Positions 1 through 64,000 of a stretch of DNA of 64,000 nt are shown here, piece by piece. The notes under the pieces were generated by a model. That model was not told the origin of the DNA. It saw only the letters and a list, made by a program, of their open reading frames with translations, and made no database searches. This DNA is from Gammaproteobacteria bacterium (lineage in GTDB: Bacteria > Pseudomonadota > Gammaproteobacteria > Steroidobacterales > GCA-2729495). The stretch covers positions 62,309 to 126,308 of the forward strand of contig JAUHYQ010000007.1 in NCBI GenBank assembly GCA_030426355.1, read 5' to 3'. A program made the translations under genes and the position numbers. Within the stretch, counting starts at the first letter, position 1. Each line of letters starts with the position of its first letter.

Positions 1-168
1 TTCTTTTATTTGGTAGCAGGCATCGGTTTGCTGCTCGCCTCTATCTATCTGAACTATTGGTACTGGCCCGAGATTTGCCTGCTTGGCGGTATCGCGTGTC
101 TGGTGCTGGGGCTGTTCATCGTCCTCAAGCGTCGCGATTTTCGCACCGAGAAGCCGTCCAGGGACTGA
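1..168 (+). CDS. 3' end of a membrane-protein gene cut by the window edge
   Basis: Frame 1 is open from base 1 to TGA at 166-168. Translation FFYLVAGIGLLLASIYLNYWYWPEICLLGGIACLVLGLFIVLKRRDFRTEKPSRD has two hydrophobic segments and a basic tail. It is absent from the ORF track because it has no start in the window. Confidence 0.35.
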   Translation, partial: FFYLVAGIGLLLASIYLNYWYWPEICLLGGIACLVLGLFIVLKRRDFRTEKPSRD

Positions 169-171
169 CCC

Positions 172-663
172 TTATTCCTGATCCGGCGGCGGCGTATCTT
201 TGATGGCTTGCGTCTGTTGGGCGCGAAAGTTATCCAGAGCTGCACGCACCTTTTCGTCACTGACCGCCAGAATCGACGCTGCCAGTATTGCAGCATTGAT
301 AGCCCCGGGTTTACCCACCGCCAGCGTGCCCACAGGGACACCCGGTGGCATTTGTACGATCGCCATTAATGCATCCATCCCGCCGAAGCCACCCGCATCC
401 AGCGGCACACCAAGCACCGGCAGCGACGTGTGTGCTGCCGCCACCCCCGGTAATGCCGCCGCAAGGCCTGCTCCGCAGACCAGCACCTTCAGCCCGCGAT
501 CACGCGCGCTTTCACAGTACTCAGTAAGCAGATGAGGAGCGCGATGGGCCGAAATAACCCGGTTCTCGCTGCCAATGCCAAACTTCTCGAGAGTCTTGGA
601 CACATTGGACATGATGGTCCAGTCCGACTTCGAGCCCATGATGATGCCAACTTGAATATCCAT
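172..663 (-). CDS. purE: N5-carboxyaminoimidazole ribonucleotide mutase
   Basis: 163 aa. Motifs IIMGSKSDW, VISAHR and AGLAAALPGVAA are typical of class I PurE. Confidence 0.95.
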   Translation of the reverse strand: MDIQVGIIMGSKSDWTIMSNVSKTLEKFGIGSENRVISAHRAPHLLTEYCESARDRGLKVLVCGAGLAAALPGVAAAHTSLPVLGVPLDAGGFGGMDALMAIVQMPPGVPVGTLAVGKPGAINAAILAASILAVSDEKVRAALDNFRAQQTQAIKDTPPPDQE

Positions 664-760
664 GCGCCGATTCTACCGAGACTGGTTCGCTTGTAAACAT
701 CGTCGCTTTCAAACTTCGTATAGAATCACGCCTTCTAAATAGATCCATCTGCAGCCGGGA

Positions 761-2107
761 GTGCCCTTGTCCACCGTTGATTTAGTAGACCAGCAGGATC
801 GGCTGCGCTTGACTATCGCCGCCGCACTGGAAAAAGCCGCGGCGCTTGGGGCCAGTCAGGCTGAAGTCGATGCCAGTTATAGCGAAGGGTTGTCGGTCAC
901 CGTCCGGCAGCAGGATGTAGAGACGCTGGAGTACCATCGCGATCAGGGCCTGGATGTCACCGTTTACTTTGGTCACCGCAAGGGCAGCGCCAGCACTACC
1001 GATATGCGCGCCGAGTCGATTAACCAAACCGTGGCCAAAGCCTGTTCATTGGCGGGCTATGCGGCGGAAGATTCCGCTGCCGGGCTTGCTGATGCGGAGC
1101 GTATGGCGACCGAATTTCCGGATCTGGATCTGTACCATCACTGGGAGCTGAACGCCGATCAGGCGATCGCCCTGGCGACTGAGTGCGAAGCAGCGGCCTT
1201 GGCTGCAGACAAGCGCATCACGAATTCTGAAGGCGCAACGGTGAGTCGTCACGAGGGTTGTCGTGTGTACGGTAACAGCCACGGTTTTCTGGCTGGCTAT
1301 CCGGACAGCCAGCACAGTTTGTCCTGCTCGGTGTTAGCCAGCGCAGGTCAGGAGATGCAGCGCGACTATGAGTACACCGTGGCCCGCGATCCGGGCGAGC
1401 TGGTTGCGCCCGAGATAATCGGACGACAGGCGGCACGCAGCGCCGTCGAGCGTTTGGGTGCGCGCAAGCTCGGCACTCGCGTTACCCCGGTTATTTACCC
1501 TGCCAAGCTGGCGCGGGGTTTGTTTGGCAGTGCGCTGAGCGCTTTGAGTGGCGGAGCGCTATACCGCCGCGCGAGTTTTCTACTCGACAGTCTAGGGCAG
1601 GAAATCTTTGCGCCACACATCACGCTCACTGAAAGTCCTCACTTGCTTCGCGCTGCAGCGAGCGCACCATTTGATAATGAAGGCGTGGCGACTGCGCAGC
1701 GCGAGATTGTCAGCTCCGGTGTGCTGTGCGGCTATGTGCTCGCTTCGTACTACGCGCGCAAACTGGGGTTGGAATCCACCGGTAATGCGGGTGGTGTGCA
1801 TAATCTGATAGTTAGTCATACCGGCGACAGTTATGCCGACCTCATCGAACAGATGGGTACTGGTTTTGTCGTTACTGAGTTGATGGGGCAGGGCGTGAAT
1901 CCGGTGAACGGTGATTATTCGCGAGGCGCCGCCGGGTTCTGGGTGGAGAACGGCCAAATCGCCTTCCCCGTGCAGGAAGTCACGCTGGGTGGCAATTTAC
2001 TGGAGATGTACCGTGGCATGGTCGCTATTGCTACAGATACAGACCGCCGCGGCAGCATTTGTTCGGGCTCGGTGTTGATCGACCGGATGACACTTGCAGG
2101 TAGCTAG
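761..2107 (+). CDS. pmbA: metalloprotease PmbA/TldE
   Basis: 448 aa with a GTG start. PmbA/TldD-family pattern throughout, with a C-terminal GDYSRGAAGFWVENGQI segment. Confidence 0.9.
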   Translation: MPLSTVDLVDQQDRLRLTIAAALEKAAALGASQAEVDASYSEGLSVTVRQQDVETLEYHRDQGLDVTVYFGHRKGSASTTDMRAESINQTVAKACSLAGYAAEDSAAGLADAERMATEFPDLDLYHHWELNADQAIALATECEAAALAADKRITNSEGATVSRHEGCRVYGNSHGFLAGYPDSQHSLSCSVLASAGQEMQRDYEYTVARDPGELVAPEIIGRQAARSAVERLGARKLGTRVTPVIYPAKLARGLFGSALSALSGGALYRRASFLLDSLGQEIFAPHITLTESPHLLRAAASAPFDNEGVATAQREIVSSGVLCGYVLASYYARKLGLESTGNAGGVHNLIVSHTGDSYADLIEQMGTGFVVTELMGQGVNPVNGDYSRGAAGFWVENGQIAFPVQEVTLGGNLLEMYRGMVAIATDTDRRGSICSGSVLIDRMTLAGS

Positions 2108-3474
2108 CGGGCAGCGGCTTCATTCGCCGGAGCCGTATCCAGCAGATCGTATAGGCTGCAATTTTGCAAGACCGGTTGTGCGGCTGAATTGATACGCGCG
2201 AATATGCTGTTCACCTGCTCGGGCCAGTTGCCGCCCTGATAAACATCCGTGTCGTGGCCTCCGCGCACTGCCGCGAGCACATCGCTTAGCATGATGCGGG
2301 ACGGATCGCGCGCCGGCATCAATCGATCCTCACTGCCGGTTTCCAGCAGCCCGGCCTTGCACAATCTGTCCCGTATATCGGAGAGGAGCATGCCAGGCAC
2401 GCCGATCTTTTCCGCCACGCCATTGGTGCTGAGCCTTTGGGCCGATTGCCGGAAGTTTTCGGCAACCAGCATCATCATGCTGACCGCCATTTGTTCAATG
2501 AGTTCATTGCCGACGCGCAGATTGCGGTAGCCGACGCGTTTGTATTCCGGATGCTGAAAGTAGAACGATGCCTGCGCGCCAATGAGCAGAACCAGCCATG
2601 AAATATAGAGCCACATCAGCGCAATAATAATGACCGCAAACGAAGCGTAAATGTCCACGTTGCGCGTCGAGGTTGCCACAAAGGCCGCAAAAAACTTCCC
2701 GCTGGTGGCCCACAACACGCCGCCTGTCAGGCCGCCGACCAGCGCGGCCGAAAACTTGACGCGAGTGTTCGGAATAAACCAGTAAGCGAGCGAAAATCCC
2801 AGGCTGACCAGAAAATACGGCATCAGCTTGCCCAGCAGCACCGCAGTCGCACCGAAGGGTTGTATGGTGAGCACTCTTTCGACCAGCACGTTGCTGCTGG
2901 CCGTGGCAATCAGCCCGACGGCGGTGACCATTAGCAGCGGACCCACCAGCACCACGCTCAGGTATTCGCCAAAACGCTGCAGAAAACTGCGCGAACTGTC
3001 CACACGCCATACGTGGTTGAGGCTGTCCTCCACTTTTTTGATCATGGAAACAGTGGTGTAGATTAGCAACACGAGTCCGGCGCCCGCCAGCAGGCCACCC
3101 TGCACGTTGTCCACGAAGCCTATGAGTTGAGCCGTCAGTTCCTTGCCCTTGTCACCCATGGGCTCAAGCAGATTCAATAATGCGGGCTCGACTCGAGAGC
3201 GATGAATGCCAAAGCCTTTCAGCGCAGAAAAGGCCAGCGCCAGTAACGGCACAATGGACATGATAGTGATGTATACCAGCCCCATCGCGCGCAACGTCAA
3301 CGTCGTCGTCAGCACGTCACGCAGGATGGCGTAAAAAAAACGCACCACCCGAATTGTCCACCGCAGCAGTGGATGCAGCGAATAGATTCTGGGTGTCCAG
3401 AGCAGTGATTCGATTTTCTGGCTCAGGTCATTCAATGGCAGCAGCCGATCGTGGCGATGGCCGGAATTGTACAC
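2104..3474 (-). CDS. YihY/BrkB-family inner-membrane protein with an extra C-terminal soluble domain
   Basis: 456 aa with about 6 TM segments in a YihY-like pattern. A ~130-aa C-terminal extension (GVAEKIGVPGMLLSDIRDRLCKAGLLE) looks like a winged helix. Confidence 0.8.
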   Translation of the reverse strand: MYNSGHRHDRLLPLNDLSQKIESLLWTPRIYSLHPLLRWTIRVVRFFYAILRDVLTTTLTLRAMGLVYITIMSIVPLLALAFSALKGFGIHRSRVEPALLNLLEPMGDKGKELTAQLIGFVDNVQGGLLAGAGLVLLIYTTVSMIKKVEDSLNHVWRVDSSRSFLQRFGEYLSVVLVGPLLMVTAVGLIATASSNVLVERVLTIQPFGATAVLLGKLMPYFLVSLGFSLAYWFIPNTRVKFSAALVGGLTGGVLWATSGKFFAAFVATSTRNVDIYASFAVIIIALMWLYISWLVLLIGAQASFYFQHPEYKRVGYRNLRVGNELIEQMAVSMMMLVAENFRQSAQRLSTNGVAEKIGVPGMLLSDIRDRLCKAGLLETGSEDRLMPARDPSRIMLSDVLAAVRGGHDTDVYQGGNWPEQVNSIFARINSAAQPVLQNCSLYDLLDTAPANEAAAR

Positions 3475-3490
3475 CTGTGCCGACGATAAT

Positions 3491-4372
3491 TTAGCCGGTG
3501 AGCTGCTCCAATGCCTGCCTGTACTTCTCAGCCGTTTTATTGATCACGTCCTCAGGCAATCTGGGACCTGGCGCAGTCTTGCCCCAGTCCAGCGTCTCCA
3601 GATAGTCGCGCACATACTGTTTGTCGAAGCTGGGCGGGCTGATGCCTATCTGATACTGATCCGCCGGCCAGAAGCGCGAGGAATCGGGAGTCAGCACTTC
3701 GTCAATTAAATACAGCGTGCCGTCGACATCGAGGCCAAACTCGAATTTGGTGTCAGCAATGATGATGCCGCGCTCGAGAGCGTAATCCGCACCGTGCTGA
3801 TAGATGCGGATGGAAAGGTCACGCACTTTCTCGGCCAGCTCAGTGCCGATTAAATTACACATGGTAGCGAAGTCGATGTTCTCGTCGTGATCGCCGACTG
3901 CCGCCTTGGTCGCCGGGGTGAAAATCGGCTCCGGCAGTTTTGAAGCCATTTGCAGGCCTTCGGGCAGCGCGATGCCACAGACTGCACCGGTCTTTTGATA
4001 ATCCTTCCAGCCCGAGCCGATCAGATAACCGCGCACAACCGCTTCAACCGGCAGTGGTTTCAGTCGCTTGACGACAATGGCACGGTCTCCCAGGCGGGCA
4101 GCGGCTTCGGCACCGATGATATCTGCCGGATCGATGCCGGTAAGGTGATTGGGAACGATGTCACGGGTGCGGGCAAACCAGAAATTGGCGGTTTGCGTTA
4201 ACACCTCGCCTTTGCCTGGGATCGGATCGGGCAGGACTACATCGAACGCCGACAAACGATCGGATGTCACGATCAGCAGGCGCTGGTCATCAACCGCATA
4301 GATGTCTCTGACCTTGCCTTGACTTATGCGGTCAAGGCCTGACAAGTTTGATTCGAATAGTGCATCGTTCAT
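3491..4372 (-). CDS. purC: SAICAR synthetase
   Basis: 293 aa of the long PurC type. Motifs [15 protein letters not shown] and [10 protein letters not shown]. Confidence 0.95.
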
Positions 4373-4491
4373 GTTGTTCGCTTTCCATAATTGCCCGATT
4401 GGCTGACGACTCAGCCTGGTTCCAATGGGCGGGTTGATAAAAGTACTAACCAGTAAGAGGCCGGTCGGGAAAGCGGGTTATTCTAACGCAT

Positions 4492-5328
4492 ATGAATTCG
4501 TTCGGATGGATTGGAAAATTAATTGGCGGCTTGGCGGGCCTGTTCCTGTCCAAGGGGTCTCTGCTGGGCGCCCTGATCGGCGTGGCCATTGGCCATCAGT
4601 TTGACCGGGGTTTTGCGGGGAACCGGCCTGGGGGTGGCGATTCTGGAGGGTTTTCGCGAGCCTCGCACGCGCGCCGGCAACAGGTTTTTTTCGCCAGCGT
4701 ATTTACCGCTATGGGCCATCTGGCCAAGGCAGACGGGCGCGTCTCCGAGGCAGAGATCCAGGCCGCGCGTTCCTACATGCATGCGATCAGGCTCGGCCCG
4801 GAAGACGTGCGTGCGGCTATCGACTTTTTCTCGCGCGGCAAGGATCCGGGGTTTCCGATCGATCGGCAGATCGCCGAACTCGCGGAGGTCTGCCGCGGGC
4901 AACCGGCGCTGGTGCGTAACTTTCTCGAAGTTCTGATGGGCTTTGTGCTTAGCAAGGGCAATATCAATGCCGTTGAACGCGAGTTGCTGTGGCGTATGGC
5001 TGCGGGGCTTGGTGTGGGCCGGGTTGAAATGGCGCAGTTTGAAGCGGTATTGCGTGCGCAATTCAGTTTTCGTCAGGGCGCCCGCGGTGAGCGTCCCGGC
5101 TTTACGCACGCGGACGAACTCGACCAAGCCTACAAGGCGCTGGGTATTAACAGTGACGCATCCGATAAAGCCGTCAAAACCGCCTACCGGCGCCTGATGA
5201 ATCAGCATCACCCGGACAAACTGGTAGCCAAGGGCTTGCCGGAATCAATGAAAGAGGCGGCAGAAGAGCGCACTCGAGAGATTCGCTCGGCTTACGAGAC
5301 TATACGGGATCACCGCGGTATCAAGTAA
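4492..5328 (+). CDS. djlA: co-chaperone DjlA (N-terminal TM, TerB-like domain, C-terminal J domain)
   Basis: 278 aa. N-terminal hydrophobic segment and a C-terminal J domain with HPD ([13 protein letters not shown]). Confidence 0.85.
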
Positions 5329-5407
5329 GCATCCCTGCCCAGTCGCCAGCGGATGGTCTTTTGCGCTCGGACTTGCTGCTGCCGCGCTAATCCCGGATCA
5401 TTCCGTC

Positions 5408-6082
5408 ATGAGCAAAGCAAACTATCTGATTGCCCCTTCGATCCTGTCCGCCGATTTCGCTCGGTTGGGTGAAGAGGTTGATCACGTGCTGCAGGCCGGC
5501 GCTGACGTGGTGCACTTCGATGTGATGGATAATCACTACGTCCCAAACCTCACCATCGGCCCGCTGGTGTGTGACGCCTTGCGCAAGCACGGGGTAACTG
5601 CACCGATCGACGTGCATCTGATGGTGAAGCCGGTGGATCGTCTGGTGGGCGATTTTGCAGCGGCGGGCGCTGACTACATCAGTTTTCACCCTGAGGCGAG
5701 CGAACATGTGCATCGCACCATAGGCCTGATTCGCGAAGCAGGGTGTAAACCCGGCCTGGTATTCAACCCGGCAACGCCGCTCGATTATTTAAATCATTGT
5801 CTGGAAGAAATCGACCTGGTTCTGATCATGTCGGTAAATCCGGGCTTTGGTGGCCAGAGCTTTATTCGCTCCAGCCTCGACAAGCTGCGCGCGGCGCGCA
5901 AGCTGATTGATGCAAGCGGACGCGACGTGCGGCTGGAAATAGACGGCGGTGTGAAGATTGATAACATCGCCGAAATAGCCAAAGCCGGCGCCGATATGTT
6001 CGTCGCCGGCTCGGCTATTTTTAATACCGATGACTACGCTGCAACCATCTCGGCCATGCGCGCAGAGCTGACTAAGTCGTAG
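5408..6082 (+). CDS. rpe: ribulose-phosphate 3-epimerase
   Basis: 224 aa. Motifs [30 protein letters not shown] and [10 protein letters not shown]. Confidence 0.95.
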
Positions 6083-6746
6083 CAGCTGTCGCGGAAATCT
6101 GTTGCTGGGAGCGGGCGCCGTAAACAACTATGGTTTTGCCACTCGCTGATACCAGGCCCTGTTCTTCCAGAACTTTCAGTACCCGGCCGGCCATTTCGCG
6201 CGAGCAACCCACCAGTCGGCTGAGCTCCTGCCGGCTGACCTTAATCTGCATGCCGTCAGGGTGCGTCATCGCATCCGGTTCGTTGCACAGATCCATAATG
6301 GCGTGCGCCACACGTCCGGTAACGTCGACAAAAGCCAGATCGCCGAGCTTACGGTTGGTGCGATCCAGTCGCAGAGCCAGCTGCGTTGCCAGCTCAAACA
6401 CCAGGCCTGGATTTTCGCTGGAAATTTGCCGGAAGCGCGGGTAAGTCATTTCTGCAATTTCTGACTCCACGCGGGTTCTTACCCACGCGGTGCGGGCAGG
6501 CTCATCATGGAACAACCCCATTTCGCCAAAGAATTGCCCCTTGTTGAGATAGGCAAGGACCATTTCGTTGCCGTCCTCATCTTCGATCATGACTTCGACA
6601 GAACCGCGCATGATGTAGTAAAGACTGTCGGGCACATCCCCGGCGTGAATGATGACTTGTTTGGACGGTACTGTGCGCGTTCGACAGTACGTCAGAAAAC
6701 GATTAATGGCCGGCACATCACTAAGCGCCTTTCCATTGGTAGGCAT
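6072..6746 (-). CDS. crp: cAMP receptor protein (CRP/Vfr family)
   Basis: 224 aa. A cNMP-binding domain (FFGEMGLF) and a C-terminal HTH ([29 protein letters not shown]). Confidence 0.9.
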
Positions 6747-6832
6747 GTCTGAACCCTCACCCGATAACCCGTAAAATAACCCGACACCGTTTTAACCCTT
6801 TACAGCCGCAAGAGCAAGCCGGGAGACAATAT

Positions 6833-7471
6833 TTAAAGTCTGAAAGACACGCTGGTCATGACTTTTGAAAGTAGCCGCATGCCTCGCTTGACGGGCGTGG
6901 GCAACGTTTTGCCGCCGAGTTCGCGTGCGCGGTGGGCGTGTTTAAGTTCGTCGTCCTGCATACGGGTGAGTATCCGGCGGCTGTTTTCATCCGCAGCGGG
7001 CAGCCGTTGCAGGTGCCTGTCCAGATGCTGCGCAACCTGTTGTTCTGTTTCATCGAGAAAGCCCAGGCTGTAACGGTCGCCCGCCAGTCCGGCTGCAGCA
7101 CCGATAACAAACGACCCGGCATACCACAGCGGTGTCAGTAAGCTGGTTCGTCCGCCAAGCTCTTCTGCGCGATTCTGACACCAGGCGAGGTGATCGTGTT
7201 CTTCGTCAGCCGCGTGCAGCAATTCCCGGCGCAATGCCGAATCACGGGCGACCAGCGCTTGCCCACGGTACAGCGCCTGGGCCGCAATTTCGCCTGAGTG
7301 GTTGACGCGCATGAGTCGCGCTGACAGCTGGCTGGCAGCAGCGCCCAATTCGCTTTGGGCATCCGCATCGGGCCGGCGTTGCCGGGCCCGCGGCCGGCTT
7401 TTCACCGTCCGCAGCGCGGTGTCTGCTTCGCTGAGCAGTCTGTCCAGAAAACCGATGTTTCGATCCGCCAT
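6833..7471 (-). CDS. coq7: di-iron demethoxyubiquinone hydroxylase Coq7
   Basis: Coq7 pattern (VNHSGEIAAQALY, EEHDHL, DELKH). The start is moved to the ATG at 7471 (MADRNIGFLDR); the track ORF reaches 7546 as an unsupported N-terminal extension. Confidence 0.85.
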   Translation of the reverse strand: MADRNIGFLDRLLSEADTALRTVKSRPRARQRRPDADAQSELGAAASQLSARLMRVNHSGEIAAQALYRGQALVARDSALRRELLHAADEEHDHLAWCQNRAEELGGRTSLLTPLWYAGSFVIGAAAGLAGDRYSLGFLDETEQQVAQHLDRHLQRLPAADENSRRILTRMQDDELKHAHRARELGGKTLPTPVKRGMRLLSKVMTSVSFRL

Positions 7472-7578
7472 AGTCGGTATGATACGCGCCCCTGCCGCGG
7501 CGTGAAGCCCCGGGGCGTCAAGAAATTGAAGACATGCTCGATGCACTCATCAAGACAATCAGGAACGAGGAAAGATTT

Positions 7579-8316
7579 ATGCGGAATTTAGCTTATGCGT
7601 TGCTGGCAATGGCCTGCAGCGTAACCGGAACCGCTTTTGCGGAAGACGAGCAGGGCCCGTGGTCCGGCAGTGTGGCGTTTGGTTATCTGTCGTCAAGTGG
7701 TAATACGGACGATACCAGTGCAGAGCTGGATTTCGATGTGGCCTACACAGTTAAGCCATGGACCCACGAATTTAAGGCGCGTGCCTACGGTGCAAGCAAG
7801 GACAATGATGCTACTGCCGAGGCCTACAAAGCTGGCTGGAAGAGCAAATACGACTTCAATGAATTTGACTACGCTTTCGGGGCGCTGGACTGGAATAAAG
7901 ATCGCTTTTCCGGTTACGAGCGTCAGTCATTTGCGACGGTCGGTTACGGTCGGCGCATTCTAAACAGCGATGAATTTGTGCTGAACCTTGAAGTGGGTGC
8001 CGGCTATACCAAGCAGCGCAGTGCCGAAATTGCGGGCCCGCCGCTGGTTCCTGCGGAAAGCACGGACGGCGCGGCCGGCACGCTGGGCGGCGATTTCACC
8101 TGGAATTTCAGCGAGAACGCCAGTTTCCATCAGACACTGTATATATTCACAGCTTCTGACAACACCTTCTGGGAGTCTGTTAGCAAGGTCAAGGCCTCGC
8201 TTATTGGCAGTTTGAGTCTGGCCGTGGGTTACACGGTCAAGCAGAATACCGATGTGCCGGTCGGTACCGAGAAAAAAGACACCCTGACGTCGATTACGCT
8301 GGATTATTCGTTCTGA
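7579..8316 (+). CDS. DUF481/YdiY-like outer-membrane beta-barrel protein
   Basis: The ATG at 7579 follows AGGAACGAGGAAAG. Signal peptide MRNLAYALLAMACSVTGTAFA, alternating beta-strand pattern, C-terminal YSF. Confidence 0.75.
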   Translation: MRNLAYALLAMACSVTGTAFAEDEQGPWSGSVAFGYLSSSGNTDDTSAELDFDVAYTVKPWTHEFKARAYGASKDNDATAEAYKAGWKSKYDFNEFDYAFGALDWNKDRFSGYERQSFATVGYGRRILNSDEFVLNLEVGAGYTKQRSAEIAGPPLVPAESTDGAAGTLGGDFTWNFSENASFHQTLYIFTASDNTFWESVSKVKASLIGSLSLAVGYTVKQNTDVPVGTEKKDTLTSITLDYSF

Positions 8317-8505
8317 CAGGGTTTCGAGCCGGTGTTCAGGTTGTTAGGGCCGTTGAATTCGGCCCGGCGGTTAGCTAGAATGCACCGCTTTTCTGCGGCA
8401 GGGGCTGCAGGTAAAAGCGTGGGAATGGGAAATTTCCCTTGTAAACACGTGGAAAACACGTGATTAGAACAACAGGCCCCTGCTTAAAACACACCAGGAA
8501 CACCG

Positions 8506-8937
8506 ATGAAAACCACCGTATCTGCCAAGCCTGAAGAAGTCAGGCGCGATTGGTATGTTGTTGACGCAACTAACAAAACGCTGGGCCGTCTGGCCTCAGA
8601 GCTGGCAAGCCGCCTGCGCGGCAAGCACAAGGCCGAATTCACGCCGCACGTGGATACCGGTGATCATATAGTTGTGGTCAATGCCGCTCACATCCGGGTT
8701 ACCGGCAATAAAATGAAAGACAAGATGTATTACCGGCACACGGGGTATATCGGCAACCTTAAATCCACCAACCTTGAAACACTGCTGCAAACGCACCCTG
8801 AGCAGGCGCTGGAGTTGGCGGTCAAGGGCATGTTGCCAAAGAATCGGTTGGGGCGCGCCATGATCAAGAAGCTGCGCGTATTTCCGGGTCCTGAGCACAC
8901 GCATCAGGCCCAGCAGCCTCAGGCTTTAGACATCTGA
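8506..8937 (+). CDS. rplM: 50S ribosomal protein L13
   Basis: 143 aa. [16 protein letters not shown] is the canonical L13 N-terminus. Confidence 0.97.
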
Positions 8938-8967
8938 CTGCAGATTAACGACACACAGAGATAGCGA

Positions 8968-9360
8968 ATGAGCACCGACACTTACTACGGAACAGGACGC
9001 CGCAAAACTTCCACTGCCCGCGTTTATCTGCGGCCCGGGACCGGCACCATCACCGTGAATCAGCGCCCGCTGGACACGTTTTTTGGTCGTAAAACCGCGC
9101 GCATGGTGGTGCGTCAGCCGCTGGAGCAAACCGATCTGGCAAGTAATTTCGATATCAGCGTCACCGTCAGCGGTGGTGGCACCACCGGACAGGCCGGTGC
9201 TATCCGTCACGGTTTGACCCGTGCGTTGATTGCCTATGACGAAGCGCTGCGTTCGCCGTTGCGTAAGGCCGGATTTGTGACCCGCGATGCACGCGAGGTT
9301 GAGCGTAAGAAGGTTGGTCTGCGGAAAGCGCGTCGCGCCACGCAGTACTCGAAGCGCTAA
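8968..9360 (+). CDS. rpsI: 30S ribosomal protein S9
   Basis: 130 aa. [14 protein letters not shown] at the N-terminus and [11 protein letters not shown] at the C-terminus. Confidence 0.97.
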
Positions 9361-9402
9361 GGGTTCGCCACAGCCCGGTTACCGGGACGGACGGATCGGA
9401 TT

Positions 9403-9476
9403 TGGGGGATCGTCTAGCGGTAGGACTACGGACTCTGACTCCGTCAACCCAGGTTCGAATCCTGGTCCCCCAGCCA
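9403..9476 (+). tRNA. tRNA-Gln (anticodon CUG)
   Basis: Acceptor TGGGGGA/TCCCCCA, D-arm GTCTAGCGGTAGGAC, anticodon stem-loop ACGGA-CTCTGAC-TCCGT, T-arm with GGTTCGAATCC, encoded CCA. Confidence 0.9.
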
Positions 9477-9480
9477 ATAT

Positions 9481-9511
9481 AAAAAGGCCCCTCAGAGCAG
9501 GGGCCTTTTTA
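9481..9511. terminator. bidirectional rho-independent terminator between tRNA-Gln and convergent rpiA
   Basis: Stem AGGCCCCT / AGGGGCCT (9485-9506), flanked by an A-run on the left and a T-run on the right. Confidence 0.7.
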
Positions 9512-9542
9512 TATTGGCTGGGAACTGACTACGCGGCGTTTG

Positions 9543-10202
9543 CTATTTCTTCAGGGTTCGGACTTCTTTGTCGTCCGCAATGATTAACACGTCGGCACCC
9601 CGGTGCGCGAACAGCCCGACCGTAACCACCCCCGGTATGCGGCTCAGGCGTTCTTCCATCTCCAGTGGGTTGGTAATCTGGAGATTGTAAATATCGATAA
9701 TTTCGTTACCGTTATCCGTAACGAACCCGTCGCGCCATACCGGTTGTCCGCGAAATTTTATGCAGCGTCGCGAGACAAAAGACCGCGCCATTGGAATAAC
9801 TTCGACAGGCAAGGGGAATGCGCCGAGCGTGCCGACCATTTTGCTGTCATCGATGATGCAGACAAATTTTCGCGACGCGCCCGCCAGTACCTTCTCGCGG
9901 GTGAGCGCACCGCCGCCGCCCTTGATCAGATGAAAATGTTTGTTGGCTTCATCGGCACCGTCTACATAGAGGTCAAGATCGCCGGTTTCGGCCAGGGCAG
10001 AAACTTCAAAACCGTGTTTTTCCAGACGTTCGCGCGTGGCCTCGGAACTGGCAACCAGCGCGCCAATCTTATGCCGGATTTCCGGCAGTGCATCGATGAA
10101 GTAGTTGACCGTGGATCCGGTGCCAACGCCCAGCAGGCAGCCATCTTCCACATACTCCAGTGCTGCCAGCGCTGCGGCTCGTTTTTTCTCTGTCTGGTGC
10201 AT
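9543..10202 (-). CDS. rpiA: ribose-5-phosphate isomerase A
   Basis: Motifs [13 protein letters not shown] and [11 protein letters not shown]. The start is moved to the ATG at 10202 ([11 protein letters not shown]); the longer track ORF is an extension. Confidence 0.9.
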
Positions 10203-10350
10203 ACGGACGGATCCCGGTAAAAGCCGCATTATACATCCGTACACATTGCGGCGAGTTCCTGTATCCCGATATCGTGATCCGCAAATGAATGTGCCCGCAC
10301 TAGGCGGGCACATTCTTTACAACCTTAAACAGGTTGCGCGTTAAGCAGAA

Positions 10351-10722
10351 CTACTTCTTTTTGCGTCTGCTCTTTTTACGCGAGGCTTTTTTCGAAGAAG
10401 CCTTTTTACTGGCTTTCTTCTTCGCCTTTTTCTTAGCCTTCTTTTTGGCTACTTTTTTCTTAGCCTTTTTCTTGGCTTTCTTTTTAGCCTTTTTCTTAGC
10501 CTTCTTTTTGGCCTTCTTTTTGGCCTTCTTTTTGGCTACTTTTTTCTTAGCCTTTTTCTTGGCCTTCTTTTTAGCTTTTTTCTTAGCTTTCTTTTTGGCT
10601 ACTTTTTTCTTCGCCTTCTTTTTGGTTGCCTTCTTGGCTACCTTTTTACGCGCTACCTTCTTTTTCGTCTTACGTTTCGCCGAAGATTTTTTCTTCGCGG
10701 AAACTTTCTTTCGAGCTGCCAT
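10351..10722 (-). CDS. Lys/Ala-rich histone H1-like nucleoid protein
   Basis: 123 aa made almost entirely of (A/V)KKK repeats. The DNA underneath is a 12-nt periodic tandem repeat. Confidence 0.7.
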   Translation of the reverse strand: MAARKKVSAKKKSSAKRKTKKKVARKKVAKKATKKKAKKKVAKKKAKKKAKKKAKKKAKKKVAKKKAKKKAKKKAKKKAKKKAKKKAKKKVAKKKAKKKAKKKASKKASSKKASRKKSRRKKK

Positions 10723-10933
10723 AGCATATCTCCATTGTCGGGTTAACCGCGTTCGAGTATATACAAGCTTTTGGAAATTTCCAGCAAGTACAGGTTTTTT
10801 GAGAAATTTATTAGAACCGGAAAAAATCCGTTTTGGAGCAGTTTCCGGTGGGAGAATTCCGCCCTCGATTGCGATTCACGTCACAAAAAAGCCGGCTTAA
10901 AGGTTTTAAATTCATACTGTCAGAATCGTTGTA

Positions 10934-11542
10934 TCAACAACTTCCGTAACTTTCTTTCTCTGTAATCGCAACATCGAGCGGCACGTCCCAGCATTGCGGG
11001 CACAACGTCGCAACTCGCTGAAAGCTATATCCCAAGCCAATCATAAGAGGGCGGCGCCAATGTCGCCGAAGTTTTTTGAACGCGAAACTGCGGTCGTAGT
11101 AGCCACCGCCCATGCCAAGTCGGTTGAGTTCGTCGTCAAACGCTACCAGTGGCGTAATTACGACATCCAACTGTGACGGCGTTCGCAGTTGGATAGTTTT
11201 ATAGACCGGTTCTGCGATACCAAAACGGTTGGTGTGAAGGGGGGTGTCTGGGCGCAATGGCGCAAATAGAAGGCGATTTTTGCGCAAAATCGGGGCGTAA
11301 AGTGATTTTCCCCGCGCGATCATTTGTCCCATGAAAGCGCCACAATCTACCTCGCCGAAGGCAGCCATATAAATCGCAATTGACCTGGCGCGCCGAAAAG
11401 GTTGCATCGCGCATAAGGTTTTGCAAATAGCCAGCGAGCTTTCCGCGATGCTGTCTGCGGATTGCGCGCGACGTTTGGCGTTTATTTGTCTGCGCAGCGC
11501 TTGCGTATCCGCGTTCATAAAATGAAGAGACTCCTTCCGCAT
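10934..11542 (-). CDS. ygfA: 5-formyltetrahydrofolate cyclo-ligase
   Basis: 202 aa. The GMGGGYYDR motif and its position downstream of zapA/ssrS match other gammaproteobacteria. Confidence 0.85.
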   Translation of the reverse strand: MRKESLHFMNADTQALRRQINAKRRAQSADSIAESSLAICKTLCAMQPFRRARSIAIYMAAFGEVDCGAFMGQMIARGKSLYAPILRKNRLLFAPLRPDTPLHTNRFGIAEPVYKTIQLRTPSQLDVVITPLVAFDDELNRLGMGGGYYDRSFAFKKLRRHWRRPLMIGLGYSFQRVATLCPQCWDVPLDVAITEKESYGSC

Positions 11543-11559
11543 GTGCCGTCACGAATCAT

Positions 11560-11740
11560 CGCTCTCGAACCAGAGCGAAAGGTGGGGTCAACCGCGATAA
11601 CCCAGGCTTTCCGCTTGCGCGGTAATGCACACAGTTATCTACAGGCGACGACCCCAATCTGAAATTTAGGGTCGAGGGACTTCCAGATTCGCATCGAACA
11701 CCGCAGAAGGAGCCAAATTGAAACCGAGGCCGGGCTGTGG
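11560..11740 (-). ncRNA. ssrS: probable 6S RNA (approximate ends)
   Basis: A 212-nt non-coding gap sits between the zapA stop (11755) and the ygfA start (11542), which is the conserved ssrS locus. The sequence can form a long irregular hairpin with an apical CCGC-GCAA-GCGG. The ends are not determined. Confidence 0.5.
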
Positions 11741-11754
11741 CAACCGCCCGCGTA

Positions 11755-12069
11755 CTATATTTCCAGTTGCCGGCCGAACTGCAGGGCCGACTCAACCCGT
11801 TCCCGCATGGCCTGTATCCGCACTGCGGCATCGCTTTCCAGCGATTCCTCGACATCCCGCAGTTGCATTAATTCGTTTGCCAGGTTCAGTGCCGCCATGA
11901 TGGCGATTCTGTCGAGACCCGAGACTTTTCCGCTGTCGCGAATCTCCAGCATCTTGGAATTTAACAGCTCTGCCGAGTCGAGCAGGTCAGCCCGCTCACT
12001 GGCCTTACACGCGACCTGATACTCCTTGTCGAGTATTTTGACGTTAACGTGCGCATACATTTGCGTCAT
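11755..12069 (-). CDS. zapA: cell-division protein ZapA
   Basis: 104 aa. VKILDKEYQVAC and RIAIMAALNLANEL are typical ZapA segments. Confidence 0.9.
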   Translation of the reverse strand: MTQMYAHVNVKILDKEYQVACKASERADLLDSAELLNSKMLEIRDSGKVSGLDRIAIMAALNLANELMQLRDVEESLESDAAVRIQAMRERVESALQFGRQLEI

Positions 12070-12305
12070 GTGCCTTGCTCCATGGCTTTGAGGCGATTAA
12101 TCATGGCTTCCACTCGCGCCCGAACCTGTTCGTTTTTTTGCAGCAACGTGGCACGGTCGGCAATCAGAGAATCCTGCCGCTCTTTAAGTGAACGGTTCTC
12201 ATCCTTCAGTTGACTGCAAATAACGACCAGTTCATCGAGTCGTTTTTCGAGTCGCGCGAGTTCTTTTACAAAGTTGTTATCGGCTGATTCAGACATGGGA
12301 GCCAA
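12066..12305 (-). CDS. small coiled-coil protein (TIGR02449/ZapB-like) upstream of zapA
   Basis: 79 aa with heptad-rich sequence. It has a 4-nt overlap with zapA. Confidence 0.6.
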   Translation of the reverse strand: MAPMSESADNNFVKELARLEKRLDELVVICSQLKDENRSLKERQDSLIADRATLLQKNEQVRARVEAMINRLKAMEQGT

Positions 12306-12410
12306 TATAGTGTCTGCATTGCTTCACGGTCAATACGCGGATTACATTGCCGGTGTTAGGATAGGCGACCCTCAAATGCCCGAAACAGGGCGATTTCCGA
12401 GAAATCGAAC

Positions 12411-12995
12411 GTGACAACAGAGGACAAAGCGGATTTTGGAACCGTCCGGCGGATGTTGGACAAGCTGAACGCCAGTTGGGAGCCTGCAGAAGCGCATGGG
12501 GCGTTTTGTGGCCGTGCCTGCCTTTCCGGTGCTGCTGCTCTGCAAGACTGGCTGCATGATGTCAGCGCTGGTGTATACCGAGACAACGACGATGTTGTCC
12601 TGCAGGAGTCTGTAAAAGGGCTGCAGACCTTCGCTGCAGAGACGCTGCTGAAACTGGAGGCGGGGCAACTGGCTTTTCAGTTATTGCTGCCGGATGACGA
12701 TACCGCTTTGGACGTCAGAGCGGCCGCGCTGGCCGATTGGTGTCATGGTTTCATGCACGGTTTGTCGAGTGCGGGCGGAGCCGATCAGGGCCCCTTTGCC
12801 GATGCGCTGGAGTCAGGCGATGTGGGCGAGATTATCGAAGATTTTGGTCAGATCACGCGGGCAGGTGCGGATGCGGATCAAGGCAACGAGGCCGAGCAGT
12901 CGTATGCCGAACTAGAGGAGTACGTGCGGGTTTCGGTGCAGCTTGTATATGAAGAGACTGCCGGGCTGCGTCAGCGCGGAACCGGGACGCCATGA
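12411..12995 (+). CDS. ygfB: UPF0149 family protein YgfB
   Basis: 194 aa with a GTG start. Acidic C-terminus, sited immediately upstream of pepP as in Pseudomonas and E. coli. Confidence 0.8.
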   Translation: MTTEDKADFGTVRRMLDKLNASWEPAEAHGAFCGRACLSGAAALQDWLHDVSAGVYRDNDDVVLQESVKGLQTFAAETLLKLEAGQLAFQLLLPDDDTALDVRAAALADWCHGFMHGLSSAGGADQGPFADALESGDVGEIIEDFGQITRAGADADQGNEAEQSYAELEEYVRVSVQLVYEETAGLRQRGTGTP

Positions 12996-14296
12996 ACGTC
13001 GGAGAATTTACCCGCCGCCGCCGCGCGATCATGCGCATGATGGGAAGGGGCAGTATTGCCATATTGCCGGCGGCACCGGTGCGCACGCGCAACCGCGATG
13101 TTGAATACCCTTATCGGCAGGACAGTGATTTCCACTATTTGACCGGCTTTGATGAGCCGGAAGCGGTTGCGGTGCTGGTGCCGGGCCGCGCTGCAGGGGA
13201 GTTCCTGATGTTTTGCCGTAACAGTGATCCGGAGCGGGAGCTTTGGGATGGCAGGCGCGCCACGCCGAAGGGTGCTGTGCGGGACTATGGCGCCACTGAA
13301 GCGTTTGCCATTGATGAGATCGACGAGGTGCTGCCCGGCATCGTCAGTCAGTGCGAACGTGTCTACTACACGATGGGCGCGCATCCCGAGTTTGACGCCC
13401 GTTTGCTTGGCTGGATCGCTGATTTGCGCGCAATGCGGGGTGTTGGACAACATACTCCCGATGAATTCATAGCCCTGGATCATCTGCTGCATGACTTGCG
13501 CTTATACAAGAGCCGGGCCGAAATAAGCGCCATGAAGAGAGCGGCGCGGATCACGGTGGACGCACATCGGCGGGCGATCGCCGCATGCCGCCCTGGTATG
13601 CAGGAATATGAGCTTGAGGCGGAATATCAACATGAGTTTCGCCGCAACGGGGTAGAGACCGCCTATCAGCCGATCGTGGGCGGCGGTGCCAATGGCTGCG
13701 TGTTGCATTACGTTGATAACGATGCCGAATTGCAGGATGGCGATCTGGTGCTCGCAGATGTAGGTTGTGAGTACGATTGTTATGCGTCCGATGTGACACG
13801 AACCTGGCCGGTCAACGGACGTTTTTCACCGGCACAACGGGCACTTTATGACATTGTGCTGGAGGCGCATGATGCTGCTATCAAGCAAGTTCGTCCGGGT
13901 AAACACTGGAATGAGCCACATGACGCAGCAGTCAAGGTGATTACACGTGGTCTGGTGCGCCTTGGTCTGCTGAAAGGCGATGTCGGCAAGCTGATCGCCG
14001 AGGGCAAGTACCGACGCTTTTTTATGCACCGCACTGGCCACTGGCTGGGCATGGACGTGCATGATGTCGGCGATTACAAGGTATCGGATCACTGGCGGTT
14101 GCTGGAGCCGGGCATGGTACTGACGGTGGAGCCGGGTCTCTACATACCCAATGCGCGGAACATTCCGGCCAAATGGCGCAATACCGGCATACGCATTGAG
14201 GACGATGTACTGGTGACGCGCGATGGCAATGAGGTGCTGACTGGTGCGTTGCCGACGCACCCCGATGAACTCGAGCAATTGATCGGCAGTCGCTGA
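12992..14296 (+). CDS. pepP: Xaa-Pro aminopeptidase
   Basis: 434 aa. M24B motifs DVGCEYDCYASDVTRT, HRTGHWLGMDVHD and VEPG, IRIED. Confidence 0.92.
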   Translation: MNVGEFTRRRRAIMRMMGRGSIAILPAAPVRTRNRDVEYPYRQDSDFHYLTGFDEPEAVAVLVPGRAAGEFLMFCRNSDPERELWDGRRATPKGAVRDYGATEAFAIDEIDEVLPGIVSQCERVYYTMGAHPEFDARLLGWIADLRAMRGVGQHTPDEFIALDHLLHDLRLYKSRAEISAMKRAARITVDAHRRAIAACRPGMQEYELEAEYQHEFRRNGVETAYQPIVGGGANGCVLHYVDNDAELQDGDLVLADVGCEYDCYASDVTRTWPVNGRFSPAQRALYDIVLEAHDAAIKQVRPGKHWNEPHDAAVKVITRGLVRLGLLKGDVGKLIAEGKYRRFFMHRTGHWLGMDVHDVGDYKVSDHWRLLEPGMVLTVEPGLYIPNARNIPAKWRNTGIRIEDDVLVTRDGNEVLTGALPTHPDELEQLIGSR

Positions 14297-14349
14297 TCTG
14301 TGTGCTGTAAACCGATTACCCTATAGCGACCCACCGCGAATCAAAGCAC

Positions 14350-15597
14350 ATGATAAACAGTGTCCAAACTTCGTCCGACTACGATGCAGTGATTGCCGGC
14401 GGCGGGCTGGTGGGCGGCAGTCTGGCTCTGGCCTTGTCGGGCAGCGGCTTGCGGGTGGCTTTGGTCGAGGCGGTGCCGCCCGACAGTGATGCGCAACCCA
14501 GTTTTGACGATCGCACCATTGCCTTGTCGCATGGCAGTTGTGCGGTGCTGCGGCAACTGGGTTTGTGGCCGGCTATTGTCGACAGTGTTTTCCCTATCCG
14601 CAGAATTCACGTTTCCGAGCAGGGCCGTTTTGGTACGGCTCTGATTGATGCTGAAGAGCAGGGCATTGCCGAGCTGGGGTATGTCATCCGCGGCCGGGAT
14701 CTGGGCCGAGCCTTGTGGGCCCGCGTTGATGAACTGGCAGATATCGAAGTTTATTGTCCGGGCCAGGTGTCAGCGACAACGCTTGTCGATGACCAACCCG
14801 GCGTGCGTATCGCGGCGGTAGCTGACCAATCGCTGCGCACCCGGTTGCTGGTTGTGGCCGACGGCGCACGTTCGGCACTGCGTGCGGCGTTGGGCGTCGG
14901 CTCCAGTGAGCATGCGTACGGTCAGACGGCGGTCGTGGCCAATGTGCAGGTTGACCCGCGTCGTGCCGGGCATACCGCTTATGAACGATTCACGCCTAAA
15001 GGGCCCCTGGCGCTGCTGCCCGGGCAGGACGGCTGTTACACAGTGGTGTTGGCGCGCGCTGACGACGAGGCGCAAACGTGCCTGCAAATGAGTGATGCCG
15101 AATTTTTGCGGTTGGTGCAACGGAGCATCGGCTTCCGACTCGGCCGATTGAAAAAACTCGGCCGGCGTGTCGCGTATCCGTTATCGCTCGTGCAAACGGA
15201 AGCACTGACGGCTGCGCGCGCTGTCGTGATTGGTAATGCTGCGCACGGTTTGCACCCGGTTGCGGGTCAGGGATTTAATCTGGGCCTGCGCGATGCAGCA
15301 AGCCTGGCGGAGGTGCTCGTCGCCGGTCAACGTTCAGAACACCACAGTTTTGATCCCGGGGCCGATGCGGTGTTGCAGGCCTATGCCGAATGGAGGCGTG
15401 AAGATCAACGCAACGTGGTAGCGTTTACGGACGGTCTGATCCGATTATTCGGGCGTTCCGGACAGACGGTAGGAGTGGCCCGCGGTCTTGGCATGGCTCT
15501 GTTTGATACGTTACCGGTGGCAAAGCGGGCTCTGGCACGTCGCACCATGGGTTTGTCCGGGCGTATGACCCGTCTGGCGCGGGGGCTGGACTTGTGA
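14350..15597 (+). CDS. ubiH: 2-octaprenyl-6-methoxyphenol hydroxylase
   Basis: 415 aa. FAD fingerprints DAVIAGGGLVGGSLA and GNAAHGLHPVAGQGFNLGLRD, in pepP-ubiH synteny. Confidence 0.85.
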   Translation: MINSVQTSSDYDAVIAGGGLVGGSLALALSGSGLRVALVEAVPPDSDAQPSFDDRTIALSHGSCAVLRQLGLWPAIVDSVFPIRRIHVSEQGRFGTALIDAEEQGIAELGYVIRGRDLGRALWARVDELADIEVYCPGQVSATTLVDDQPGVRIAAVADQSLRTRLLVVADGARSALRAALGVGSSEHAYGQTAVVANVQVDPRRAGHTAYERFTPKGPLALLPGQDGCYTVVLARADDEAQTCLQMSDAEFLRLVQRSIGFRLGRLKKLGRRVAYPLSLVQTEALTAARAVVIGNAAHGLHPVAGQGFNLGLRDAASLAEVLVAGQRSEHHSFDPGADAVLQAYAEWRREDQRNVVAFTDGLIRLFGRSGQTVGVARGLGMALFDTLPVAKRALARRTMGLSGRMTRLARGLDL

Positions 15598-16817
15598 GCG
15601 TATCGAAATCTGCCGTGCACCTCGATGTGCTGATTGTCGGCGGCGGCATGGCCGGACTGCTGCTCGCGCGGTTGCTGGACAGGCCGGGCTTCGCCGGTCG
15701 CCAGACACCGTTGTCCATAGGCGTGGTTGAATCGCAACCGCCGGCGCCGCGCGCGGACGCTGCGCCGCTGGATTTGCGGGTGTCAGCATTGTCGCCTGCA
15801 TCGCTCGAGCTGCTGGCCGAGGCCGGGTGTTTGTCGCAGCTCACCGCAGCGGTTTGTCATCCATACGAACGCATGCATGTCTGGCAGGATGGCGCACCGG
15901 ATGGTTCGCACGCGCTAACCTTCGATGCCGCCGAATCGGGTGTTGCATCGCTCGGCAGTATTGTCGAGAACCATGCGGTGCGGGCAGCATTGTGGGCACA
16001 ACTCAGTCGGTCGGCGAACATACAGTTGATTACCCAGACCGTGAAGGCGATTCGCGAAACTCCGGAAGTCTGCGAAGTGCAATGCGAGGCGGTTGAATTG
16101 CGCGCACGATTACTGGTGGGTGCTGACGGCGCGCATTCGATGGTGCGTGCGCAACTGGGCATTCTGAGCCGGGAACGGGCTTATCACCAGAATGCGCTGG
16201 TTGCCCATCTCGCCAGTGAACGGGCGCATGCCAATGCGGCCTGGCAGAAATTTTTGCCGGACGGGCCTGTCGCACTTTTGCCGCTCGCGGACGGTCGCAG
16301 TTCCTTGGTGTGGTCGCACCCGGAAAGCAGTACTGCGGAATTGCTGGCATTGTCCGATGAGCATTTCGCCGGCCGGCTGGAAAAACAGCTCGACAATGTG
16401 CTCGGAAAACTTCAGTGCACCACACCGCGGGTCGCCTTTCCGCTGGTCCGCAATCATGCTGACGTTTATACCGGTCATCGTTTTGCGCTGATCGGTGACG
16501 CCGCGCATCGAGTGCACCCGCTTGCAGGGCAGGGCGCGAATCTCGGTTTTCGGGACGTGGCAGTGCTGGCGGAAGAACTGGGGTGCCATTTGGGGTCACT
16601 TTGGGCGGATCCCGGCGACCCGCTGGTATTAAGGCGGTATGAGCGTCGACGCAAGGGCGACAACGCCCTGGTGCTGGGCGCCATGGACGGACTCAATGCA
16701 CTGTTTACTTCCCCGTTGGCAAACCTCGCCGGTGCGGGCCTCGGTTGGGTAAATCGGGTGCGGCCGCTGAAAGCTCTTTTTGCGGAGCGGGCGATGAGTT
16801 CAGTGGGCCGGGGCTAG
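15594..16817 (+). CDS. ubiI: UbiH/UbiF/VisC-family FAD monooxygenase (UbiI-like)
   Basis: 407 aa. Motifs DVLIVGGGMAG and GDAAHRVHPLAGQGANLGFRD. It has a 4-nt overlap with ubiH. Confidence 0.8.
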   Translation: MSVSKSAVHLDVLIVGGGMAGLLLARLLDRPGFAGRQTPLSIGVVESQPPAPRADAAPLDLRVSALSPASLELLAEAGCLSQLTAAVCHPYERMHVWQDGAPDGSHALTFDAAESGVASLGSIVENHAVRAALWAQLSRSANIQLITQTVKAIRETPEVCEVQCEAVELRARLLVGADGAHSMVRAQLGILSRERAYHQNALVAHLASERAHANAAWQKFLPDGPVALLPLADGRSSLVWSHPESSTAELLALSDEHFAGRLEKQLDNVLGKLQCTTPRVAFPLVRNHADVYTGHRFALIGDAAHRVHPLAGQGANLGFRDVAVLAEELGCHLGSLWADPGDPLVLRRYERRRKGDNALVLGAMDGLNALFTSPLANLAGAGLGWVNRVRPLKALFAERAMSSVGRG

Positions 16818-16862
16818 TCTGCTGCGGGTTCAGCAGGTATTATTCCTGCTCGATTTTCCAGA

Positions 16863-17038
16863 CCCGCGTGAGAGTGCCGTGATTCACTGGCGGCCGCCGA
16901 AGGCGCAACTCGCTCGGAAACGCTCAGGCATAAAGGATTGCGGGTTTGAATCGACTCTGGAGAGCGGCCGCTCGGCGGTCCACCGAAGGGGTGCGGTTGG
17001 CGCATTGCCAACCCGATCTCTCAGGTACACGGACAGAG
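16863..17038 (+). promoter_or_regulatory. tandem glycine riboswitch (two aptamers)
   Basis: Aptamer 1 (16863-16944): CCCGC..GAGAG..CGCCGAAGGCGCAA..CUCAGGCAUAAAGGA..GCGGG. Aptamer 2 (16955-17038): CUCUGGAGAG..CACCGAAGGGG..CUCAGGUACACGGACAGAG. It lies directly 5' of gcvT. Confidence 0.85.
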
Positions 17039-17073
17039 GGGCGGCAGGATTTATCCTGCCGCCCTTTTTATTT
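17039..17073 (+). terminator. intrinsic terminator forming the riboswitch expression platform
   Basis: Stem GGGCGGCAGGA-TTTA-TCCTGCCGCCC followed by TTTTTATTT. It abuts P1 of aptamer 2. Confidence 0.6.
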
Positions 17074-17121
17074 GTTCCCGGGTTATAAAGCCGGGAATTT
17101 TTTAGCTCCGGGTTTTCGTTG

Positions 17122-18216
17122 ATGAAACAAACCGCATTGTACGAACGGCACAAGGCCGCGGGTGCCAGAATCGTCGATTTTGGCGGCTGGGCTATGCCGT
17201 TGCACTACGGTTCGCAAATTGACGAGCATCATGCCGTGCGTCAGTCAGCAGGTATGTTTGACGTGTCGCACATGACGGTTGTGGATATCAGCGGGGCGGA
17301 TGCGGGACCTTGGTTACGCTATTTGCTGGCGAACAACATTGATCGCCTGCCTGCCGTCGGCAAGGGTTTATACAGTTGCATGCTGAATGAAACCGGCGGC
17401 GTGGTCGATGACCTGATCGTCTACAATCGCGGCCCCGCTGAATATCGTATGGTGGTAAACGCCGCAACGCGCGAAGCCGATCTTGACTGGATGCACAGCA
17501 CCGCTGACGGTTTTGACGTGACCATTCGGGAGCGCGCTGAACTGGCGATGCTGGCGGTGCAGGGTCCGGCTGCGCGTGAGCTGACTGCCCCGTTGTTGCC
17601 CGCGCATGCCGGGGCCGATGCGCTGCATCTGGGCAGTTTCGAATCGTTTGAACCCGATGCACCCGGTGAGTACTTTATTGCGCGAACCGGTTACACCGGT
17701 GAGGACGGCTGGGAGATTGTCCTGACCGCCACCGCTGCGCTGACTTTATGGGATGAGTTGCGGGCTGCGGGTGTGCAGCCCTGCGGTCTGGGTGCGCGCG
17801 ACACATTGCGCCTGGAAGCCGGGCTGAATTTATACGGTCAGGACATGACCACGCAGACCACTCCGCTGGAAAGCAATCTCGCGTGGACGGTGGCATGGGA
17901 GCCGGAGGAACGCGATTTTATGGGTCGCCGCGCTTTGGAAGCGCAGCGCGCAGCCGGCCCGAGCCACAAGCTGGTGGGTTTGTTGCTTGAAGGTCGAGGC
18001 ATCATGCGGGCAGGACAGGTGGTTCAGACATCTGCCGGTCCGGGCGAAATTACCAGCGGCGGGTTTTCACCCAGCATGGAACAGTCCATCGCTTTCGCGC
18101 GCGTGCCGACGAAAAGTGATGAACATTGCGAAGTCGAAATACGTAAAAATGTTGTGCCGGCCAGAATTGTCAAACCGCCCTTTGTCAAAAACGGACGCGT
18201 TCTGATTAACGGTTAG
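17122..18216 (+). CDS. gcvT: glycine cleavage system aminomethyltransferase T
   Basis: Begins MKQTALYERH..FGGWAMPLHYGS. The ATG at 17122 is preferred over the TTG at 17119. Confidence 0.95.
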   Translation: MKQTALYERHKAAGARIVDFGGWAMPLHYGSQIDEHHAVRQSAGMFDVSHMTVVDISGADAGPWLRYLLANNIDRLPAVGKGLYSCMLNETGGVVDDLIVYNRGPAEYRMVVNAATREADLDWMHSTADGFDVTIRERAELAMLAVQGPAARELTAPLLPAHAGADALHLGSFESFEPDAPGEYFIARTGYTGEDGWEIVLTATAALTLWDELRAAGVQPCGLGARDTLRLEAGLNLYGQDMTTQTTPLESNLAWTVAWEPEERDFMGRRALEAQRAAGPSHKLVGLLLEGRGIMRAGQVVQTSAGPGEITSGGFSPSMEQSIAFARVPTKSDEHCEVEIRKNVVPARIVKPPFVKNGRVLING

Positions 18217-18282
18217 CACGGACGAGTGTTCACGATAACAACAGTCGCGTAAAACGCGTCGTAACAATGCGGAGATAGTCAG

Positions 18283-18678
18283 ATGAGTGAAGTGCCCGAT
18301 CAGTTGCTGTTCACGGAAGATCATGAATGGTTGCGACTCGAGGATGATGGCGACGTTACCGTAGGCATCACCGATCATGCTCAGGCGGCGCTGGGCGAAC
18401 TGGTGTTTGTAGAGGTGCCGGAGACCGGCGCGGAATTCGCGGAAGGTGACGCTTGTGCCGTGGTGGAATCAGTAAAAGCGGCCAGTGACGTTTACTGCCC
18501 CTTGAGTGGCGAAGTTACGGAGGTCAACGAAGCGCTCGCCGATGAGCCGGAACTGGTTAACAGCAGCCCTTATGAGGATGGCTGGATATTTCGTCTGCGT
18601 CCGACAGACGCCACCGTTCTTGATGAAATGATGGACGCCGAAGCTTACGAGCGCTATCTGGCTGAACTGGAAGACTGA
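18283..18678 (+). CDS. gcvH: glycine cleavage system H protein
   Basis: 131 aa. Lipoyl-lysine motif VESVKAASD. Confidence 0.95.
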
Positions 18679-18680
18679 GC

Positions 18681-20039
18681 GTGCCCTTTATTCCCCATAC
18701 CGATGACGATGTAACCGCAATGCTCGCCGCGATTGGCGTGACATCGCTGGATAAATTGTTTGAAGAGATACCCGCAGAGCTGCGTATAGCCGGCCTGGAT
18801 GCGGTGGGTCCGGCGCTCAGTGAGGCGGAAATATCGCGGCTGATGCAGCGCCGTGCCCGCGCTGACGGTGAACCGCTTTGTTTTATTGGTGCGGGCGCTT
18901 ATGACCATTATGTGCCGGCCGCGGTCTGGGATATTGCCACCCGCGGCGAGTTTTACAGTGCCTACACGCCGTATCAGGCCGAGGCCAGTCAGGGCACGCT
19001 GCAGGTTATCTACGAGTTTCAGACGATGCTGGCCAGCCTGACCGGCCTCGATGTGTCGAACGCATCGTTGTACGACGGCGCAACTGCATTTGCAGAAGCC
19101 TGCCTGATGGCAGTGCGCGCCAACCGCCGCAACAAGTCGCGCAAGATTCTTGTTGCCCGAAGCCTGAGCCCCGTTTATCGCGAAGTCGCCGCGGGCATGC
19201 TGAAGGGGCAGGGGATCACCCTTGTCGAGCTGCCTTTGCAAGACGGTTGTTGTGATCTTGCCGCTTTGCAGAGTCTCGGCGGCGACTATGCCGCCGTTGC
19301 CGTTCAGCAGCCCAGCTTTTTGGGCACCCTGGAGCAGGTAGACCACATTACTGACTGGGCACATGCCAATAACGCGTTGATGATCGGCGTGGTCAACCCG
19401 ACTTCGCTGGCGCTATTGAAGCCCCCCGGGCAGTGGGGCAGCAACGGCGCTGATATTGCCTGTGGCGAAGGCCAGCCGCTGGGTGTGCCGCTATCGGCCG
19501 GTGGCCCTTATATAGGGTTCATGGTGTGTGCCGCCGCGGTTGTCCGTCAGATGCCAGGGCGTATTGTCGGGCGCACGGTCGATATTGATGGCAAGCCCGG
19601 GTTTACCCTGACTCTGCAGGCTCGCGAGCAACACATCCGGCGCTCGCGCGCCACGTCTAATATATGCACCAATCAGGGGCTGGTTGCGACCGCGGCCACA
19701 ATTTACATGGCGTTGATGGGTGCTACCGGGTTGCGCGAGGTCGCGCGGTCCTGCAATGCCAATACCGGCAGTCTGGTGGCGGCTTTGACGGCATTGCCCG
19801 GGGTCGCGCCCGCATTTGGTCAGCCGTACTTTCATGAGGCCGCGTTGCGTCTGGATCGTCCGGTCGGACCGGTTCTGGATGCCCTGTCAAAGCAGGGTGT
19901 GCTGGGCGGTTTTGATTTGAGCCGGGATTATCCCGAGCTGGGCCACACGCTGTTGGTTTGCGCCACCGAAACGCGGGGCACCGAAGACATCAAGGCATAT
20001 GCGTCGGTTATGAGCGACGTGTTCGGGGTGGCCGCATGA
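18681..20039 (+). CDS. gcvPA: glycine dehydrogenase (decarboxylating) subunit 1
   Basis: 452 aa with a GTG start. It matches the N-terminal half of the P-protein ([14 protein letters not shown]). Confidence 0.93.
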
Positions 20040-21487
20040 CCGAACAACTGATATTCGAGTATCGCTCTGCGGGTCGTAAAGGTTTTGCGCCGATCGCGGC
20101 CGGTGAGCCGAATTTGCCGGCTGATTTTTTGCGGCAGGATGACCCGCTGCTGCCGACGGCTTCCGAGCTGGATGTGGTGCGTCACTATACCCGTTTGTCG
20201 CAGCTGAACTTTTCAATCGATACGCATTTTTATCCGCTGGGTTCCTGCACCATGAAGTACAACCCGCGGGTGTGTAATCGGCTGGCTATGTTGCCGCAGT
20301 TTCTGGCGCGTCATCCATTGGCGGCAGTTGAGCACGGCCAGGGTTTTATGCAGACCCTTTACGAGCTGCAGCAAATGCTGGAGGTGGCGACCGGCATGAA
20401 CGCGGTATCGCTGACCCCCATGGCCGGCGCACAAGGCGAATTCGCGGGCGTGGCGATGATACGTGCGTATCACGACGCGCGAGGCGATACCGAGAGGCGG
20501 CAGATTATTGTTCCCGACGCAGCGCACGGTACTAATCCCGCCACTGCCACAATGTGCGGATGCGATGTAGTCGAAGTGCCCACGCGCGCCGACGGCGATC
20601 TGGACATCGACAAACTCAGGGCAGTGGTCGGACCGCAAACGGCCGGCATTATGCTGACCAACCCGTCCACGCTGGGGGTGTTCGAGCGGCAGATCAAAGA
20701 AATCGCTACCCTTGTGCACGATGCCGGTGGCTTACTCTATTACGACGGTGCCAACCTCAATGCAATTCTTGGCAAGACCGCGCCCGGCGCCATGGGCTTC
20801 GACGTAGTCCACGTGAATCTGCACAAAACCTTTTCCACCCCGCACGGTGGCGGCGGCCCCGGATCGGGCGCTGTCGGCGTCGGCGCGAAGCTGCGGCCGT
20901 TTCTGCCGATCCCTTACGTGATGCATGACACCAAGGGTGGTTATTACTGGGCAACCGAAGCGACTTGTCCGCAGAGCATTGGCCGATTGTCTGCATTTAT
21001 GGGGAATGCGGGCGTGCTGTTGCGGGCCTATGTGTACATGCGCATGCTCGGCAGTAAGGGCATGCAGCGGGTATCGGATTTTTCGGTACTCAACGCCAAT
21101 TACCTGATGGTGCGACTGCAGGAGGCTGGTTTTACGCTGGCATATCCGGAGCGTCGCGCCAGTCATGAGTTTGTGGTGTCACTAAAGCAGATCACGCGCG
21201 ATACCGGCGTGACAGCGATGGATTTCGCCAAAGCGCTTCTGGATCATGGTTTCCATGCGCCGACAACGTACTTTCCGTTACTGGTGCCCGAGTGCTTGCT
21301 GATCGAGCCGACGGAGTCGGAATCGCGTCAGACGCTGGATGCGTTTGTGCACGCCATGGCTGATATACGGCAGCAGGCCTATGACGATGCTGATGCGGTG
21401 AAGCAGGCGCCGCTAAACATGCCCGTGCGGCGCCTGGATGATGTGCGCGCCGCAAAACAACCCGATTTGACATGGAAGAGAGATTAA
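20036..21487 (+). CDS. gcvPB: glycine dehydrogenase (decarboxylating) subunit 2
   Basis: The start ATG at 20036 overlaps the gcvPA stop (ATGA). The PLP lysine context is [16 protein letters not shown]. Confidence 0.93.
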
Positions 21488-22426
21488 ATGTCTGCACTGA
21501 TTTGTGGCTCTATGGCCTACGACAACATTATGGTGTTTCCCGGCCGCTTCAAGGAGCAGATTCTTCCTGATCAGATACATATTCTGAATGTGGCGTTTCT
21601 GGTGCCAGAAATGCGCAAAGAGTTTGGCGGCTGCGCGGGAAACATCGCCTACAACCTGAGCATGTTGGGTGGCTCAGGGTACGCGATGGCGACGGTGGGC
21701 GACGATTTTGATAATTACCGGAACTGGCTGTTCAGCAAACAGCTGGACAGCCGCTACATCAGTCAGGTGGCGGGCAGCTTCACCGCACAGGCCTATATCA
21801 CGACCGATCTCGATGACAACCAGATTACGGCGTTTCATCCGGGTGCCATGGATCATTCGCACATCAATGCGGTGCCCACCGATGCCGGTATCAAACTGGG
21901 GATCATTTCGCCGGACGGTCGCCAGGGGATGATTGATCATGCCCGGCAGTTTGCTGAAGCGGGTATTCCTTTTGTGTTCGATCCCGGTCAGGGGTTGCCG
22001 ATGTTTGACGGCGACGATCTGCGCACGTTTATAGAGCAGGCCAGTTGGGTGGCAGTCAATGATTACGAAGGGCGTATGCTGCAGGAACGCACCGGCTGGA
22101 GTGTGGGTGAAATCAGTCAGCGCGTAAAGGCACTGATTGTTACTCGGGGCGCCGAAGGTTCACTGATTTACACCAACGGACAAAGTACAGAGATACCAGC
22201 GGTTAAAGCCGCGGCCTTGCTGGATCCGACCGGTTGCGGCGATGCCTATCGGGCTGGTTTGCTGTACGGTTTGTTAAACGATATGAGTTGGGACGATACC
22301 GGGCGACTGGCGGCCTTGCTCGGGGCGATAAAAATTGCGCATCGGGGTACACAAAATCATGAGTTCACCCCGTCGGGTCTGGATGATCAGTTCGAAGCCA
22401 GTTTTGGATATCGGCTTGGGCTCTAA
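21488..22426 (+). CDS. PfkB-family carbohydrate/nucleoside kinase (adenosine-kinase-like)
   Basis: 312 aa. Motifs GGCAGNIAYNL and DPTGCGDAYRAG. Its ATG directly abuts the gcvPB stop (TAAATG). Confidence 0.85.
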   Translation: MSALICGSMAYDNIMVFPGRFKEQILPDQIHILNVAFLVPEMRKEFGGCAGNIAYNLSMLGGSGYAMATVGDDFDNYRNWLFSKQLDSRYISQVAGSFTAQAYITTDLDDNQITAFHPGAMDHSHINAVPTDAGIKLGIISPDGRQGMIDHARQFAEAGIPFVFDPGQGLPMFDGDDLRTFIEQASWVAVNDYEGRMLQERTGWSVGEISQRVKALIVTRGAEGSLIYTNGQSTEIPAVKAAALLDPTGCGDAYRAGLLYGLLNDMSWDDTGRLAALLGAIKIAHRGTQNHEFTPSGLDDQFEASFGYRLGL

Positions 22427-22430
22427 CCGC

Positions 22431-25238
22431 GTGAGTGGCCTGGCCGCTGCCGGCGCCGCGATCATACTGGCGTTTTACGGTGTCTCGCCAGTCTATGCAC
22501 AGGGAGACGACTGGGGCGCCATGATCGAGCGCATATCCAGTGGCATTGTGTCGTTGGATATCGATGTGCCCAGGGCATTCGATACCGACCGCAATCAAAG
22601 CAGTCAGGCGACCGGTTTTGTAGTGGACATTGAACGCGGTCTGATACTGACCAACCGCCATGTTATTTCTCCCGGGCCCGTCCGCGGTGAGGCTTTGTTT
22701 CTCAACCGCGAAGAAGTCGAGCTGGTGCCGGTTTATCGCGATCCGGTGCACGATTTTGGTTTTTTCCGCTTTGATCCCAAAGCGCTGAAGTATTTTCAAC
22801 CCGCCGAACTGCCATTAGTGCCGGAACGCGCGGCAGTGGGTGTTGAAGTGCGGATCGTGGGCAATGACGCAGGCGAGCAGTTGTCGATACTCTCAGGCAC
22901 GATTGCACGCCTGGAGCGGCGCGCGCCCGAGTACGGTTACGGCGGCTACAACGACTTCAATACGTTCTACATACAGGCAGCATCCGGCAGCTCGGGCGGT
23001 TCTTCCGGCTCGCCGGTGCTGGACAAGCAAGGCAATGTGGTTGCATTGAACGCCGGTGCGAGTTCCACTGCCGCGACGAGCTTCTTTTTGCCGTTGCAGC
23101 GGATCAAGCGCGCACTCGAGTTGGTGCAGGCCGGTAAGCCCGTAACGCGCGGCACTCTGCAGGCGCGTTACGTGCAGGTGGCATACGACGAATTGCGTCG
23201 GCTGGGCTTGCAGTCAGCCACCGAGAGTGATTATCGCCGCCGTTTCCCCGGGCACATCGGGATGCTGGTAGTCAGCAACGTTATGCCTGACGGTGTGGCA
23301 GACGGCGTGTTGCGGGTCGGCGATATTTTGCTGGCAGTTAACGGCGCACCGCTGGTGGATTTCGTAACCCTCGAAGAGGTTCTGGATGACACGGTCGGTG
23401 GCCAGGTACGCGTGAGTCTGGAGCGCAACGGCGAGCACCTGGAGCGTGATGTGGCGGTGGCTGATCTGCACGCGCTTACGCCGGACGAATACATTCAGTT
23501 CGGTAATGCGGTGGTGCATGAGCTGTCGTATCAGCAGGCCTGGCATCTGAACAAGGCGCTGCGGGGTATCTATGTCGCATCGCCGGGTTATGTGCTGAGT
23601 ACCGCAGGCTTGCCGGCATACAGCGTTATCGAAGCGGTTGACGGGCGACCCGTCAATACGCTTGATGAGTTTGAACACGTATTGGGAGAACTGGCGGACG
23701 GCCAGAAAGCAACGCTCCGCTACTATACGTTGGACGAACCGACAACCGCGCGGCAAAGCATCATGCGGATGGATCGACGCTGGTACCCGACCATGCGTTG
23801 TGTGCTGGACAATGCATCCGGTGACTGGCCATGCACCGAACTGGCAGCCGGGCCGGTAGCTGCGCCGCTGGAACCGGTGAGCGCGCGCTTTGTAAAACAG
23901 TCTGACCGCGCGTTGCAGCGTATTTCGGAATCGCTGGTATTGGTGAATTTTGACATGCCGTACAGTTTTTCCGGCGTTTCGGAACCTCACTACTACGGTA
24001 CCGGTCTGGTCGTGGATGCGGAGCGGGGGCTGGTCGTCGTCGACCGCAACACCGTTCCCGAAGCCATGGGTGACGTGCGGCTGACTTTTGCAGCGTCGCT
24101 GGAAGTGACCGGACGAGTCGAGTTTGTCCACCCGGTCCATAACCTGGCCATTCTGTCCTATGACCCGGCTGATCTGGGCGATACACCGGTGCGGTCGGCG
24201 CGGCTCCATAGCGTTGAGTTATCGGCCGGCGATGAAGTGGAGGCCGTGGGCTTGCGTCCGCAAGGCGCCTTGGTGAGTCAGACGGTTAAGGTCGCGGCAG
24301 TGTCGCCGCTGATGTACCCGCTATCCAATTCGTTGCGGTTTCGCGAAACCAACCTTGAGGGGATTTCGCTGGTAACGTCGCCCGGGATCGATGGCGTATT
24401 GATGGACAAACGCTCGCGGGTAGTCGCGTTATGGTCCAGTTTTGCGTTTGATTACGGCAACGAATTGCGCGAGGACAGCCGCGGTGTACCGGTGGACGTT
24501 GTGATGGAAGCGTTGGAACTGGTGCGCACCGGTCAGCCGTTGCGATCGCTGGAGGTGGAATTGGCGACTTTGCCGACGTCTACGGCGCGAAATTTCGGCT
24601 TGCCGGTAGCCTGGACGGAGCGTTTGTCCCTGCACGACCCGGAACGTCGGCAGGTGTTGACCGTGGTGCGTACAGTGGCCGGAACGCCGGCGAGTCAGTT
24701 ATTGCGCACCGGCGATCTGATCCTTGCTGCCAATGGCCAGCCTGTAAATCGCTTTAGAGAGGTTGAACGGGCCGTGTTCGGTCAGCCTGAAATTGAACTG
24801 ACTGTATGGCGTGATGGCCGCGAGCAGTCGCTGGTGGTGCCGACGGTTGCCCTGCCGGGTGACGGCGTGAGACGCCTGCTGTATTGGGGCGGTGCACTGC
24901 TGCAGGATCCGTATCGCGACGTCGCAGCACAGCGCGGCATTGTTCCTGAAGGTGTCTACGTCGCTTATTATGCTTACGGCTCGCCCGCTGCGCGCGCCAA
25001 CTTATCGGCAGGCAGCCGGATCGTTGAAGTTGACGGCATGCCGGTTGCCAATCTGGACGAGTTTGTGCGTCGAGTCGCCGGGCGCAAGCAGGGGTCTTCG
25101 GTACGACTGGCTATTCGGGACTGGAACGATGCTGTCAGGGTTATTACGCTCAAACTTGATTTGACGTTCTGGCCTGCGTGGGAAATTGTGCACAACGGTG
25201 ACTGGCATCGGGTTGAACCCGGTGCAACCACGCATTGA
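22431..25238 (+). CDS. Nma111-like double HtrA/PDZ serine protease (secreted)
   Basis: The GTG at 22431 gives signal peptide VSGLAAAGAAIILAFYGVSPVYAQ. The first trypsin-fold domain has TNRHV, DPVHDFGFF and SGGSSGSPV. The second copy has DRNTV, HNLAILSY and GIDGVLMD, so its catalytic residues are lost. PDZ-like regions sit between and after the two domains. Confidence 0.85.
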   Translation: MSGLAAAGAAIILAFYGVSPVYAQGDDWGAMIERISSGIVSLDIDVPRAFDTDRNQSSQATGFVVDIERGLILTNRHVISPGPVRGEALFLNREEVELVPVYRDPVHDFGFFRFDPKALKYFQPAELPLVPERAAVGVEVRIVGNDAGEQLSILSGTIARLERRAPEYGYGGYNDFNTFYIQAASGSSGGSSGSPVLDKQGNVVALNAGASSTAATSFFLPLQRIKRALELVQAGKPVTRGTLQARYVQVAYDELRRLGLQSATESDYRRRFPGHIGMLVVSNVMPDGVADGVLRVGDILLAVNGAPLVDFVTLEEVLDDTVGGQVRVSLERNGEHLERDVAVADLHALTPDEYIQFGNAVVHELSYQQAWHLNKALRGIYVASPGYVLSTAGLPAYSVIEAVDGRPVNTLDEFEHVLGELADGQKATLRYYTLDEPTTARQSIMRMDRRWYPTMRCVLDNASGDWPCTELAAGPVAAPLEPVSARFVKQSDRALQRISESLVLVNFDMPYSFSGVSEPHYYGTGLVVDAERGLVVVDRNTVPEAMGDVRLTFAASLEVTGRVEFVHPVHNLAILSYDPADLGDTPVRSARLHSVELSAGDEVEAVGLRPQGALVSQTVKVAAVSPLMYPLSNSLRFRETNLEGISLVTSPGIDGVLMDKRSRVVALWSSFAFDYGNELREDSRGVPVDVVMEALELVRTGQPLRSLEVELATLPTSTARNFGLPVAWTERLSLHDPERRQVLTVVRTVAGTPASQLLRTGDLILAANGQPVNRFREVERAVFGQPEIELTVWRDGREQSLVVPTVALPGDGVRRLLYWGGALLQDPYRDVAAQRGIVPEGVYVAYYAYGSPAARANLSAGSRIVEVDGMPVANLDEFVRRVAGRKQGSSVRLAIRDWNDAVRVITLKLDLTFWPAWEIVHNGDWHRVEPGATTH

Positions 25239-25252
25239 CGGGAACGGCCTGA

Positions 25253-27703
25253 TCAGGTGATCAGGCGGGGTCGGAGTATCAGTGAGTCCGTCATATCGAC
25301 GTCAGCCGACAAATCCTCGTGTGCGAGGTTTTCCCAGTGTCTCATCCACGGAATGAATTCTTCGGCGGGCATGGGTTTGCTCAGGTAGTACCCCTGGGCG
25401 CGCTCACAACCTTCCTCACGCAACCAGCGCAGCGCAGCCGTGGTTTCAACGCCTTCAGCGACTACTTCCAGGCCCAGATTGTGCGCCATGTTAATAACGG
25501 CCCTGACGATGGCCGTATTTTGCGGGTGATCGGGCAGATTGGTTACAAATGCCCGGTCAACCTTCAGTTCGTCAACCGGTAAACGCTGCAAATGACCTAA
25601 CGACGAGTAGCCGGTGCCGAAATCATCCATAGACGTTTTGGCACCCATCTCGCGCAGGCGATCAAGAATTTTGATGGCGTAATCGAGGTCATGCACCAAT
25701 GCCTCTTCGGTAATTTCAAGGATCAGACATTCGGCGGGCATCTTGTTCACCTCAAGTTCCTGTTCGATGAGGCCGATGAGGTTGTCACCCAGCAGATCCT
25801 GAGCCGAAAGGTTTACCGCAATGGGTAAGTTGATGCCCTGGTCTTTCCACGTGCGGGCCTGTGCAACGGCGCGCCCCAGCATCCACTCCGTGATCATGCC
25901 GATACAGCCGGCACGTTCGGCCAGCGGAATAAATTCAAACGGTGCGATTTGTCCAAGCTCCGGATGGTTCCAGCGCAGCAGCGCCTCGGCGCCGCAGACC
26001 TGAGTATTCCGCAGCTCAACTTTGGGTTGCAGGTAAAGCTGCAGTTCGTTTTCCCGTGTTGCCCGGCGCAAGTCGCCGAGAATCGCCAGTTGTCGGACGT
26101 GCCGCGCCTCGCGACCGTTCTGATACATGCGAATGCGTTTTTGCCCCTGTTGGGCGTCGTTCTTGGCAACCGCCGCGCGGCGCAAAAGTTCATCCGGTTG
26201 CCGACCGTGTTCCGGGCTGACACAAAAGCCGATGCAGGCGTCCAGCGTGACGTTGACCGACTGAACATTGAGGCCTGCGTCGAGCATCCCAGCTAACCGC
26301 CGTGCCAGGCGCTTGCCATCATCCTTGTCATTGTCAGGTGCAATAATCAGAAACTGGTCGCCCTCGAGGCGCGCCAGGATATGTGATTCATCCAGCCCGG
26401 AACGCATGCGTTGGGCTGTCTGACGCAATACTTCATCGCCAATTTCGTGCCCCAGCGAAGACTGAATTTCGCGGAAGCGCTGCAGATGCATAACCATGAC
26501 CACGACCGGATCCCCGTTCTTGGCGGCATTGCGCAGACTTTCGCGCAGCAAATCCATGGCATGCAAGCGATTTGGCAAGCCCGTCAGCGAATCGAATTCG
26601 GCCTGATAGACAATGCGCTGTTCGCGTTCCGAAATCCCTTTGCGCATGGTTTCAAAAGCTTTGGCCAACTCGCCGAATTCGTCCGAGGAATTAATGTTCA
26701 GCTTTTTGCTGTAATTTCCGACACTCATGCGGCGGGCCGCCATCAGCAGTTGTCGCACCGGTGTTGTCACCGCGCGCGACAGCAGCATGGCGAGCAACAA
26801 TGCGCCAATAATTGAGACGCCAGTGGCGTGGGTCATGGCACCCCGCAGTGCCACGAAGGGTCGGCGGGCATCGCTGACGCGTTTGTGGAATACCACCAGG
26901 ACCCTCGGGTCGCCAGCTGCATACGGCAAAGCCTTAGAGCTAAAGTGGTCGGACAGGTCGAGCTTTGCAATGTTCGAGTCTGCACCGGTGGCGACTTTGT
27001 CGGCCGTAGCCTGAATCATTTCTCGCTCTTCCGTTGGCAGCGAACTGCCCAGCAAGGCGACTTTTCCGGACTGTTGGGTACGCAAGATGGATATATCGAC
27101 GCCGGTGTTGCCGCCCATTCTGCTGGCTATGTTGTCGTCAATGGCGTAGCCCATCGCCAGATATCCCAGCGGCTTATCCTTGTTGATCGGGTGCACGGCC
27201 ATTTCGTAGGCAGCGTTGTCAAGCAATACGATGCCACTCTGCTGATCAAGCAGTTCGGCAAACGCATCCTGATCCTGGAGGTCAATGCCAAAGGTGGTGT
27301 CAACAGTGCCCGCCGCGGTGTAAAGCAACGCTGCTTTTACATTGGCCTGCGCCATGGCGGTCTGAATTGTCGTCAGCACGCGCTCGCGTTCACGTTGGGA
27401 GCGAACCGCCCTGACAAAGTCCGGGTTCGCGGTAACCGAGTAGATAATATCGCCGAGGGCCTTGGAGCGATGCTGCAGCGACCGCTGAAAGCTACGCGAG
27501 GCTTTATCGAGATCTTGCCGGGCGATGCGGTCGTTTTCGTCGGCTGCAAAATTTAGCACCGTGATCACGGTTGCCGCCTGAGCTGTCAGCACGACCGCCA
27601 GAGCAAGGCCCAGAACCTTGTAGCTAAACTTGTTTAACAGCCCTAACAAAGGACCACTCCTTTTCGCCCAAATGGAACCATCCGCCCAAAGCGGTATTGG
27701 CAC
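25253..27703 (-). CDS. membrane sensor protein with HAMP, degenerate GGDEF and intact EAL domains
   Basis: 816 aa. The GGDEF site reads RLEGDQF. The EAL domain has EALLRW, DDFGTGYSSL, ELKVDRAF and VVAEGVET. There is an N-terminal TM, a periplasmic domain and a second TM. Confidence 0.9.
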   Translation of the reverse strand: MPIPLWADGSIWAKRSGPLLGLLNKFSYKVLGLALAVVLTAQAATVITVLNFAADENDRIARQDLDKASRSFQRSLQHRSKALGDIIYSVTANPDFVRAVRSQRERERVLTTIQTAMAQANVKAALLYTAAGTVDTTFGIDLQDQDAFAELLDQQSGIVLLDNAAYEMAVHPINKDKPLGYLAMGYAIDDNIASRMGGNTGVDISILRTQQSGKVALLGSSLPTEEREMIQATADKVATGADSNIAKLDLSDHFSSKALPYAAGDPRVLVVFHKRVSDARRPFVALRGAMTHATGVSIIGALLLAMLLSRAVTTPVRQLLMAARRMSVGNYSKKLNINSSDEFGELAKAFETMRKGISEREQRIVYQAEFDSLTGLPNRLHAMDLLRESLRNAAKNGDPVVVMVMHLQRFREIQSSLGHEIGDEVLRQTAQRMRSGLDESHILARLEGDQFLIIAPDNDKDDGKRLARRLAGMLDAGLNVQSVNVTLDACIGFCVSPEHGRQPDELLRRAAVAKNDAQQGQKRIRMYQNGREARHVRQLAILGDLRRATRENELQLYLQPKVELRNTQVCGAEALLRWNHPELGQIAPFEFIPLAERAGCIGMITEWMLGRAVAQARTWKDQGINLPIAVNLSAQDLLGDNLIGLIEQELEVNKMPAECLILEITEEALVHDLDYAIKILDRLREMGAKTSMDDFGTGYSSLGHLQRLPVDELKVDRAFVTNLPDHPQNTAIVRAVINMAHNLGLEVVAEGVETTAALRWLREEGCERAQGYYLSKPMPAEEFIPWMRHWENLAHEDLSADVDMTDSLILRPRLIT

Positions 27704-27811
27704 GAACTAAAGCGTAGCCAGTGGGCTAATAGTGGTATGCGCACTCTGTCACGTAATACATAATCAGTGACCCGGAAGTTACATTTCCTCTTATGTTAAA
27801 TTTGCCAACTT

Positions 27812-30421
27812 ATGCGTAATTTTCTTGCCGCGATACTTGATCGCTTTGTGCTCGATCGGCCCTGGCTTGCTTTGGCTGCGGTGGCGATCGTGTCGCTAGT
27901 GTTTGCACTGTTTATTCCGCGCTTCCAGCTGGATGCCTCTGCGGACTCACTCCTGCTGGAGCAGGACAGTGATTTGCGCTACTACCGCGATGTGATCAAG
28001 CGGTATGGCTCGGACGATTATCTGGTTATTACCTACACAGCCAGGCGTGACCTGATCGGCGAGCAAACATTTAACGAGCTGGTGGCATTGCGCGACGCGC
28101 TACGGGCAATTCCCAATGTCGAGGAAGTCATCAGTATCCTTGATGTGCCGTTGATCACCGGGCCCGGCACCAACCTTGGGTCGTTGCAGGACAACATTCC
28201 CACGCTGGAAAACCCGGCGACAGATCGTCGGCAGGCCAAGACCGAACTGCGTGAAAGCCCGGTATACAGCAACCTGTTGATGAGCCAGAGTGGCGATACT
28301 ACCGGTCTGCTGCTGCGATTAAAAAGTGATCCGGAGCTGGAACGGCTGATTGACGCGCGCGATGACTTGCGGGCGAAGCAGCTTAATAGCCGTTTAAGCG
28401 ATGCGGAAAAGCGGCTGCAAAATGAGCAGTCGGAGCAAATTAAACTGTTACGTGACAAGTTGCTGGAGCGTCAGCAGGGTGATATTGCAGCGGTGCGCGG
28501 GGTTATCGCCGAGCACGGTAATTTTGGCGAGCTGCATCTTGGCGGTGTGCCAATGATCGTCAGCGATATGATCGACTACATTCGCAGCGACATCGTGGTT
28601 TTCGGCAGCGGGATTCTGCTGTTTCTGGTCGTATTGTTGAGCGTAATATTCGGACGGCCTCGCTGGGTTGTTATGTCGTTACTGTGCTGCCTGGTTTCGG
28701 TCCTGATGATTGTGGGGCTGCTGGGCATGCTGGAATGGCGGGTGACCGTGGTGTCGTCCAATTTTGTCGCATTGATGCTTATTTTCAGTTTGTCGCTGAC
28801 CGTGCATCTGGTGCAACGCTATCGTGAACTGCACATAGAGAATCCCGACGCGGAGCAACGCTGGCTGGTGCGCACAGCACTGCGCGATAAAGCCAGTCCC
28901 TGCCTGTTTACCGCGCTTACCACCATGGTGGGCTTTGCATCCCTGCTGATTAGCGGCATCAGGCCGGTCATTGATTTTGGCTGGATGATGGTCATGGGCA
29001 TGGTTGCCGTATTGGCAACCGCCTTCGTGTTGTTCCCAGCTACCCTGATGTTTGTAAAGCCAGGGAAACCCAGTGTTGACGGTGATTCGACCCGAATGAT
29101 CACCGGCTATTTTGCGTCGGTGGTGCGTCATTGGCCGGGCATGACGGTCGCCACGTGCGTTATTTTGGCAGTCCTCAGTGTGGCTGGGCTGAGTCGTCTG
29201 AAAGTGGAAAACCGCTTCATTGACTACTTCAAAGAAGATACCGAGATTCATCGTGGCATGCTGGTTATCGACCGCGAGTTGGGTGGCACCATGCCACTGG
29301 ATGTGGTTCTGGATGCCGATCAGGATTTTCTGGACTCGCTGGCTGCCCGGCAGTCCGGTGTTGCCGCCGGCGCTGCATCCGGAGCCGACTTCGATGACGA
29401 GTTCGAAGACGATTTTTTGGCAGAGTCGACAGTCGATGCGGGCACAGATTCTGCGGACGAGTTTGTCGATGAATTTACCGGAGAAACAGATGCTGACACG
29501 GCGTTTGCAGAAGTGCAGAATTTGCGGCCCGATCTGGGCGCAACGAGCTATTGGTACAACAGTTTTCGGCTAGAGAAACTGCGGCAAGTGCACGATTATC
29601 TCGACAGCTTGCCGCATACGGGCAAGGTGTTGTCGCTTGCCACGACCATGGATATGCTCGAAACCCTTAACCGGGATGAGATGCCGGGCACGTTCTTTTT
29701 GTCAGTGCTCTACAAGCGTCTGCCCGAGCAAATCAAAAAAACGCTAATCGATCCCTATATGTCAGCCGACGGCAACCAGGTGCGTATCAACATGCGTGTC
29801 TACGAATCCGATATAGGCCTTAACCGCAATGATTTGATTTCAGATATCCGTACCCGGCTGGTTGACGAAATGGGGTTTCAGCCCGATCGCGTCCACATCA
29901 CCGGCATGATGGTGTTGTACAACAACGTTCTTCAGAGTCTGTACAGGTCTCAGATTCTGACACTGGGCGCGGTATTTCTGGCTATAACGGTGATGTTCGG
30001 CGTGTTGTTCAGGTCGTTGAAAATCGCCCTGATCGCGATAGTGCCGAGTATTTTGTCAGTGGGAATAGTGTTGGGCTCTATGGGGCTGCTGGGTATCCCG
30101 CTGGACATCATGACGATCACTATCGCGGCCATTAGTGTGGGCATAGGCGTGGATGATTCCATCCATTATGTGCACCGCTACCGTCAGGAAGTGGCGGTCG
30201 CCGAAGACGCGCTAACGGCCATGGAGCGAAGTCATGCCAGTGTTGGCAGGGCTATGTTTTATACTTCCGTTATTGTGATAGCCGGCTTTGCCATTTTGGC
30301 CTTGTCAAACTTTATTCCGAGTATATTGTTCGGTTTGTTGACGGGGCTCGCCATGCTAATGGCGTTAATTGCAAATCTTACTCTGCTGCCTTTGCTATTG
30401 CGCTGGGGTAAGGTCAGCTGA
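27812..30421 (+). CDS. MMPL/RND-superfamily exporter (two SSD-type 6-TM bundles)
   Basis: 869 aa with a 1+5 TM, loop, 1+5 TM layout and a GVDDSIHY motif. The second periplasmic loop has an acidic low-complexity insert. Confidence 0.85.
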   Translation: MRNFLAAILDRFVLDRPWLALAAVAIVSLVFALFIPRFQLDASADSLLLEQDSDLRYYRDVIKRYGSDDYLVITYTARRDLIGEQTFNELVALRDALRAIPNVEEVISILDVPLITGPGTNLGSLQDNIPTLENPATDRRQAKTELRESPVYSNLLMSQSGDTTGLLLRLKSDPELERLIDARDDLRAKQLNSRLSDAEKRLQNEQSEQIKLLRDKLLERQQGDIAAVRGVIAEHGNFGELHLGGVPMIVSDMIDYIRSDIVVFGSGILLFLVVLLSVIFGRPRWVVMSLLCCLVSVLMIVGLLGMLEWRVTVVSSNFVALMLIFSLSLTVHLVQRYRELHIENPDAEQRWLVRTALRDKASPCLFTALTTMVGFASLLISGIRPVIDFGWMMVMGMVAVLATAFVLFPATLMFVKPGKPSVDGDSTRMITGYFASVVRHWPGMTVATCVILAVLSVAGLSRLKVENRFIDYFKEDTEIHRGMLVIDRELGGTMPLDVVLDADQDFLDSLAARQSGVAAGAASGADFDDEFEDDFLAESTVDAGTDSADEFVDEFTGETDADTAFAEVQNLRPDLGATSYWYNSFRLEKLRQVHDYLDSLPHTGKVLSLATTMDMLETLNRDEMPGTFFLSVLYKRLPEQIKKTLIDPYMSADGNQVRINMRVYESDIGLNRNDLISDIRTRLVDEMGFQPDRVHITGMMVLYNNVLQSLYRSQILTLGAVFLAITVMFGVLFRSLKIALIAIVPSILSVGIVLGSMGLLGIPLDIMTITIAAISVGIGVDDSIHYVHRYRQEVAVAEDALTAMERSHASVGRAMFYTSVIVIAGFAILALSNFIPSILFGLLTGLAMLMALIANLTLLPLLLRWGKVS

Positions 30422-31009
30422 TTTTGCCGTTTGTCGGGCGCGCAGTTCTTTGTTGGTTTTTGTTAACGTCGCGCAATGCTGCTTCCAGCGTTCCACCTCC
30501 GTGGATAGTGCGTCGCATTGATGCTGCAGTTCTTCGAGTTCGGCATCGTCATCGGCCATCAAATCCATGCCGGCAATCATGCCGCTGCCGGAGTGGTCAA
30601 CTTTGGTCTGTATTTCCAGCTCCGTTACTCGCGAACGGGCCTGTTCCAGCTCGCGTCGGACTACCGCAAGTTCCTGATCAATTTCCTGCTTATTCTCTAT
30701 TTCGCGGTTGAGGTGCTCTTTGGTGGCGTTGAATTTTTGCTGGATGTCTGCCAGCGAGCTACTGGTATGTTCAAGCTTGCCCGCCAGTTCGGTAGCTTCC
30801 GAGCTGCGTGCATTTTTGTCTTCGGCGACGCTTGCCAGTTCCTTGCGCGCTATGCTCAAAGCCGCACTGAGTTCGCGTATTTCCTGGTCACGAGGGTCTT
30901 CATCTCGCGCGTCGCGGGTACGCCGGTGCCAATAAAGGGCGCCCTTCCAGCTGCCGAAGCAGGCGGCGCCGAGAACGAGTAGGTAGCCAAGCAAGCCAAG
31001 TACAGACAT
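30395..31009 (-). CDS. membrane-anchored coiled-coil protein, unknown function
   Basis: 204 aa with an N-terminal TM followed by long heptad-rich sequence. It has a 27-nt convergent overlap with the RND gene. Confidence 0.55.
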   Translation of the reverse strand: MSVLGLLGYLLVLGAACFGSWKGALYWHRRTRDARDEDPRDQEIRELSAALSIARKELASVAEDKNARSSEATELAGKLEHTSSSLADIQQKFNATKEHLNREIENKQEIDQELAVVRRELEQARSRVTELEIQTKVDHSGSGMIAGMDLMADDDAELEELQHQCDALSTEVERWKQHCATLTKTNKELRARQTAKSADLTPAQ

Positions 31010-31142
31010 GGGCCGAATTCCGCGATTTATCTGGATATATCAGCCTCCAAAGTTACTGGAGAAGGAGGCGCGCATTCTTTGCGCTGGCTCTCACTTTCGC
31101 TGGGTTATGATGCGGTTTTGGCGGTTGTATTGGGTCTTGGAG

Positions 31143-31697
31143 ATGCAGTTTCAAAAACTAAGTGTGATGCTGTTTTGCAGTTATGTCGGGCCTTTCCTGT
31201 CGGCCTGTGGCGGCCCTGGTGCAAACACCCCGGCTGCCGACCCCACGGCACTCAGGGAAGAGTTGCTGCAGGCTGACCGCGACTTCTCCGCGCTGGCACT
31301 TGAGCAGGGTGTGGCGCGGGCCTACGAGCGTTTCATTGCCGGCGAGGCTGTGCAGTTACCCGACGGCGGAATGCCGCTGGCGGGCAAGCGGGCCATTTTG
31401 GAGAACGTCGAGGCCTCGGTGGGCGACATGGATTTTTCATTAAGTTGGGAGCCGGTTGATGCGATGGTCGCCGCATCGGGCGATCTCGGCTACACCTGGG
31501 GCGTCTACTATCTTGAGACCGTGGGCGATGACAATGAGATATATGCCACAGAGGGTAAGTACGCCAATGTCTGGCTGCGGAGCGCTACCGACGGCTGGCA
31601 GGTATTGCTCGATATCAGCAATCAGAATGAACCGCCTTTCCCGGACGATCTGGAATTTGATGTTTTGCTTGAAAGTGACGCTGATACGCCCCCATAA
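31143..31697 (+). CDS. SnoaL-like/DUF4440 lipoprotein
   Basis: The ATG at 31143 follows GGAG. Lipobox FLSAC, and an NTF2-like pattern (DRDFSALALEQGVARAYERF ... WQVLLDISN). Confidence 0.6.
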   Translation: MQFQKLSVMLFCSYVGPFLSACGGPGANTPAADPTALREELLQADRDFSALALEQGVARAYERFIAGEAVQLPDGGMPLAGKRAILENVEASVGDMDFSLSWEPVDAMVAASGDLGYTWGVYYLETVGDDNEIYATEGKYANVWLRSATDGWQVLLDISNQNEPPFPDDLEFDVLLESDADTPP

Positions 31698-31706
31698 CGA
31701 GCACCC

Positions 31707-31743
31707 AAAAAAATAGGCGGTGCTCTTGGGGGAAAGCACCGCC
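31707..31743 (-). terminator. rho-independent terminator (minus strand; could also serve the plus-strand gene)
   Basis: Stem GGCGGTGCT / AGCACCGCC (31716-31743). On the minus strand it is followed by TATTTTTTTGGG. Confidence 0.6.
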
Positions 31744-31808
31744 ATAGGGGTGGGAACTTAAGGGGGGAAGTTCCCGGGACATTTACTGAGGAGATTAACG
31801 GGACATTA

Positions 31809-31916
31809 CTAATGAACCATGGAAACTACTGAGAACAGCGGAAGGAAAGCCACCAGAATTGCAATCAGTATTTCGTCACGCTTGTCCGTATAACGAGAAG
31901 ATTTGATCGAGTTCAT
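31809..31916 (-). CDS. candidate 35-aa membrane peptide
   Basis: MNSIKSSRYTDKRDEILIAILVAFLPLFSVVSMVH. GGTGA lies 6 nt upstream of the ATG. The ORF sits between the ABC-exporter stop and the 31707-31743 terminator and is below the ORF-track size cut-off. Confidence 0.3.
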   Translation of the reverse strand: MNSIKSSRYTDKRDEILIAILVAFLPLFSVVSMVH

Positions 31917-32061
31917 TGCTTTCACCTTTGCCTTAACTGTTTCGATGGTGAAAGATTAGCTCTGATTCACAGGTTTTTCTTTTCCCGCTCGTAACCGTTT
32001 GTACCCATTTGTAACAGGTGCAAGCTACTGTTTTTATTATAAAAAAGGGCGGAGCGGGGGG

Positions 32062-33876
32062 TCAGGCGACTGCTTCACCGACGGCTTGAGCCTCTTCTTC
32101 TGCAGCGCGAAACTGCAGTTCGGCCAGTCGACTGTACAGTGGGTCTTGTTGAACAAGCTCGCTGTGCGTGCCTATTGCCCGGATGCGTCCCTCATCCAGC
32201 ACAACAATGCGATTGGCTTTAAGCACTGTCGCCAGTCTGTGGGCAATAATAATTGTTGTGCGGTTACGCATCAGTTTTTCTAGCGCTTGTTGCACCAGCC
32301 TTTCGCTTTCCGCGTCCAGGGAGCTGGTTGCTTCATCAAGCAACAGAATCGGCGGATTCTTGAGGATGGCTCTGGCGATGGCAATGCGTTGACGCTGGCC
32401 GCCCGATAGCCGCGTGCCTTTTTCGCCCAGAAAAGTGTCGTAGCCTTCCGGCAATCTTTCGATGAATTCATCGGCTGCGGCTGCTTTGGCTGCCTCGCGT
32501 ACTTCTTCGTCCGTGGCATCGGGCCTGCCGTACCGAATATTCTCCAGCGCGCTGGTGCCGAATATCATGGTTTCCTGAGGCACAACGCCCACCATGGCGC
32601 GCACGGCCGAAGGATCAGCCTCGACAATATTGACACCGTCAATCATGATGGCGCCGGAGTCCGGGTCGTAAAAGCGCAGCAGTAGCTGGAAAGTTGTGCT
32701 CTTGCCGGCACCCGAAGGGCCGACGAACGCGACGGTTTCACCGGACGCGATGTGCAGGTCAAAGTCCGAGATGGCAGGTGTGTCCGGACGGGACGGGTAG
32801 CGAAAGGTAACGCCCTGAAACGCAATTTCACCCACGCCCGGCTGTGTCAGCGGGACGGGGTTTAACGGTGATTCAATCGCGGGGCGCGCTTCCAGCAGTT
32901 CAATCAGTCGCTCCATGGCGCCGGCGGCGCGCTGCACCTCGCCCCACATCTCGCTCAGCATGGCCCCCGAACTGCCCAGCAACACGGTAAAGATCACGAA
33001 CTGCGTCAGGTCTCCGGGGGACATGGTGCCGGCCAGTACCTCCCGCGTGCCGAGCCAGAGCACCGATGTAATGGCACCAAACAACAAAAACATACTGCCA
33101 AAAGACATCACAAAGCGCACTTTGATGCGGCTCAACGCCGCCCCGAACGCGCCTTCAACTGCCTCGCTAAACCGAGAACTTTGCAGCGGTTCAAGCGTAA
33201 AAGCCTGAACCGTTTCGATGGCGTTCAGCGTTTCGTTCGCCATGCCACTAGAGTCGGCAACTTTGTCCTGCGCAGTGCGCGACAATTTGCGTACTTTGCG
33301 GGCTATCCAGATGATCGGCCCGATAACTGCAGGCACCAGCAAAAGAATGATCATGGTGAGTTTCGGGCTGGTGTACAGCACCCCGCCGATTGAGATCAGC
33401 AGCATGATGCTGGAACGCAAGGCAATGGAAATGCCAACACCTGAGATCGATTGCACAAGTGTGGTATCGGTTGTCAGCCGAGACAGCACTTCACCGGTTT
33501 TGGTGACCTCGAAGAATGTCGGGTCTTGGCGTATCACGTGGGCGTAAACTTTTTTGCGCAGGTCCGCAACGACTCGTTCGCCCAGCCAGGTGATCAGGTA
33601 CAGGCGCAGCGCGGATAGCAGGCTGATTCCAATGATGACCCCGATAACCAGTCGAAAGTAATAATCGATTTTTTCGGTTTCGCCGGTAACGATGCCGTTG
33701 TCGATTAACACGCGTGCGGCGATGGGGAGACTCCCCGTCACGGCAGAGGCGGCGACCAGCACTACCAGTGCGAGCGCCAGCGTGCCCTTATACGGGCCAA
33801 TCAGGGGGGCAATCGCTTTCAACGGGCGAAGCGATTTTCCCAGCGGGCGGGTTTCTAACTGATCGTGGGGAGGCAT
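32062..33876 (-). CDS. ABCB-type exporter (fused permease plus ATPase)
   Basis: 604 aa with 6 TM. Walker A GPSGAGKST, signature LSGGQRQR, Walker B ILLLDEATS. Confidence 0.9.
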   Translation of the reverse strand: MPPHDQLETRPLGKSLRPLKAIAPLIGPYKGTLALALVVLVAASAVTGSLPIAARVLIDNGIVTGETEKIDYYFRLVIGVIIGISLLSALRLYLITWLGERVVADLRKKVYAHVIRQDPTFFEVTKTGEVLSRLTTDTTLVQSISGVGISIALRSSIMLLISIGGVLYTSPKLTMIILLLVPAVIGPIIWIARKVRKLSRTAQDKVADSSGMANETLNAIETVQAFTLEPLQSSRFSEAVEGAFGAALSRIKVRFVMSFGSMFLLFGAITSVLWLGTREVLAGTMSPGDLTQFVIFTVLLGSSGAMLSEMWGEVQRAAGAMERLIELLEARPAIESPLNPVPLTQPGVGEIAFQGVTFRYPSRPDTPAISDFDLHIASGETVAFVGPSGAGKSTTFQLLLRFYDPDSGAIMIDGVNIVEADPSAVRAMVGVVPQETMIFGTSALENIRYGRPDATDEEVREAAKAAAADEFIERLPEGYDTFLGEKGTRLSGGQRQRIAIARAILKNPPILLLDEATSSLDAESERLVQQALEKLMRNRTTIIIAHRLATVLKANRIVVLDEGRIRAIGTHSELVQQDPLYSRLAELQFRAAEEEAQAVGEAVA

Positions 33877-34102
33877 TGGCTAATTTTCACACGGTTTCAT
33901 GCGGGTGTCACAAATTCTTCCTTGAGGCAGCGCTGCAAAAACGTGCAGAAATCATTGAACGCGACTTCGAGCGCAAGCTGAGTCAGATATTCGATTCATC
34001 AGCTATGAGACCGCCGAGCCTGACCGAGGAGGTATTTGCGGAAGAAAGCCCGGAGCGATCCCATCATCCCAGACTGCTGCGTCTGGCAGAAATAATCACA
34101 CG

Positions 34103-34852
34103 CTAGCCCGCATTAGCTGCCATTGCTTCAGTGATTTCGGGAATGTAAAGCGTAACCATACCGTCGTCCTGCCAATCGCTTATCCGGATGTCGACCCCGA
34201 GAACCTCGGACCAGACCTCGATGTGGGGCATGGTCCATTTTTCATGGATTTCCTGTTCTGTGAGGTCATGCATGCCCATGCGTCGAGTCTGGGTCAGAAC
34301 ATGACCGTAAGGCGCGCGATAGCGCACGAACCCGGGCCCGCGTTCGACCGCACCGGCGAGTTGGAAGAAGCAGGTGGTCTGATCGGTTATGGCCACCAGA
34401 GCAAGCTCTTTCTTACCGGTTGATTCAACAATTTTGGCGACGCGGGAAAGCATTGGGAACTGGGTCATGGCATCTTTGCGCGCGACCGCTTCCATTTTCC
34501 CTTCGTTCTTGGCGTATTGAATGAATTCCAGAGTCATTTTGACGAGCGCGTCATTCATCTCGTGCTGATACCCTGAATTCGAGTTCAGGGTTTTGATCAT
34601 TTTTGATACAGCCAGCCCGACCTCGAGTTCCTTTCCGGTGAAGTCGTGCTTCGCGCCCTTGTTGTTGGCTACCCCGGCGATGGCTTCCACCACTGCCGCG
34701 CCCAGGGCGGCTTCGTTGCCTTCAAAACCGCTGTATTGGCCGATTTGTTTCTTACTGCGCTCGCCGCCGCCGGTGTGGCCGCCGGCGAAGGCTGTTGCGG
34801 TTAGCAGGCCGGTTGCCAGAATCAGGCCGGCTGCTTTGATCGTACGGTGCAT
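34103..34852 (-). CDS. exported protein of unknown function
   Basis: 249 aa with signal peptide MHRTIKAAGLILATGLLTATAFA. No family recognised. Confidence 0.55.
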   Translation of the reverse strand: MHRTIKAAGLILATGLLTATAFAGGHTGGGERSKKQIGQYSGFEGNEAALGAAVVEAIAGVANNKGAKHDFTGKELEVGLAVSKMIKTLNSNSGYQHEMNDALVKMTLEFIQYAKNEGKMEAVARKDAMTQFPMLSRVAKIVESTGKKELALVAITDQTTCFFQLAGAVERGPGFVRYRAPYGHVLTQTRRMGMHDLTEQEIHEKWTMPHIEVWSEVLGVDIRISDWQDDGMVTLYIPEITEAMAANAG

Positions 34853-35004
34853 GGCTGTCTCCTGCCGTTGCTTGTGTTTCCTGAGGGAGAATTATGGGTA
34901 CAGCCCGGCGCGAGCCTGAGAATTTCGTTGGCCTAATCCGCTCTGCGGCGTGAGCGGTCGGGGAGTATTCGTTACACTCCGCTCACTACAAACGGGAGAA
35001 AACA

Positions 35005-35556
35005 ATGACCAGCCTGATGGAAAGAGTATCCGGCGAACGCCGGCGGTTGCGACAAGTGCGCATGGCCCTCACGGCTGCCACCGGCCAGAAGTCGCACGGC
35101 GATGCATCCTGGGCGCCTTTTTATATGGCAATTACCGAATACTTTGAGGCCTCGATGGAGCGCCTGCATGAGCAGGATATTCGCATGGGAAAAATGCTGC
35201 GCGACAAAATTGACATGCAGGATCCCGACAATCTGAAGGCGTTAGCTGAGCTCGATGCCCGCCTTGAAGGGTTGAATGCACACCATGGGAAGTTGCTGGC
35301 GGCGCGCGATGCGCTGGCAGCCGGGGAACCCGGTGCGCTGGAGCTTTTCGAGGACGTCGGCGGTGCCTACGCAGCCTATATCGTCGCCAACATGGGCCAC
35401 CATGCCGGAACCGCGAATCTGGCCGGCAAGCATTTTTCCCAGCAAGACTGGGAGCACATGACCATGGTTAGCGAAGCAGCACAGCAACGTGAGCAGGAAC
35501 TCTTCGACAAGGTGTTCTCGCTAAAGCCGGCGGCGCTCGAAGTCCCGACCGACTGA
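35005..35556 (+). CDS. cytoplasmic helical protein of unknown function
   Basis: 183 aa. Codon usage resembles its neighbours. No family recognised. Confidence 0.5.
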   Translation: MTSLMERVSGERRRLRQVRMALTAATGQKSHGDASWAPFYMAITEYFEASMERLHEQDIRMGKMLRDKIDMQDPDNLKALAELDARLEGLNAHHGKLLAARDALAAGEPGALELFEDVGGAYAAYIVANMGHHAGTANLAGKHFSQQDWEHMTMVSEAAQQREQELFDKVFSLKPAALEVPTD

Positions 35557-35608
35557 CGTTCGATTAGAATCAAAAAATCGATGCATATCATATTGGGGAG
35601 ATCGCGCG

Positions 35609-38918
<3,310 letters not shown>

Positions 38919-39005
38919 CTATCGGATTGAGCCGTTGTAACCCGGCCAGAGATGGCCGGGCGGCCGGTATTGTACCTCAGCCAGCGACCTCTGCAGCAGA
39001 GGCTT

Positions 39006-39749
39006 TCAGGCGACGGTGGAGACGAAGTTGCCCTGCGAGGCGCTGAAGCGCAGCGAAATGAATTTCACGCCGATCTCCCACTTGCCTTGGTCAGAGCGGG
39101 TATGCGGTGTGCAGTGCCTGATTTGTGCGATCGCGGTGCACAATGCGCTGTCAATCTTGACAATCTTTCCGGGTGGGAGCGGTTCCCGCCCGACAAAGCG
39201 CAGCCCGACAGGTGATATATCGGTTGTCGTGCCAGTGGTCACAATGCTGTCAGGCCAACCCTGAAACAACGTCAGAGGTATAGCGCGCGGCATGCGTTCT
39301 ATCAGTCGGGTCAGCGAAGTTGAGTCCTGAGTGTCACGCGGCATGGCCAGAGGGCTCTTGCATAGCCGGCAGTTTTGTTCGTACTCGCTATCGTGGCGAT
39401 GTTGTGTGCCGCAAAACGCGCAGTAACCTTTCCGCGCCATGCTGCTGGTGGCTTCGTGCGATGGCTCAGTTGTTGCGGCGTGCTGTCGAGTACCGCTGTT
39501 GTTCGGAGACTCGTGCGTGCCGTCGGTGCGCTTTTGCAAGGCACGGTCGTAGACTGCACGTTTTTCAGGGTTGGACAACGTGGCGAATGCTTCATTGATA
39601 AGCGATGCATGCCAATGGTCGCCCCCAAGGTCCGGATGCATCTTCAGCCGCTGCATTAATGTCCGGTAACTCGTTTTTATTATCTCTACCGGGGCGTCAC
39701 GCTGAACGTGCAGGATACGGTAGTAGTTACGACGGTTTTCCATCCGCAT
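39006..39749 (-). CDS. J-domain / CxxC-CxxC zinc-ribbon / PilZ-domain fusion protein
   Basis: 247 aa. J domain YYRILHV...MHPDLGGD, zinc ribbon CAFCGTQH..CRLCKSP, and PilZ motifs RLIER(MPR) and DISPVG. Confidence 0.8.
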   Translation of the reverse strand: MRMENRRNYYRILHVQRDAPVEIIKTSYRTLMQRLKMHPDLGGDHWHASLINEAFATLSNPEKRAVYDRALQKRTDGTHESPNNSGTRQHAATTEPSHEATSSMARKGYCAFCGTQHRHDSEYEQNCRLCKSPLAMPRDTQDSTSLTRLIERMPRAIPLTLFQGWPDSIVTTGTTTDISPVGLRFVGREPLPPGKIVKIDSALCTAIAQIRHCTPHTRSDQGKWEIGVKFISLRFSASQGNFVSTVA

Positions 39750-39814
39750 ATTATGTGCGGCGTGCTGGCCGGCTTTATTGAACTGGTCGACAGTTAAGGG
39801 GCATGTTCAGGTGA

Positions 39815-40357
39815 TTAAGTTAATAACAGTGGGGCAATCCATGCCTTCTTGGTCACCATGCAGACAATAATGTAAAACACCAGTGGCAGTACCAATACCC
39901 CGCGGATGCCGCCCCCGCGCATGCCGTGAGTCGCATCGTTGGCATGTTCGTCTATGACCAATCGAATTAAATCCGGCCACAGGCTAATTCCGGCCATCAG
40001 CCAGAACATCAGGTAGGCATCGAAAGCCCAGTGGGCGTTAAGCAGGCCACCCCAGTCCTCAATCAGCATTACGCCTGCCAGCGGCGTGATTATCGTCGTT
40101 GGCAGCGTAATGCTGAGTGCCATTTTGCGGATGAATCCGCGTGCCCAGATACCCGCCTGTTCAGACTGCGTTTGTCGCACCCGCATTTGCCAGATGTTGC
40201 TGAAAATGGTGTGGCCAACAAAAGCGAAACCCGAAAACTCGTGGATGAGCAGCAGCCAGATGGAAGGCAACAGTTTAGGCACCCGGACACCGAACAGCGG
40301 TAGTGCCATGACGGTCATGAGCAGCAGGTAGACGAATACTTTTAGTGGTTTAGCCAC
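39815..40357 (-). CDS. DUF2269-like integral membrane protein
   Basis: 180 aa with 4 TM segments. Confidence 0.55.
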   Translation of the reverse strand: MAKPLKVFVYLLLMTVMALPLFGVRVPKLLPSIWLLLIHEFSGFAFVGHTIFSNIWQMRVRQTQSEQAGIWARGFIRKMALSITLPTTIITPLAGVMLIEDWGGLLNAHWAFDAYLMFWLMAGISLWPDLIRLVIDEHANDATHGMRGGGIRGVLVLPLVFYIIVCMVTKKAWIAPLLLT

Positions 40358-40407
40358 TCTGACCCCATTTATCTTTTTACTCTGACCCCACCTATCTTGC
40401 TGCGGGT

Positions 40408-40617
40408 TCAGGCAGCGACGTCAAAGCCGGCTGCTTCGATGGCTTCTTTTAACTGTTCCTGCTGTATCTGGCTGTCATCGTAATCAATTGAGACCACGCC
40501 GGTCTCGTGGCTGGCTTTTACTTCTTTGACACCGGCGCGTTCGAGCAACGCATTACGAATACTTTTCTCACATCCACCGCAGGTGATGCCTTCTACGTTC
40601 AGATTGATACTGGCCAT
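40408..40617 (-). CDS. copZ: copper chaperone CopZ (HMA domain)
   Basis: 69 aa with GITCGGCEKS. Confidence 0.9.
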   Translation of the reverse strand: MASINLNVEGITCGGCEKSIRNALLERAGVKEVKASHETGVVSIDYDDSQIQQEQLKEAIEAAGFDVAA

Positions 40618-40673
40618 TTTTGTTTACTCCGAATAATTCAATAGTAAATAGTTGTAAAAAATCTCGTGCGATT

Positions 40674-42905
40674 CTAGTCCTGCTTAAAGAGCTTGGGTTT
40701 CCAGCGGCGCAGCAACAGCGAGTTGGTTACCACGCTGACGCTGCTGAATGCCATTGCGGCCCCGGCGATGGTCGGGCTCAAAAACCCCATCGCCGCAAAC
40801 GGGATGCCCACAATGTTGTATACAAATGCCCAGAACAAATTCTGCTTGATCTTGCGCCAGGTTGCGCGGCTGACCGAGATCGCAGCCGGCACCAGGGCGG
40901 GATTGGATCGCATCAGCGTCACGCCGGCCGTCTCCATGGCCACGTCAGTACCCGAACCCATGGCAATACCGACATCGGCAGCGGCCAGCGCGGGGGCATC
41001 GTTAATGCCGTCGCCGATCATGCCGACCCGCAGACCTTCGGCCCGCAGTTGCATCACCGTGGCAGCTTTGTCATCGGGTTTAACGGCACCGCGTGCTTCA
41101 TCTACGCCGACCTGACGCCCGATTTCGTTGACGGCGCGCACGGCATCGCCAGACAGCAGCAGTGTGCGAATGCCCATGGCTTTTAGTTCAGCAACAGCGG
41201 GTGCCGATTCCGGCCGCAGCGGATCCGCTATTGCCATAGCGCCCAGCAGTGCTCCGTCGCGCGCAATCCAGATGACGGTCTTGCCGGTGGATTCCCACTC
41301 CGATCCCTGTGAACTTTGGCTGTCTATTTCGATGCCGTTGTTGCGCATGAACTCTTCGTTGCCCGTGATGATTTTGGCGCCGTTCACGGATCCCGATACA
41401 CCGAAACCGGTGTGGCTCTTGAAATCGCTGACAGCGACCAGTTGCAGGTTTGCCTCCGCCGCCTTTTTAAGCACCGCCTTGGCAAGCGGGTGCTCGCTAC
41501 CCTGTTGCAGGGACGCGACTGCGGCCAGCAGTTCGTGCTCATCACCGCCGGTGCTCAGGGTGTCCACCACCGTCGGTTGCCCGGTGGTCAGCGTACCGGT
41601 TTTGTCGAAAATTACGGCATTGATGGCATGCGCCTGCTCCAAAGCCTGCACGTCTTTTATAAGGATGCCAGCCCGCGCAGCAGCACCCGTGCCCGTCATG
41701 ATGGCCGTCGGTGTTGCCAGACCCAGTGCGCAGGGGCACGCAATGACCAGTACCGACACGCCTGCAACAATGGCGGCTTCTAGTTCGCCGCCGATGAAAT
41801 ACCAGCCCAAAAACGTCACCGTTGCGATCGCCACCACCACCGGTACAAATACCCCGCTGATGCGGTCAACCAGTCGTTGTATGGGCGCTTTGCCGGCTTG
41901 TGCGTTTTCAACCAGGCGAATAATTTTTGACAGAGTAGAGTCGGCGCCAACAGCCGTCGCTGAAATTCTTATCAGTCCGGTACCATTGATAGCACCGCCC
42001 GTAACCGGGTCGCCGACTGTTTTTTCTACCGGGATGCTTTCGCCGGTGATCAGCGACTCATCGACATCGGTTGCGCCTTCACTGATTTTGCCGTCCACCG
42101 GGATACTTTCGCCGGGGCGCACCACCACAACATCGCCTTTGCGCAGCTGCAGTATAGGCAGCTCCACTTCGCTACCGTCGCGTATAACTCTGGCTGTCTT
42201 GGGGCGCAGATCCATAAGCTGGCGAATAGCGGCGGTGGTGCCGCGCTTCGCACGCGCTTCCATGTACTTGCCCAGCAGCACCAGAGTAATAATGACGGCC
42301 GATGCCTCAAAATAAAGCTGGCCGCGTGCCTGATCGACGCCCAGTGCATACAACAGGTAGACGCTGTAGGCGAAAGCAGTAGTTGTGCCCATGGCAACCA
42401 GTACGTCCATGTTGCCGGATCCGGCGCGCAGTGACTTCCAGGCCGCTTTGTAGAATCTTGCGCCGATATAGAACTGCACCGGCGAGGCCAGCATCAGCTC
42501 GATCCAGGGGTCGAGGTGAATGGCCATGTTGCCTGTAACCATGCCGATCATCTGTGCGACCAGCGGCAGGGTCAGCAACGCGGAAAGTAACAGCATGTAG
42601 AACTCACGCTGTATGGCTGCCGCTTCCCGTTCGCGATGCGCATCTTCATCTTCAGCATTGCTTTCATTCGGGAAGTGCGCGGTGAAACCGGCGTTACTGA
42701 TTGCCGTCGCGATCTTCTCGGCATCGGTATTTTCCGGATCGAACAATATGTCGGCCTGCTCGGTCGCAAAATTAACGGTTGCTGATTGAATCCCCGGGGC
42801 GCGCAGAAGCGCTTTTTCCAGTCGTGTTGCACAGGCGCTGCAGGTCATACCACCTACACTGGCCAGTACGTGTTCGTTATTCAGGTTTATTGCCGGAGTA
42901 CTCAT
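40674..42905 (-). CDS. copA: Cu(I)-translocating P1B-type ATPase
   Basis: 743 aa. Motifs [27 protein letters not shown] and GDGINDAP. Confidence 0.95.
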
Positions 42906-42917
42906 ATTTCTTACCGC

Positions 42918-43340
42918 CTATGTGCTAATTCCATGGGGATCAGACAGCACGTCGATAATCGGACACCCACATACATCGCCTTTTCCCGAGCACTGCTTGT
43001 TTAAGTCGCTCAGGACATCGCGCATACGTTCCAGATCGTCAATTTTTGAGTTAATGCCGTCGAGTTTGCGCTGTGTAATGTCTTTGACTTTTGCCTTTGG
43101 GCCGCCATTGTCTTGCAGATCAAGCAGCGTGGTGATTTCTTCAAGACTGAAGCCCAGCGCTTTTGCCCGGCGAATAAAATGTAACCGGTTCACCGTGTTG
43201 GTGTTGTAAAGACGGTATCCCGCCGCAGTCCGCACGGGCTCCGGCAGGAGGCCGCGACGTTCGTAGAAACGGATGGTATCTACGCCCACAGAAGCGAGCC
43301 GCGCAATACGCCCGATGGTTAATTTCTCTGAGTTGACCAT
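42918..43340 (-). CDS. cueR: MerR-family heavy-metal (CueR-like) regulator
   Basis: 140 aa. HTH LTIGRIARLASVGVDTIRFYERRGLL and C-terminal Cys cluster CSGKGDVCGCP. Confidence 0.85.
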   Translation of the reverse strand: MVNSEKLTIGRIARLASVGVDTIRFYERRGLLPEPVRTAAGYRLYNTNTVNRLHFIRRAKALGFSLEEITTLLDLQDNGGPKAKVKDITQRKLDGINSKIDDLERMRDVLSDLNKQCSGKGDVCGCPIIDVLSDPHGIST

Positions 43341-43346
43341 GGCGCA

Positions 43347-43378
43347 ATTCTAAACCCTCGACCATGGTCAAGGGTCAA
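43347..43378 (-). promoter_or_regulatory. MerR-type promoter/operator for cueR-copA-copZ
   Basis: On the minus strand: TTGACC (43378-43373), a 20-nt spacer, then TAGAAT (43352-47). The spacer contains the dyad ACCCT-N-GACCATGGTC-N-AGGGT (43354-43375). Confidence 0.6.
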
Positions 43379-43425
43379 GACATTAGTTAACTGACTGTTT
43401 TAAGAGCCGTTTTCGCGACATGACG

Positions 43426-43455
43426 CAGCAGCACTCCCCTGCGGCAGTGCTGCTG
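43426..43455 (-). terminator. 10-bp GC hairpin 3' of the 43473 ORF (no U-tract)
   Basis: Stem CAGCAGCACT ... AGTGCTGCTG, followed on the plus side by the 7-nt tandem GCTAGCG GCTAGCG GTTAGCG. The lack of a U-run keeps confidence low. Confidence 0.3.
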
Positions 43456-43472
43456 AGGCTAGCGGCTAGCGG

Positions 43473-43889
43473 TTAGCGGCGAGTGGTCAGTTTTCCGGCC
43501 AGATCCTGGACAGCGCTTTTGGTGACCGCTTCCGGATGTTCCTGACAGTAGCTGACAAAATGGTCGGTCAGCGCAGTGAAGCTCCAGCCAGCGCCGGCTG
43601 CATTTGCTTCGCTTACCAGTTCCTCCATTGATCGATCGGTCTTGGCATACAGATAGCCCTCCGCCCAGGTCAATAATGAGTGTCTGGTTCCCAGCGGGCC
43701 GATGACCAGCATTTGAGTAAAGATATTGCACGGTATGGTGCCGATATCCGGCACGCCGCCCATGCCATCTGGCAGCAAAATTTCCTTGGCGGCGCTGTTA
43801 CCTGCTGTCAGTGTCGAGAGTGCCACGACCGCTGCGAAGGCGGTAAATGCTTTTCGCAATGTGCTCTGTATGTTTGTAAAGCGATTCAT
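43473..43889 (-). CDS. exported protein of unknown function
   Basis: 138 aa with a signal peptide ending NSAAKE. Two Cys residues. Confidence 0.5.
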   Translation of the reverse strand: MNRFTNIQSTLRKAFTAFAAVVALSTLTAGNSAAKEILLPDGMGGVPDIGTIPCNIFTQMLVIGPLGTRHSLLTWAEGYLYAKTDRSMEELVSEANAAGAGWSFTALTDHFVSYCQEHPEAVTKSAVQDLAGKLTTRR

Positions 43890-43891
43890 GA

Positions 43892-44842
43892 TCAGGCTCC
43901 CTTTTTCTTCCAGTTGCCAAGTTCGGCTTCTTTTTTAGGTGCCAGCACCAGCAGGATCCCCAGCACTACGAAGGCCGCGAAGATTACGGACATTTCCAGT
44001 GTATAACTCCAAGGGTCTACCCATATTTCGGTGAGCAGGCCGAACTTGCCGAGCACCTCAACGTTGACCCAGAAAATGTTGCCTACCGGAATGGCATAGC
44101 GCAGAGCTGTTGACGTGCGTTTGAATTTGACCAGCCGTGTTAAGCAGAAACCGCTCCATACCGTGGCCACAAAAACGGACGCCATGTTGAGACCGACGAA
44201 CAAATCGCCACGGCCGACAAGGCCCGGGTCGAAGCACAGCAGGTTCCATGAGTAACAGAACCACGTGACGAAGAAAGTTTCCATGAAAGTGATGATGGCG
44301 TAGTTGCGGTCACGCGCAGACTTGGTGCTTGGGCCCAGCGCTTCCTTAAGACCGAGGCGCTTCTGAAACCAGATGAACATATTGCAACGGGTGTCTTTGT
44401 CAAAGGTATAGAAGCACAGCATCATCAGCAGGATGCCGACCGTTGACCCCATGATCATGTACTCGGGCCAGGTGCCGCTGACGTTCAGTCCGTCGGGGCC
44501 GTCCATTCGTGGCAACATGCCCCAGTTTTCGCGGCCGTACCACATATAAAAGAATTCCACCCAGCACATCCATACGATGACGCCGGCAAAGAAGCCGATC
44601 CATGTCTGGAATGCTTCGTTTTTGGATTTGATCCCGTACCAAAGCATCACAATGCCGGCGAAGCCCATTAGCGGTGAAAGTGCGTAGGTGTTCTGTTTGC
44701 CCAGGTTGTGTTCGATCATCACCATTAAGGTGTGAGCCAGACCAATAGCAACAAACATCAGGATAAAGGTCACGATGCCGACGACGGGCGGTTGCCACAG
44801 GCGAGATTTGGCGGTCTTGCGGGTTGCGGTTGTTGCTGTCAT
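43892..44842 (-). CDS. polytopic membrane protein of unknown function
   Basis: 316 aa with about 8 TM segments, rich in Trp, Phe and Cys. It is 2 nt from the downstream ORF. Confidence 0.55.
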   Translation of the reverse strand: MTATTATRKTAKSRLWQPPVVGIVTFILMFVAIGLAHTLMVMIEHNLGKQNTYALSPLMGFAGIVMLWYGIKSKNEAFQTWIGFFAGVIVWMCWVEFFYMWYGRENWGMLPRMDGPDGLNVSGTWPEYMIMGSTVGILLMMLCFYTFDKDTRCNMFIWFQKRLGLKEALGPSTKSARDRNYAIITFMETFFVTWFCYSWNLLCFDPGLVGRGDLFVGLNMASVFVATVWSGFCLTRLVKFKRTSTALRYAIPVGNIFWVNVEVLGKFGLLTEIWVDPWSYTLEMSVIFAAFVVLGILLVLAPKKEAELGNWKKKGA

Positions 44843-44902
44843 TTGTTGTTCCTTGTTACGTGCGCAGCGTGGCGATCAATTCGGTGGGACTAAAAGGCAG
44901 GA

Positions 44903-45235
44903 TTAGTCGGCAGGAGTAGGGTCGAAGTACTTCTCAAATTTTCCAGGCACACCCTCGTACTGTTTGCCGTCGGCAGGGGCCTCGTGTTTGTCGGTAATGA
45001 TTGGCCATTTCTGCGAGTATTCCTCATTGAGTTTTAGCCAGCGCTCGCCGTCTTTATCCGTGTGCTCAATAATGGCGCTAGCTTCACATTCCGGAACGCA
45101 CAGGCCGCAGTCGATGCATTCTTCAGGATCAATTACCAACATGTTTGCACCCTCGTGGAAACAATCCACCGGGCAAACCTGAACGCAGTCCTGATACTTG
45201 CAGCGGATACAGTCTTCGGTAATTACGTACGCCAT
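44903..45235 (-). CDS. fdxA: 7Fe ferredoxin (Azotobacter FdI type)
   Basis: 110 aa. [18 protein letters not shown] and [13 protein letters not shown]. Confidence 0.92.
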
Positions 45236-45291
45236 TTGCTTTTCCTGATAACAACTTCGGGATAGTGTCGATTAGTCGGAGCGCGAGTATG

Positions 45292-45351
45292 CTTAACTTG
45301 CGCGTAACGGAGGGTTAACCGCTGGTTAACATCGTGTTAACAGATCGTTAA
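45292..45351. promoter_or_regulatory. phased array of (G)TTAAC motifs in the fdxA / DUF423 divergent intergenic region
   Basis: GTTAAC at 45313, 45324, 45335 and 45346, with exact 11-bp spacing. It is preceded by cTTAAC (45292) and cGTAAC (45302). Confidence 0.45.
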
Positions 45352-45434
45352 CCAGACATATCGGACAGATACTTTCGTCAGTCAGCCCGGAGTTGTTTAA
45401 TGGGTTGTCGTTGCTCAAGTCTCGGGAGAGAGTC

Positions 45435-45821
45435 ATGCCTTTAGAATCCAAGATATTCATTGTTATTGGTTGTGTGTTGCTGTCTGCCGCAAACGGTCTG
45501 GCTGCATTTGGTTTTCACGTGTCGCCGGACGTATTGCCGCCCGAGGAAGTTCAGAACTGGTTCTGGGCGGTTGATATGCAGTACTACTTTGGCGGTGGCC
45601 TGATTGCCCTGGGGATACTGATCAAGCTGTTGGGTGTTTCGTGGTTCTTTCGCATCGCCGGTGTGCTGATGGTGTTAGGTCTGATGATTTTTGGCGGGCT
45701 ACTCTACATTCAGGCTTTGACCGATTATGTGTCGCCCACCAATACCATTCCGACCGGGGGGCAGATGCTGATTTTTTCCTGGTTGTTTGTCGCAATAGGG
45801 GTGCTGATGGCTAAGGCTTAG
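45435..45821 (+). CDS. DUF423 (YgdD-like) membrane protein
   Basis: The ATG at 45435 follows GGGAGAGAG. 128 aa with 4 TM segments. Confidence 0.65.
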   Translation: MPLESKIFIVIGCVLLSAANGLAAFGFHVSPDVLPPEEVQNWFWAVDMQYYFGGGLIALGILIKLLGVSWFFRIAGVLMVLGLMIFGGLLYIQALTDYVSPTNTIPTGGQMLIFSWLFVAIGVLMAKA

Positions 45822-45927
45822 CATCGCTTTTTAGCAGGGCCTTTACAGGGGGGAGCGATTCGCATAGCATGACTGACCAGTCAGTCAGCCATAACTGACT
45901 GTCGCTAATAATAAAAGCAGGCAATCG

Positions 45928-46551
45928 GTGAATACAGCCCCCGCAACCAGTTCCATCACGGCACGCGAAGCAGTGCTGCGTGCGGCGCTCCGGGTTTTTC
46001 TCGAGCGCGGTTTTGCTGCCGCGCGCATCGAAGATATTGCCCAGGTTGCCGGTGTCGGTAAGGGCAGTGTCTACCTGCACTTTCGCAATAAAAAAGAGTT
46101 GTTTCAGGCGGTCATTGACGAAGGCATTGTCTCGCAGATCGAAATGGCCGAAGCAGTCGCCAGTGACTTTTCGGGCAGCGCCAGCGACCTGCTCGCCACG
46201 CTTTTGCATACTAACCTGGTGGATTTCTGGGGCACGCCGTCCAGCGGCATTTACAAGCTGATTGTTGCTGAATCTGCCCAGTTCCCTGAGCTGGCCGCCA
46301 CCTATCACAATCACATAACGTGCCGCGCGCGCGAGTTGGTGCAACGTATTTTGCGGCTCGGCATTGCGCAGGGCGAGTATCGCGAGATGGACGTGGAGTG
46401 CACCGCGCACCTCATCCTCAATGCCCTCGACAACGAGCAATTACAGGCGCACTCGTTGAAGGAATTCGACGGCAGTCGCATTGATCCACATCGTTTTGTC
46501 GAAGCACTCATGCGCCTGGTGCTTGATGGCGCGCGATTGACGAGTAAATAG
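45928..46551 (+). CDS. TetR-family transcriptional regulator
   Basis: 207 aa. HTH ARIEDIAQVAGVGKGSVYLHFRNKKELF. Confidence 0.88.
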   Translation: MNTAPATSSITAREAVLRAALRVFLERGFAAARIEDIAQVAGVGKGSVYLHFRNKKELFQAVIDEGIVSQIEMAEAVASDFSGSASDLLATLLHTNLVDFWGTPSSGIYKLIVAESAQFPELAATYHNHITCRARELVQRILRLGIAQGEYREMDVECTAHLILNALDNEQLQAHSLKEFDGSRIDPHRFVEALMRLVLDGARLTSK

Positions 46552-46556
46552 TAACC

Positions 46557-47690
46557 ATGCGCCGCCCAATGATTCTGATGTTGGTTGTTACTACCGCTTT
46601 CTTTGCGGCGGTATTCGGCTGGAAGGCTTTTGTCGGTTATCAGATGGACCAGTCGATGCAGAACATGCAGATGCCGGCCGTCACGGTTTCAACAGCCGAG
46701 GTGGTGGCCTCATCCTGGACGCCCGAAATTTCGGCAGTCGGCACCTTGCGCGCACAACGCGGCGTGGATGTTACTGCTCAGGCAGCCGGCCAGATTGTGG
46801 CTTTGCACTTTGATTCCGGCGATAGGGTGTCCGCCGGTGATCTGCTGGTGCAGCAATACACGGCCGATGACCTGGCACGGTTAGAGGGCCTGGTTGCTGC
46901 CGCCGAACTGGCGGAGCGCAACGTTCAGCGAGCAGAAGAACTGCGGGCAAAAAACCTTATTTCCGAATTCGATGTGGACAGCCGAAACACCGAACTGCGG
47001 GTGGCGCGCGCAGTCGAGGCCGAGCTGCGGTTGAGTATTGAACAGCGTGCGATTCGTGCACCGTTTACCGGCCGTCTGGGGCTGCGTAAGGTTGATATTG
47101 GCCAATACATTGAACCGGGCGATGCGCTTGCGCGGCTGGAAGCATCAGATCTGATTTATCTGGACTTTCCGGTGCCGCAGCGACGCTTAGGGGCATTGTC
47201 CCTGGGGCAAAGTGTTGAAGTCAGTGTGGATGCGTGGCCGGAAACGCGCTTCGCCGGTGTGGTCAGCGCAATCGAGCCACAGGTGGAACGCGAGACTCGC
47301 AATGTTCTCGTGCGGGCTGAAATTGACAATCGCGACGGGCGGCTGGCGCCGGGGATGTTTGCCCGGGCTGACGTGCAGTTAGAGACGCAGCAGAATGTAT
47401 TGACGGTGCCGCAGTCGGCCATTGTTTACAGCCCTTACGGTGATGCCGTTTACGCTGTCGTGGAGGGTGCGCCGCAGGGTGATCAGGCGGGCTCAACACT
47501 GACCGTCGTGAACACCTTTGTCGTGACCGGCTCCACTCGTGGCGACCAGATAGCAATCGAATCCGGTTTGCAGGCCGGCATGACGGTGGTCACCGCAGGA
47601 CAGCAGAAATTGCGAAACGGAGCTCGCGTTGTCATCAACAACACCGTGCCTGTGGGGAACGACCCTGACCCCACGCCCGCCAATAACTAG
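46557..47690 (+). CDS. RND efflux periplasmic adaptor (MFP)
   Basis: 377 aa with an N-terminal TM. HlyD-like coiled-coil hairpin and beta-barrel pattern. Confidence 0.9.
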   Translation: MRRPMILMLVVTTAFFAAVFGWKAFVGYQMDQSMQNMQMPAVTVSTAEVVASSWTPEISAVGTLRAQRGVDVTAQAAGQIVALHFDSGDRVSAGDLLVQQYTADDLARLEGLVAAAELAERNVQRAEELRAKNLISEFDVDSRNTELRVARAVEAELRLSIEQRAIRAPFTGRLGLRKVDIGQYIEPGDALARLEASDLIYLDFPVPQRRLGALSLGQSVEVSVDAWPETRFAGVVSAIEPQVERETRNVLVRAEIDNRDGRLAPGMFARADVQLETQQNVLTVPQSAIVYSPYGDAVYAVVEGAPQGDQAGSTLTVVNTFVVTGSTRGDQIAIESGLQAGMTVVTAGQQKLRNGARVVINNTVPVGNDPDPTPANN

Positions 47691-47704
47691 CGCTAAGGCC
47701 TGGC

Positions 47705-50700
47705 GTGCTTAACTTTACCGACATATTTATCCGCCGACCGGTACTGGCAACCGTGGTCAGCCTGCTGATTTTTTTGGCAGGGCTGCGTTCGATTCAGTTA
47801 TTGCAGGTGAGTCAGTACCCGTCAAGTGAATCGGCCGTGGTTCGAATTACCACCATCTACACGGGTGCCGAAGCAGAACTGGTTAAAGGTTTTATTACTA
47901 CGCCGCTGGAGCGCGAGATCGCCAGCGCAGACGGTATTGATTATCTGGAATCCAGCAGTCTGCAAGGTGCCAGCGCCATCACGGCGCACCTGAAGCTCAA
48001 TTATCCGCCTTACGATGCGCTCACGCAGATCACCGCCAAGGTCAATAAAGTGCGTGCGGAACTGCCGGCGGGTGCAGACGCGCCGGTGCTGGAAGTCGCA
48101 ATCGGCGAAACGACGTCTGCTATGTACCTGAGCTTTAACAGCGCCACGCGCGCACAGAACCAGATTACCGACTACCTGATCCGTGAAGTGCAGCCGCGAC
48201 TGGAGGCAGTCGCCGGCGTGCAGCAGGCGGCAATATTGGGCGGCCGCAACTTCGCCATGCGTATTTGGCTCGATGCCGAGCGTATGCACGGCCTGAACGT
48301 AACGCCGGGGGAAGTCGCTGCAGCACTGCGTGCCAATAATTATCAGGCGGCGATTGGCAAGACCAAGGGCGATGCCGTTTCCATCAACCTGGTTGCTGCA
48401 ACCGACCTGCATTCGGCACGTGAGTTTCAGCAATTGATTGTCGGGCAGCGCAACGACTCGTTAATACGCCTTGAGGATATCGCGACCGTAGCGCTGGGCG
48501 CCGAGAACTACGATTCATCGGTTGCATTCAACGGCGAATTTGCAACGTTTATTGCCATTGATGTACTGCCGACCGCGAACCCGTTGGAAGTGATTCGGGA
48601 AATTCGCGAATTGTTTCCGGACATTGTCGCCCAGCTGCCGAATGACATTGTCGGCACTATTTCCTACGACACGACGCGGTACATTGAAGATGCCATTGAC
48701 GGCGTAGTAAAGACGCTGGTGGAAGCCGCGCTGATCGTAATGCTGGTGATCTACCTGTTTCTGGGCACAGTGCGCTCCGTCATTATCCCCATTGTGGCAA
48801 TTCCGTTGTCGATGGTAGGGGCCGCTGCGATCATGCTGGCGCTGGGGTACTCGATAAATTTGCTGACTCTGCTCGCCATGGTGCTGGCGATTGGTTTGGT
48901 GGTTGACGATGCCATTATTGTCGTCGAAAACATTCAGCGTCACATCGAGGAGGGCAAGTCGCGACTCGATGCGGCTCTGCTGGGTGCGCGCGAGCTCGCG
49001 ATACCGGTGATCGCCATGACCATCACGCTGTTCGCCGTGTATGCGCCGATAGGGTTGGCAGGCGGGCTTACGGGCAGCCTGTTCCGCGAATTCGCGTTTA
49101 CTCTGGCCGGCGCAGTCATTGTTTCGGGGGTGGTGGCGCTTACGCTTTCGCCCATGATGTGTTCAAAAATGCTGCCGCGCCGTTCAGAAGAAGCTCGTCT
49201 GGCGAAATGGTTGAACCAGCGATTCGATAATTTGCGGCGCCGGTATGCGGCTGTATTAAGTCGCAGCCTTAATGCTGTGCCCGTCACGTTGGTATTCAGC
49301 GTGGTCGTTCTGGTGAGTATTTATTTTATGTTCGTGTCGACACCGGCGGAGCTGGCGCCGACCGAAGATCAGGGCATTGTGCTCGTCATGTCCACTGCGG
49401 AGGCCGGCACATCGCCGGAACAGCTTACCCGTTACACCGGAGCGCTGGTGGATGCCTATCGTTCTATTGAGGCGGCTGATCAGAGCTTTCTGTTTAATGG
49501 CAGTATCGGCAGTGGCCCGGCGTCGACAACCAACACAGCGCTGTCCGGGCTGGTGTTAAAGCCATGGAGTGAACGCGATGCCACCCAGATGGAGCTGATT
49601 GGTGAGGTGCAGCAGACGGCGGACACAATCGCAGGGTTGCAGTCGGCTGCATTCGGCTTGCCCCCCATGCCCGGTGCTGGCGACGGACTGCCCGTCCAGT
49701 TTGTGCTCAGCTCAACACGGCAGCCGCTCGAGATATTCGAACTGGCTAACGAACTGCTGGGCGCCGCCTATGCCAGCGGCTTGTTTGCTTTTGCGGCACT
49801 GGACGTAAAATTTGACCGGCCGCAGACCCGCCTGCTTATCGATCGCGACATGGCTGCCAACATCGGTGTGGACATGGAACAGGTGGGTACCGAGCTGGGT
49901 GCCATGCTTTCCGGTAACTACGTGAGTCGCTTCAGTCTGCAGGGCCGCAGTTACAAAGTGATTCCGCAGTCGAACCGCGCCGACCGCCTGAACCCTTATC
50001 AGGTGAGCGGGTTCCCGCTGCGAACCGAGAGCGATCGCCTGGTATCCATGGATTCCATTCTTGATCGGCAGAAGACGGTCGAGCCGCAGGAATTGAAGCG
50101 TTTCCAGCAATTGAACTCGGTAACATTATCGGCAGTGCCTTTGCCTGATGTTGCGCTGGGCGATGCGCTTGACTATTTGCGCACGACCGCCGCCGGCATG
50201 GCCTCGGCCGATTTCAAGTTCGACTTTGCCGGCCCGTCGAGGCAATACGTGCAGGAGGGCGACAGCCTTACGGTGACGTTTTTCTTTGCCATCATCGTTA
50301 TCTATCTGATCCTGGCCGCGCAGTTCGAATCGTTTCGTGATCCGCTGATCATGCTCGTGAGCGTGCCGATGTCCATTGCCGGCGCGCTCGTTTTTCTGAC
50401 GCTGGGCGCCGCCACCATTAATATCTACACGCAGGTTGGCCTGATTACACTGATCGGGCTGATCAGCAAGCACGGGATATTGATCGTTGAGTTTGCGAAT
50501 CAATTGCAGAAAGAAGGCATGACCAAGCGCGAAGCGATTGAAGCGGCCGCCGGCATCCGGTTACGGCCCATACTCATGACAACAGCCGCAACCGTGCTGG
50601 GCGTATTTCCGTTACTGATTGCCAGTGGTGCCGGTGCAGTGAGCCGTTACAACATCGGCTTAGTGGTTGCGACGGGCATGACAGTCGGCACCTTGTTTAC

Positions 50701-50788
50701 GGTGTTTGTGGTGCCCGCCGTTTATCTGGCCATGGCGCGGGATCACAGCCATGATCGTCTTACCGAAGCTCAGCCTTTACCCAACTGA
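47705..50788 (+). CDS. RND efflux permease (AcrB/HAE1 family)
   Basis: 1027 aa with a GTG start. N-terminus FIRRPVLATVVSLLIFLAGL and a 12-TM layout. No outer-membrane factor gene follows. Confidence 0.93.
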   Translation: MLNFTDIFIRRPVLATVVSLLIFLAGLRSIQLLQVSQYPSSESAVVRITTIYTGAEAELVKGFITTPLEREIASADGIDYLESSSLQGASAITAHLKLNYPPYDALTQITAKVNKVRAELPAGADAPVLEVAIGETTSAMYLSFNSATRAQNQITDYLIREVQPRLEAVAGVQQAAILGGRNFAMRIWLDAERMHGLNVTPGEVAAALRANNYQAAIGKTKGDAVSINLVAATDLHSAREFQQLIVGQRNDSLIRLEDIATVALGAENYDSSVAFNGEFATFIAIDVLPTANPLEVIREIRELFPDIVAQLPNDIVGTISYDTTRYIEDAIDGVVKTLVEAALIVMLVIYLFLGTVRSVIIPIVAIPLSMVGAAAIMLALGYSINLLTLLAMVLAIGLVVDDAIIVVENIQRHIEEGKSRLDAALLGARELAIPVIAMTITLFAVYAPIGLAGGLTGSLFREFAFTLAGAVIVSGVVALTLSPMMCSKMLPRRSEEARLAKWLNQRFDNLRRRYAAVLSRSLNAVPVTLVFSVVVLVSIYFMFVSTPAELAPTEDQGIVLVMSTAEAGTSPEQLTRYTGALVDAYRSIEAADQSFLFNGSIGSGPASTTNTALSGLVLKPWSERDATQMELIGEVQQTADTIAGLQSAAFGLPPMPGAGDGLPVQFVLSSTRQPLEIFELANELLGAAYASGLFAFAALDVKFDRPQTRLLIDRDMAANIGVDMEQVGTELGAMLSGNYVSRFSLQGRSYKVIPQSNRADRLNPYQVSGFPLRTESDRLVSMDSILDRQKTVEPQELKRFQQLNSVTLSAVPLPDVALGDALDYLRTTAAGMASADFKFDFAGPSRQYVQEGDSLTVTFFFAIIVIYLILAAQFESFRDPLIMLVSVPMSIAGALVFLTLGAATINIYTQVGLITLIGLISKHGILIVEFANQLQKEGMTKREAIEAAAGIRLRPILMTTAATVLGVFPLLIASGAGAVSRYNIGLVVATGMTVGTLFTVFVVPAVYLAMARDHSHDRLTEAQPLPN

Positions 50789-52263
50789 GCAATAGCAAAA
50801 TCACGTGCGGCCACGGTGACGGTTTTTTCTTCGGTGAACAAAGCACGACTCCAGTCACCACCGTCACGCCCCACACCGGAATGTTTGTAGCCACCAAAGG
50901 GCGCGTGCAAGTCACGGGTCAGGGGCGTGTTAACCCAGACCATTCCGGCGCGCAGTGCATCGGTGGCCCGCATTACCCGGGCGATGTTTTGCGACCACAC
51001 ATAGGCCACCAGCCCGAACTCGCTGTCATTGGCTATCGCGTAGGCTTCGTCTTCGGTGTCGAATGTCAGGATGGTTGCAAAGGGGCCGAAGATTTCCTCC
51101 TGACAAACAGGCAGGGCATTGCTCGCGGCAGTTACAACCGTGGGCTCAACGAAAAAACCTTTATCGAATAGTTCGCTGCGTTTGCCGCCGGCAAGAATTT
51201 CTACACCCTCAGTGTCGGCTGCCTGACGCGCATACTCCAGTACGCGCTCCATTTGCGCAGCGGAAATCAGCGCGCCGATTTCGGTTTTTGGATCGTAAGG
51301 GTCGCCGAGTCTGAGCCGTTTTACACGTGCCACAAAGGCGGCAACAAATTTTTCGGCAATCTCACGTTGCAGCAATATGCGCGAACCGGCCAGGCACTGC
51401 TGACCGTTATTCGAAAAGATAGCGACCAGTGCGGCATCAAGGGCGCGTTCGAAGTCGGCATCCGCAAAAATAATGTTGGCCGATTTACCGCCGAGTTCCG
51501 TCACCACCTTTTTTATGCCGCGGCCGGCTTCGGCTCCGATCAGTCGTCCGGTCGACGTGCCGCCCGTGAAGGCCACCACGTCAACGTCGGGGTGCGCTAC
51601 CAGTGCAGCGCCGGTAACCGGGCCGCGACCGTTGACCATGTTCACGACACCGGGTGGCACGCCCGCCTCAGACAGCAATTCCATAAAGGGCACAAAGCTG
51701 AGCGGTGTAAGCTCGCTGGGTTTCAGTACGCACGAGTTGCCGAAGGCAATTGCACCCGCCACTTTCATCGACGCCAGTGCCAGCGGGGCATTCCACGGCG
51801 CAATCAATCCGGCCACACCCGCCGGATCTCTGCGCACGTAGGTCAGGTAGTCAGGGTTTTGCTCGAACACCGGATTGCTCGCCTGCGCAATGTATTCGGC
51901 GAAGAACTCAAAGTTGGCTGCCGCGCGCGGAATGTGTCGCCCGTAAGCCTGAGCCAGAGGCGCTCCGGTATGAGCGACCTCAAGTTCTGCAAGCCGGTCC
52001 CGATTCGCAAGAATAAGCTCGCTTACCTTAAGCAGCACGCTCTTGCGCGTAGCCACTGATGCGCGTGACCAGACACCGGTTTCAAACGCGGTTTTGGCGC
52101 TGGCAACCGCGCGATGCACTTCAGCGGCATTTGCTTCAGCGACTTCAGAAATCTGCTGCTCATTGGCCGCAAAGATGACCGGCAGCGTGTCGTGCCCGGC
52201 CGGAGTAACCCAGGCGGCATCTATATAACTGGTAACGGTTTTCGGAATCGACTCCGGCAGCAT
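50770..52263 (-). CDS. NAD(P)-dependent aldehyde dehydrogenase (hydroxymuconic-semialdehyde-dehydrogenase-like)
   Basis: 497 aa. ELGGKS and the catalytic Cys context GQQCLAGSR. Confidence 0.88.
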   Translation of the reverse strand: MLPESIPKTVTSYIDAAWVTPAGHDTLPVIFAANEQQISEVAEANAAEVHRAVASAKTAFETGVWSRASVATRKSVLLKVSELILANRDRLAELEVAHTGAPLAQAYGRHIPRAAANFEFFAEYIAQASNPVFEQNPDYLTYVRRDPAGVAGLIAPWNAPLALASMKVAGAIAFGNSCVLKPSELTPLSFVPFMELLSEAGVPPGVVNMVNGRGPVTGAALVAHPDVDVVAFTGGTSTGRLIGAEAGRGIKKVVTELGGKSANIIFADADFERALDAALVAIFSNNGQQCLAGSRILLQREIAEKFVAAFVARVKRLRLGDPYDPKTEIGALISAAQMERVLEYARQAADTEGVEILAGGKRSELFDKGFFVEPTVVTAASNALPVCQEEIFGPFATILTFDTEDEAYAIANDSEFGLVAYVWSQNIARVMRATDALRAGMVWVNTPLTRDLHAPFGGYKHSGVGRDGGDWSRALFTEEKTVTVAARDFAIAQLGKG

Positions 52264-52280
52264 AAGTGTTCTCGCAGGTT

Positions 52281-53012
52281 TTAGTCGGGCACGTGCCAGT
52301 CGCTTTCAGCCACCGGCTCGACTCCCAGCAGCTCCAGTCCGGCATTGGCCAGGGCAACGTTGGACGAAACCACGTGCCTGCCTTCTGCCCGGAGCCTCTT
52401 GATGAGCGGCAAGCCGGGCATGCCGGTGCCGGTTATAACAAAAGCGTCGGCGGGCGTATCGAGCAGTTTCGCGGCAGCGCTCAGGGCATCACCCGTTTGT
52501 TGTTCATAAATACCGTACGTATCGCTTGAACCGATGTCCACTTGCGCACAGGCTCGCACTTCGTAGCCGCGCTGAGTCCAGTAGTTAACAGCGGGCTTGT
52601 TCAGCCAGTCGGGATATGGCGACAGCAAGACGATACTTGCGGCCGCGTTCCGTTCCAGCCAGTGAGCGATGGCATCCGCAGCCAGAATCACCGGCGCGCC
52701 GAGAATTTCTGCCGCTGAATCGGCATAGCGACGGCCGACATCGCCGGTTAGCAGATACGAACTGCCGGTACAGGCGAACATGAAGCCGTCCAGTCGCAGC
52801 TTTGCATAGCGGGCCACGAACTCGGGTAAGTGCTGAATGTACTCCAGCAGGCGGGTGTGCGGATCATCACTTTGGCTGGTGAGCCTCACGGTATAGTACT
52901 CGACGTCGATCGGCATCAGCCGACGAAACTCGGCCTCAACGGTCGGGTTACCCTGCGGCGTTCCCAGACCGAGTCGACCGGCGGCGCCGTAGTCGGGTTG
53001 TGTACTTTTCAT
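52281..53012 (-). CDS. Asp/Glu/hydantoin-racemase-superfamily enzyme (maleate isomerase / arylmalonate decarboxylase-like)
   Basis: 243 aa with two Cys-containing half-sites (FACTGSS, and the ITGTGMP region). It has a 4-nt overlap with the upstream monooxygenase. Confidence 0.7.
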   Translation of the reverse strand: MKSTQPDYGAAGRLGLGTPQGNPTVEAEFRRLMPIDVEYYTVRLTSQSDDPHTRLLEYIQHLPEFVARYAKLRLDGFMFACTGSSYLLTGDVGRRYADSAAEILGAPVILAADAIAHWLERNAAASIVLLSPYPDWLNKPAVNYWTQRGYEVRACAQVDIGSSDTYGIYEQQTGDALSAAAKLLDTPADAFVITGTGMPGLPLIKRLRAEGRHVVSSNVALANAGLELLGVEPVAESDWHVPD

Positions 53013-54208
53013 GCGGCAATGGTAGCCGCTTCGCGCAGGCCCGTAATCATGGACGAACGCAGCAAGTACTCCCTTGCTTGCACGGGATCTGCCGCAATGC
53101 CCTGCAGGCGCTGCAGTTCGGCGCGCCGGGCGGCCGGGTCGCGTTGCTGCATGCGGGTGCGGTTCTGATGCGCCTGTTGCAGGATTTGTTGCTTTGCCAC
53201 CGGCTGGCGCTGCCGGGTATACAGATCCAGCCGCTCAATGGGCGCTTTGCCGGCCAGCACCGGCGGCAGTTTGTCGGTGAGATTGAACGCATCGTGCACG
53301 CCGCCGTTCATGCCCATCCCGCCGGACGGCGAGTTGAGGTGAGCCGCATCGCCGACCAGCAGAATTCGGCCGATGCGGTAGTCATCAACGATGCGTTGAT
53401 GGATGCGATATGGGCGCGCTTCTCGAATTGTATAGGGCGTGTCGCGCGGCACGATGCGCTGCAGTTTGCGCTCAATATTTTCGGCTTGCAGTGCTTCGTC
53501 ATCGCTTTCGCCTTCATCCGGATACAGGCTGCAGCGCCAGATGTCAGGCAAGCGCAGCAAGCTGAAGGTGCCGTGTGCGTACCAGACATAGTTGACGTTC
53601 GAAAGGCCCGGCAGATGGGCGGCAAAGTCGAAGTCGGTGGTGACCAGCAGGGTAGTCTCGGGGTAGGTAAGGCCTTCGAAGTTCAGCGCCAGCTTGTCCC
53701 GGACAAAGCTGCGTGCCCCATCGGCGGCAATCATAAAAGGGGTGCGGACAGTTTGTTCGGCACCGCCCCGGGTTTGCAGACGCGCCACCACATGATCCGC
53801 TGTTTGTGAGAAGTCGATCAGTTGCGTGCCCATGCGCAAGTCCAGCAGCGGTTCTTTGGCTGCCTGCTCTGCCGCCAGCGCACACAGCACACGCTGTTCC
53901 ACTTGCAGACGGAAGGGATACTGCGTATCGCTGCGAATCGCGTCCAGATCAAATTCGGCTTTCTCATGTGTTTCGTGCAGCCGAATCTGCCAGGTGCGGG
54001 TGCGCAGGCCTTGCCGCAGCAGGCCTTCCGTCAGGCCCAGTTCATCGAGCATTTCCAGCGTGGGCGGGTGGAAGGTGGATGCCCGCAAGTCATCCTGCAG
54101 TTGAGCGTCTTTTTCGACCAGGATTACCGGTATACCCGCGCGCACCAGCCGCAATGCCGCTACACAGCCAACGGGACCGGCGCCGATTATCAAAATAGGG
54201 TCAGTCAT
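53009..54208 (-). CDS. FAD-dependent aromatic-ring monooxygenase
   Basis: 399 aa. ILIIGAGPVGCVAALRL and GDAAHLNSPSGGMGMNGGVHDA. Confidence 0.85.
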   Translation of the reverse strand: MTDPILIIGAGPVGCVAALRLVRAGIPVILVEKDAQLQDDLRASTFHPPTLEMLDELGLTEGLLRQGLRTRTWQIRLHETHEKAEFDLDAIRSDTQYPFRLQVEQRVLCALAAEQAAKEPLLDLRMGTQLIDFSQTADHVVARLQTRGGAEQTVRTPFMIAADGARSFVRDKLALNFEGLTYPETTLLVTTDFDFAAHLPGLSNVNYVWYAHGTFSLLRLPDIWRCSLYPDEGESDDEALQAENIERKLQRIVPRDTPYTIREARPYRIHQRIVDDYRIGRILLVGDAAHLNSPSGGMGMNGGVHDAFNLTDKLPPVLAGKAPIERLDLYTRQRQPVAKQQILQQAHQNRTRMQQRDPAARRAELQRLQGIAADPVQAREYLLRSSMITGLREAATIAA

Positions 54209-54223
54209 TGGTCACTTGAGCGG

Positions 54224-54658
54224 CTAGCCGCTTTTCGCCTCGCGGGCTATTTGTTGCATTTGCAGATACGTAAAAGATGCCGACCAGGCGATCAACACCA
54301 GACCCACAAGCGACTCCGTTCCCGCGACGAATCGAATGTGGCCGATCGGTATCAGATCGCCGTAACCCAGCGACGTGTAATTTACAAAAGAAAAATATAC
54401 ATGATCCAGCAAGGTGTAGCTGTACGCCCCTGCCACCTCGCCAACGCCGCCTATAGAAAATGCCAGCATGTACGCCAACGCAAATATCCAGACCTCCACG
54501 ACATGGGTCACGATGACGACCAACACGCCAACAGGCAGCAGCAGTCTGGACGGCCATCCGCGTTTAAAGTGTTTTTCAGACAAATGAGTTAACACTTCAT
54601 AGTGCAGTCCGACCACCAGCAGGATCGAAACGGTGGTACAAATCAAGACGGTGAGCAT
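54224..54658 (-). CDS. minimal two-TM potassium channel
   Basis: 144 aa. The selectivity filter TSLGYGD lies between the last two TM helices. No cytoplasmic gating domain. Confidence 0.8.
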   Translation of the reverse strand: MLTVLICTTVSILLVVGLHYEVLTHLSEKHFKRGWPSRLLLPVGVLVVIVTHVVEVWIFALAYMLAFSIGGVGEVAGAYSYTLLDHVYFSFVNYTSLGYGDLIPIGHIRFVAGTESLVGLVLIAWSASFTYLQMQQIAREAKSG

Positions 54659-54777
54659 GGGGTCGAAGTTCCGATGGTGTATTGAAAGTTGCTATCACAT
54701 CATATCGAAAGGTAATCTTGTGTATGATAAGAATATTGATCGCAATATCTGTATCTATACCGCATTGTGAGGACATT

Positions 54778-55101
54778 ATGAATACGTTTGGAACCCGAAT
54801 CGGTTCAGGTGCCGCAGCCATTTTGTTGAGCGTGGCGATGTTGTTATCAGCGTGCGAGGTTGATAGCGACCGGCCGTTGACGGGGCCGCAGGCGATTGAG
54901 CGTGGCGAACAGGTTTTTGAGTTTAATTGTGGTGCCTGCCACGGTGTTGATGGTCAGGGCCCTTCCCTTGAGCAGATCAAGGCTCTCCCTAGCGCCGAAA
55001 GGCATTCCAAAATGGCCAACCACCCGGTCGCCGGACAAATTCCGCAGCGACTGCGTGCACACGAACTTTCCGACCTGCGGGAGTTTTTTGAATCAAAATA
55101 G
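54778..55101 (+). CDS. c-type cytochrome lipoprotein
   Basis: The ATG at 54778 follows GTGAGGA. Lipobox LLSAC, heme site CGACHG and a distal Met. Confidence 0.75.
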   Translation: MNTFGTRIGSGAAAILLSVAMLLSACEVDSDRPLTGPQAIERGEQVFEFNCGACHGVDGQGPSLEQIKALPSAERHSKMANHPVAGQIPQRLRAHELSDLREFFESK

Positions 55102-55145
55102 CGCGGTTCGGGCCCATCGCTATGTGCGGCGGTCGGTTTACCGGC

Positions 55146-56087
55146 CTAATCCATCGGGTGTCTGGCGAAAAACTCCCAAAGCAAGCCGGTTGCATCAACC
55201 TCACTGTTAGTAAACCCCATACCTATTCTTTGCAGCGTTCCCGCAAGCGGTGTGCCAGGCCACGTATGCCCGCCATCGTCTGAGCGGTAGAAGTCGACGG
55301 TCGCGCCGCCGGCACATCCGCGATAGGACATGCGGGTGACGGTGCTGGAAACGGCTGTTTCTGACGGCGCGTCACGGCACTCATTTTGGTTTACCCAGCC
55401 GCGGATAGCGTCTTCGACACTCTCGCGCCAATGTGCAGGCGAATCCGCAGCGGGTTCATACGGGTTTATGCCATCTTGCTTGCCATGAAAAGCTATCACC
55501 GGAACCGGGCGAGAAGGGCTGCAATCGTCGGGATAGCGGATGCCCGCTACTGGGCCGACGGCCGCGATCAGATCGGAGAGATCGCAGGCCACGCGGCTGC
55601 TCATGCGTGCGCCGCCTGAAAACCCTGTCGCATAGATTCTGCTCGGGTCAATCGAATACTGCTTGCGAATTTCGTCGATCATTTGCCGAATAAACCGAAC
55701 ATCGTCAACGCCGTCTTCTGCACGATCAACGTTCCAGGAAATTCTGCCGTCACTCTCTCGTGTGTATAGCGCTTCCGGGCGAGCGATAAAAAATCCGGCG
55801 CTTGCTGCCAGCGTTTCGAAGGTTGACAACTGCCCCTGCCAGTCCGGTGTTGAACTGCTGGCATGGAACTCCACCACGATCGGCAAGGCTTTGCCTGCTT
55901 CGTATTGGTCGGGCACGTACAAGCGCCAGCTGCGCTGAACACCGTCGACCGAAGTGGTGTAGCGATTCTGCGTCTCAACGGGCTGAGTGTTTTCTTTAGC
56001 AAAGACGGGCACAAAAACCAACAGCGCCAGCGTTGTCGCCGCCACTATCGGTTTGGTGGCGGCATGCTGCCTATAACGCAAAAACAT
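55146..56087 (-). CDS. PHB-depolymerase-family esterase (secreted)
   Basis: Signal peptide, nucleophile elbow GFSGGARM and a HGxxD-type segment (AFHGKQDG). The start is moved to the ATG at 56087 to limit overlap with the upstream gene. Confidence 0.7.
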   Translation of the reverse strand: MFLRYRQHAATKPIVAATTLALLVFVPVFAKENTQPVETQNRYTTSVDGVQRSWRLYVPDQYEAGKALPIVVEFHASSSTPDWQGQLSTFETLAASAGFFIARPEALYTRESDGRISWNVDRAEDGVDDVRFIRQMIDEIRKQYSIDPSRIYATGFSGGARMSSRVACDLSDLIAAVGPVAGIRYPDDCSPSRPVPVIAFHGKQDGINPYEPAADSPAHWRESVEDAIRGWVNQNECRDAPSETAVSSTVTRMSYRGCAGGATVDFYRSDDGGHTWPGTPLAGTLQRIGMGFTNSEVDATGLLWEFFARHPMD

Positions 56088-56763
56088 GGCTAATAATCCT
56101 GGCACAAGCCTGTGGATTGAACTGCGCAATAAAATGGCCACCGGTTACCTCAACCACGTTCATCGCGGAGTATATCTCCCCGACACGTCGCATCGCACCG
56201 GCGCCGACCAGAAAATCACGGGTTGGGCGGATGTAGGTGCTGGGGATGTTGACCCCTCGGCTCGGCAATCGCATGGCAGCGATATGCCCTAGACGTGCCG
56301 ACAGCGCTGCATCACTGACGGTAGCCAGCGCGCTCTTGGCCATTCTGACCAGGTCTGTTCGATCGCTGTCGCCGAATAGCCACGAGGCCAGCAGCCGCTC
56401 TGAAACGGGTGGGTCACGAACCAGACCAACCGGAAAGTGCGATGCGAGCCAGGCCGTTACTGTCGGGCGTGACAGAAAACTGGCCGAGAAGATGACGTGC
56501 CTGATATTCAGCTGCGGCAGTTGACACAGCTCGTAGGCGATTGCTCCCGAGTACGATTCAGCAAACAAAACGACGTTCTCGCCCGCGAGTTTCCCTGCGA
56601 TGTTGGCGGCCTGAACTCCAGGGCTGCCTTCGACAGGGTCGCTAAGGGCAATGACCTCGGTGGCGATGGGCAGCGTGGCAAGAACATCCAGCAACGGCTG
56701 AAACAACCGCCCGGTGCCATCGAGGCCAGGCAGCAGTAACAGCTTAGTGTCGGGCGCCGGCAC
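56071..56763 (-). CDS. alpha/beta-fold hydrolase
   Basis: 230 aa. LLLLPGLDGTG, and AESYSGA as the nucleophile region. Confidence 0.6.
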   Translation of the reverse strand: MPAPDTKLLLLPGLDGTGRLFQPLLDVLATLPIATEVIALSDPVEGSPGVQAANIAGKLAGENVVLFAESYSGAIAYELCQLPQLNIRHVIFSASFLSRPTVTAWLASHFPVGLVRDPPVSERLLASWLFGDSDRTDLVRMAKSALATVSDAALSARLGHIAAMRLPSRGVNIPSTYIRPTRDFLVGAGAMRRVGEIYSAMNVVEVTGGHFIAQFNPQACARIISHVFAL

Positions 56764-56769
56764 GCCTAC

Positions 56770-57444
56770 TTATTTCGCCCCGTACAGGTAGTTCATATCG
56801 GGCTTCTCGGTAGCAAAGTAGTGAACCCATATATAGGCGTGACTGAAGGCGGCAACGACCAACGCCGCGAGCGAGTTCAAGCCAATAGAGATAGCCCAGA
56901 ACAGAAAGAACGCATAGAGGTACATTCCGTTACTGGTAAAGCGAAATATGCCCTCTGAGACTAATGGCATCTCGCGGTAGGCGGGGTCGAAGTGGTCAGC
57001 GCCAGCTGCCCTTATTAATCCAAAGTACCGTTTCACACTGTACATTGCGTACAGACCGATGACTAAGAGCACGGTCGTCAAAATAGCTCGGGGAACAGTC
57101 GGCAGGTTCAGGCTGCCCCGATCTGCCCAACCCAAGGTGAATAATGTGACAAAGCGGCCGCCAAACAGAATAAAAAAAAGCGTTACGTAACTGCGCATGC
57201 TTGATCGTTCGCCTTCTAAACCAGCGCGCAGTTGCAGCCTCCACACGATCCACACAAATATCTGGTGAATTATCGGTACCGCAATGGCCAGCCAGAAAAG
57301 AAATGGGTTGGGTGTGTCAATATTGCTCCACGTCAATGCAACCCAGGCCAACAGAACGGCAAGCCCGAAAAAATGGATTCCCTGTCCATGCCATAGACCC
57401 GGTGGCAACGGCTTTTTTGGTGCTTCTGAACTCTCCACAGTCAT
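56770..57444 (-). CDS. membrane methyltransferase of the PEMT/ICMT family
   Basis: 224 aa with 5-6 TM segments. C-terminal GIFRFTSNGMY ... EKPDMNYLYG resembles phospholipid or isoprenylcysteine methyltransferases. Confidence 0.55.
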   Translation of the reverse strand: MTVESSEAPKKPLPPGLWHGQGIHFFGLAVLLAWVALTWSNIDTPNPFLFWLAIAVPIIHQIFVWIVWRLQLRAGLEGERSSMRSYVTLFFILFGGRFVTLFTLGWADRGSLNLPTVPRAILTTVLLVIGLYAMYSVKRYFGLIRAAGADHFDPAYREMPLVSEGIFRFTSNGMYLYAFFLFWAISIGLNSLAALVVAAFSHAYIWVHYFATEKPDMNYLYGAK

Positions 57445-57546
57445 TGCACCTCAAAATAGGCTGTGAACGCCGGTTTCATGGGCTAGGTTAATATGTTTCA
57501 GCAGCGGAGCGGGGCGTATTCGCAGCGCTGCGATTGGTGCAAAAAA

Positions 57547-57593
57547 TGGTGGGCCCGGTAGGACTCGAACCTGGGACCAAGGGATTATGAGTC
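57547..57593 (-). pseudogene. 3' fragment of a tRNA-Met/Ile2 (CAU) gene; candidate island att site
   Basis: The minus strand reads CTCATAATCCCTTGGTCCCAGGTTCGAGTCCTACCGGGCCCACCA (anticodon loop to CCA). No matching 5' acceptor strand or D-arm lies upstream, and the T-stem pairs at only 3 of 5 positions. Confidence 0.6.
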
Positions 57594-57788
57594 GTAGTCA
57601 CCGCGATTTTTCGAACTATAACAGTCAATCACCAGCCATCGTTGACTACTGTAATCTGCGCTCTGAAGTAAGGCAAGCAGTGGCTTTCAGGCGATCGTTG
57701 AATAACAACTGTAAATAGTTAGTTTCTGCGAATTACTGCCTATAGCTGACGATATCAGCCGGCTCTGCGGTAAGAAGACGGTAAGAGT

Positions 57789-58436
57789 TCAGTAATAAAG
57801 TGGAATAAATACTGGGCTAGTGCGCACTGGCACATCACTTTGCTCCCAAGGCCCTTCAGGCACATCTGCCGGCCGAAATCGATCCTCAGGAATAAGACGG
57901 AAGCGCGATTTTAGCCTCTCGGTATCCTCTACATATCTTGAACGAATTGTGACCTCTACATTATTGAACCGATTGCCGAACTTGTTCGATCCAATATCGA
58001 AATCAAATTGAAAATTCCCAAGGTACAAAAACTCGTCTTCTCTCACGCGAATTTCTATCGGAATTAGCTCGCTCTTAGGTATCGCCCCAGATGGATCGAG
58101 AGCAACCGACCACCAATCTAGCTGGTATGTGTCGACTGGCAGTTGTAGTAGAAATATGGCGTATTCTTGATCCGGGTATTTCGGATCATGAGATATATTG
58201 GTTTTCGCAAACATATTCCCCGGCGGCGCAAGTCTGCCGCAATAAGATCCAGCGATATCATCGCGTTCGTCGAGGCAGACAAACGTAAAAGTCTTCCCGT
58301 TTGCAGGTTGACTTATGGTTCCATAAACATAGCCAACGCCGATAGTAGGCTCAAAAGTGTAATCTTCATCCTGCAGCCCGAATTTGCTGAATTGGTTCGT
58401 GCAAGCTGACAGTCCTAGTATCACGACAAATACCAT
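57789..58436 (-). CDS. lipoprotein of unknown function
   Basis: The ATG at 58436 follows GGGGAGG. Lipobox ILGLSAC. The track ORF's TTG start at 58571 would read through attC Z. Confidence 0.55.
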   Translation of the reverse strand: MVFVVILGLSACTNQFSKFGLQDEDYTFEPTIGVGYVYGTISQPANGKTFTFVCLDERDDIAGSYCGRLAPPGNMFAKTNISHDPKYPDQEYAIFLLQLPVDTYQLDWWSVALDPSGAIPKSELIPIEIRVREDEFLYLGNFQFDFDIGSNKFGNRFNNVEVTIRSRYVEDTERLKSRFRLIPEDRFRPADVPEGPWEQSDVPVRTSPVFIPLYY

Positions 58437-58455
58437 AACTAGCCTCCCCAAAGCC

Positions 58456-58536
58456 CGAGAACGCCCTGGGTAGGAGCGGCTTGTGAAGCCAGGCGTCTGG
58501 CACGCGTAGCGTGTGCATTGCCCGAACTGGTTAACT
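58456..58536 (-). repeat. attC-like site Z (81 nt, divergent)
   Basis: CGAGAAC-GCC-CTGGGTA ... TTGCCCGAA-CTG-GTTAACT. The right end is complementary to the left end of site A. Confidence 0.65.
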
Positions 58537-58572
58537 GCTTTGGCTGCTTGCACAACTATTTGCACGGTCAAA

Positions 58573-58794
58573 CTAGCCCCCTTTCTTCATCATCAACCAC
58601 AGCGTTAGAAATACTTTTGAAGGCAGTAGCAATATCAATCCCGTGCCAGCAACTGCGGATATGATCTTAATGCCCTTCATTCCCATTTCATTGTGGAGGT
58701 CCGCAAATACGACCAAATAGATGGCGACTAAAACGAGCCCTAGCCCTAGAAACATGGCACATGTAAGTGCGCGCTTTAGTGTTGCATCCTTCAT
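58573..58794 (-). CDS. cassette ORF: 73-aa two-TM protein
   Basis: MKDATLKRALTCAMFLGLGLVLVAIYLVVF... The ATG is 6 nt from the GTTAACT core. Confidence 0.45.
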   Translation of the reverse strand: MKDATLKRALTCAMFLGLGLVLVAIYLVVFADLHNEMGMKGIKIISAVAGTGLILLLPSKVFLTLWLMMKKGG

Positions 58795-58800
58795 TTACGC

Positions 58801-58881
58801 AGTTAACGCCTTGGGCAAAGGGCGCGGGCGAAGCCGCGTCCAGCACCGCAGGTGCGAGCTGTCTTGACTGACTGGTTAAGC
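58801..58881 (-). repeat. attC-like site A (81 nt, divergent L boxes)
   Basis: AGTTAAC-GCC-TTGGGCA ... CTG-GTTAAGC. The higA-like stop codon (58876-58878) lies inside the right-end core. Confidence 0.65.
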
Positions 58882-59136
58882 GGCCGATTCAACTGCTATA
58901 TCCCAACCTGGAAATACAAGCACCGCAGGATGACAACCCAGTGCACGAGCCAAATTCTTGGATCGTTCCACTCCTAGACTAATTCGATCGTTTTCAATGG
59001 CCGATATAGTTGATTGCGGCATCCCGGCGAGTTTAGCCAGCTCATTCTGACTCAGCTCCTGCAGCTCGCGCAGAATCCTGACCGACTCGCCCGGCGTAAC
59101 CTCAATCGACTTTTTAGCTTTTCGGAACTCACTCAT
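58876..59136 (-). CDS. XRE-family HTH antitoxin (HigA-like)
   Basis: 86 aa. HTH LSQNELAKLAGMPQSTISAIENDR. It has a 1-nt overlap (TAATG) with the toxin gene. Confidence 0.8.
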   Translation of the reverse strand: MSEFRKAKKSIEVTPGESVRILRELQELSQNELAKLAGMPQSTISAIENDRISLGVERSKNLARALGCHPAVLVFPGWDIAVESAA

Positions 59137-59420
59137 TAGGATTTCCTCCGATAATCATGTGCTGTTAGATCAAATACCTTAACAACAACGTGTTGTTCCT
59201 CCACCAGATATATAACGCGATACTGGTTTCCCAGGCGGGAAGAACGGTGACCTTTCCATTCTCCTATAAGCGGTTCATCTCTAAAGCCCTTGATACGTCG
59301 CAGACCCTGGGGTCCTGAAATTGCGACGATATCTTTCCACTTCTCATATCGCTTCAAAATATCGGCAGGTGTCTTTGGAATGCGCCTAACGACGCGGCGA
59401 TGCTCAAATACCTGCCACAT
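59136..59420 (-). CDS. RelE/ParE-superfamily toxin (HigB-like; toxin gene first)
   Basis: 94 aa. The WKGHRSSRLGNQYRVIYLVEEQHVVVKVFDLTAHDY pattern is typical of RelE-fold toxins. Confidence 0.8.
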   Translation of the reverse strand: MWQVFEHRRVVRRIPKTPADILKRYEKWKDIVAISGPQGLRRIKGFRDEPLIGEWKGHRSSRLGNQYRVIYLVEEQHVVVKVFDLTAHDYRRKS

Positions 59421-59429
59421 ACTGAAAAG

Positions 59430-59458
59430 AGTATATATACTGTATTTGGTATGTCAAG
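59430..59458 (-). promoter_or_regulatory. sigma70-type promoter with palindromic operator for the TA cassette
   Basis: On the minus strand: TTGACA (59458-53), 17 nt, then TATACT (59435-30). The perfect 12-bp palindrome AGTATATATACT (59430-59441) covers the -10. Confidence 0.6.
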
Positions 59459-59480
59459 CGCCTAAACTGCAAATAAGGCC

Positions 59481-59561
59481 GCTTAACGCCTTGGGCAGGG
59501 GCGGCTGGCGAAGCCAGACGTCCCGCTCGCGAAGCGAGCCCATTGCCCCAACTGGTTACGT
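59481..59561 (-). repeat. attC-like site B (81 nt)
   Basis: GCTTAAC-GCC-TTGGGCA ... TGCCCCAA-CTG-GTTACGT, with two internal GAA-loop hairpins. Confidence 0.8.
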
Positions 59562-59579
59562 GTGCGCACTCGACTTTAC

Positions 59580-59816
59580 CTAGTTCTCGGGTAGGGCATC
59601 AAACTCTGCCTTTTTGGACTCAAACCATTGCTGCATTTTTTCGGGTTCTTGCATGAGTTCTCGCATCTTATTCATCGCTTCCAGATGTGGAGCGTCTTGT
59701 TTTTGATGCATCTCCATTCCATGCTTTTGGCTCAATTCCGCCATTTCCTCGAAGGTGTCGGCATGAAACTCTTCGTCGCACGCACCGCCTAGCTGTCTGC
59801 AATTCATAGTTTTCAT
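59580..59816 (-). CDS. cassette ORF: DUF1059-like small protein
   Basis: The ATG at 59816 follows AAGGAG. MKTMNCRQLGGACDEEFHADTFEEMAELSQKHGMEMH. The track ORF to 59918 runs into attC C. Confidence 0.65.
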   Translation of the reverse strand: MKTMNCRQLGGACDEEFHADTFEEMAELSQKHGMEMHQKQDAPHLEAMNKMRELMQEPEKMQQWFESKKAEFDALPEN

Positions 59817-59846
59817 ATCGTGCTCCTTGATTGAGCTACTTAGTAC

Positions 59847-59927
59847 ACGTAACGCCTGTGGCTGGGGCGCAGCGCAAAGCGCTGCGTCCAGCGAGCGGAG
59901 CGAGCGAACAGACCACACTGGTTATAT
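59847..59927 (-). repeat. attC-like site C (81 nt)
   Basis: ACGTAAC-GCC-TGTGGCTG ... CAGACCACA-CTG-GTTATAT. Confidence 0.8.
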
Positions 59928-60650
59928 TTCATCACTAACGCATGCCCTTACAAAACTCACGCCCAACTCTGTAATACATATGGACTCATATCCGGCGTCG
60001 CTTGTCGGCGATATCCCTCCCACTGATATCCCGGGTGTCCTCAGAACAGCAGAACAAACACAACGCACTCGCATCAAATTGTCTACCGATAATTCATACT
60101 CTCTCGGAGAAGCAGGAAGTACTTTGACAATCTCCTCTCGAGGAAAAGAAATATGGGTTGGCGAATGATCGCTCGGGACCTCATGTTCTTTGAGGTAGTT
60201 TCTGTAACTGTTATAGATCAGCTCAAGTAGCCGAACATCTTCAATTTCCAACTGCTTGATGATATCGATGAACGCGGATCGAACAGGTGTTCCACCAGCC
60301 GAATTCTGAGCGGATGAAATTAGCCGAGCCCAGAGGTCTTGGAGCGAATCACTTTCTTCTATATAAGCATTCTCCAAGGCTGGAATTGCCAGCTTCAGCG
60401 GCACAGGTCGCTCGTCCCCTTCGATCCCGCGCGACCGGTTTAATTCATTAACCCGATCTGCTAAGCGTGCCGCGCGCTCCAAACGAACGTACTTCAGCTT
60501 GTCATCTACAATGCCGGAAGCGGTTTCAAGAGGCTTTCCGATAACTTTAGAAAGGAAACCGCCGAGCTTTTCTGCAACATCTAAAGCTTTACCAGTCGCT
60601 TTTGCTACCTCAGCCGTAGAATTTGTAGGAGGGTCTTCTTGGCTGCTCAA
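59922..60650 (-). CDS. cassette ORF: Abi-alpha (DUF4393)-like abortive-infection protein
   Basis: The pattern GKPLETASGIVDDKLKYVRLERAARL ... PVPLKLAIPALENAYIEESDSLQDLWARLISSA ... FIDIIKQLEIEDVRLLELIY matches my recollection of Abi_alpha. The start is placed at the TTG at 60650 because the ATG at 60695 lies inside attC D. The stop TAA lies inside the attC C core. Confidence 0.6.
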   Translation of the reverse strand: MSSQEDPPTNSTAEVAKATGKALDVAEKLGGFLSKVIGKPLETASGIVDDKLKYVRLERAARLADRVNELNRSRGIEGDERPVPLKLAIPALENAYIEESDSLQDLWARLISSAQNSAGGTPVRSAFIDIIKQLEIEDVRLLELIYNSYRNYLKEHEVPSDHSPTHISFPREEIVKVLPASPREYELSVDNLMRVRCVCSAVLRTPGISVGGISPTSDAGYESICITELGVSFVRACVSDEI

Positions 60651-60668
60651 TGTTGCACCCCGAGCGAA

Positions 60669-60749
60669 ATATAACGCCTTGGGCACGGGCGGCACGCGAA
60701 GCGTGGCGTCCGGCGAGCGCAGCGAGCATCTTGCCCCAACTGGTTAGGT
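60669..60749 (-). repeat. attC-like site D (81 nt)
   Basis: ATATAAC-GCC-TTGGGCA ... TTGCCCCAA-CTG-GTTAGGT. Confidence 0.8.
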
Positions 60750-61109
60750 TTCAAATTCACTATGTACTCGTGGATGCCTAAGAAAAATAACGATACCCGA
60801 ATTGAATAAGAATATGAAAAGCTCAATTAGCCCAGCAGAGATACCAGTATCCGCCATCACTATAGCGACCAAGGCAGACGCAGCACGTATAGCAGCTAGC
60901 GCCGCAAATACGATCATGGCCCAGGAAGCGGGTTTCCAACGAATGGCAAGGCCCCACGCAACTGCAATAGCCATAGTGCCGAGTGACCCTGAAACTACGT
61001 ATCCTGTTGGGTTTGGTTCAACATACGAGCCATAAGCGAGCCAAAATAAATTGACTGCTGCCAGCAAGTTGTAAGCGATGATTACATAGAGCCCGTATCG
61101 AACGTTCAA
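60744..61109 (-). CDS. cassette ORF: 121-aa four-TM protein
   Basis: TTG start 7 nt after GTTAGGT, and the stop lies inside the attC D core. Hydrophobic throughout. Confidence 0.45.
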   Translation of the reverse strand: MNVRYGLYVIIAYNLLAAVNLFWLAYGSYVEPNPTGYVVSGSLGTMAIAVAWGLAIRWKPASWAMIVFAALAAIRAASALVAIVMADTGISAGLIELFIFLFNSGIVIFLRHPRVHSEFET

Positions 61110-61116
61110 TGCAGAA

Positions 61117-61197
61117 ACCTAACGCCTTGGGCAGGGGCGGCTGGCGAAGCCAGGCGTCCGGCGAGCGCAGCGAGCGAATTGGCCCAACTGGTTAGGT
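61117..61197 (-). repeat. attC-like site E (81 nt)
   Basis: ACCTAAC-GCC-TTGGGCA ... TTGGCCCAA-CTG-GTTAGGT, with an unpaired G in the right-hand L box. Confidence 0.8.
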
Positions 61198-61488
61198 GGC
61201 GTTTTTAAGAATGCGTTCATTTATGTAGTTACACCATTGGCTTGATTCTCGAGGAGGCACGGAAGGATCGTTTCGTAGCCCCATCTTAAACTCAACAACG
61301 GAGCGCCACTCTAGGGATCCGATATCTGGCCCATGCCCTTGCCCATCACCCGTTGAGATTTGATCTTCGATTACTTGATACCAATCGTTCGTGCAGGCTT
61401 GGCTCAAGGTTCGATCGTCGGTGGTGCGAGCGCAGCCAAAATTGCCCAAGCAAATAAAACCAAGAAGAATCCCAATTACTCGCCGCAT
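61192..61488 (-). CDS. cassette ORF: 98-aa putative lipoprotein
   Basis: MRRVIGILLGFICLGNFGC. The ATG lies 10 nt after GTTAGGTGG, and the stop lies inside the attC E core. Confidence 0.5.
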   Translation of the reverse strand: MRRVIGILLGFICLGNFGCARTTDDRTLSQACTNDWYQVIEDQISTGDGQGHGPDIGSLEWRSVVEFKMGLRNDPSVPPRESSQWCNYINERILKNAT

Positions 61489-61498
61489 GGATTAAGCC

Positions 61499-61579
61499 AC
61501 CTAACGCCTTGGGCACGGGCGGCTGGCGAAGCCAGACGTCCCGCTCGCGAAGCGAGCCCTTTGCCCCAACTGGTTATGT
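61499..61579 (-). repeat. attC-like site F (81 nt)
   Basis: ACCTAAC-GCC-TTGGGCA ... TTGCCCCAA-CTG-GTTATGT. It is nearly identical to site B internally. Confidence 0.8.
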
Positions 61580-61975
61580 GCCATTTTGCGAGATTCCCCA
61601 AATAATGTCGACTAAGCCTATTGGTACAAAAATTGAAACCGCGGTAAGCACAAAAAAGTAGCAGCGATCCCAAAACAAACCGCTTCCAAAATTGAACACC
61701 ACATCCCTTGGCATGTGGCCTATATAGCGCCGGAAAAACCGAGCTAACAAAATAGCAAATAGAAATTGAGCCAGAGGCGAACAGTAAAATATAACTTCGC
61801 CCGGATGAAGCGCGCCGGCATCCAAACGGACCAGCCCACTTATAGCGGAGAAAGTGGCAAGCCCTCCAAACAGTATTAAGCCGCGACTATCGCCAATGAG
61901 AAAATTGTGGGCTGGCGGAAACAGCATGTATGAACCGGGGAATACAAGAGGGATAAATATGGGATCGAATTTCAA
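61574..61975 (-). CDS. cassette ORF: 133-aa membrane protein
   Basis: The TTG at 61975 is preceded by GGAG at -9, and the stop lies inside the attC F core. 4 TM segments. Confidence 0.45.
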   Translation of the reverse strand: MKFDPIFIPLVFPGSYMLFPPAHNFLIGDSRGLILFGGLATFSAISGLVRLDAGALHPGEVIFYCSPLAQFLFAILLARFFRRYIGHMPRDVVFNFGSGLFWDRCYFFVLTAVSIFVPIGLVDIIWGISQNGT

Positions 61976-61990
61976 CGAATTCGCTCCGGC

Positions 61991-62116
61991 ACATAACGCC
62001 TTGGGCAGAGGCGCGGCGAAAGCGGCGCGGTCGCTGCAGACTGTCCAGCGCAGAGGACGCGCCGCTTTTGGCGCGTCCGGCGACCGAAGGGAGCGAATTG
62101 CCCCAACTGGTTAGGT
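61991..62116 (-). repeat. attC-like site G (126 nt, long variable region)
   Basis: ACATAAC-GCC-TTGGGCA ... TTGCCCCAA-CTG-GTTAGGT. It has the same R/L boxes as the others and a 45-nt longer GC-rich centre. Confidence 0.75.
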
Positions 62117-62137
62117 GTCATAACCTTTTCACCTAAG

Positions 62138-62572
62138 CTAGTGTGATCGGATCTCTTGCGATACTTCGCCATTTTCAATCCACGCATACACTACTGCGCC
62201 TTTACCAGCCACAAGCGGGGCTGATTTGTCACTGTCGCAATTCAGATAGTCTACCAACAACGAATACGAGACTTCATCCCCATCAAATACGGGCACATAG
62301 ATTTCCGGGCCTTTCTGTGCGATTTCACCGTCTGCCCTGGAAAAGACCATAGGTTTATCGACCGTTAGTTGATATTCGCCAAAATTCACCTGCGCAGCTG
62401 ACACGACACAGTTCGACCGATTGAATATCCTCACATATACACGATCGGGATCAACTACTGTATCAATTAAGATTGCCAATCCCACCGCGAACGCGGTTGC
62501 TACAAATGCGACCGCAATTGAGATGACAAGTACGCGTCCCAAAAAGGCCAGAACGCTTTGTATATTGGCCAT
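62138..62572 (-). CDS. first cassette ORF: 144-aa N-terminally anchored protein
   Basis: The ATG at 62572 gives MANIQSVLAFLGRVLVISIAVAFVATAFAVGLAILI. The track ORF to 62641 crosses the cassette boundary. Confidence 0.45.
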   Translation of the reverse strand: MANIQSVLAFLGRVLVISIAVAFVATAFAVGLAILIDTVVDPDRVYVRIFNRSNCVVSAAQVNFGEYQLTVDKPMVFSRADGEIAQKGPEIYVPVFDGDEVSYSLLVDYLNCDSDKSAPLVAGKGAVVYAWIENGEVSQEIRSH

Positions 62573-62575
62573 TAC

Positions 62576-62582
62576 ACCTAAC
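62576..62582 (-). repeat. orphan core site (GTTAGGT on the minus strand) marking the array boundary
   Basis: ACCTAAC is complementary to the right end of attC G, but no attC body follows it. Confidence 0.6.
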
Positions 62583-62800
62583 AGCTTATTAATGTGAAAC
62601 GGATATTGATCTTGGAATAGCACAAAGCAATAGGCCCCCAAAAGCCGTGATCATTACCAACTAAACTACTAACAGCGTTGAACACGGTCAATGTGCCTGA
62701 GAACAATAGACCGCAACTGAAGCCAGAGTATTTGTTCCTTATTTGGTGGTTTTCTGAAAATGCCAGCTGGGCGGGGTTTGATAAATAGTTATCAATCGCC

Positions 62801-63406
62801 TCAGGCTTCCTTTCGTTTCATCCAGCCCAAACCGAGCAGAGCCGAGCCAAACAGCCATGCGGCGGCGGGGATGGGGACGACAGTCGAATAGGTCCAGACA
62901 CCCGGAGACGCTATTACAGAGGCGCCATCCTGGCTGGAGAGTTTGCACCCGCCCGTGGGCCACTCCTCTATGCATTCCGAAATGCCCACGATATCGAAAA
63001 TATTGTCGGTGCTAATTTGCATACTCTGATCGCCCACCGCCGCATAGCCGCCGGTGTCGGCCATTGCTGTAAAAGTCCAGGTGATAATGTCGCCGGAAGC
63101 ATTGATAGCGAAGCTGGCATTGACCAAAGTCGAATTCAAATGCGTGAGGTTGGTGCGTCCATCAAACAATGTGTACTCCAGAATCGAGGCGCTAATGTCT
63201 GTCACTGGCATTGGGGTGAGAGCATCGGCCACCAGAAAACTGCCGCTAATGCTCATGGATGTATCGTAGGCGCCAGCCGGCACCGATGGATCGCTTACGG
63301 AAGTGAAATTATTGCCGGTGTATTGATAGAGGGTCGCCGCGCTCACCGGAGCAATGATGCCGAACGCTGCGATCATCGCCACCGCGGCCATAAATAGAGT
63401 TCTCAT
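62801..63406 (-). CDS. secreted protein with a VPLPA/PEP-CTERM-type C-terminal sorting signal
   Basis: The ATG at 63406 follows GGGGGA. Signal peptide MRTLFMAAVAMIAAFGIIAPVSA. The C-terminus is VPIPAAAWLFGSALLGLGWMKRKEA. Confidence 0.7.
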   Translation of the reverse strand: MRTLFMAAVAMIAAFGIIAPVSAATLYQYTGNNFTSVSDPSVPAGAYDTSMSISGSFLVADALTPMPVTDISASILEYTLFDGRTNLTHLNSTLVNASFAINASGDIITWTFTAMADTGGYAAVGDQSMQISTDNIFDIVGISECIEEWPTGGCKLSSQDGASVIASPGVWTYSTVVPIPAAAWLFGSALLGLGWMKRKEA

Positions 63407-63797
63407 AGAATCCCCCAAACATTAATTGTTGTTATCGGCGTAAGCCGGATTCCTCAATCCGATCCTGATCGCTCACTGGTACTGAACGCTCAAGCAAACG
63501 CGACAACTATTGTGATGGGATAAAAATACGCTCCGAGAACCGAAATAACAAACCAAATATCGGAATTCCGAGAATTTCAGCGCATGGCTGCGCAAACCGC
63601 CATTGAAACGGTCCCAACGAATGCAGGTGCGTCACTCACGAAGCCAGGAACGATGGCCGATGACCAAAGCCTGAGTGCTGGTTCTCATGAATCGCGGCCT
63701 TGATGTGTGAGGTGCCTCACAGTCACAAGCCCGCCGGAACGGCAAAATTCCTGTGTTTGACATAAAGCCGCCGGTGGGTCCGGTAAGGGAGGCTTCG

Positions 63798-64000
63798 ATG
63801 GAGACCAAGCGCATCAACTGGCTTTCACTATTAGCATTTTTTGTCCCGCTGCTCGCTTTTTCCGAGGTGGCTTCTGGCAGCTCTCCTCTGGCAATTCCAG
63901 ACGGCAAGCGCGCGTCGGCTCCGGTAACAGAGCAGCCCATTGTGGAAGTCGATTTTGCTGAAGCGCACCAGTTCTTGAGCAGCCGTCGCGACTCCGACTG
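63798..64000 (+). CDS. 5' end of a secreted-protein gene running off the window
   Basis: GGGAGG lies 7 nt upstream of the ATG. METKRINWLSLLAFFVPLLAFSEVASG. The frame is open to the window end and the ORF is absent from the track. Confidence 0.5.
   Translation, partial: METKRINWLSLLAFFVPLLAFSEVASGSSPLAIPDGKRASAPVTEQPIVEVDFAEAHQFLSSRRDSD

Follow-up and report, generated by a model that had tools for sequence, protein, structure and literature searches.

The region between 57.6 and 62.7 kb of the analyzed 64-kb DNA stretch (hereafter, the window) is very probably an integron gene-cassette array that lacks a neighboring integrase and retains its attI site. The array comprises eight cassettes, all encoded on the minus strand, each terminated by a folded attC site and still joined to the attI docking site. 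The original prediction of an integron-type array agrees with (i) the anatomy of the attC sites, (ii) their covariation, (iii) the chimeric junctions between cassettes, (iv) the co-orientation of cassette ORFs, and (v) the linkage of the same attC family to integrases elsewhere. One refinement is needed: although attI is recognizable, no integrase gene (intI) was found in the window or ~5 kb rightward, and thus the array is a CALIN (cluster of attC sites lacking an integrase, in the terminology of IntegronFinder). The array is an ordinary example of an already known, routinely detected class, and flagging by IntegronFinder would be expected. The GC content of the array is 45-52% vs. 55-63% in the flanks.

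Table 1. Features of the cassette array, from left to right in the window (R1, score with the covariance model described in the text)
Feature	Start	End	Strand	Description
tRNA-Met(CAT) 3' fragment	57547	57593	-	marks where the low-GC array segment ends distally (left)
Terminal ORF	57789	58436	-	215-aa lipoprotein-like protein, no family; after the last attC
attC A	58456	58536	+	81 nt; most distal, partly degenerate; R1 53.7 bits; 22/29 pairs form
Cassette 8	58462	58806	-	345 nt; ORF 58573-58794, 73-aa membrane protein; attC A
attC B	58801	58881	+	81 nt, divergent; R1 34.3 bits, E 2e-8; 16/29 family pairs in family register
Cassette 7	58807	59486	-	680 nt; toxin-antitoxin cassette; attC B
attC C	59481	59561	+	81 nt; R1 94.6 bits; DNA fold z -2.5
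Cassette 6	59487	59852	-	366 nt; ORF 59580-59816, 78 aa; attC C
attC D	59847	59927	+	81 nt; R1 80.7 bits; 26/29 pairs despite differing L-box sequence
Cassette 5	59853	60674	-	822 nt; ORF ~59922-60647 (start codon uncertain), 241-aa Abi_alpha-family protein; attC D
attC E	60669	60749	+	81 nt; R1 94.9 bits
Cassette 4	60675	61122	-	448 nt; ORF 60744-61109, 121-aa membrane protein; attC E
attC F	61117	61197	+	81 nt; R1 95.1 bits
Cassette 3	61123	61504	-	382 nt; ORF 61192-61488, 98 aa; attC F
attC G	61499	61579	+	81 nt; R1 96.0 bits, E 1.3e-28; 28/29 family pairs form
Cassette 2	61505	61996	-	492 nt; ORF 61574-61975, 133-aa membrane protein; attC G; 10-nt junction
attC H	61991	62116	+	126 nt, long terminal structure; R1 local match 20 bits
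Cassette 1	61997	62581	-	585 nt, nearest attI; ORF 62138-62572, 144-aa predicted membrane protein; attC H
attI-like site	62583	62647	-	directly after the last cassette junction

Anatomy and conservation of the attC sites

All eight predicted repeats are present in one orientation (Table 1), and every one of them reads xxxxAAC-GCC-...-CTG-GTTAxxx, in accordance with the common frame proposed for them, the core triplets AAC/GTT lying within RYYYAAC/GTTRRRY-like boxes. Seven repeats share the same length, and the last one is longer; sites of this 126-nt subtype with 86-97% identity occur in L023, L038, L040, L044, L007, and other loci. DNA folding, which had been suggested as a check, gave modest z-scores for individual sites (0 to -3.7), the lowest belonging to attC H (-37.6 kcal/mol), and revealed the anticipated GAA-loop sub-hairpins in sites B, E, and F, as well as further ones in C and G. 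The minimum-energy fold of attC F includes the R-box pairing, the 3x3 unpaired spacer, the L-box stem, and the GAA-loop hairpin. In attC D, the L box covaries (TGTGGCT / CAG-A-CCACA).

The covariance model R1 was built from 85 related sites of other genomes, with no window sequence included. A full-sensitivity scan of the 64 kb with R1 yielded exactly the eight sites, on the plus strand only, with scores of 20-96 bits, these matches being not fully independent since the training sites were retrieved by a window-derived pattern; the next best match scored 10.8 bits (E 0.9). The repeats are thus restricted to 58.4-62.1 kb of the window. Among the 85 related sites, the L-box helix is paired in 99.7% of cells, double-sided changes are observed at all seven of its pairs, and the bulge is conserved at column 66. 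The overall covariation is 0.216 vs. 0.078 in shuffles (0 of 500 reach this value) and at most 0.045 when the partners are slid.

The same attC family adjoins integron integrases in three other genomes (loci L051, L047, and L005). These integrases score 399-409 bits against TIGR02249 (cut-off 265) and share 46-47% identity with full-length IntI1. The orientation in these integrase-bearing loci identifies the recombinogenic bottom strand as the plus strand of the window, and the coding (top) strand of the cassettes as the minus strand. The plus strand also folds better than the minus strand in all window sites and in 80 of the 85 family sites, and the bulge is located on the arm opposite 5'-AAC, which is a criterion for the bottom strand (PMC5027507). 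Some features depart from the standard: the bulged base is usually C, unlike the usual G; there is no evident second extrahelical T, canonically placed six bp away from the first such base; and sites A and B are degenerate.

Junctions between cassettes

The central claim of the original prediction, that each repeat ends in the reverse complement of the sequence with which its successor begins, holds exactly over 9-11 nt at all eight junctions. For seven junctions, the complementarity between the 3' end of a repeat (GTTxxxx...) and the following start covers 9, 11, 9, 10, 10, 10, and 10 nt, respectively; at the eighth, GTTAGGTGT of the last repeat is matched over 9 nt by a solitary ACACCTAAC at 62574-62582 to which no repeat body is attached. 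As family-wide conservation is limited to GTTA, each junction has 5-7 extra matched bases, with a chance probability of ~1e-3 per junction. The two ends of one and the same repeat, also claimed to mismatch often, agree in just 4-7 of 7 positions. Cassette ORFs are co-oriented and start 9-66 nt past each junction, and five of them use the TAA within the R'' box as the stop codon.

These chimeric junctions are consistent with the proposed G|TT crossover. By this mechanism, the attC site would be extruded as the single-stranded bottom (plus) strand, in which the paired R box is followed by the unpaired 3x3 spacer (GCC/CTG), then by the L-box stem with its single extrahelical base, and finally by a branched terminal structure that includes GAA-loop hairpins. 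The integron integrase would cut the bottom-strand 5'-AAC between A and C (G|TT on the top strand); a cassette would be released as a circle when two attC sites recombine, and inserted at 62582/62583 when an attC recombines with attI. Such a history would make the R half-sites of each integrated cassette complementary, but not the two ends of a single attC.

Could the repeats instead be ordinary intergenic palindromes (REP/BIME-like elements, MITEs, or terminators), the cassette pattern being coincidental? They are indeed GC-rich and imperfect, lie between convergently packed short genes, and have modest single-site folding scores. However, REP elements or terminators do not make the complementarity between successive repeats that is seen at every junction, the repeats form only one cluster of strictly one orientation, their family is linked to integron integrases and attI, and whole cassettes are common to genomes with differing contexts. 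We consider this reading effectively refuted, its residual probability being negligible.

The attI site and the absence of intI

The attI-like site directly follows the last cassette junction (ACACCTAAC|AGCTTATTAATGTGAAACGG), with the crossover between 62582 and 62583 (top strand ...AAGCTG|TTAGGTGT...). Its 65 nt align with the L051 segment between the first cassette and intI (local score 38; best of 300 shuffles, 27; z 9.4). The site also aligns with the junction region of L001, and a weaker likeness to the attI flank of L001 extends to ~62738.

Searches by tblastn found no intI in the 64-kb window (four IntI proteins, best E 0.24) or in the 3.36 kb that adjoin it on the right (IntI proteins, E >2). 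A complete integron, with intI further right, past the equivalent of window position 67,364, and parted from attI by inserted genes, appears improbable to us. The intact attI, homologous to an intI-linked one, and the reach of the rightward inspection, just 4.8 kb past the junction, leave some room for it, and there is a precedent: 27 of 279 CALINs were merged with an integron or In0 once the distance threshold was set to 10 kb (Cury et al., PMC4889954). However, intI begins ~260-310 nt from the junction in L051, L047, and L005, whereas here that space and the next 4.5 kb are occupied by a VPLPA-CTERM gene and a gene encoding 1174 aa, with no integrase remnant. Moreover, L001 and L028 represent recurrent attI-bearing arrays without intI in a related genome. 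We therefore retain the reading of an array without a neighboring integrase, and infer that its assembly was the work of a marine gammaproteobacterial type of IntI, like those of the three integrase-bearing loci; intI would later have been lost or separated, the array now being either served in trans by an integrase encoded elsewhere in the genome or frozen.

Cassettes and their products

The ORF listing bears out the predicted content of one minus-strand ORF or one toxin-antitoxin pair per interval. Most cassette ORFs were said to have no recognizable family, and indeed only toxin-antitoxin, Abi_alpha, weak DUF1059, and sub-threshold DUF2062 matches were obtained; the family-less products are small membrane or secreted proteins. 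The boundaries of cassette 1 are set by the 9-nt complementarity GTTAGGTGT / ACACCTAAC, and its ORF has zero matches in Pfam, NCBIfam, and PADLOC. Family searches with the ORF of cassette 2, whose stop codon is the TAA within the R'' box, were likewise without a match. The cassette 3 protein has a signal or lipobox-like sequence at the N-terminus. The product of cassette 4 has nothing other than a DUF2062 match below the threshold, and that of cassette 6 a weak match to DUF1059 (E 0.0037), under the Pfam cut-off. The cassette 5 protein matches Abi_alpha (Pfam PF14337, 3.9e-22, 79.7 bits) and PDC-S47 of PADLOC (1.1e-15) and is, by this similarity, a candidate for an anti-phage function.

Cassette 7 encodes a toxin (59136-59420; TIGR02385 RelE_StbE, 34.7 bits vs. 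cut-off 27.9) and an antitoxin (58876-59136; HTH_3, 2e-15), and is preceded by its own promoter-like site (59457->59430; TTGACA-16-TATACT, 11 of 12 matches). By established knowledge of chromosomal integrons, such a cassette probably stabilizes the array. For most of the others, expression is probably poor, since the remaining part of the attI region yielded no Pc-like promoter.

Three cassettes recur in other arrays. The inner part of cassette 8 is 96% identical to L007 3907-4171, in the array of a different genome with unrelated neighbor cassettes; cassette 7 has 72% identity to cassettes of L001 and L021; and the inner part of cassette 3 is 73% (nucleotide) and 62% (amino acid) identical to the first cassette of L005, which lies beside attI and intI.

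The distal end of the array

No attC was found downstream of the terminal ORF: there is no R1 match left of 58456, and the expected GTTCTCG partner box is missing. A homolog of this ORF in L088 (75%) also follows an attC with none downstream. The ORF may represent a ninth cassette that was truncated, or else the array simply ends here.

A truncated tRNA-Met gene at the distal end of the array is a loose end. This fragment, called in the window by neither ARAGORN nor Rfam, is followed by a 44-nt downstream flank (57503-57546), and the region shows 83.5% identity across 91 nt with L001 5589-5679, a segment overlapping an intact tRNA-Met that ARAGORN places at 5633-5709. It spans the anticodon loop to the 3' end and continues into the native-looking flank, the 5' half being replaced by low-GC array-side DNA. 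A fragment of this kind is what integration into the 3' portion of tRNA genes classically leaves behind. The array may accordingly belong to, or border on, a genomic island that entered at tRNA-Met, the fragment being the distal attachment-site repeat. Intact tRNA-Met genes near three other intI-less loci with attI and an array (L001, L028, and L010) speak for such an island, which we nevertheless regard as rather unlikely: neither an intact tRNA-Met nor an island integrase is seen in the 4.8 kb to the right of attI, L001 and L028 have the tRNA next to attI rather than at the distal side, the 44-nt flank common to the window and L001 misfits a simple attL/attR model, and L038 has a distal attC with no tRNA fragment after it. 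An island would concern the origin and context of the locus, and does not exclude its being an integron array.

Comparison with known integron systems

Like the CALINs of Cury et al. 2016 (PMC4889954), the array has two or more co-oriented attC sites spaced by less than 4 kb, lacks intI within the same distance, is small (8 sites vs. a reported mean of ~5), and encodes mostly functions that are not known. Unlike them, it keeps a recognizable proximal attI that is homologous to the attI of an intI-bearing integron; an intI pseudogene remnant is absent. The attI search of IntegronFinder relies on an exact match to class 1-3 sequences only (PMC4889954), and hence the attI of the window would go unannotated.

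The attC sites resemble the VCR repeats of the Vibrio cholerae superintegron in their high homogeneity, both within the array and across related genomes, and in the branched terminal structure, but are set apart by their length of 81 nt, a pair of short hairpins of which the first has a GAA loop, just one bulge in the L box (usually C), and the 3x3 GCC/CTG spacer; furthermore, the array is limited to 8 cassettes and is not adjoined by intI. In common with sedentary chromosomal integrons, it includes a toxin-antitoxin cassette that has a promoter-like site of its own, small ORFs mostly without a known family, and a candidate phage-defense cassette (cf. bioRxiv 10.1101/2024.07.02.601686, PMC13108822). 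With class 1 mobile integrons, the array has in common the logic of attI x attC and attC x attC recombination, the G|TT crossover, and the bottom-strand hairpins; unlike these, it has homogeneous rather than diverse attC sites and no intI1, Tn402 or 3'-CS context, or resistance genes. The complete integrons of L051, L047, and L005, from uncultured marine or sediment Gammaproteobacteria, share with the array the attC family, the logic of R-box junctions, and homologous cassettes, and L051 also has the same attI subtype, AGCTTATTAA(A)TG.GAAA.

Repeats and Cassette Junctions

Comparison of the repeats revealed several common features of the array: (i) all eight repeats of the original prediction are present at their predicted starts (see the table), (ii) they lie in a single orientation with a start-to-start spacing of 345–822 nt, seven of them being 81 nt long and the eighth 126 nt, and (iii) all share the predicted frame xxxxAAC-GCC...CTG-GTTAxxx, with an invariant AACGCC (5′ end) and an invariant ACTGGTTA (3′ end). 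As had also been claimed, reverse-complementing the GTT... end of each repeat gives the ...AAC start of the following one, over 9, 11, 9, 10, 10, 10, and 10 nt, and the two ends of the same repeat often mismatch, agreeing at 4–7 of 7 positions. The partner of the final repeat is a lone ACACCTAAC (62574–62582), a 9-nt match with no repeat body. The hallmark of chimeric sites, R′ of one site complementary to R″ of the next cassette, is therefore seen at all eight junctions, with exact matches of 9–11 nt. Only GTTA at the junction is conserved in the family, and each junction adds 5–7 further matched bases. Eight consecutive complementary junctions cannot be due to chance.

The AAC and GTT triplets are invariant in the eight sites of the window and in 85 of 85 related sites. 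Among the ten junction 7-mers (GTTAGGT four times, GTTAAGC, GTTATGT, GTTATAT, GTTACGT, GTTAACT, and GTTCTCG), five fit GTTRRRY exactly, four are off by one position, and the distal GTTCTCG is off by three. No further copies of the repeats were found elsewhere in the 64 kb by window-wide scanning, including with the covariance model R1 (see below), and a full-text literature search with the repeat sequence returned only chance matches in unrelated papers. Interpretation of the repeats as CRISPR, REP/BIME, or terminator elements was rejected based on the repeat length, the variable and ORF-bearing spacing, the logic of the junctions, and the association with integrases.

Coordinates of features in the cassette array and elsewhere in the window
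Feature	Position	Strand	Size	Remark
tRNA-Gln(CTG)	9403–9476			Ordinary chromosomal feature
6S RNA	11530–11712			Ordinary chromosomal feature
Glycine riboswitch	16857–16950			Ordinary chromosomal feature
Match to Logan contig L087	47789–59507			Breaks inside attC C
PEMT-like protein	56770–57444			Left flank
tRNA-Met(CAT) fragment	57547–57593	−	47 nt	Anticodon loop to acceptor end
Lipoprotein-like ORF	57789–58436		215 aa	No family
attC A	58456 (start)	+	81 nt	
Cassette 8	58462–58806	−	345 nt	
attC B	58801 (start)	+	81 nt	
Cassette 7	58807–59486	−	680 nt	
attC C	59481 (start)	+	81 nt	
Cassette 6	59487–59852	−	366 nt	
attC D	59847 (start)	+	81 nt	
Cassette 5	59853–60674	−	822 nt	
attC E	60669 (start)	+	81 nt	
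Cassette 4	60675–61122	−	448 nt	
attC F	61117 (start)	+	81 nt	
Cassette 3	61123–61504	−	382 nt	
attC G	61499 (start)	+	81 nt	
Cassette 2	61505–61996	−	492 nt	
attC H	61991–62116	+	126 nt	
Cassette 1	61997–62581	−	585 nt	
TAA stop codons in attC R″ boxes	61574–61576, 61192–61194, 60744–60746, 59922–59924, 58876–58878	−		
Putative attI	62583–62647			
Match to Logan contig L089	62592–64000			Extends 3,364 nt beyond window end; breaks 10 nt right of attI junction
VPLPA-CTERM sorting-signal gene	62801–63391	−	196 aa	Directly right of attI; lies at the expected start of intI
Long ORF	63799 to beyond window end	+	1174 aa	L089 43–3567; signal peptide, no Pfam family on record

Related Sites in Other Genomes

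Scanning one genome per bacterial and archaeal species with a pattern of the two conserved repeat ends yielded 54 loci, mostly from uncultured Gammaproteobacteria; most loci are labelled Chromatiales/Chromatiaceae, Haliea/Halioglobus, Porticoccus, or Arenicella. A relaxed pattern detected 246 sites within these loci, clustered and in one orientation per locus except L015 and L039. From this collection we built R1 using 85 distinct 81-nt sites, none identical to any site in the window. With filters off, R1 retrieved exactly the eight repeats from the whole window, all on the plus strand (96, 95, 95, 95, 81, 54, 34, and 20 bits), and its best score outside them was 10.8 bits (E 0.9 in 64 kb); R1 is a stand-in for the IntegronFinder model, and as its sites had been fetched with a window-derived pattern, its matches are not a fully independent attC test. 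Rfam contains no attC family, and a gathering-threshold scan of the window gave no relevant family.

Single pattern matches with no R1 score were treated as chance at L003, L008, L013, L015, L029, and L054 (Aenigmatarchaeota, Pseudomonas canadensis, Pelagibacteraceae, WOR-1, Solitalea, and Lentisphaerae). The pattern alone gave one match each in another six Pelagibacteraceae loci, and their shared match length of 84 nt points to a single unrelated but conserved sequence. In the attC family, sites come in discrete lengths of 78, 81, 84, 96, 114, and 126 nt. The 126-nt subtype, represented in the window by site H, has a long extra hairpin and also occurs in L023, L038, L040, L044, L007, L022, L041, and L011; across many arrays and several MAGs it is 86–97% identical and more conserved than the preceding cassettes.

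Fold and Recombinogenic Strand of the attC Sites

As single-stranded DNA, the well-preserved sites C–H fold into an R-box stem, a 3 × 3 unpaired GCC/CTG spacer, a 7-bp L-box stem with one bulge, and a branched terminus, where a first hairpin with a GAA loop is followed by a second short hairpin. The R stem and the L stem are 7 bp each, and the terminal structure measures 46 nt, or 91 nt in site H. The sites of the window thus form the palindrome defined for attC, with R box, unpaired central spacer, L box, and a variable terminal structure of 20–100 nt (PMC4889954).

Since the DNA-fold z-scores of individual sites are modest (0 to −3.7), the structure was examined on the relatives. Across the 85 distinct 81-nt sites, 99.7% of cells are paired in the L-box helix, each of whose seven pairs shows changes on both sides. 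Whole-structure covariation is 0.216, compared with 0.078 after shuffling (0 of 500 shuffles reach 0.216) and at most 0.045 with slid partners. The bulge is kept through differing L boxes, e.g., TTGGGCA/TG-C-CCCAA, TGCAACA/TG-A-TTGCA, and TGTGGCT/CAG-A-CCACA. It is a single conserved bulge at column 66, inside the L box and on the arm opposite the plus-strand AAC, which is the position described for attC sites (PMC5027507); its base is C, A, or G, versus the usual G. [quoted passage not shown]

The bottom strand of an attC site can be recognized by the arm that carries the bulge and by its better folding (Nivina et al., 2016; PMC5027507). In the plus strand, the 3′ arm carries the bulge, and the bottom strand folds better at all eight sites of the window and at 80 of the 85 sites from the family (mean −18.9 versus −15.8 kcal/mol). 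In three loci of other genomes with an adjoining integrase gene (L051, L047, and L005), the cassettes are coded on the strand opposite the pattern, and intI is transcribed away from the array. By this layout, the cassettes of the window are coded on its minus strand, and its plus strand is the recombinogenic bottom strand, an assignment with which the two independent criteria agree. That IntI may recombine the folded bottom strand is indirectly supported by cassettes common to arrays in differing contexts.

Integrase Link, Putative attI, and the Absent intI

The full-length integrases that adjoin the same attC family in L051, L047, and L005 are 46–47% identical to IntI1 and score 399–409 bits with the NCBIfam model TIGR02249 "integron integrase" (cut-off 265), far above their own XerC/XerD scores. 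Past its last junction, the window reads ACCTAAC|AGCTTATTAATGTGAAACGG (also given as ACCTAAC|AGCTTATTAATG). In L051, this junction motif and the 65 nt after it have a homologous counterpart in the stretch that separates intI from the first cassette (local score 38 versus at most 27 in 300 shuffles, z 9.4), and they match L001 as well. Because of this position and homology, we consider the 65-nt segment adjoining the first cassette to be a putative attI.

The intI gene starts 260–310 nt from the junction in L051, L047, and L005. Our search for it in the window extended ~58 kb leftwards from the first attC and 1.9 kb rightwards from the last one; tblastn with IntI1 and the three family integrases gave a best E of 0.24 in the 64 kb. 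In the additional 3.36 kb (3,364 nt) to the right of the window, which is occupied by the single 1174-aa ORF, E values exceeded 2. Thus, up to 4.8 kb from the attI junction, or 5.2 kb beyond the last attC, no intI was found. A crude consensus scan of the minus strand of 62583–62800 for Pc detected no sigma-70-like site.

The two Logan contigs of run ERR3420974, L087 and L089, are 100% identical to the window and come from an independent short-read assembly of this sequence; both end at attC and attI repeats and do not bridge the array. The breaks at 59507 and 62592 could be caused by repeat collapse or by population heterogeneity at the junction. For five window ORFs, exact-protein look-ups found no record; homologue searches then gave identical proteins and these two contigs, and the misses are probably explained by differing start codons of the gene callers.

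Cassette Content and Exchange

Cassette boundaries were drawn with the crossover at top-strand G|TT. As anticipated, each cassette contains one minus-strand ORF followed by its own attC, the exception being cassette 7, which encodes a toxin–antitoxin pair. ORFs start 9–36 nt past the junction (66 nt in cassette 7), and five of the cassettes have an ORF that terminates at the TAA within the attC R″ box (xxxTAAC), which makes the gene end and the recombination site overlap. GC content is 45–52% in the array versus 55–63% in the flanks.

Cassette 7 encodes a RelE/StbE-family toxin and an HTH_3 antitoxin; just upstream of the RelE-like gene, inside the cassette, lies a strong, near-consensus sigma-70-like site, TTGACA-16-TATACT (59430–59457, minus strand). 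A 22-nt palindrome (59417–59454) overlaps this promoter-like site and could be an operator. Another ORF encodes a 241-aa Abi_alpha protein (3.9e-22) that also matches the PADLOC candidate defence family PDC-S47, and one ORF has a weak DUF1059 match. The remaining five products, in agreement with the expectation that most cassette ORFs have no recognizable family, are small proteins of membrane or secreted type, none of which has a significant family match; one shows a weak sub-threshold match to DUF2062. The cassettes therefore constitute a small pool of compact genes with candidate adaptive or anti-phage functions, comprising Abi_alpha, the toxin–antitoxin pair, and the five family-less ORFs, to which the family-less terminal ORF just past the last attC can be added.

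Comparison across genomes, proposed originally to detect presence or absence of cassettes among related strains, revealed cassette-level exchange between genomes, as distinct from strain-level polymorphism. L007 has a cassette with 96% identity to cassette 8 amid unrelated neighbours, the toxin–antitoxin cassette recurs in L001 and L021 (72% identity), and cassette 3 has a counterpart in L005 in first position, next to attI and intI. When metagenomes were searched with the PEMT-like protein of the left flank for an unoccupied site or strain-level variation, the relatives retrieved were at most 69% identical and showed no synteny past that gene, no tRNA, and no attC.

Classification of the Array

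Reading the element as an integron-type cassette array, the core of the original prediction, is supported by the junctions, the R1 matches, the integrase-linked site family, attI, and the shared cassettes. IntegronFinder defines a CALIN, a cluster of attC sites lacking the integron-integrase, by two or more attC sites on one strand, <4 kb apart, and by the lack of intI within 4 kb (PMC4889954). The window contains eight attC sites on one strand, 345–822 nt apart, with no intI within 4 kb; the element is classed as a CALIN, but with its putative attI kept. A complete integron requires intI within 4 kb, whereas none is nearby here. A sedentary chromosomal integron has more than 19 attC sites or is present in all genomes of a species, whereas this array has only eight sites.

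Homogeneous, taxon-typical attC families in chromosomal arrays (PMC8352920), toxin–antitoxin cassettes (PMC13108822), and defence cassettes (bioRxiv 10.1101/2024.07.02.601686) have been described previously. Judging from its sequence, the element would work like any integron cassette array, and only mildly unusual points are observed: the retention of attI in the absence of intI, the one bulge of the C type combined with the three-way-junction terminus, and the tRNA-Met association. These results leave the current understanding of integrons unchanged. Their main value is in annotation: the cassette array can be labelled confidently, with exact boundaries, strand, and attI. As attI is retained, this is also a well-resolved CALIN demonstrably derived from, or part of, an integron platform, which bears on how CALINs arise. 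In addition, a very homogeneous 81-nt attC family common to many uncultured Gammaproteobacteria is documented.

Distal End and Arrays Without intI

Past attC A lies the 215-aa ORF; an R1 scan left of 58456 found no ninth attC and no partner box for GTTCTCG. A JGI contig has a 75% homologue of this ORF, which also comes after an attC and has none downstream. The tRNA-Met fragment, ~195 nt beyond the ORF, is the 3′ 47 nt of the gene, its 5′ half being replaced by array-side DNA at 57594; it was not called by ARAGORN or by Rfam, including an E-value scan of 57300–57900. Fragment and 44-nt downstream flank together (57503–57593) are 83.5% identical to L001, where the tRNA is intact, and the T-stem of the fragment has two substitutions relative to that copy. 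The truncation may reflect island integration, deletion, or coincidence.

In other genomes, three attI-containing arrays without intI (L001, L028, and L010) are located near intact tRNA-Met genes. The MAG LOGT_bin.0117 has a complete integron with intI and attI subtype 1 on one contig (L051 597–1892) and two attI arrays without intI on another (L001 5356–5709 and L028 6040–6470). As this MAG combines both forms, and as L001 has the attI subtype of L051, one might propose that such arrays in this group of marine or sediment Gammaproteobacteria are recurrent functional "satellite" integrons, served in trans by one integrase and systematically associated with tRNA-Met, rather than debris; we consider this unlikely. 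If true, it would, together with the tRNA-Met association, imply a tRNA-linked route for moving whole arrays. Each of the three attI subtypes occurs both with and without intI. The tRNA-Met is intact beside attI in L001 and L028, its 3′ end lying 277 and 354 nt from the junction, at about the expected start of intI, and it is truncated and at the distal end in the window.

Follow-up and report, generated by a model that had tools for sequence, protein, structure and literature searches.

An attI-type site with a Pc-like motif heads an integrase-less cassette array on a tRNA-Met island

The locus and its cassette array

The window analysed here is a stretch of 64,000 nucleotides, C6:62309-126308 of genome G000 (11 contigs, 2.82 Mb, 99.7% complete). 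Its contig, C6, is 138,794 bp long and extends 12.5 kb beyond the window. The genomes seem to be metagenome-assembled, since the closest relative, G006, is labelled as such; both assemblies are highly contiguous. The window holds an array of gene cassettes read on the minus strand. The features of the locus are given below, with positions in the window unless a contig is named.

57547-57593, minus strand: 47-nt copy of the 3' part of tRNA-Met(CAT), 93.6% identical to the intact gene at C6:129644-129720
57789-58436, minus strand: 215-aa ORF beyond the last attC; it lacks an attC, none being found from 58456 to the tRNA fragment
58456-62116, minus strand: eight attC sites with their cassettes, from a regex scan and a covariance model (E 3e-24 to 4e-9); the sites lie at 61991-62116, 61499-61579, 61117-61197, 60669-60749, 59847-59927, 59481-59561, 58801-58881 and 58456-58536
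62575-62770, minus strand: attI-type leader, consisting of the crossover core and about 170-200 bp upstream of it, from BLASTN, multiple alignments and a sequence-only model
62576-62582, minus strand: R-box or crossover core GTTAGGT, part of the 18-mer TTAATAAGCTGTTAGGTG
62589-62644, minus strand: CTTTTGGGGG block (62644-62635), then a TTG-started 13-codon mini-ORF (62630-62589), both read in the sequence
62663-62691, minus strand: candidate Pc promoter, TTGACC-17-TAGTTT (-35 at 62691-62686, -10 at 62668-62663)
62669-62676, minus strand: upstream GCTGTTAG repeat of the core, abutting the -10 hexamer, with a GTT motif kept at this column in nearly all heads
62801-63418, minus strand: VPLPA-CTERM protein gene (TIGR03370, 25.9 bits; cut-off 25.35)

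The initial annotation of this DNA placed the start of the first cassette at a GTTAGGT on the minus strand (62582-62576), and the core is read there. It is followed by TAATG, the start of cassette 1, with the ATG about 3 nt beyond the core. From the alignments described below, strand exchange is expected between G62582 and T62581. The covariance model, built from 24 attC sites of G000, matched no attC in 62583-64000, in agreement with the annotation's statement that no attC body lies beyond the core. No RNA family was matched in 57000-64000 (Rfam, E≤1).

The array cassettes include Abi_alpha and a HigB-like/HTH_3 pair. Among sigma-70 matches in the array, only TTGACA-16-TATACT (11/12), upstream of this pair at 59430-59457 on the minus strand, comes near the consensus, and the cassette has a 75%-identical counterpart in the tRNA-Met array of G006. 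No copies of the window array's cassettes were found elsewhere in G000. The last attC has a non-canonical R' (GTTCTCG). The 215-aa ORF beyond it, for which no Pfam or NCBIfam family was matched, is probably DNA that originally lay downstream of an empty attI, given the standard geometry of attI x attC insertion.

[quoted passage not shown] The next gene to the right encodes a signal-peptide protein of about 1,170-1,190 aa (the GTG frame gives 1,189 aa and the first ATG 1,174 aa) with no recognised family. The TIGR03370 match and the signal peptide agree with the right-hand neighbours named in the annotation, a VPLPA-CTERM gene and a secreted-protein gene. The array head on contig C8 likewise follows VPLPA-type genes, three in tandem on the strand of its array (G000:C8:110042-111856).

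To the left of the array, the 47-nt tRNA fragment corresponds to C6:119855-119901 in contig coordinates. The intact tRNA-Met(CAT) gene lies outside the window, at window-equivalent 67336-67412; it was absent from a default whole-genome ARAGORN run and was listed by a relaxed run (-ps90/-ps95). No full tRNA was found inside the window. Synteny with G006 is kept on the left flank (a PEMT-like gene) and on the right flank, which starts at tRNA-Met (81% identity over 6.3 kb). In G006 the tRNA is followed by GCGAATACGCCCC, a motif that comes after the tRNA fragment in G000. The tRNA repeat, the displaced ancestral flank and the synteny with G006 together indicate that a 9.7-kb segment, C6:119902-129643, was inserted in the 3' end of the tRNA; in window coordinates it runs from 57594 to beyond 64000. 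GC content is 0.47-0.53 inside the insertion, compared with 0.57 outside. The insertion contains, in order, the gene for the 1,170-1,190-aa protein, the VPLPA-CTERM gene, the attI-type head, the eight cassettes and the 215-aa ORF. No recombinase was found in C6:119902-129643, and its large ORFs match no recombinase family. The tRNA fragment that had been noted to the left of the array is therefore present, and is in addition one end of an insertion that holds the whole array.

In G006, a head and an array begin about 100 bp after its tRNA-Met. This head is of a different type (55% identity) and thus arrived independently at the same hotspot. No recombinases were found in the syntenic G006 locus. 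Within G000, contig C4 has a tRNA-Arg(ACG) gene with an attI-type head about 190 bp beyond it and three or more cassettes behind that head (G000:C4:165276-170526). At the far side lies an exact 45-nt repeat of the tRNA-Arg 3' end, so that the segment forms a 5.1-kb integrase-less island of a design like that in the window. The C8 head lies downstream of tRNA-Asn. At G000:C5:324333-339306 there are two tandem islands with exact 42- and 45-nt repeats of tRNA-Pro(CGG); their attC arrays are on the opposite strand and have no recognisable head, and similar sequences lie next to each repeat. Beyond the leader, attC sites and the VPLPA C-terminus, no shared backbone was found among the tRNA-linked islands.

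The leader at the array head and its candidate promoter

The 340 bp upstream of cassette 1 were used as a BLAST query against G000. The window leader matched C8:109743-109940 with 87% identity over 198 bp and C4:165547-165706 with 80% identity over 161 bp (BLASTN), and each of these matches lies directly upstream of another attC array without intI. The leader also matched the attI that adjoins the integrase gene on contig C3, where 35 of 43 positions are identical (C3:196478-196520). The 18-bp crossover region TTAATAAGCTGTTAGGTG is the same in both; the C3 attI ends in CATTTAATAAGCTGTTAGGTG, and the equivalent end in the window is CACATTAATAAGCTGTTAGGTG. Across the aligned heads, the crossover block, a (G)ATCAATA block, a TTTC block, CTTTTGGGGG and TTGACC are conserved, as is a second GCTGTTAG about 90 nt upstream.

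The pairwise identities of the aligned heads are 87% for C6 and C8, 76% for C6 and C4, and about 58-59% for each of C6, C8 and C4 with the C3 attI. The rplQ-linked and G006:C2 heads are 45-55% identical to all others. Given this spread, the integrase-less heads are not one recent family that arose from a single deletion. Homology among the C6, C8 and C4 heads ends precisely behind GCTGTTA, and an unrelated cassette comes first behind each of them. At the other end, the C6, C8, C4 and G006:C2 heads begin near the same GAACA motif, with no intI or Pint upstream. A search for inverted repeats or a transposon-like end at this 5' boundary (GGAACAAATACTC) gave only noise.

By homology with the intI-linked attI, window 62575-62770 on the minus strand is an attI-type site. 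A GTTRRRY core lies at the 5' boundary of cassette 1, with the cassette and its attC next to it. The initial annotation had seen no attI in view and had called the core an orphan, a description that does not hold now that the 170-200 bp upstream are found to be homologous to attI regions.

On that earlier description, the array would have no attI at all. Its cassettes could then have been inserted by IntI at a secondary, attG-type GTT, or an existing array could have been split by rearrangement, with an orphan core left behind. Both routes are documented for CALINs and SALINs (PMC4889954; bioRxiv 10.1101/2022.09.11.507474), and the C5 arrays of G000 have no recognisable head. The upstream 170-200 bp of the window array, however, are homologous to the intI-linked attI and to other array heads. 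This contradicts such an origin, since neither a random attG nor an array broken internally would be preceded by an attI homologue. We give an array without an attI almost no credence. Secondary-site insertion was considered as a candidate in its own right and was rejected since the upstream flank is the repeated attI-type leader.

A different reading of the same region is that the conserved leader is no recombination site. It would instead be an element common to these loci, such as a 5' regulatory region, leader peptide or small RNA, and GTTAGGT would merely be part of cassette 1. The leader contains a conserved GGGGG block and a mini-ORF, and its upstream neighbours differ between heads, so that a portable regulatory module is conceivable. 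The mini-ORF ends in TAA, 6 nt (62588-62583) short of the crossover G at 62582, and the block and the frame (13 codons, TTG start) are common to C6, C8 and C4. The C3 attI has GGGGGAAG-N7-ATG and a 15-codon ORF that ends at the TAG of GTTAGG. Against a purely regulatory element, there is no Rfam match for the leader, its end in every case falls on the G|TT at which a first cassette starts, and it sits between intI and array in three genomes. We therefore regard this reading as very improbable. A partial regulatory role is compatible with an attI-type site and so does not make a true rival. The mini-ORF recalls, as we see it, ORF-11 of attI1, and might provide translational coupling into cassettes that lack their own start signals. 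Likewise, the upstream GCTGTTAG repeat is presumably comparable to DR1/DR2 of attI1, and by this analogy is possibly a DR-type IntI binding site.

The initial annotation had also proposed a promoter reading into the array, and its hexamers, 17-nt spacer and coordinates are all as described. The predicted start lies near 62656, about 74 nt upstream of the crossover. The match to consensus is 5/6 in the -35 and 3/6 in the -10, and it fails a strict consensus scan. Matches of this quality occur at about 0.4 per kb per strand, with 0.09 expected in 220 bp. The match is thus not above chance alone, and its support comes from conservation. TTGACC-N17-TAnnTT is found at the same columns in six heads: C6, C8 and C4 (TAGTTT), C3 and G006:C5 (TAACTT), and G010:C109 (TACCTT). 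In these six heads the spacers and flanks diverge, with 13-40% divergence elsewhere. Two other head types do not have the motif.

As regards the proposed role as a Pc, the motif is conserved in paralogous heads and is at the expected position of a chromosomal Pc, and the match itself is weak. In Vibrio cholerae, the Pc start was measured 65 bp from the crossover (PMC3948777). On sequence conservation, TTGACC-17-TAGTTT is the probable Pc of the array. As the -10 abuts the GTTA repeat GCTGTTAG, conservation of the hexamers may instead reflect IntI binding. No convincing terminator was found between the VPLPA-CTERM stop (62801) and the array; the only site is a weak one of 5 pairs at 62646-62633, in the conserved leader block. 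The VPLPA-CTERM gene is co-oriented with the array, so read-through could also feed the cassettes.

Integrase inventory and turnover at the crossover

The whole genome was searched for IntI with an HMM, the check that the initial annotation had suggested, and one intact intI was found. This single intI of G000 is at C3:195223-196203, on another contig than the window. The encoded protein scores 411/410 bits with TIGR02249 (cut-off 265) and is full length with no stops; the catalytic motifs and the IntI-specific insertion can be read in its translation. The PF00589 and TIGR02249 searches of the whole genome gave no match on C6, and tblastn with the C3 IntI (E≤10) found no intI remnant or pseudogene on C6. 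These searches agree with the annotation's statement that no IntI-sized ORF lies on either side of the array, and the integrase of the genome does lie outside the window, which was one of the options it had named. It had named an intI gene with an attI next to a matching core elsewhere as the finding that would tell against its reading, and such a site exists: the C3 attI carries the crossover 18-mer of the window. Unlike in a complete integron, no intI adjoins the attI-type site and array in the window.

The attC sites of G000 are of one type, number at least 50 and form several clusters. To the one intI of this genome there are five clear attI-type heads and one weak head. Besides the heads on C3, C6, C8 and C4, the fifth is at C7:500933, downstream of rplQ. 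The sixth, at C8:181500, was found by the sequence-only model, is weak, and also precedes an attC. The intI-linked array leaves the end of contig C3 after its first one or two cassettes (C3:196204-197331), with one attC detected before the contig end (C3:196855-196950). Contigs C6 and C7 both start inside attC arrays (C6:1-8455 and C7:1-8685). Together with the C3 array running off its contig, these starts indicate that the main array is split by assembly breaks.

A sequence-only model of the leader was run over 89 genomes of the family. In the window's genus it gave six matches in G000, three in G006, two in G008, one in G010 and one weak match in G002, and the genus genomes with leader matches have at most one intI each. 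Outside the genus there was one weak match, in G069 (E = 0.005, model positions 94-170 only), near an intI-like sequence with 66% identity to the C3 intI. The model finds a site at C5:505743-505897 of G006, beside intI at 504597-505529; since this attI and the C3 attI used for training share 97% identity, it is not an independent detection. It also finds C63:37958-38123 of G008, beside intI at 36875-37807. The G008 site was absent from the training set, and it thus ties the leader family to attI independently.

Pattern searches were run in addition. The exact 23-nt pattern of the leader gave 0 matches outside the genus in genome contigs. A degenerate core pattern matched G006 and two chance sites only in genome contigs, and three chance sites without homology in metagenome contigs. 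No integrase-linked version of the C6-type head was found in these searches.

Two heads are orthologous between G000 and G006. One is linked to intI and the other to rplQ, and identity is about 97% in each case. The rplQ-linked head is integrase-less and lies at G000:C7:500771-500951 and G006:C2:479835-480013, with 97% identity in the two species. In both pairs, homology reaches up to GCTGTTA and stops exactly after AATAAGCTGTTA, and the cassettes beyond are unrelated. No recombinase was found near the rplQ-linked head in G000 or G006. A homology break exactly at the crossover of this head, with no neighbouring recombinase, points to cassette turnover at an orphan attI. A cassette that is 99.3% identical in the two species lies behind the rplQ-linked head in G006 and at C7:3916-4478 in G000. 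Breaks of this kind are what insertion or excision of cassettes by IntI at an attI should leave. The comparison suggests that IntI works in trans on heads that have no integrase next to them, and the turnover on which it rests concerns the rplQ-linked orphan head and not the head in the window.

In G008, the orphan head at C77:12335-12475 is nearly identical to the intI-linked attI of the same genome over the stretch between about 135 bp upstream (TGTTCCAG) and the crossover, beyond which the two differ. The left arm of an attI seems to have been duplicated recently here. An orphan head and an intI-linked head that are nearly identical suggest that such copies arise repeatedly.

These results bear on whether the window array is the decayed remnant of a second complete integron, one that lost its intI and left the attI and promoter as inactive relics at the head of a frozen CALIN. 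Such a history fits the lack of a cis integrase or pseudogene, the array cassettes that are unique in the genome, and the end of the array, with its non-canonical R' and a last ORF without attC; loss of intI is also one of the listed origins of CALINs (Cury et al., PMC4889954). It is harder to reconcile with the core 18-mer, in which the window head and the active-looking integron do not differ. In three paralogous heads, the core, the GATCAATA block and the promoter hexamers are retained and the remaining positions have diverged. Between species, moreover, turnover is seen precisely at the crossover of an orphan head from this family. In addition, independent deletions are not expected to end at one point, yet the C6, C8, C4 and G006:C2 heads share a 5' limit near GAACA. 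Decay of a second integron is, in our judgement, unlikely.

Proposed use of the head in trans and relation to known systems

Our preferred explanation, to which we give a probability of about 0.7, is that the window contains an attI and Pc-like head without a cis integrase, which is used in trans by the single IntI of the genome and is cargo of the tRNA-Met island. In this model, the IntI encoded on C3 would bind the window attI in trans and would insert excised cassettes at G62582|T62581. TTGACC-17-TAGTTT would transcribe the first cassettes, and transcripts from the VPLPA-CTERM gene may also read through into them. This gene, the head, the array and the gene for the 1,170-1,190-aa protein would have arrived together as the 9.7-kb integrase-less insertion. 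The case for use of the window head in trans is comparative throughout. Among the points against it, overall identity between the leader and the intI-linked attI is only about 58%, and recognition of attI by IntI is usually specific. In addition, the window cassettes have no copies elsewhere in G000, and recent shuffling that involves the array is thus not supported.

The initial annotation had assigned the array to the CALINs, and this assignment agrees with the IntegronFinder definition (at least two attC, no intI nearby). There are eight attC on the minus strand less than 4 kb apart, no intI under the 4-kb rule and no pseudogene nearby, and a complete integron is present elsewhere in the genome. 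The definition of a CALIN makes no mention of attI, and such clusters are described as out of the transcriptional reach of Pc (PMC4889954). Their accepted origins are intI loss, rearrangement and insertion at secondary sites (attG) (PMC4889954; bioRxiv 10.1101/2022.09.11.507474). Unlike a CALIN as described, the window array has its own attI homologue and a conserved Pc-like motif, and it is one of several such heads.

The layout of the window head resembles that of the V. cholerae superintegron, with an attI at the 5' edge of the first cassette, a GTTRRRY core and an attI-proximal intergenic promoter (Krin et al. 2014, PMC3948777). In V. cholerae the start was measured at 65 bp from the crossover, against about 74 nt predicted for the window. 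A sedentary chromosomal platform has the order intI-Pint/Pc-attI; in contrast, the window has neither intI nor Pint, the VPLPA-CTERM gene is in their place, and the integrase would have to act in trans. As in attG insertions and SALINs (Loot et al., bioRxiv 10.1101/2022.09.11.507474), the cassettes are located away from the integrase and are joined at G|TT. The flank of an attG is ordinary genomic DNA, whereas the flank in the window is an attI homologue that is repeated at other heads.

We take the insertion as a whole to be comparable to tRNA-integrated islands that lack their own integrase, of the cis-mobilisable-element type. It shares with tRNA islands an intact tRNA at one end, a 47-nt direct repeat at the other, a lower GC content and a displaced ancestral flank. 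It differs from them in that its cargo is an integron head with an array, and in that no integrase or excisionase was found. In the open-access text, we did not find a description of CALINs that have an attI homologue and a conserved promoter motif, occur several times per genome and lie partly on tRNA-bounded islands.

The origin and function of CALINs are debated, and they are usually explained by loss of the integrase, splitting of arrays or insertion at secondary sites, and are taken to be separated from both attI and Pc. As a broader and more tentative proposal, about which we have real doubts, one IntI in this genus might serve several scattered platforms of attI, Pc and array, some of them carried as cargo of integrase-less islands inserted in tRNA genes (tRNA-Met here and tRNA-Arg on C4), so that part of the CALINs would be working satellite platforms. 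If the integrase does act in trans at these heads, cassettes could be captured and expressed at several chromosomal places at once, and homology to attI could help to tell live platforms from remnants among the CALINs. A route by which whole platforms might move is suggested by their link with tRNA-bounded islands.
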